Source: an uncultured virus (IMG/VR IMGVR_UViG_3300027963_000002) (Duplodnaviria > Heunggongvirae > Uroviricota > Caudoviricetes). Taken from it: DNA of 20,000 bases. A program made the position numbers and the translations under genes. The stretch is from IMG/VR virus record IMGVR_UViG_3300027963_000002; one strand, given 5' to 3'. Shown here piece after piece: positions 1-20,000 of this stretch (its first letter is position 1; each line of letters opens with the position of its first letter). Under the pieces are notes generated by a model, which saw only the letters and a program-made list of their open reading frames with translations, was not told where the DNA came from and ran no database searches.

Positions 1-414
1 ATGCCGGAATCAGAATTGATCCTGCCGCCCGGAATGAAAATTCCAAAAATGGATCATGAATACGAAACAGCAGAACAAAAAGCACAATCGTTACCTGAAC
101 CAAAAGGGTGGCGCTTATTGTGTGCTTTAGTAGAAGCTGGCGATACTTACGATAGTGGTATTGTTAAATCAGGCCAAACAATTAAAACAGAGGAAATTAC
201 TTCTCCAGTTCTATTTGTTGTTAAAACGGGCCCGACTGCGTATAAAGACCCTGATAAGTTCCCTGACGGTGCATGGTGTGCGGTAGGCGATTTTGTTATT
301 ACCCGCCCCTACAGTGGTACACGCATCATGATTCATGGAAAAGAGTTTCGTTTGATTAATGATGATCAAGTTGAAGCAACAGTCGAAGACCCACGCGGCA
401 TTTCCCGCGTTTAA
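1..414 (+). CDS. groES: Phage-encoded co-chaperonin GroES (Cpn10)-like protein
   Basis: Cpn10 pattern: P.GWRLL, mobile-loop-like DSGIVK, VVKTGP.AY, VGDFVI...YSGT.I...GKEFRLINDDQV.A.V. Lies directly upstream of the head genes. The window starts at its ATG, so the RBS is not visible. Confidence 0.88.
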   Translation: MPESELILPPGMKIPKMDHEYETAEQKAQSLPEPKGWRLLCALVEAGDTYDSGIVKSGQTIKTEEITSPVLFVVKTGPTAYKDPDKFPDGAWCAVGDFVITRPYSGTRIMIHGKEFRLINDDQVEATVEDPRGISRV

Positions 415-426
415 CAGGAGATTTAC

Positions 427-1404
427 ATGGCAGATAATGATGATTTTAAGTTTCCGCATGAAACGGAAGAAGTAGAAAGTAAGGGTAAACCCGAAGATGA
501 TATTGAAATTGACATATCGGGCGAATCAGACATTTCTATTGAAATTGAAGACGACACACCGGTTCGTGATAGAACGGCTAAGCCACTTGATGAAGAAGTA
601 ACAGATCCTACCGATGAAGAAATCGAAGGGTATACCAAGGGTGCTCAAGCACGAATTAAACAACTAACCCATGCACGCCACGACGAACGGCGTGAAAAAG
701 AAGCGGCACAACGTGAAAAGCAAGAGCTTGAAAAACTGGCTCAGCAAATCATGGATGAAAACCGCAAACTTAAACAATACGTACAGACTGGCGAAAAAAC
801 TTTTGGCGAAATGCAACAGGCTAAAGCTGAAGCCGAGCTAGAAATGGCACGGCGGAAGTATAAAGAAGCCCAAGAATCATATGATTCCGACGCTATGCTT
901 GATGCACAAGAGTCTTTAACCGATGCAAAGATGAGGCTTGAAGCTGCAAAGAATTTTAGGCCAACCCCTTTACAAACGGAAGAAAGTAGTGTACAAACGT
1001 ATTCATCGACACCTCAAGCACCTAGACTTGACGACAAAACCTTGCGCTGGCAAGCTAAAAACCAGTGGTTTGGGTCTCCGGGGTACGAAGAACTGACAGC
1101 CTTTGCACTAGGGCTGCACCAAAAACTAGTTGCTACCGGGGTTGATCCCCGCTCTGATGAATACTTCGATCGTGTTGACGGTCGCTTAAAACAAGTATTC
1201 CCTGAAGTGTTTAAAGACACTACGGCGGCGAAAGCTGAGCCAACAAGGAAACCTGCAAATGTTGTGGCTCCTGCTTCTCGTTCTACGGGAGCAAAAAAAG
1301 TAATCACATTGAATGCGACGCAAGCTCGTTTAGCAGACAAATTTGGTTTAACTCACAAACAATATGCACAGGAAGTTCTTAAATTGGAGGTTCAAAATGG
1401 CTGA
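427..1404 (+). CDS. Putative capsid scaffolding protein
   Basis: Very acidic N-terminus, long E/K/Q/A coiled-coil middle, short C-terminal helical motif (LNATQARLADKFGLTHKQYA). AGGAG RBS at ~416. Positioned upstream of the major capsid gene. Confidence 0.7.
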   Translation: MADNDDFKFPHETEEVESKGKPEDDIEIDISGESDISIEIEDDTPVRDRTAKPLDEEVTDPTDEEIEGYTKGAQARIKQLTHARHDERREKEAAQREKQELEKLAQQIMDENRKLKQYVQTGEKTFGEMQQAKAEAELEMARRKYKEAQESYDSDAMLDAQESLTDAKMRLEAAKNFRPTPLQTEESSVQTYSSTPQAPRLDDKTLRWQAKNQWFGSPGYEELTAFALGLHQKLVATGVDPRSDEYFDRVDGRLKQVFPEVFKDTTAAKAEPTRKPANVVAPASRSTGAKKVITLNATQARLADKFGLTHKQYAQEVLKLEVQNG

Positions 1405-1846
1405 TAACCGCAAACCCCGTGACTTAGATTCACGCGAAAATAACCCAACTCGTTATGTTTATACACCAGCGAGTACGTTACCCAGTCCTACACCAGATCC
1501 AGACTACGATTTTTTCTATGTAGCTACATCTGTTGCAGGACAAGATCATGCGACCAATGTTTCACAAAAGTTTCGTGATGGCTGGGTACCGGTAAAGGCA
1601 GTAGATCATCCTGAGTTACAGGTATCTCCTAACAAAGACGGAAACGTTGAAATTGGCGGTTTGCTTTTATGCAAAAAACCAAAAGAAATGAATCAGGCTC
1701 GTCGGGAATATTTTGAGAAAAAAGCTCAAGCTCAAATGGACTCTGTCGACAATAGTTTTATGAAAAACAATAACCCCAACATGCCTTTGTTTAGCGAGCG
1801 TAAAAGCACAACAACTAAAGGACGCGGGTTTGGTAATGGTTCTTAA
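1397..1846 (+). CDS. Conserved phage head-region hypothetical protein
   Basis: Start moved to ATG 1397 (GGAGG at 1386-1390; overlaps the previous stop). Contains a NVSQKFRDGWVPV...IGGLLLCKKP motif of the kind seen between scaffold and capsid genes in such phages. Confidence 0.75.
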   Translation: MADNRKPRDLDSRENNPTRYVYTPASTLPSPTPDPDYDFFYVATSVAGQDHATNVSQKFRDGWVPVKAVDHPELQVSPNKDGNVEIGGLLLCKKPKEMNQARREYFEKKAQAQMDSVDNSFMKNNNPNMPLFSERKSTTTKGRGFGNGS

Positions 1847-1868
1847 TTTTTTAATCTAGGAGATTTAA

Positions 1869-2495
1869 ATGGCTTATCCAACCGTTTCTGCTCCCTACGG
1901 CTTAGTGCCTGTTAACCGGATCGACTTTATGCCCTATGCTGGGGCTACACGTCTATTGCCAATCGCTAGTACTTATAATACTGCGATTTTCAACGGTGAC
2001 ATCGTTATGCTAAAAGGTGGCAATATTATTAAATCAAACGTTACTGTTGATTCAACCACAGACAACACCGCTAATTTGACTTATGGTGTGTTTATGGGTG
2101 TTCAATATGTTAACAGTCAAAGTCAGTTGATTCAGTCGCAATATTACCCCGGTAATGCTGCTGCTACTTCTGCTGTTGCTTATGTTGTTGATGATGCATC
2201 TGCTGCATTTAAAGTAGCTATTACCTATTCTGGTAACACTACAATTACTACAGCTAACTCGTCTATTGTTGGTACGAACCAAACTTTACGTCAAGGTACA
2301 GGATCCACCACTACTGGTGATTCCGCCGTTTCGCTTATTGCTCCCGTAGTTGGTAGCGGTAACGCAGCAGCAGCACCTGTTCGCGTAGTTGCAGTAGTTC
2401 CAGAAACAGCCTCTAGTGCAAACGCCTACACGGAAGTTATCGTGAAGTTGAATAACCCCCAAATTCTGTTGGCTGCGGCCCAGAATTACGTTTAA
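1869..2495 (+). CDS. Putative capsid decoration/stabilising protein
   Basis: AGGAG RBS. A/T/V/S-rich beta-type protein (APYGLVPV..., IFNGDIV, AYVVDD) immediately upstream of the major capsid gene. Confidence 0.6.
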   Translation: MAYPTVSAPYGLVPVNRIDFMPYAGATRLLPIASTYNTAIFNGDIVMLKGGNIIKSNVTVDSTTDNTANLTYGVFMGVQYVNSQSQLIQSQYYPGNAAATSAVAYVVDDASAAFKVAITYSGNTTITTANSSIVGTNQTLRQGTGSTTTGDSAVSLIAPVVGSGNAAAAPVRVVAVVPETASSANAYTEVIVKLNNPQILLAAAQNYV

Positions 2496-2507
2496 GGAGC
2501 TAATTAA

Positions 2508-3422
2508 ATGGCTATTTCACGCGCACAGCTCCTCAAAGAGCTACTCCCCGGTCTCAACGCTTTGTTTGGTTTAGAATACAAACGCTATGGCGAAGAGCAC
2601 AAAGAGATCTACGAAACTGAGAAATCAGAACGTAGTTTTGAAGAAGAAACAAAGCTGTCAGGCTTTAGCGCTGCACCAGTTAAAAACGAAGGCTCTGCCA
2701 TCGCTTATGACAATGCACAAGAAGCTTTCACAGCTCGCTACAACCACGAAACCATTGCTTTGGGTTTTTCGATTACTGAAGAAGCAGTCGAAGATAACTT
2801 ATACGATGCATTATCTGGTCGTTACACCAAAGCCTTAGCTCGTGCTATGGCATACACCAAGCAAGTTAAAGCTGCCGCAATTTTAAACAACGGTTTTACC
2901 AACTCTAGCCAATATTACGGCGGCGATGGCGTACCTTTGTTTTCAACTGCACATCCTTTAGTTTCTGGTGGTACTAACAGCAACACCCCATCAACTGCCG
3001 CTGACTTGAATGAGACTTCGTTAGAAGCCGCTGTTATTCAAATTGCTGCATGGACTGATGAGCGTGGACTGTTAATTGCCGCTATGCCACGTAAATTAGT
3101 TATTCCTCCAGCATTGCAATTCGTTGCAACCCGCTTGTTGGAAACTAACCTACGCGTTGGTACTAACGACAATGACATCAATGCCTTGAAAAACAATGGT
3201 TCAATCCCAGAAGGTTACGCAATTAACCACTATCTGACTGACACCAATGGTTGGTTCTTGACAACTGATGTTCCTAACGGCATGAAGCATTTTGAGCGTA
3301 TGCCTTTGGCTAACAGCATGGACGGCGATTTCGACACAGGTAACGTACGTTACAAGTCTCGTGAGCGTTATTCGTTTGGTTGGTCAGATCCGCTTGGCAT
3401 GTTTGGTTCGCCCGGAGCTTAA
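2508..3422 (+). CDS. Major capsid protein (HK97-fold, Mu gpT-like family)
   Basis: 304 aa, MAISRAQLLKELLPGLNALFG...SERSFEEE...PRKLVIPPAL...DFDTGNVRYKSRERYSFGWSDP. Strong AAGGAG RBS; followed by an intrinsic terminator. Confidence 0.9.
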   Translation: MAISRAQLLKELLPGLNALFGLEYKRYGEEHKEIYETEKSERSFEEETKLSGFSAAPVKNEGSAIAYDNAQEAFTARYNHETIALGFSITEEAVEDNLYDALSGRYTKALARAMAYTKQVKAAAILNNGFTNSSQYYGGDGVPLFSTAHPLVSGGTNSNTPSTAADLNETSLEAAVIQIAAWTDERGLLIAAMPRKLVIPPALQFVATRLLETNLRVGTNDNDINALKNNGSIPEGYAINHYLTDTNGWFLTTDVPNGMKHFERMPLANSMDGDFDTGNVRYKSRERYSFGWSDPLGMFGSPGA

Positions 3423-3440
3423 GTCTTATATAAGACTAAT

Positions 3441-3474
3441 GAAGACCCCGCTCAAAAGGCGGGGTTTTTCTTTT
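3441..3474 (+). terminator. Rho-independent terminator after the major capsid gene, possibly bidirectional
   Basis: Stem ACCCCGC / GCGGGGT with a 7-nt loop, followed by TTTTCTTTT. The convergent HNH gene stops inside the loop. Confidence 0.85.
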
Positions 3475-3808
3475 CTTCAGAATGATGGATTCTGTGGCAG
3501 TTTGCGCATAGTACTATGCACTTTTTAATTTCTTCTTTAGCTTTCTTGTACAAACCTTGTTGGGCTAAGTAATTTACTGATTTATGGTTTGTGCGGTCAA
3601 CATGGTGAAAATCTAATGCTGCTGGGTGGTTAAAACCGCATTTAGTACAAGCAAAGGTTGCTTTAAAAGCTTGCCATTCTATTCGTTTATTTTTTCTATG
3701 TTTAGCATTTGCAACTAAAACTTTTTCTTTATTTTCTGCATAGTGTTTAGCAGAACTTTTTTTAGATGATTCTTTTTTTCTTGGGTCGTTTGGATCTTTA
3801 TAAGGCAT
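3452..3808 (-). CDS. HNH endonuclease (free-standing)
   Basis: CTKCG...LDFHH...KCIVLCANCHRIHH zinc/HNH motifs with a basic N-terminus. Start placed at ATG 3808 (MPYKDP), overlapping the end of the upstream gene. Confidence 0.88.
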   Translation of the reverse strand: MPYKDPNDPRKKESSKKSSAKHYAENKEKVLVANAKHRKNKRIEWQAFKATFACTKCGFNHPAALDFHHVDRTNHKSVNYLAQQGLYKKAKEEIKKCIVLCANCHRIHHSEEKKNPAF

Positions 3809-4268
3809 TTTTTGTATATATGGTAGGATGCTTACTATCAAAAGAATAAACTTTAATCTGTCCTCCAGAATACAAATCGACCTGACAGGCCGCCCAACAA
3901 GCGTCTTCGGCTGTATGCCCTAATGACATTCCTGCTAATGCCGCTAAAGTACCACTGCCTAAAGCGTCTTGGGTATGAATTTGCCAAAAACGCAAGTCCT
4001 TACCAGAAACAAATATACCCGTTTCCGAAAGCAGCATAAAGTCTGCATCATCTGCATCTTTTATAATTGGTACTTTGCCCTTTTTACCTTCCATAAAGTA
4101 CTGAACAACTTCTTGAATACTCATCGTACTTCCAGCCCCAGCTAGCCACCCTTGCGGAACCCTATATACTTTATCGCTATTTAATTCTTTAGTATCAGAA
4201 TCGTCATCAGAAGTTTGACTATCGGAAACAAGAATCTTTCTTTTAGCATCGCCCACTATAGTAGTCAT
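3798..4268 (-). CDS. Ntn-hydrolase, HslV/proteasome beta-subunit-like peptidase
   Basis: Start at 4268 gives M-TTIV (N-terminal Thr nucleophile), SDSQ (Asp17-equivalent), DKV (Lys33-equivalent), LAGAG, ALGSG, then A..A...DLYSGG.I.V. These are the HslV/20S beta signatures in the expected order. Confidence 0.82.
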   Translation of the reverse strand: MTTIVGDAKRKILVSDSQTSDDDSDTKELNSDKVYRVPQGWLAGAGSTMSIQEVVQYFMEGKKGKVPIIKDADDADFMLLSETGIFVSGKDLRFWQIHTQDALGSGTLAALAGMSLGHTAEDACWAACQVDLYSGGQIKVYSFDSKHPTIYTKNAL

Positions 4269-4411
4269 TTGGTTGCCATCATCCACAAACCTACATTAGC
4301 GCCAGCGTAACAGATGTAACAGATCAGCATTGGTATGTTTCCCTTAAGACCTTGTTCTACGGCTATGTAAAAATAAATTATGCCAGTTACGATAATAAGC
4401 CAAGCACTCAC
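4265..4411 (-). CDS. Small two-helix membrane protein (48 aa; not in ORF track)
   Basis: Hand translation from GTG 4411: MSAWLIIVTGIIYFYIAVEQGLKGNIPMLICYICYAGANVGLWMMATK*. GGGGGT SD-like sequence upstream; ATGA overlap with the protease start. Confidence 0.8.
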   Translation of the reverse strand: MSAWLIIVTGIIYFYIAVEQGLKGNIPMLICYICYAGANVGLWMMATK

Positions 4412-4458
4412 GGCACCCCCACGTATTTATTGGTCTTTGCCTATTTTACCCAATATTC

Positions 4459-4487
4459 TTGCGCATCATTAAAAAAAGTAGTAATAT
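4459..4487 (+). promoter_or_regulatory. Sigma70-like promoter
   Basis: TTGCGC (4459-4464), 17 bp, TAATAT (4482-4487). The predicted start (~4494) coincides with the 5' edge of the structured RNA. Confidence 0.65.
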
Positions 4488-4495
4488 CGTATAAA

Positions 4496-4563
4496 CCGGG
4501 AAAACCGGCTTATCAAACTGTCCCGGCAGACAGCATATTGATTGATAAGCTGATCTTATATGC
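4496..4563 (+). ncRNA. Structured double-pseudoknot leader RNA, probably Mu-gpT-DE motif
   Basis: 11-bp stem 4506-4516/4542-4552; inner CTG/CAG stem whose loop TCCCGG (4521-4526) is complementary to CCGGGA (4496-4501); GCATAT (4533-4538) is complementary to ATATGC (4558-4563). The context (downstream of a gpT-like capsid gene and terminator, upstream of an unknown gene) matches my recollection of the Mu-gpT-DE motif. Confidence 0.7.
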
Positions 4564-4577
4564 AAGGACAATTTATC

Positions 4578-5087
4578 ATGACTTTAGCAACTACCTCGTC
4601 TTTATGGCGTTCAACAGGTGGCGATTCTACTCGTACAGCTTATGCTGGCTCAATGGAAATGGTCGCTCAGTTTTACGTCGCCAACTCATCTTCTACTTCT
4701 GCTAATGTAGCAGTTTCAGCTACTAATACGGCTGCAGTTATTCTGCCAGCTAACACGGTTGTTTTGCGTGTAACGATTACTACTGGTTCAACGGGTGCAA
4801 ATTCAGCAGCTAACATAGGGTTTACCCCAATTACTGGCGGCGGCCCCGGACAAGCGATTGCTTTAGGCACTAACGTTCCTGCTGCTTTTACAAGCGCTGC
4901 TAACGTAGTTGCTCGCACAACTATTAACGTAGGTGGTACAGGCGGCGGCGCTTCTTTAGGCAACGTAGCTAATGCAACTAATTTAATTATTGTTACTTCT
5001 GCTATTGGCGCTGCTGGTGCTGTTGGCGGCCCTGTAACAGGTTTAATTAGTTATTACGTAGCGGACAACGGTCAGCAAAACGTTTAA
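4578..5087 (+). CDS. Putative virion structural protein (A/G/T/N-rich)
   Basis: Start moved to ATG 4578 after AAGGA (4564-4568). Beta-rich composition with a VILPANTVVLRVTI motif. Confidence 0.7.
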   Translation: MTLATTSSLWRSTGGDSTRTAYAGSMEMVAQFYVANSSSTSANVAVSATNTAAVILPANTVVLRVTITTGSTGANSAANIGFTPITGGGPGQAIALGTNVPAAFTSAANVVARTTINVGGTGGGASLGNVANATNLIIVTSAIGAAGAVGGPVTGLISYYVADNGQQNV

Positions 5088-5095
5088 TTAATCTA

Positions 5096-5109
5096 GGGGG
5101 TTCGCCCCC
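5096..5109 (+). other. GGGGG-TTCG-CCCCC hairpin (mRNA stabiliser or weak terminator)
   Basis: Perfect 5-bp GC stem with a UUCG loop in an intergenic gap; no immediate U-tract. Confidence 0.6.
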
Positions 5110-5133
5110 ACTTAAATCTTTAGGAGATTAATT

Positions 5134-5424
5134 ATGGGTATGCAATATGACGTACAAATGGTTCATGCGGATGCAAACGTACAAGCTATTACGGGTCCTG
5201 TTCGGGTAAAAGGTTATCAAGTAGCCTCTGGTGGGGTTGCTGGCGAGATTCAGTTTTGGGATACCGCTTCTAATTCCGCTACTGGCACAGAACGCCTAAC
5301 ACTAAATGTCACTACCAATACCGCCGTTATTTCTACATTGATACCGGGCGAAGGTATTCGTTTTAACCTTGGTGTTTATATAAAACTACCAACTAACGCA
5401 GCAGTTACAACATTTTATGGCTAA
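5134..5424 (+). CDS. Small beta-rich putative structural protein
   Basis: AGGAG RBS; GPVRVKG...IPGEGIRF..GVY...TTFYG pattern. Confidence 0.7.
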   Translation: MGMQYDVQMVHADANVQAITGPVRVKGYQVASGGVAGEIQFWDTASNSATGTERLTLNVTTNTAVISTLIPGEGIRFNLGVYIKLPTNAAVTTFYG

Positions 5425-5674
5425 GAAAAAAGGTCCCTCTCTAGCAATAGGTCGTGGTGAAAAGCTTCCTGTATCTAAGGGGGCTGGGCTAACTGCCAAA
5501 GGCCGTGCAAAGTATAACGCCGCTACTGGATCTAACCTAAAGGCTCCACAGCCCGAAGGTGGTGCTAGGAAGAAGTCGTTCTGCGCCCGTATGTCTGGTA
5601 TGCCCGGTCCAATGAAAGACGAGAAGGGTAGACCTACTCGTAAAGCGGCTAGTCTAGCTCGATGGAAATGTTAA
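5417..5674 (+). CDS. Small basic phage protein (DUF6321-like, from memory)
   Basis: GLTAKGRAKYN...NLKAP...RKKSFCARM.GM...RWKC; overlaps the previous stop. Confidence 0.7.
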   Translation: MAKKKGPSLAIGRGEKLPVSKGAGLTAKGRAKYNAATGSNLKAPQPEGGARKKSFCARMSGMPGPMKDEKGRPTRKAASLARWKC

Positions 5675-5675
5675 A

Positions 5676-5921
5676 ATGAGTATTGACGCAATTGAAACAG
5701 CAAGAGAATTAGCCACCCACGCTAGTAACATTGAACACTTGCAGGAAGATATGGATAAGATGATAAAGGAGATGGCTGAAATTAAAACCACGCTCCAAAA
5801 CATTGAAAAAACCCTGTCTGAAGCTAAGGGTGGATGGAAAACGTTAATGGCTATTGGTGGCTTTATTAGTTTTTTAACTGGTATAGCTGGTTTTATTGCT
5901 GGATATTGGGGGCAAAAATAA
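5676..5921 (+). CDS. Coiled-coil protein with C-terminal transmembrane helix (XhlA/holin-like)
   Basis: Heptad N-terminal half followed by hydrophobic LMAIGGFISFLTGIAGFIAGYW. Confidence 0.7.
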   Translation: MSIDAIETARELATHASNIEHLQEDMDKMIKEMAEIKTTLQNIEKTLSEAKGGWKTLMAIGGFISFLTGIAGFIAGYWGQK

Positions 5922-6211
5922 TGCCATCGACATCTAAAAAGCAACACAACTTTATGGCAGCAATTGCGCATAACCCAGCATTTGCAAAGAAGGTAGGAGT
6001 TCCACAGTCCGTGGGACAAGATTTTAACAAAGCCGATAAAGGCAAAACTTTTAAAGAAGGTGGAACTATGAAAAAACCAAATCCTTTTATGGAAATGATT
6101 GCAAAGAAAAAAGAAGCTGCTGGTAAAAAACCAGCTAAAGGTGCTGCAATGCCTATGAAAAAAGGCGGCACAGCTATGAAGAAAATGAATAAAGGCGGAA
6201 AGGCTTGCTAA
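5921..6211 (+). CDS. Small Lys-rich protein with repeated xxxGG motifs
   Basis: Start ATG 5921 (TAATG overlap): MPSTSKKQHNFMAAIAHNP...FKEGG...MKKGG...MNKGG. Confidence 0.75.
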   Translation: MPSTSKKQHNFMAAIAHNPAFAKKVGVPQSVGQDFNKADKGKTFKEGGTMKKPNPFMEMIAKKKEAAGKKPAKGAAMPMKKGGTAMKKMNKGGKAC

Positions 6212-6213
6212 TT

Positions 6214-6438
6214 ATGAAAAGCGATATGAAAGAAGATACAAAAATGGACAAAGCCCAAGACACGGCTATGATTAAAAAAGCTTTTAAACAGCACGATATG
6301 CAAGAGCATAAAGGCGGTAAAGGTACAACTTTAAAATTAGCCAAAGGCGGATCTGCATCTGCTCGCGCTGATGGTTGCGCTGTTAAAGGCAAAACCAAAG
6401 GCAAAATGATTTCTATGGCTGGCGGCGGGTGCAGCTAA
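6214..6438 (+). CDS. Small Lys/Gly/Met-rich protein
   Basis: Start ATG 6214; contains LAKGG, SARADGCAVKGKTKG and MAGGG. Confidence 0.75.
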   Translation: MKSDMKEDTKMDKAQDTAMIKKAFKQHDMQEHKGGKGTTLKLAKGGSASARADGCAVKGKTKGKMISMAGGGCS

Positions 6439-6440
6439 TT

Positions 6441-6680
6441 ATGGCTAAAAACGGCTACGACCAAACGTACGAAAATGATCGCTTGCAAAACGAAGAAGAC
6501 AAAGGTCTTCCTAAACGCGCTGCCAAGGCTCTTTTAAATGCAGTAAAACCAAAAGCAACTAAGCCTGATATGGGTGAAACTACTAATCCTATGGGCGACA
6601 AGTATGCTAAAGGCGGTTCTGTATCATCAGCTTCTAAACGTGCAGACGGGTGTTGTATTCGTGGAAAGACAAAAGCATGA
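6441..6680 (+). CDS. Small Lys-rich protein, paralogous C-terminus to the previous gene
   Basis: Start ATG 6441; YAKGGSVSSASKRADGCCIRGKTKA. Confidence 0.75.
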   Translation: MAKNGYDQTYENDRLQNEEDKGLPKRAAKALLNAVKPKATKPDMGETTNPMGDKYAKGGSVSSASKRADGCCIRGKTKA

Positions 6681-6952
6681 GACCTAGTCGTGGTATGGGA
6701 GACATAATGCCTAGCAAAATGCCGGGCAGAAAAACTATTCATCGTAAAGACAAACCACAAGATGTTGAGATGTTTGCTGAGGGTGGTAAAGTTAATGCTG
6801 CTGGTAATTACACAAAACCAAGTATGCGTAAACGGATTGTTTCTCAAGTTAAAGCTGCTGCAACGCACGGTACTAACGCCGGTCAATGGTCGGCTCGTAA
6901 AGCACAGTTAGTAGCAAAAAAATATAAAGCGGCTGGTGGTGGTTACAAATGA
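6677..6952 (+). CDS. Small basic protein; C-half resembles the N-part of DUF5872-like proteins
   Basis: ATGA overlap at 6677; MRPSRGMG...FAEGG, then NYTKP.MRKR...GQWSARKAQL.AK.YK..GGGY. Confidence 0.75.
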   Translation: MRPSRGMGDIMPSKMPGRKTIHRKDKPQDVEMFAEGGKVNAAGNYTKPSMRKRIVSQVKAAATHGTNAGQWSARKAQLVAKKYKAAGGGYK

Positions 6953-7200
6953 GCGGATTAGCAAAATCGCAACAATCATTAAAATCTTGGGGCGACCAAA
7001 AATGGACTACCAAATCGGGCAAGAAATCATCCGAAACGGGCGAGCGGTACTTACCAAAAAAAGCAATTGAGTCACTAAGTTCCCAAGAGTATGCAGCAAC
7101 TACACGTGCTAAACGTGCAGGAAAAGCAAAAGGTAAGCAGTTTGTAGCGCAACCAAAAAGTATTAAAGAAAAAGTAAAACCTTACAGAAAAATAATTTAA
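6949..7200 (+). CDS. Small basic protein resembling the C-part of DUF5872-like proteins
   Basis: ATGA overlap; QQSLKSWG.QKWTTKSG...RYLPKKA...GKQFVAQP. Confidence 0.75.
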   Translation: MSGLAKSQQSLKSWGDQKWTTKSGKKSSETGERYLPKKAIESLSSQEYAATTRAKRAGKAKGKQFVAQPKSIKEKVKPYRKII

Positions 7201-7211
7201 AAGGCTAAAAG

Positions 7212-7964
7212 ATGACCGTAGTTGCTACAGCAACCTTCAATCTTGACTTATCAGAAATTGTCGAAGAAGCATTTGAGCGCTGTGGCTCCGAGCTTAGGAC
7301 AGGCTATGATTTGCGTACTGCACGCCGGTCTTTAAATCTTTTGTTTGCCGATTGGGCAAATCGTGGCATTAACATGTGGACTATTGAGCAGGGGCAGATT
7401 TCTCTTGTTCAAGGAACTAATACATATGATTTACCTGTTGATACAGTAGATTTAATTGAGCATGTAATTAGAACCAATCCGGGTGTACAAAACACCCAAG
7501 CAGACTTAACCATTAGCCGTATTTCAGTGGATACATACGCCACCATACCAAACAAGTTACAACAAGCAAGACCTATTCAAGTATGGATTAACCGCCAATC
7601 TGGCGCAACATATGCTGGGGATTCAACTACTACACCCCCTGTTGGTACAGATGCTCCTAAGATAGTTGTGTGGCCTACACCAGACCAAGGTACATCAGCA
7701 GCTCCATACTATACGTTTGTGTACTGGCGTTTGCGTAGAATTCATGACGCTGGTAATGGCGTTAATACAATGGACATACCATTTCGGTTTTTACCCTGTT
7801 TAATTGCAGGGCTATCATATTATTTAGCTTTAAAAATTCCCGGTGCAGATGCACGGCTGCCAATATTAAAACAGCAGTACGACGAAGCGTGGGACTTGGC
7901 TTCATCAGAAGATCGTGAGAAAGCACCTATTCGGTTTGTTCCACGCAAAATGTTTATTACGTAA
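7212..7964 (+). CDS. Putative head-tail adaptor / tail tubular protein A-like
   Basis: Helical N-terminus (EEAFERCG...ARRSLNLLFADWANRG), beta insert (GTNTYDLP, VWPTPD...Y), helical C-terminus (P.RFLPCLIAGLSYYLA...YDEAW..A..ED). Confidence 0.6.
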   Translation: MTVVATATFNLDLSEIVEEAFERCGSELRTGYDLRTARRSLNLLFADWANRGINMWTIEQGQISLVQGTNTYDLPVDTVDLIEHVIRTNPGVQNTQADLTISRISVDTYATIPNKLQQARPIQVWINRQSGATYAGDSTTTPPVGTDAPKIVVWPTPDQGTSAAPYYTFVYWRLRRIHDAGNGVNTMDIPFRFLPCLIAGLSYYLALKIPGADARLPILKQQYDEAWDLASSEDREKAPIRFVPRKMFIT

Positions 7965-7974
7965 GGACTAATGT

Positions 7975-8397
7975 GTGTCTAATTCTTTTGCTTCCGGTAA
8001 ATGGGCTATATCGCAGTGTGATCGCTGTGGGTTCCGTTATCCGCTTAAAGTATTAAAAACGGAGATTATTAAGACCAAGAAATACGACCTTAAAGTTTGT
8101 CCTCAATGTTGGGATCCAGACCACCCACAGTTACAGTTAGGTATGTACCCAATTGAAGATCCACAGGCTTTAAGAGCACCAAGACCAGATAATACGTATT
8201 ACCAAGCAGGGTATACGGGGTTACAATTGAACCAAAATGCGGGCGCTACAGTGGCAGGTTTTGGCGATCCGACGATGGGTAGCAGGATGATACAGTGGGG
8301 TTGGCGGCCTGTTGGCATGGGATTTGATGGTGGACTAACGCCAAATGATTTGGTAGGATCTGGGCAAGTAGGCAGTGTAACGATTAGCATAACTTAG
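7975..8397 (+). CDS. Zinc-finger-containing putative structural protein
   Basis: GTG start after AAGGA; CDRC...CPQC followed by DPDHPQL...DPQALRAPRPD. Confidence 0.75.
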   Translation: MSNSFASGKWAISQCDRCGFRYPLKVLKTEIIKTKKYDLKVCPQCWDPDHPQLQLGMYPIEDPQALRAPRPDNTYYQAGYTGLQLNQNAGATVAGFGDPTMGSRMIQWGWRPVGMGFDGGLTPNDLVGSGQVGSVTISIT

Positions 8398-8406
8398 GAG
8401 CATAAA

Positions 8407-8592
8407 ATGGGATTCAAAAGTGCAGCAGATGGCATTACTAAAAAAGGTCGTACTAAGGGTAAAAACCTTGGTAATTCTGGCCCTAGCGTTGGTTTAGAAA
8501 AGGGCGGCAAAAAAAGCAGCGGCGTTACCAACGAGGCTTTAAAATCACAGGGTCGTAATATGGCTCGTGCAGCTAACCAAAGAGGACGTTAA
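8407..8592 (+). CDS. Small basic protein of the GG-motif family
   Basis: AGGAG RBS; ADGITKKGRTKG and LEKGG. Confidence 0.75.
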   Translation: MGFKSAADGITKKGRTKGKNLGNSGPSVGLEKGGKKSSGVTNEALKSQGRNMARAANQRGR

Positions 8593-8593
8593 T

Positions 8594-8797
8594 ATGGCTG
8601 AATATAACCAACCAAAACCGTCAGCAACTGATGAAGCTTCATTAGTTAAAGGTGGTAGCGCTATGGACGAACTTAAGATTGCCGTTGGTGGCATTTCTAA
8701 AGGTGTTAATGCTAAAGGCGTAAAGACTTCAGGCGTTAAGCAACGTGGATCTGGTGCGGCTACTAAAGGCTTTACTTCAAGAGGCCCGATGGCTTAA
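8594..8797 (+). CDS. Small basic protein of the GG-motif family
   Basis: Start moved to ATG 8594 (GAGGA upstream); LVKGG and KTSGVKQRGSGAATKG..SRGPMA. Confidence 0.7.
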   Translation: MAEYNQPKPSATDEASLVKGGSAMDELKIAVGGISKGVNAKGVKTSGVKQRGSGAATKGFTSRGPMA

Positions 8798-9486
8798 TGA
8801 ACTACAACGATCTTTTCTCGCAGGTTCAAGCGTATACGGAGAATCAATTTCCGGCTACGTATCTTGCCAATGGAAGTACAGTCAGCTATACAACGCAGAT
8901 TAATACCTTCATTCAGCAGGCAGAAGCTCGCATCTATAATACGGTGCAGATACCTTCTTTGCGGAAAAACGTTACGGGTAATTGTTCTTCTACCACGACT
9001 TACTTAGGATGCCCTAACGACTACTTATCTACCTATTCAATGGCGGTTATTGATGGAGATGGGGTTTATGAGTACCTTTTAAATAAGGATGTTAATTTCA
9101 TTCGTCAGGCTTACCCAGACCCAACAGCGACAGGACTGCCCCGTTACTACGCTCTTTTTGGCTCTAGACTGAATGATCCTAATGAACTAACTTTCATGCT
9201 TGGCCCAAAACCAGACGCTAATTACGGCGTTGAGCTTCACTATTTCTTTTATCCAGAATCAATTGTTACTGCTGGCACGTCTTGGCTTGGTGATAATTAC
9301 TCACCCGCATTGTTGTATGGGTCTATTTTAGAAGCTTATGTTTATATGAAAGGCGACCCAGATATGATGTTAGCCTATAAAGCCAAGTACGATGAAGCAA
9401 TGCAGCAATTAAACCGCTTAGGTACAGGACTTGAAAGAAACGATGCCTATAGAGCAGGCCAAGCTTCAATCAAGGTTAACCCATGA
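8797..9486 (+). CDS. Second putative head-tail adaptor-like protein
   Basis: Same architecture as 7212-7964: FIQQAEARI, CPNDYL, GLPRYYA, LGPKPD.NY.VELHY, ALLYGSILEAY.YMKG...YDEAM. Confidence 0.6.
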   Translation: MNYNDLFSQVQAYTENQFPATYLANGSTVSYTTQINTFIQQAEARIYNTVQIPSLRKNVTGNCSSTTTYLGCPNDYLSTYSMAVIDGDGVYEYLLNKDVNFIRQAYPDPTATGLPRYYALFGSRLNDPNELTFMLGPKPDANYGVELHYFFYPESIVTAGTSWLGDNYSPALLYGSILEAYVYMKGDPDMMLAYKAKYDEAMQQLNRLGTGLERNDAYRAGQASIKVNP

Positions 9487-9902
9487 AAACTTGTAACGTT
9501 TGCGAAACAGCACGCCCACTATCTGATTTTGGTGTACGTAAAACAGGCCGTATTGGTGATTTAATAATGCCATGTAAGCCATGTAAAGTTCAAGTAAACA
9601 GACAAAAAAGACGTGCAGACCCTAGGCGTTTCTATGAAATTGAACGTAAAAGCAAATTTAAAACCCAGTATGGGATTACGCCTGAAAAGTATGATGAAAT
9701 GCTGGCTGCGCAAAATGGTGGGTGCGCTATTTGTGGGGAAAAAACACCCGGATTGCGTACAAAGAACTTTGCCGTTGATCATTGCCACACAACTGGTAAA
9801 GTAAGAGGTTTACTCTGCACCAAATGCAACAGGGGATTAGGTTTGTTTAACGATAGATCCGATCTGTTAAAATTAGCAACAACTTATTTAATAGGAGCAT
9901 AG
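9483..9902 (+). CDS. Endonuclease VII-like (His-Me finger) homing endonuclease
   Basis: N-terminal CxxC...CxxC, then YGIT...YDEML..Q.G.CAICG...VDHCHTTGKVRGLLC..CN.GLG.F.D. Confidence 0.9.
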   Translation: MKTCNVCETARPLSDFGVRKTGRIGDLIMPCKPCKVQVNRQKRRADPRRFYEIERKSKFKTQYGITPEKYDEMLAAQNGGCAICGEKTPGLRTKNFAVDHCHTTGKVRGLLCTKCNRGLGLFNDRSDLLKLATTYLIGA

Positions 9903-9903
9903 C

Positions 9904-10338
9904 ATGGCAATTTCACAGGGAATGTGTGATTCGTTCAAGGTACAAATCCTTAGCGGTCAGCAAAATTTAACATCAGGTGCAACACCCGTATATAAGATCG
10001 CTTTGTATACTAGTTCAGCTACTCTATCAAACGCAACAACTGCGTACACGACTTCAAATGAGCAGACTAGCTCTAGCTCAAACTACACCGCTGGTGGTAA
10101 TACACTAACAGTTAGCCAAAGTCCTACCTCTACAGGTAACGTAGCGTTTATGTCGTTCTCGAATAGCTCTTGGACTAATGCGAATATCACAGCTAACGGT
10201 GCGTTGATTTATAACTCTACTGCGAATACTGCTGTTGCGGTCTTGGCTTTTGGTGGCGATAAAACTGCTACTAATGGCACATTTTCGATTATCTTCCCCA
10301 CCGCTGATTCTACGAACGCAATTATCCGTATAGCATAG
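9904..10338 (+). CDS. Putative virion fibre/appendage subunit
   Basis: AGGAG RBS; S/T/A/N-rich; MCDSFK...KIALYTSSATL...YTAGG..L...GALIYN...LAFGGDKT...F.I.FP. Confidence 0.6.
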   Translation: MAISQGMCDSFKVQILSGQQNLTSGATPVYKIALYTSSATLSNATTAYTTSNEQTSSSSNYTAGGNTLTVSQSPTSTGNVAFMSFSNSSWTNANITANGALIYNSTANTAVAVLAFGGDKTATNGTFSIIFPTADSTNAIIRIA

Positions 10339-10347
10339 GAGCTTTAA

Positions 10348-10812
10348 ATGGCTCTTGGGTTATACGATAGGGTTAAAGAAACCAGTAATACTTCTGGTAC
10401 GGGGACTATTGTCCTTTTGGGAGCTGTTACAGGCTACCAATCTTTTGCCGTCTTGGGAAATGCAAACACAACTTATTACACGATTGCAGACCAAATCGGA
10501 ACAAACTGGGAAGTTGGAATCGGGACTTACTATACGGGTAACGTCTCTCTCGCCCGCACGACCATTATTTCTTCAAGCAATGCGAATGCAGTAGTTAATT
10601 TTACTAACGTTACACATGATGTATTTATTACAATGCCCGCAGAGACCTCCGCTTTGGGTGGGGCAGGACAGGCAATTCTAGTAAACCAGACTACGGCAAC
10701 GGCAAACTATACGATTGCTACAGGCACAAATGGCTTTTCTGTAGGCCCAATAACAACGGCAAACAACGTATCAGTAACGATTGCTAGCGGACAAAGTTGG
10801 ACGGTAATATGA
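10348..10812 (+). CDS. Putative tail fibre proximal/anchor protein
   Basis: DRVKETS.TSGTGTI.L.GA..GYQSF...TYYTI...WEVGIGTY N-terminal domain; GPIT...VTIASGQSWTVI C-terminal motif. Confidence 0.6.
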   Translation: MALGLYDRVKETSNTSGTGTIVLLGAVTGYQSFAVLGNANTTYYTIADQIGTNWEVGIGTYYTGNVSLARTTIISSSNANAVVNFTNVTHDVFITMPAETSALGGAGQAILVNQTTATANYTIATGTNGFSVGPITTANNVSVTIASGQSWTVI

Positions 10813-11981
10813 GCTATATTGCTTCTGGTAACACTGTTACTACTTCTATTAAAATCTCTGGCGATACAACTGGTAATCTTATCTTCACGACTAGCGGAGC
10901 AAATACAACTGCGCTTACTTTAGATACTGCACAAACTGCTACTTTTGCTGGTTCTGTTTCTCTCTCAAACATTACCTCATCTAGCAACGTAATTATTACT
11001 TCTACTGCATCAAACGGCACAATCAACATGAACGCTTCTACTGGTGGGCTTATTGTTCCTACTGGTACAACGGCTCAAAGACCAGCCAGTCCAGCAGCAG
11101 GCACATTTAGATATAACACAAGCAATAACGTAACTGAGGTTTATTCAGGCGTTGCATGGACTTCTATTACTTCACAAACATATTCTGCGTCTTATCTTAT
11201 TGTTGCTGGTGGTGGTGGTGCGGCAGGCGATATTTCTGGTGGTGCTGGTGCTGGCGGTGTTTTGTCTGGCACTTACACAATGGATATTGGAACAACTTAT
11301 TCCATAGTTATTGGTTCTGGCGGTTCTGCTGGCAATGGAAGCAGACCATCAACAGGTGCAACCAACGGAAGCAATACTACAGCTTTAAGTTTAACAGCCG
11401 TAGGTGGCGGTAAAACATACGGATATGCTTCATCAACTACTCAAGCTGGTGCTTCAGGTGGTAGCGGTGGTGGTGGTGGTGGCTCTGATTCTGGATATAC
11501 AACTCCAGGTGGCGCAGGCACTTCTGGTCAGGGTTACGCAGGCGGCAATGGCGGTTATGGCTCAAATTATGGTGGTGGCGGTGGAGGCGGCGCAGGGGCA
11601 GTAGGTAGCGCAGTAGGTAGCGCAGGAAGTTCTACTGGTGGCGTTGGTGTTTCATCTTCAATTACTGGTTCTGCTGTTTATTACGCAGGTGGAGGCGGTG
11701 GTGGTTATAACGGTTCAGGTAGCGGTTCTGCTGGCGGTTCAGGTGGCGGTGGTACAGGTGGAACTGCATCTGTATCAGCAGTAGCTGGAACTGCCAATAC
11801 TGGTGGCGGTGGAGGTGGTGCAACAGGCAGTCAATCAGGTGCGGCTGGTGGTAGCGGAGTAGTTATATTTAGTGTACCAACTACTAACTACACAGCAACT
11901 ACTACTGGTAGCCCAACAGTTACTACTTCTGGTAGCAACACAATTATGAAATTTACAGCATCAGGTTCTTACACGGCTTAA
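10809..11981 (+). CDS. Glycine-rich-domain fibre/adhesin protein 1
   Basis: Start ATG 10809 (ATGA overlap); VPTGTTAQRP...RYNT module plus one Gly-rich domain (SYLIVAGGG...GGSGVVI). Confidence 0.75.
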   Translation: MSYIASGNTVTTSIKISGDTTGNLIFTTSGANTTALTLDTAQTATFAGSVSLSNITSSSNVIITSTASNGTINMNASTGGLIVPTGTTAQRPASPAAGTFRYNTSNNVTEVYSGVAWTSITSQTYSASYLIVAGGGGAAGDISGGAGAGGVLSGTYTMDIGTTYSIVIGSGGSAGNGSRPSTGATNGSNTTALSLTAVGGGKTYGYASSTTQAGASGGSGGGGGGSDSGYTTPGGAGTSGQGYAGGNGGYGSNYGGGGGGGAGAVGSAVGSAGSSTGGVGVSSSITGSAVYYAGGGGGGYNGSGSGSAGGSGGGGTGGTASVSAVAGTANTGGGGGGATGSQSGAAGGSGVVIFSVPTTNYTATTTGSPTVTTSGSNTIMKFTASGSYTA

Positions 11982-11995
11982 CAAAGGAGATTCTA

Positions 11996-12364
11996 ATGAG
12001 CCATTATGCAAAAGTAGTAGACGGTAAAGTTACACAAGTAATTGTGGCTGAAGCCGATTTTTTTAACAACTTCGTGGATTCTAGTCCAGGTCAGTGGTTG
12101 CAAACCAGCTATAACACCCGTGGCGGAAAGCATTACGACCCTACTACAGGTCAAGAAGACGGTGGTGTTGCTCTAAGAGGTAATTACGCTGGTATTGGTT
12201 ATTCTTATGACTATATCAATGACGTATTTATTGCACCCAAACCATTCTCAAGCTGGAAACTAAACGATACTACATGGACATGGGAAGCACCAACACCTAT
12301 GCCAGACGGTCAGTATCAATGGGATGAAGCCACGACATCGTGGAAAGAAGTAGTACCTGCTTAA
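11996..12364 (+). CDS. Companion protein of Gly-rich fibre genes (possible chaperone or tip partner)
   Basis: AAGGAG RBS; MSHYAKV...WLQTSYNT.GG...LRGNYAGIGYSYD...FIAPKPF.SW...WEAPTPMP...WDE; Trp/Pro-rich. Confidence 0.65.
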   Translation: MSHYAKVVDGKVTQVIVAEADFFNNFVDSSPGQWLQTSYNTRGGKHYDPTTGQEDGGVALRGNYAGIGYSYDYINDVFIAPKPFSSWKLNDTTWTWEAPTPMPDGQYQWDEATTSWKEVVPA

Positions 12365-12373
12365 GGAAAAGCT

Positions 12374-13453
12374 ATGCCAGTAATTATTAGCGGCGGTTCA
12401 GGAAGTGCAAATCTAAGTGGAGACACTGGTCTTACTGCGTCTAATATTACTAGCTCAGCTAACATAACAATTACTTCCACTGCTTCAAATGGCACAATCA
12501 ATATGAATGCCACTACTGGTGGTTTAATTGTTCCAAAAGGGACAGATGCGCAACGCCCTGTAAATGCAGCGGCTGGTACGTTTCGTTTTAATACAAGCAA
12601 TAATGCAACTGAAGTTTATTCTGGGGTTGCTTGGGTAACATTAACTTCTCAAACATATTCTGCATCTTATCTTGTTGTGGCGGGTGGAGGCGGAGGTGGA
12701 GTTTATGGTGGTGGCGGTGGAGCAGGTGGATTGCTTACTAATTCCACAACATTAAATGGTGGCACAACTTATACAGTTACCATTGGTGCTGGTGGTACAG
12801 GTGGTACATCAAGACCTGTTATTGGTGGAAATGGTGGAAATTCTTCAGTTTTTAGTCAAACTGCTATTGGTGGTGGTGGTGGCGCAAGTGATAATGGTGG
12901 AACAACTAGCTCTAGCGTAACTGTTGGCGCTTCAGGTGGTTCAGGAGGTGGAGGCTCATATCCAAGTAGTTCTGCTGGTGGAGCAGGTACATCTGGTCAA
13001 GGCTACGCAGGTGGTTCTGGGGTAAATTCTGCTTCTAGCTATGGTGGTGGAGGCGGAGGTGGTTCTTCAGCTATTGGAAGCAATGGCTCTGGTAGTGCTG
13101 GAGGAAATGGTGGTGCTGGTACAGCTTCTTCTATAACTGGCTCTAGTGTTACTTATGCTGGCGGTGGCGGCGGCGGCGCTCAAAGTAGTGGTACTAGAGG
13201 CACAGGTGGCTCAGGTGGCGGAGGAACAGGTGGCAATAGTTCAAATGTACCGACTGCAGGTACTACAAACTTAGGAAGCGGTGGCGGTGGAGATGGTAAT
13301 GGTGTTACTGGAGCAAATGGAGGTTCTGGAATTGTAATTATTAGTGTTCCAACTACAAACTATTCTGGCACTACTACAGGTAGCCCGACAGTTACTACTA
13401 GCGGCTCAAACACAATTATGAGTTTTACTGCTTCTGGTAGTTACACAGCCTAA
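12374..13453 (+). CDS. Glycine-rich-domain fibre/adhesin protein 2 (paralog of protein 1)
   Basis: Shares TSTASNGTINMN..TGGLIVP.GT.AQRP, VYSGVAW...TSQTYSASYL and the C-terminal TTTGSPTVTTSGSNTIM.FTASGSYTA with 10809-11981. Confidence 0.75.
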   Translation: MPVIISGGSGSANLSGDTGLTASNITSSANITITSTASNGTINMNATTGGLIVPKGTDAQRPVNAAAGTFRFNTSNNATEVYSGVAWVTLTSQTYSASYLVVAGGGGGGVYGGGGGAGGLLTNSTTLNGGTTYTVTIGAGGTGGTSRPVIGGNGGNSSVFSQTAIGGGGGASDNGGTTSSSVTVGASGGSGGGGSYPSSSAGGAGTSGQGYAGGSGVNSASSYGGGGGGGSSAIGSNGSGSAGGNGGAGTASSITGSSVTYAGGGGGGAQSSGTRGTGGSGGGGTGGNSSNVPTAGTTNLGSGGGGDGNGVTGANGGSGIVIISVPTTNYSGTTTGSPTVTTSGSNTIMSFTASGSYTA

Positions 13454-13734
13454 TGCCAAGCACAATAAATGCCCAAGCTGGCAACGCCTCACAATGGACT
13501 GCGCTAATTAAAACAGCGAACGGTACGGCAAATCTATCTTTACAAACTAATGGTTCAACTGCTCTACTTATAGATCAGAATCAAAATGCTAACTGTACTT
13601 CAACGGGCGCTATAAAAATCCCAGCAGGTACAACTGCACAAAGACCTAGCCCAGCAGTAAACGGTATGGTTAGATATAACACAACAAACGCAAAGCTAGA
13701 AGGCTATGCAAACAATTCTTGGGCGGTATTTTGA
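13453..13734 (+). CDS. Short fibre-module protein (GTTAQRP module only)
   Basis: TAATG overlap; IPAGTTAQRP...GMVRYNTT...EGY...W with no Gly-rich domain. Confidence 0.7.
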   Translation: MPSTINAQAGNASQWTALIKTANGTANLSLQTNGSTALLIDQNQNANCTSTGAIKIPAGTTAQRPSPAVNGMVRYNTTNAKLEGYANNSWAVF

Positions 13735-16676
13735 CTACTAAACTTAACGCCTCTACAGCAGGTTTAGTTGAAACTGTTGATACTTCTGGAATTTTAGAAC
13801 TTCAGACAGCAAACACAACCGCAATAACTATAGATACTAGCCAGAATATTAACTGCGCTTCAACGGGCGCTATTGTTGTTCCACTGGGTACTACAGCACA
13901 AAGACCGACAGCAGCCAATGGGATGCTTAGATATAACACTTCTATATCTAATTTTGAGTCTTATATTAATAACGCATGGGGTGTATTTACTGTTACTTTT
14001 GCTCCTGTTAATTCGGTCGCCCCTGTAATTTCTGGCTCTAATGTCTTTGTAGGGTCTAACTTAACTTCTACTACGGGTACATGGACTAATACTCCAACGT
14101 CCTACGCATACCAATGGTTAGCTAATTCAACCGCCATAGTAGCCAACGCTACGGCTAACGTCTTTACACTAACTGCAACCCAGACGGGCGCTAATATAAC
14201 CTGTAATGTAACGGCAGTAAATGCCGCTGGAAACTCGACTCCTGCTACATCAAATACGCTTGGCCCAGTCGTTGCTGGTGTTACTGCTAGTTACCTAGTT
14301 GTAGCTGGTGGTGGTTCTGGAGGTGGTGGGTATAACAGCGGTTCAGGAACTTCTGGTGGTGGCGGTGGCGGCGCTGGCGGACTTTTAACTGGTACAACAA
14401 TTCTTCAATTAGCAAATACGTATTCAATCACTATTGGTGCTGGTGGTGCTGGTGTTACTGGTGGCGGTGGTGGTATTAATGGATCTAATTCATCAATTAC
14501 TGGTCTTACTACTGTTGTAGGTGGTGGTGGCGGTGGTGGTATTGCCCCTGGCGGTGTATTTACTCAGGCTAAAGCTGGCGGATCAGGTGGTGGTGCTGTT
14601 TCTGGTGCGGCATCTAGTGGCGGAGCAAACGTTGCTAGTCAAGGATATTACGGTGGAAATAATAGTGGTAGTTACGCTTCTGGTAATTATCCAGCTGCTG
14701 GTGGCGGTGGAGCTGGTCAGGTTGGTCAAGATGTTGTTAGCACTTCAGTTGCTGGATCTGGTGGAAATGGTGTAAGTTCATCAATTAGTGGCTCTGCTAT
14801 AACTTATGCTGGCGGTGGCGGTGGATCTACATATAATGGCGGAACTCCAGGATCTGGCGGCTCAGGCGGTGGCGGTGCTGGTGCTAATGGAAGTGCTAAC
14901 GGAACTAATGGCGCTACTAATTTAGGTGCTGGTGGTGGCGGAACAAGCTCTACTGGTGGAAACTATACAACTGGCGCTGGCGGTTCAGGCATTGTAATTA
15001 TCAGCTACACAGGCGCACAACAATTTGGTGGCGGTGTAATTACAACCGATGGCACAAACACTATCCACACATTCAATACAAGTGGTGTACTAAGTCCTAT
15101 TAGTTCTTTATCTGCAAGCTATTTAATAGTAGCTGGTGGCGGTGGTGGCGGTGCAAACTACGGAGGCGGTGGTGGTGCTGGTGGTTTACTTGCTTCTAAT
15201 GTAACCATTGATACAAATTCAACTTACACAATTACTGTAGGTTCTGGAGGCGCTGGTTCGCCAGCAGTTATAGCAGGTAATATTGGTGGTAGTGGTTCTA
15301 ATTCAGCATTTAGTGCATATGCTACAGCCGCAGTTGGCGGTGGTGGTGGAGCAGGACAAAATAGTGCTGCTGGTGCTAATGGTGGCTCAGGAGGCGGTTC
15401 AGCCGTATCTGCTTCTGTTTCTTCAGGAACTGCTTCACAAGGAAATGCTGGCGGTCAAGGTGCTACAAGCGCAAACTATGGCGGTGGTGGTGGTGGTGGC
15501 GCAGGAGCAGTAGGTTCAAATGGAACAACAAATGCTGGTGGTAATGGTGGCGCTGGTACTGCTTCTTCGATTACAGGCAGTAGTGTTACCTATGCTGGCG
15601 GTGGTGGCGGTGGAACTTATGGAACAACATCTGCATCTATACCTGCTGGTTCTGGCGGTAGCGGAGGTGGTGGTGCTGGTGGTGGTAATAACCAAGCTGG
15701 AACTTCTGCAACCGCTAATACAGGCGGTGGTGGTGGCGGTGGAAATCAATATTACACAGGCGGTGGATTTAATACTTATGCTGGCGGCAATGGCGGTAGT
15801 GGCATAGTAATCATTTCATACTCTGGTAGCCAACAATTCTCAGGTGGTACAGTAACTACAAGCGGTGGAAATACTATACATTCATTTACTAGTAGTGGAA
15901 GTTTGGTAGGTGGGTATATTTCTTATTTAGTTGTTGCTGGTGGTGGCGGTGGAAATAATGACTCTGGCGGTGGTGGAGGTGCTGGTGGACTTTTAGCTGG
16001 CTCAACAAATTTGTTAAAAGGCACTCAATATACTATTACTGTAGGTACTGGCGGTGCTGCTGGCGCAAATGGAGCAGATTCGGTATTAAGCGGAACAGGT
16101 ATAACTACTGTAACTGCTACTGGCGGTGGCCGTGGTGCTGGCACTATAGGTAGTTATGCGGCTGGAAATGGTGGCTCTGGCGGTGGCGGTTCTGGTGGTG
16201 GAAATCCTGGCAATTTTGGCACAGGAGTTTCTGGGCAAGGTTTTGATGGTGGTACTGGATTAGTTTCGGGTAACTACACAGGCGGTGGTGGTGGCGGTGC
16301 ATCGGCAGTTGGTGGTAATGGTGGAACTAATGGTGGTGGTGGTGGCGTTGGTACAGCAAGTTCTATTACAGGAAGCTCTGTCACATACGCTGGCGGTGGT
16401 GGAGGTGGTGGTGGTTTAGGAAGTCCTGGAAGTGGGGGCAGCGGAGGTGGAGGCGCTGGTGGTACAAGCTCAAATGGTACTGCTGGAACTGCCAATACTG
16501 GAGGCGGTGGCGGTGGAACAGGTGGCGCAACTGGTGGCGCTGGCGGTTCTGGAGTAGTTATTATTTCTATTGCAACAGCCCGCTATTCAGGAACAACTAC
16601 TGGTTCACCAACAGTAACAACTAGCGGTACAAATACAATCTTAACTTACACAGCTTCTGGTACTTACACGGCTTAA
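13731..16676 (+). CDS. Large fibre/adhesin: GTTAQRP module, Ig-like domain and three Gly-rich domains
   Basis: Probable TTG start at 13731 overlapping the previous TGA. Ig-like APVNSVAPVISG...YAYQW...ITCNVTAVN at ~14001-14252; three SYL(V/I)VAGGG...GGSG(I/V)VII domains starting at ~14288, ~15116 and ~15921. Confidence 0.78.
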   Translation: MTTKLNASTAGLVETVDTSGILELQTANTTAITIDTSQNINCASTGAIVVPLGTTAQRPTAANGMLRYNTSISNFESYINNAWGVFTVTFAPVNSVAPVISGSNVFVGSNLTSTTGTWTNTPTSYAYQWLANSTAIVANATANVFTLTATQTGANITCNVTAVNAAGNSTPATSNTLGPVVAGVTASYLVVAGGGSGGGGYNSGSGTSGGGGGGAGGLLTGTTILQLANTYSITIGAGGAGVTGGGGGINGSNSSITGLTTVVGGGGGGGIAPGGVFTQAKAGGSGGGAVSGAASSGGANVASQGYYGGNNSGSYASGNYPAAGGGGAGQVGQDVVSTSVAGSGGNGVSSSISGSAITYAGGGGGSTYNGGTPGSGGSGGGGAGANGSANGTNGATNLGAGGGGTSSTGGNYTTGAGGSGIVIISYTGAQQFGGGVITTDGTNTIHTFNTSGVLSPISSLSASYLIVAGGGGGGANYGGGGGAGGLLASNVTIDTNSTYTITVGSGGAGSPAVIAGNIGGSGSNSAFSAYATAAVGGGGGAGQNSAAGANGGSGGGSAVSASVSSGTASQGNAGGQGATSANYGGGGGGGAGAVGSNGTTNAGGNGGAGTASSITGSSVTYAGGGGGGTYGTTSASIPAGSGGSGGGGAGGGNNQAGTSATANTGGGGGGGNQYYTGGGFNTYAGGNGGSGIVIISYSGSQQFSGGTVTTSGGNTIHSFTSSGSLVGGYISYLVVAGGGGGNNDSGGGGGAGGLLAGSTNLLKGTQYTITVGTGGAAGANGADSVLSGTGITTVTATGGGRGAGTIGSYAAGNGGSGGGGSGGGNPGNFGTGVSGQGFDGGTGLVSGNYTGGGGGGASAVGGNGGTNGGGGGVGTASSITGSSVTYAGGGGGGGGLGSPGSGGSGGGGAGGTSSNGTAGTANTGGGGGGTGGATGGAGGSGVVIISIATARYSGTTTGSPTVTTSGTNTILTYTASGTYTA

Positions 16677-16686
16677 GGGATAGACC

Positions 16687-17589
16687 ATGTTCGGATTTAG
16701 CCCATTCGCATCGGCTCCCTTTGCAGACACTGGGGGTACTGGATCCATTAGTGTTTCAGTACTTGTTACTGGTGTTCAGGTGGTTGGATATTTAGGTACT
16801 GCTAGTGTAACGGGAGCTGCTAATGTATCGGTAACGGGCGTTCAAGGCGTAGGTCAAGTAGGTACTGTAACAGTCGCACAGGGCGTAGGTGTTCTTTTAA
16901 CTGGCGTTCAAGGTGTAGGTCAGTTAGGTTCAGTTACAGTAGCTGCTAATGCAAATGTATTTTTAACGGGTGTTCAGGGCGTAGGCCAGCTTGGTACCGT
17001 AATAGCAACACCAACAACAGTTGTTAATGTAACGGGCGTTCAAGCAGTAGGATACATAGGTACTGCAAGGGTTACAGGTACTGCCGTAGTCAATGTAACA
17101 GGTGTTCAAGGTGTAGGACAAGTAGGTACGGTTACGGCAACTGCTGCGGGAAGTGTCTCGGTAACTGGGGTTCAAGGCGTAGGTCAACTTGGTACGGTAA
17201 CAACCAAAACGGGCGCAGGAGTTAATGCCACAGGACTTCAGGCAGTAGGATATGTAGGTACGGTTAGTACGGCAACTAGTGTAAATATGGCTGTAACAGG
17301 AGTTCAAGCTCCGACTCAGTTAGGTACAGTAACAATAAGTCTAACCCAAAATATCAGTGTAACAGGGGTACAAGCGGTAGGTCAGGTAGGCAATGTAAGC
17401 ATTACAGGAAGCGCCGTTATCTACTTAACAGGCGTTCAGGCAACGGGTATAATTGGGCAAGTGTTAGTCTGGGGTCAAATACCCGACAATTACACAACAA
17501 CTTGGACACAAATAAACGATAGCAATAGCGCTACATGGACACAAGTTACAGATAATGCAGTAACCGAATGGGATTTAATAGCAGCATAA
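16687..17589 (+). CDS. Beta-strand repeat virion protein (11 x 22 aa)
   Basis: MFGFSPFASAPFAD N-terminus; TG(V/L)Q recurs every 22 aa; Trp-repeat C-terminus (WGQI..WTQI..WTQV..WDLI). Confidence 0.75.
   Translation: MFGFSPFASAPFADTGGTGSISVSVLVTGVQVVGYLGTASVTGAANVSVTGVQGVGQVGTVTVAQGVGVLLTGVQGVGQLGSVTVAANANVFLTGVQGVGQLGTVIATPTTVVNVTGVQAVGYIGTARVTGTAVVNVTGVQGVGQVGTVTATAAGSVSVTGVQGVGQLGTVTTKTGAGVNATGLQAVGYVGTVSTATSVNMAVTGVQAPTQLGTVTISLTQNISVTGVQAVGQVGNVSITGSAVIYLTGVQATGIIGQVLVWGQIPDNYTTTWTQINDSNSATWTQVTDNAVTEWDLIAA
16768..17472 (+). repeat. Degenerate 66-bp coding tandem repeat, 11 copies
   Basis: Thr codon of TG(V/L)Q at 16768 and every 66 nt to 17428, with no indels. Confidence 0.9.
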
Positions 17590-17599
17590 AGGATAATAA

Positions 17600-17635
17600 A
17601 TGTTTGTATATAAAATAACGACGTTAGGAGCTTAA
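17600..17635 (+). pseudogene. 11-codon mini-ORF, probable remnant of a GIY-YIG homing endonuclease
   Basis: AAGGA RBS 6 nt upstream; translates MFVYKITTLGA*. MFVYKIT matches the usual start of phage GIY-YIG endonucleases. Confidence 0.5.
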
Positions 17636-17637
17636 CC

Positions 17638-18561
17638 GTGGCCTCAACTTATAGTACCTCCCTCAGAATTGAACTCATTGGTAACGGCGAACAGTCCGGC
17701 ACTTGGGGTACAACGACTAATACTAACTTAGGCTCTATTATTGAGCAAGCTATTACGGGCGTTGAAACCATTACAATGGCTGATGCAACCTACACCCTAT
17801 CTAATTATAACGGTGCTATAGACCAAGCTAGAAATGCGGTATTAGTCTTAAATGGTCCAGTTACTACTCCGCAAAACCTTGTTGCCCCAGCAGTAGAAAA
17901 GGTTTATTTAATTAAAAACCAAACCGGTAGTACGATAACAATTAAGACTTCAAGTGGTAATGGAGCCGCCCTTTCTAACGGTACATATGCTCAAGTTTAT
18001 TGTGACGGCGCAGACTTTTATAATGCCACCCCATCAGGTAATAGTGTTACTGGCAATTTAGCTGTTTCTGGCAGTATTACAGCGGGCGCAAACGTTACAG
18101 CAAATGGCACGATTACTGCTAATACCATTAGTGCTACAACCTATACAGGAATTACAGGACGTATTATTCAAACTGTATTTTCATCTGGCGGAACTGGATC
18201 AACAACTTCAGGTTCATTTACAGCCACAAGTAGTTTGGCAAATATTACACCAACGTCCGTATCTAGCAAAATTCTTGTTTTAGTAAGCGGAATGTTTTGG
18301 CAAACCAACGGCTATGGTGGTAATGCTTTTTTAACTGTATACCGTAATTCAACAAACTTAAATAGTTCTTCTCCTATGGCTATGGCTGCAGTACCAACAG
18401 GCCAAAACAGCTTTTACGGATCTACTGGAATCAGTCTTTTAGACTCCCCATCATCAACAAGTCTTTTAACTTACCGACCTTACATTTCCGCAGATAGTGG
18501 GGGAACGGCAGACTGGGGCGCATATAGTAGTGCAAGAATTACTTTACTGGAGATTTTATAA
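17638..18561 (+). CDS. Tail fibre protein
   Basis: GTG start after AGGAG; MASTYST.LRIELIG.GEQSGTWGTTTNTNL anchor domain, short beta-spiral-like linker, C-terminal GRIIQTV...ITPTS.SSKILVLV...ITLLEI tip domain. Confidence 0.7.
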   Translation: MASTYSTSLRIELIGNGEQSGTWGTTTNTNLGSIIEQAITGVETITMADATYTLSNYNGAIDQARNAVLVLNGPVTTPQNLVAPAVEKVYLIKNQTGSTITIKTSSGNGAALSNGTYAQVYCDGADFYNATPSGNSVTGNLAVSGSITAGANVTANGTITANTISATTYTGITGRIIQTVFSSGGTGSTTSGSFTATSSLANITPTSVSSKILVLVSGMFWQTNGYGGNAFLTVYRNSTNLNSSSPMAMAAVPTGQNSFYGSTGISLLDSPSSTSLLTYRPYISADSGGTADWGAYSSARITLLEIL

Positions 18562-18950
18562 TGTCATACGAACTTCCTAATAGCTATCCACAAGCAATTG
18601 TAGCTTTGGCTCCCGGCGCAGAGTGGTCAATGACAGACAACAATGACTACAACACTTTATCTTGGTATTCGGTAGATATTGCCCAACCAACGCAAGCAGC
18701 TTGTGACGCTGAAATTAGTTCATTAAATGCTAACCAACCATTAGCGGATTGCAAAAGCCAAGCCAGTAAACTACTGTATCAAACCGACTGGACTACTATT
18801 CCTGATGTTGCTGATCCCGTAAAGTCAAACCCATATCTAGTGAACTCAGCAGAATTTAATACGTATCGTAATGCAGTACGACAATATATCGTTTATCCAG
18901 TAGCAAACCCAGTATTTCCAACAATACCTACAGCTCAATGGAGTAGTTAA
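18561..18950 (+). CDS. Tail fibre assembly chaperone-like protein
   Basis: AIVALAPGAEWS...L.W....QPT N-terminal part; LL.QTDWT..PDV...YR.A.R...FPT.P..W C-terminal part; directly follows the fibre gene. Confidence 0.7.
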   Translation: MSYELPNSYPQAIVALAPGAEWSMTDNNDYNTLSWYSVDIAQPTQAACDAEISSLNANQPLADCKSQASKLLYQTDWTTIPDVADPVKSNPYLVNSAEFNTYRNAVRQYIVYPVANPVFPTIPTAQWSS

Positions 18951-19162
18951 TGATTATCGAAACTCAAGCCGTTACTCTTGATGAAAACAATACCGACTGC
19001 GCTACTAAGGTTGAAATTTTATGCCCGCAGTGTAGTCGGGATGTGGACGAATTTGAATTGGCTGCGCAAAAGTGTAATGATTGTGGCGCTGATTTATCTG
19101 ACCCTGTTCAGCACGTTGCTGTTGCAGTAACTTCCGTACCTTTATTTGGGATAACTTTCTAA
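18950..19162 (+). CDS. Small zinc-ribbon protein
   Basis: CPQC...CNDC; TAATG coupling on both sides. Confidence 0.7.
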   Translation: MIIETQAVTLDENNTDCATKVEILCPQCSRDVDEFELAAQKCNDCGADLSDPVQHVAVAVTSVPLFGITF

Positions 19163-19305
19163 TGTTTATTATTGACTATATCTTTGACCGTTTAGGCTAT
19201 GTTCGTAAACCCGTGCCCGCACCTTGGCCTTTTCCAGCAGAAAAGCCCGTTAAAAAGGCTGCCCGCAAAACGGTAGTTAAAAAAGTAACAACCCGTAAAA
19301 AATGA
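19162..19305 (+). CDS. 47-aa protein with WPFP motif and Lys-rich tail (not in ORF track)
   Basis: MFIIDYIFDRLGYVRKPVPAPWPFPAEKPVKKAARKTVVKKVTTRKK*. Fills the gap exactly, with TAATG and ATGA overlaps. Confidence 0.75.
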   Translation: MFIIDYIFDRLGYVRKPVPAPWPFPAEKPVKKAARKTVVKKVTTRKK

Positions 19306-19508
19306 TGCACGTAACAATGAAACAAATGGTTAGGTCACGGACGATGTGGTTCTCGTTGGCTTTGGTTATTATCGGTGCGCTATATGATAACTTCTCGTAT
19401 CTTCAAGATGTTATTAGTCCTAAGTACTACGGAACCATTTTTGTGAGCATAGGTATTATTTGCGCTATTTTGCGTTTTTATACAACTAAACCATTGGATG
19501 ACAAATAA
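19302..19508 (+). CDS. Putative holin (two transmembrane helices)
   Basis: RSRTMWFSLALVIIGAL and GTIFVSIGIICAILRF hydrophobic segments, charged C-terminus TTKPLDDK; heads the lysis cassette. Confidence 0.7.
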   Translation: MMHVTMKQMVRSRTMWFSLALVIIGALYDNFSYLQDVISPKYYGTIFVSIGIICAILRFYTTKPLDDK

Positions 19509-19927
19509 TGTTTGGGCTAATGATTCCTGTTCAGTTTTACATATACGCTGCCTGTGCTGTTCTTGCATTGGGTGGTTTAGGCTACGGCAAATACGAGTCA
19601 GCTAAGTATGATGCCTATGTATCTAAGGCCGAACTAGCCGCCAAGGAGCAGGAACTAGCTAATAAATCAAAGGCTAAAGAAGCCGCACAAGTTAATGAAA
19701 AGGTTAAAAATGATTATGAAAATCGCATTGCTCTTATTAAGCGTACTTATGGTGGGATGCGCCTCTCCAGTACCGGTCAAACAGGCACAATTTCCAACAC
19801 CACCAGCCCAACTGATGGCACCCCCACTGACCCTAAATTTATTGAAAAATGCGCAATGACTACGCAACAGCTCGTTAGCCTTCAGGGTTGGTTGAGCGAA
19901 CAAATTGGAATCTTTAACGCCAAATGA
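19508..19927 (+). CDS. Rz: Inner-membrane spanin (Rz-like)
   Basis: N-terminal TM helix, coiled coil, linker, C-terminal helix with Cys (CAMTTQQLVSLQGWL); contains an embedded lipoprotein gene. Confidence 0.8.
   Translation: MFGLMIPVQFYIYAACAVLALGGLGYGKYESAKYDAYVSKAELAAKEQELANKSKAKEAAQVNEKVKNDYENRIALIKRTYGGMRLSSTGQTGTISNTTSPTDGTPTDPKFIEKCAMTTQQLVSLQGWLSEQIGIFNAK
19716..19859 (+). CDS. Rz1: Outer-membrane spanin lipoprotein (Rz1-like), embedded in the +1 frame of Rz (not in ORF track)
   Basis: MKIALLLLSVLMVG-CASPVPVKQAQFPTPPAQLMAPPLTLNLLKNAQ*: signal peptide, lipobox-like MVGC, Pro-rich mature part. Alternative start at 19710; AAGGT upstream. Confidence 0.85.
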   Translation: MKIALLLLSVLMVGCASPVPVKQAQFPTPPAQLMAPPLTLNLLKNAQ

Positions 19928-20000
19928 ACAGCTTGCAATTAAAAGAACTTGGCATAGACACCAAATGGGAAATTCCGTTAAATCAAGTCTTTGTTAAATA
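19924..20000 (+). CDS. Probable endolysin N-terminus (GH19-like), truncated by window end
   Basis: ATGA overlap with Rz; MNSLQLKELGIDTKWEIPLNQVFVK resembles the N-terminus of phage GH19 lysins. Catalytic residues lie outside the window. Confidence 0.55.
   Translation, partial: MNSLQLKELGIDTKWEIPLNQVFVK

Follow-up and report, generated by a model that had tools for sequence, protein, structure and literature searches.

A double-pseudoknot leader RNA between the capsid gene and a probable cement-protein gene of aquatic phages

What occupies the short interval between a phage capsid gene and the gene behind it, and does this interval act on the gene that it precedes? The question was raised by a locus in an uncultured phage (IMG/VR record IMGVR_UViG_3300027963_000002), of which a stretch of 20,000 nucleotides, here called the window, was analysed. 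According to the original prediction, a promoter and the Shine-Dalgarno (SD) sequence of the downstream gene are separated by a compact RNA with two pseudoknots. We have examined whether this fold is kept in homologues, where it occurs, how it is related to the known Mu-gpT-DE motif and which function agrees best with its position.

Fold of the leader RNA and its covariation in homologues

The predicted RNA is present in the window, and its four pairings were all located at their coordinates, with the strands CCGGGA/TCCCGG, CGGCTTATCAA/TTGATAAGCTG (one G-U), CTG/CAG and GCATAT/ATATGC. All of them covary in homologues, but the comparison has shortened two: helix A consists of 5 bp instead of 6, the sixth pair (A4501-U4521) not being kept, and helix B of 9 bp instead of 11, the outer pairs 4506/4552 and 4507/4551 being unpaired in 16/39 and 14/39 sequences of alignment A2, respectively. 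The elements of the RNA are as follows.

4496..4500, + strand: 5' strand of helix A, CCGGG; partner 4522-4526, forming pseudoknot 1
4505..4508, + strand: CCGG of the alternative 5' hairpin; pairs with 4496-4499
4508..4516, + strand: 5' strand of helix B; partner 4542-4550; closes the three-way junction
4517, 4530 and 4541, + strand: junction linkers A4517, A4530 and A4541, single nucleotides
4518..4529, + strand: hairpin C; stem 4518-4520/4527-4529, 6-nt loop
4531..4540, + strand: pair E, C4531-G4540, closing an 8-nt loop
4542..4550, + strand: 3' strand of helix B; partner of 4508-4516
4555..4566, + strand: hairpin F; stem C4555-G4566, U4556-A4565, U4557-A4564, 6-nt loop
4564..4568, + strand: Shine-Dalgarno sequence AAGGA, 9 nt upstream of the ATG at 4578

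Overall, the RNA folds into a three-way junction whose linkers are single A's; of the two junction hairpin loops, one is paired to the 5' tail and the other to the loop of stem F. The loop bases 4522-4526 of hairpin C form the 3' strand of helix A; the loop bases 4533-4538 inside pair E are the 5' strand of helix D, whose 3' strand is the hairpin F loop 4558-4563 (pseudoknot 2). Where stem F is present the second pseudoknot is thus a loop-loop contact. Helix D ends immediately before AAGGA, as had been described, and the 3' strand of stem F is made of the first three SD bases. No Rfam family matches this fold, and the Rfam rows obtained at 4470-4600 are at chance level (E of at least 0.79, at most 14 bits).

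The nested minimum free energy of 4490-4585 is -24.8 kcal/mol against -14.9 +/- 2.75 in 200 shuffles (z -3.6), none of which was equally stable. Covariation in homologues had been named among the checks on the fold. In alignment A2 (39 distinct RNAs) 95.7% of the 819 cells are paired, compared with 22-39% when the partners are slid, and the pairing value or the covariation score was matched by 0/500 shuffles. In alignment A5, a gapless, equal-length subset of 44 homologues that contains both pseudoknots, 98.9% of the 1056 cells are paired and both sides have changed in 17 of the 24 pairs (0/500). Since G-U cells number 44 and A-C cells only 1, the RNA of the + strand is the folded one.

In the MAFFT alignments A1-A3 the register of the helix A 5' strand varied, therefore this helix was scored with a partner-blind anchor and in the equal-length subset. 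With the anchor, 5/5 pairs are formed in 39/39 sequences (2 rows by eye); in A5, where helix A is favoured because the start points were picked by loop complementarity, it is 100% paired with both sides changed in 3/5 pairs. When foreign loops were offered, 254/567 also obtained a partner, which makes a weak control, since the loop types differ by one base. Helix B is paired in 97.2% of its A5 cells and has changed on both sides in 7/9 pairs. The junction A's and the loop-flanking bases are invariant; A4517 is so in both A2 and A5, and it is found also in marine and DSL-type members and in Mu-gpT-DE.

Among 155 distinct RNAs the stem of hairpin C is CUG/CAG in 109, CAG/CUG in 36, CCG/CGG in 8 and CGG/CCG in 2, while pair E covaries through four Watson-Crick types (C-G 134, U-A 17, G-C 1, A-U 1; U-U in 2) and is 97.7% paired in A5. 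Helix D is 100% paired and has changed on both sides in 6/6 pairs; a 6/6 complement was found for its 21 loop types in 153 of the 155 RNAs. All three flanking pairs of stem F exist in 134/153 RNAs and none in 16/153, mostly marine, HTVC023P-like ones. Stem F is invariant within the clade of the window, and elsewhere it switches from CUU/AAG (100) to CUC/GAG (24) without the unpaired combination CUC/AAG (0), the other types being GUG/CAC (6) and CUU/GAG (4).

The alternative pairings that had been suggested fared differently. The 5' hairpin CCGG-GAAAA-CCGG, which is mutually exclusive with pseudoknot 1, persists in some members of the family: in A5 99.4% of its cells are paired, with 2 compensated pairs, and 66/81 sequences have at least 4 bp of it, but 13/17 members of the CTGGG type have only 2-3 bp. 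Neither CTGTC/GACAG nor the pairing of TGTCC with GGACA over the SD is kept in relatives; at 4519-4523 two of them have CGCCC (L036) and TGATC (L010), as read by eye. As far as comparison of sequences can decide it, covariation backs every helix and the fold is real.

Distribution, gene neighbourhood and transcription

The leader RNA is very common in phage contigs from lakes and the ocean; it was detected in at least hundreds of uncultured aquatic ones, and in the cultured Pelagibacter (SAR11) phage HTVC023P. Each phage locus carries a single copy: 100 sources gave 100 matches, and the window has one. The covariance model R1 found no copy in Pag-Yong1, HTVC027P, CRP-902, QDWS535 and Caulobacter phage RW; in HTVC027P an apparent divergent form can be recognized by eye. 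The RNA pattern had 0 matches in prokaryote genome contigs, which therefore give no prophage or host clue. A 2023 catalogue (PMC10690425) describes 8,495 candidate structured RNAs from IMG/VR; a search of its readable supplement files did not retrieve the RNA, and the accessible literature on phage capsid RNA motifs yielded nothing on this leader. The neighbourhood in the window is composed as follows.

2508..3422, + strand: gene of a gpT-like major capsid protein (Pfam Phage_capsid_4, 2.4e-14; Mu-like_gpT, 2.5e-9; PHROG major head protein)
3441..3469, + strand: intrinsic terminator after the capsid gene, 12-bp stem and T run
3452..4286, - strand: inserted block, HNH endonuclease (3452-3841) and HslV-family peptidase (3798-4286), PHROG matches
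4460..4488, + strand: promoter-like TTGCGC-17 nt-TAATAT, found by eye
4578..5087, + strand: downstream gene, 169 aa, probable capsid cement/decoration protein

A capsid match lies upstream of the RNA in 74/79 pattern-found loci; four of the other five have less than 260 nt of upstream DNA and one (L134) has 1500 nt. The capsid protein is 80-90% identical across most RNA-bearing loci. The terminator is the only strong terminator-like site on the + strand of the window, and most relatives have the same GGGG...TTTTT element directly 5' of the promoter of the RNA. Weak Rfam rows for Trp_leader and rnk at 3393-3477 were rejected as the capsid terminator.

The inserted block sits between the capsid gene and the promoter-RNA unit and is absent in most relatives. 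The gap from capsid gene to RNA measures 315-1301 nt in 22 of the 74 loci with a capsid match, otherwise 71-197 nt, and the inserted DNA is always found upstream of the promoter-RNA unit. The view that the RNA stays joined to its promoter and its downstream gene despite insertions is thereby borne out.

The promoter-like site was not listed by a consensus promoter scan. A TANNNT hexamer ends 8-10 nt upstream of helix A in 74/80 distinct homologues, the remaining ones having TATAAA (5) or no hexamer (1). Transcription would start near A4495. Lake metatranscriptome contigs of relatives (<95% identity) span the RNA together with the ORF; 4506 is the end of two RNA contigs, which come from two studies, and another contig continues upstream through the promoter region, although assembled RNA contigs cannot reveal transcript starts.

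These features bear on two explanations in which the RNA would do something other than control its own gene. According to the first, a self-cleaving ribozyme or an RNase processing signal would separate the capsid part of the late transcript from the cement part. Small pseudoknotted RNAs of phages are often ribozymes, and one member (L128) is without the promoter-like site, so that its RNA may be internal to a longer, polycistronic transcript. Most members, however, have a terminator-promoter pair of their own directly upstream and need no processing, the junction has single A's as linkers and lacks any conserved stretch that resembles a catalytic core, and among the riboswitch and ribozyme classes of Rfam 15 none reached the gathering score in the window. 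We regard cleavage or processing as very improbable.

The second explanation gives the RNA a task unconnected with translating the gene that it precedes: it would be a put-like antitermination element of a 15-kb late operon, a packaging or assembly RNA to which capsid proteins bind, or a trans-acting small RNA. Structural genes on the same strand follow the leader in a long block, the capsid gene beside it is very conserved, and the three-way junction with its pairing loops recalls the phi29 pRNA. Yet for antitermination there is no convincing + strand terminator in the window downstream of the RNA to act on. The phi29 packaging RNA is free-standing and forms the portal ring through intermolecular loop pairing, whereas this leader runs without a terminator into the SD and the ORF, with which it is contiguous, and both of its loop partners are intramolecular, at fixed short distances. 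A role of this kind is very unlikely.

Relation to the Mu-gpT-DE motif

The Mu-gpT-DE RNA motif (RF03012) is an orphan motif whose function is given as 'unknown'. It is mentioned in the CaCoFold paper. The original prediction had linked the leader to this motif and had proposed an Rfam search; such a search gave no match for the leader in the window, neither at the gathering cut-off of RF03012 (49 bits) nor at E<=10 on 3300-5200 and 4470-4600. No match reached the gathering score in the loci of 20 relatives, and in five near-complete relatives of 61-65 kb nothing exceeded the cut-off, the best hit (15.4 bits) lying elsewhere. As a positive control, 18 of 20 true Mu-gpT-DE loci scored 52-72 bits, above the Rfam cut-off, and Roseobacter phage CRP-902 carries the motif at 72.3 bits. 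Conversely, R1 misses the Mu-gpT-DE members.

What stands of the proposed link is the shared place and an apparently shared junction signature. True Mu-gpT-DE RNAs occupy the same gene junction in sister phages; both RNAs follow a gpT-like capsid gene (in the window 2508-3422, by its Pfam Mu-like_gpT match) and immediately precede the next gene, with a terminator and a -10-like site in front of them. Both seem to have, as read by eye and in nearly identical junction words, a closing helix, an A, a hairpin of CAG/CUG type, A-C-R, a loop of 6-7 nt, A-(N)-G-A and the closing helix again, for instance ...UCUG-A-CAG-UCCCGG-CUG-A-C-G-ACAUGC-A-G-A-CAGA in a member of the leader family. In both RNAs the translation start region is the pairing partner of the loop that comes after the hairpin.

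The differences are equally clear. The closing helix of the leader has 9 bp and leaves the SD outside (in the window the last base of helix B is 4550, 14 nt short of the SD, and stem F alone touches the SD), whereas that of Mu-gpT-DE has 4 bp, CCUG/CAGG, and overlaps the SD; the Rfam consensus ends in ...CAGGAGAUuaAC.AUG with CAGG paired. In the leader the 5' tail has its partner in the 6-nt loop of hairpin C, and no such pairing was seen in Mu-gpT-DE. The second loop finds its partner in the 3' hairpin before the SD in the leader, but in the G of the AUG and codon 2 in Mu-gpT-DE, where an internal loop base covaries with codon 2 (G-C 56, C-G 13, unpaired 0/69). In this putative start-codon pseudoknot a single position covaries, and a small number of evolutionary events may account for it.

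The two motifs would be akin through the junction signature recognized by eye, and on this basis the leader may be a larger cousin of Mu-gpT-DE, unlisted in Rfam, with which it would form a wider group. In this way Mu-gpT-DE and its larger relative are placed at one spot, the 5' leader of the post-capsid gene.

Possible role in translation of the downstream gene

The 169-aa protein encoded at 4578-5087 has no Pfam or PHROG family, and tblastn with it found no match in 50,697 phage records. Its AlphaFold model is a beta-sandwich (pLDDT 63.9) that weakly matches the phage GP4 capsid chain (E 1.8e-3), the KHP40 cement protein (E 2.5e-2) and virion proteins in BFVD; in phage DSL-LC04 the gene at the same position is annotated 'cement protein'. 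The product is probably a capsid cement or decoration protein, and since no PDB match was obtained at E<=0.001 this label stays at probable. By BLAST the downstream proteins of the family form five groups without relation to one another (36, 19, 10, 9 and 3), while the RNA and the capsid protein are conserved. As the product was replaced while the RNA was kept, the role of the RNA is independent of the sequence of the product.

With modest confidence, only a little above even, we favour a cis-acting leader that controls the initiation of translation of the cement gene. The fold, strand, position and distribution of the RNA are results of computation; that it affects translation, and in which direction, we infer. 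The bases from about 4495 to 4568 would constitute the structured 5' leader of the mRNA of the post-capsid gene. Helix A would join the loop of hairpin C to the first transcript bases, and helix D the loop of pair E to that of the 3' hairpin F, so that the two ends of the leader would be tied together and the ribosome-binding site held against, and partly inside, a rigid body. The rigid fold would set the ease of 30S initiation on the cement gene, either as a fixed tuner or as an element opened or closed by a factor, which could be the capsid protein, another protein, a metabolite or temperature.

The position of the second pseudoknot is consistent with this mechanism. In the protein-seeded set helix D ends directly before AAGGA in all rows shown, and AAGGA is invariant. 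Three seedings supplied 153 distinct RNAs, in which the first GGA/GAG is located between 2 nt inside and 7 nt past the 3' strand of helix D, and the SD overlaps this strand in six RNAs. In the HTVC027P-like form CCUAG is paired with CUAGG(AG), while in the GUG/CAC type the SD lies beyond stem F. Stem F has only 3 bp. The masking of the SD in the window may be slight, since its bases G4567 and A4568 are unpaired. The nested-fold ensemble leaves the SD about half paired through non-conserved pairings and says little either way. The original prediction of a cis translational switch is therefore upheld in part: a cis role in translation is the best supported, but no two conserved states, one exposing and the other covering the SD, could be identified.

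Pseudoknotted translational operators are well known in phage T4 gene 32 and in the E. coli rpsO/S15 and alpha-operon/S4 leaders, where a protein fixes the fold. The present RNA resembles them as a pseudoknotted 5' leader abutting or including the SD, and differs in its topology, a three-way junction with two loop contacts, and in being without a known binding protein. Self-regulation by the product is unlikely, since the product is hypervariable. The T4 gene 32 case is also mentioned in PMC10690425.

If a small molecule or ion favoured pseudoknot 1 over the 5' hairpin or the reverse, or stabilised the loop-loop contact, and thus gated the SD, the leader would be a riboswitch. Its compact, complex fold directly 5' of the SD, the compensated pairs of the alternative hairpin in part of the family and the invariant junction A's and loop-flanking bases would fit such a device. 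However, few conserved unpaired bases are left for a ligand pocket, the alternative hairpin is missing from other members, no conserved structure that fully hides the SD was found, the regulated gene of a virion protein gives no hint of a ligand and no Rfam riboswitch family matches. We consider a riboswitch quite improbable.

Another explanation takes the closeness of the SD as secondary: the knot would bury the first bases of the transcript and thereby block its 5'-end-dependent decay by RNase E or RNase J, as an mRNA-stabilising cap. Helix A begins 0-2 nt from the putative transcription start, the downstream product is probably a high-copy virion protein, and the RNA was retained while the coding sequence was swapped. 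The strand order also resembles that of the flavivirus exonuclease-resistant RNAs, whose 5' end is paired back into a junction domain and whose hairpin loop has its partner 3' of the closing helix. Like these xrRNAs the leader has about 70 nt, a three-way junction and the same order of paired strands; unlike them it stands at the transcript start beside an SD and shows no sequence likeness (no Rfam match), and its 5' tail pairs with a hairpin loop rather than with junction bases. A simple 5' hairpin would suffice for protection, and some members have one available as an alternative to pseudoknot 1; moreover, a stabiliser leaves unexplained both the SD bases in stem F and the 3' pseudoknot strand that tracks the SD or the start codon across subfamilies. 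Stabilisation is unlikely on balance.

A more far-reaching proposal can be formulated, which we put forward as a speculation with a small chance of being right. The leader might represent a new class of gated translational switch, or the phage counterpart of nuclease-resistant knot RNAs, shared with Mu-gpT-DE in the abundant aquatic phages of the HTVC023P type, in which the tied junction would sense a factor (free capsid protein, host protein or metabolite) and the making or breaking of the two loop contacts would release the ribosome-binding site. Were such a gated switch true, the synthesis of the cement protein would be coupled to capsid assembly or to the state of the host. The leader is small enough for structure determination, and HTVC023P and CRP-902 are cultured, which makes experiments possible. 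In every subfamily one junction loop reaches the ribosome-binding region, either before the SD, at the SD itself or at the start codon, and through this contact translational control becomes a claim that can be tested for a motif of 'unknown' function.

Conserved fold of the RNA

The four pairings named in the original prediction are all present in the window, and 200 of 200 shuffles of 4490-4585 have a less stable nested fold than the sequence itself (z -3.6). The minimum-energy nested fold is not the conserved one, since its pairings are not kept in relatives. The conserved RNA, on the + strand, has the following elements.

Elements of the conserved fold
4496-4500 / 4522-4526: helix A (pseudoknot 1), 5' tail with loop bases of hairpin C
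4508-4516 / 4542-4550: helix B, closing a three-way junction
A4517, A4530, A4541: junction linkers, single invariant A's
4518-4520 / 4527-4529: hairpin C, arm 1
C4531-G4540: pair E, arm 2, closing an 8-nt loop
Middle six bases of that loop / 4558-4563: helix D (pseudoknot 2)
4555-4557 / 4564-4566: stem F, the sixth element, conserved linker CUU with AAG

Homologues were collected from three seedings. Scanning viral contigs with the 169-aa protein encoded downstream gave 131 relatives; the 80 retained are 53-100% identical, and upstream of them lies the same RNA, in which compensating changes can be seen. An RNA pattern that makes no use of the protein matched at least 120 viral contigs and none of 185,579 prokaryote species genomes; it fixes several positions, so that their invariance in L082-L161 is by design, and the protein- and capsid-seeded sets are free of this bias. 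The third seeding, covariance model R1 built from the nested helices, found exactly one copy per source in 100 sources, and likewise one in the window.

Covariation, one of the checks named in the original prediction, is present in both alignments. In A2 (39 distinct RNAs) 95.7% of the cells of helices B, C, D and pair E are paired, against 22-39% with slid partners, both sides change in 15 of 21 pairs, and none of 500 shuffles, controls in which relatedness among the sequences remains, attains either the paired fraction or the score for covariation. Because MAFFT misaligned helix A, this helix was anchored on its 5' strand alone, whereupon five of five pairs were found in 39/39 sequences, in six sequence types (two rows by eye). 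The gapless A5, with 44 members of equal length, allows both pseudoknots to be counted together: 98.9% of 1056 cells are paired, 17 of 24 pairs are changed on both sides, and 0 of 500 shuffles, again retaining the relatedness, match this result. Two predicted helices had to be shortened. The supposed 11-bp helix is supported as the nine pairs of helix B, because of the 39 sequences 16 lack one of its two outer pairs and 14 the other, and the sixth pair proposed for helix A does not hold. Helix B contains 44 G-U cells and one A-C cell, therefore the folded molecule is the + strand RNA.

The stem of hairpin C occurs in four types in the wider sets (CUG/CAG 109, CAG/CUG 36, CCG/CGG 8, CGG/CCG 2). 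Stem F encloses the 3' strand of helix D as a 6-nt loop, therefore pseudoknot 2 is best described as a contact of two hairpin loops. Among 153 distinct RNAs having helix D, its three flanking pairs are found in 134, 16 are without it, and the types are CUU/AAG (100), CUC/GAG (24), GUG/CAC (6) and CUU/GAG (4); CUC/AAG, which would not pair, is seen in none of them. Stem F is invariant in the window's own clade and its support comes from sister clades; its 3' strand in the window is formed by the first three bases of the Shine-Dalgarno sequence (SD) AAGGA. One relative (L015:2908-2991) has an enlarged hairpin C with the stem CUGUUU/AAACAG and a 9-nt loop, and its 5' tail, altered to AGGGU, pairs by eye with ACCCU of that loop; judged from these bases, pseudoknot 1 is rebuilt there in another form.

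The predicted alternative 5' hairpin, exclusive with pseudoknot 1, shows compensation in some members of the family and is missing in others. This hairpin may be an intermediate in folding or a component of a switch; a riboswitch is a rival reading of the whole RNA.

Promoter-like site, gene order and the downstream protein

Gene calls with PHROG and Pfam annotation describe the window as a phage structural module.

Features of the window
Module start: GroES-like gene
After it: three genes without assigned function (two in PHROG families of unknown function, one in none)
2508-3422: gpT-like major capsid gene (Pfam Phage_capsid_4 and Mu-like_gpT)
3441-3469: strong terminator after the capsid gene
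3452-4286, - strand: HNH endonuclease and HslV-family peptidase genes (PHROG)
4578-5087, + strand: 169-aa ORF, directly 3' of the RNA
After this ORF: virion genes on the same strand, spanning about 15 kb

Of 80 distinct homologues, 74 have a TANNNT hexamer that ends 8-10 nt 5' of helix A, five others have TATAAA, and in most relatives the capsid terminator is just upstream of this promoter-like site. From this spacing and the preceding terminator, transcription is inferred to start 0-2 nt 5' of helix A, and a pure stabiliser of the 5' end is one rival explanation of the RNA. Lake metatranscriptome contigs of relatives overlap RNA and ORF and define neither start nor strand; one continues upstream of the RNA. 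The most distant pattern-found member (L128:1501-1574; capsid 40% identical, R1 49 bits) lacks a promoter-like hexamer; 10 nt upstream there is a GC hairpin that no T run follows. Its RNA may thus lie within a longer transcript.

Among the matches listed for the pattern-found loci, capsid gene and RNA are 71-197 nt apart in 52 of 74, against 315-1301 nt in the other 22, and the extra DNA is always 5' of the promoter-RNA-ORF unit; the predicted attachment of the RNA to its promoter and downstream gene is thus borne out. Because of these 22 loci, the spot between terminator and promoter, where the window carries the endonuclease and peptidase genes, looks like an insertion hot spot. Farther downstream, three neighbouring genes (10797-11981, 12374-13453, 13719-16676) all match PHROG 2295, of unknown function; they share N-terminal matches with 13453-13734 and resemble a set of paralogues that code for fibre-like virion proteins. 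An endonuclease VII gene (9483-9902) lies midway through the structural block.

Among the matches listed, capsid identity is 80-90% in most pattern-found loci, and the ORFs that follow the RNA sort into five groups with no BLAST relationship to one another (36, 19, 10, 9 and 3). The 169-aa protein matches no Pfam or PHROG family. Its structure model is a beta-sandwich of moderate confidence (pLDDT 63.9), whose best PDB neighbours are both weak: a 155-aa capsid chain of phage GP4 at E 1.8e-3, and at E 2.5e-2 the cement protein of KHP40. Its BFVD neighbours are virion proteins, and the gene at the equivalent position in phage DSL-LC04 is annotated 'cement protein'. It is probably a capsid cement or decoration protein. 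ORF calling starts the gene at an in-frame ATG (4560-4562) within the 3' strand of helix D; this ATG is not kept in relatives, which start at the equivalent of 4578.

The wider family and Mu-gpT-DE

R1 also matches the cultured Pelagibacter phage HTVC023P (42.6 bits, directly 5' of gp41) and the metagenome-assembled DSL-LC04 (18.4 bits), in both of which the two loop contacts are rebuilt with different sequences. Among the matches listed, it finds the RNA in 28 of 80 loci seeded with the HTVC023P capsid and 63 of 80 seeded with that of DSL-LC04, many of them ending early downstream. In 155 parsed distinct RNAs helix A has 13 loop types and helix D 21. The SD-like GGA/GAG begins anywhere from 2 nt within helix D's 3' strand to 7 nt past it. 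This strand is the CUAGG of CUAGGAG in six RNAs and, by eye, in Pelagibacter phage HTVC027P. HTVC027P (L213:2885-3060), L227, L228, L230, L232 and L233 have a divergent form, whose second loop, CCUAG, is paired to the CUAGG of the SD CUAGGAG; R1 gives no match in HTVC027P.

The Rfam comparison proposed with the original prediction returned no Rfam 15 family matching the window's RNA. The suggested link to the orphan motif Mu-gpT-DE (RF03012; 53 positions, cut-off 49 bits) is partly retained: the model has no match in the window or close relatives, but in sister phages it matches at this gene junction, in L266 (52 bits) and in 18 of 20 further loci, including Roseobacter phage CRP-902 (72.3 bits). 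Its consensus has a CAG/CUG-type hairpin and, by eye, the single-A junction words seen in the window's RNA. The closing helix, CCUG/CAGG, has 4 bp and overlaps the SD with its 3' strand, and the consensus extends to the AUG. In 69 distinct members among the matches listed, an internal-loop base covaries with codon 2 (G-C 56, C-G 13, unpaired 0); on either side of it is a C-G pair that hardly varies, and one of these two uses the G of AUG. In L378-L456 and CRP-902 (L214:2496-2548), ..AGCC occurs with AUGGCU and ..ACCC with AUGGGU. A pseudoknot including the G of the start codon is suggestive only, since a single position covaries, possibly through few events. The Mu-gpT-DE row in the supplement of PMC7657543 carries the mark 'pk_1', which may denote the same pairing. 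We conclude that the window's RNA is not an RF03012 member as modelled. It is a larger, structurally expanded relative of this orphan motif, or failing that a close analogue, and its function can be tested. The literature search, covering PMC10690425 in part, listed no paper describing the RNA, which may be one of that paper's unnamed candidates.

Possible role in translation initiation

The common thread of all subfamilies is that the second junction loop would pair at the translation start region: just 5' of the SD in the window, with SD bases in stem F; on the SD in the HTVC027P-like form; a few bases 5' of it in HTVC023P and DSL-LC04; and on the start codon in Mu-gpT-DE. This pairing, together with a promoter distance that stays fixed, one copy per phage and independence from the product sequence, makes a cis-acting leader setting translation initiation of the cement gene the best reading, somewhat more likely than not and in line with the predicted cis role; a ribozyme and roles unrelated to translation are further rivals. 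Self-regulation by the downstream protein is argued against by its hypervariability, and a candidate partner of the RNA is the conserved capsid protein.
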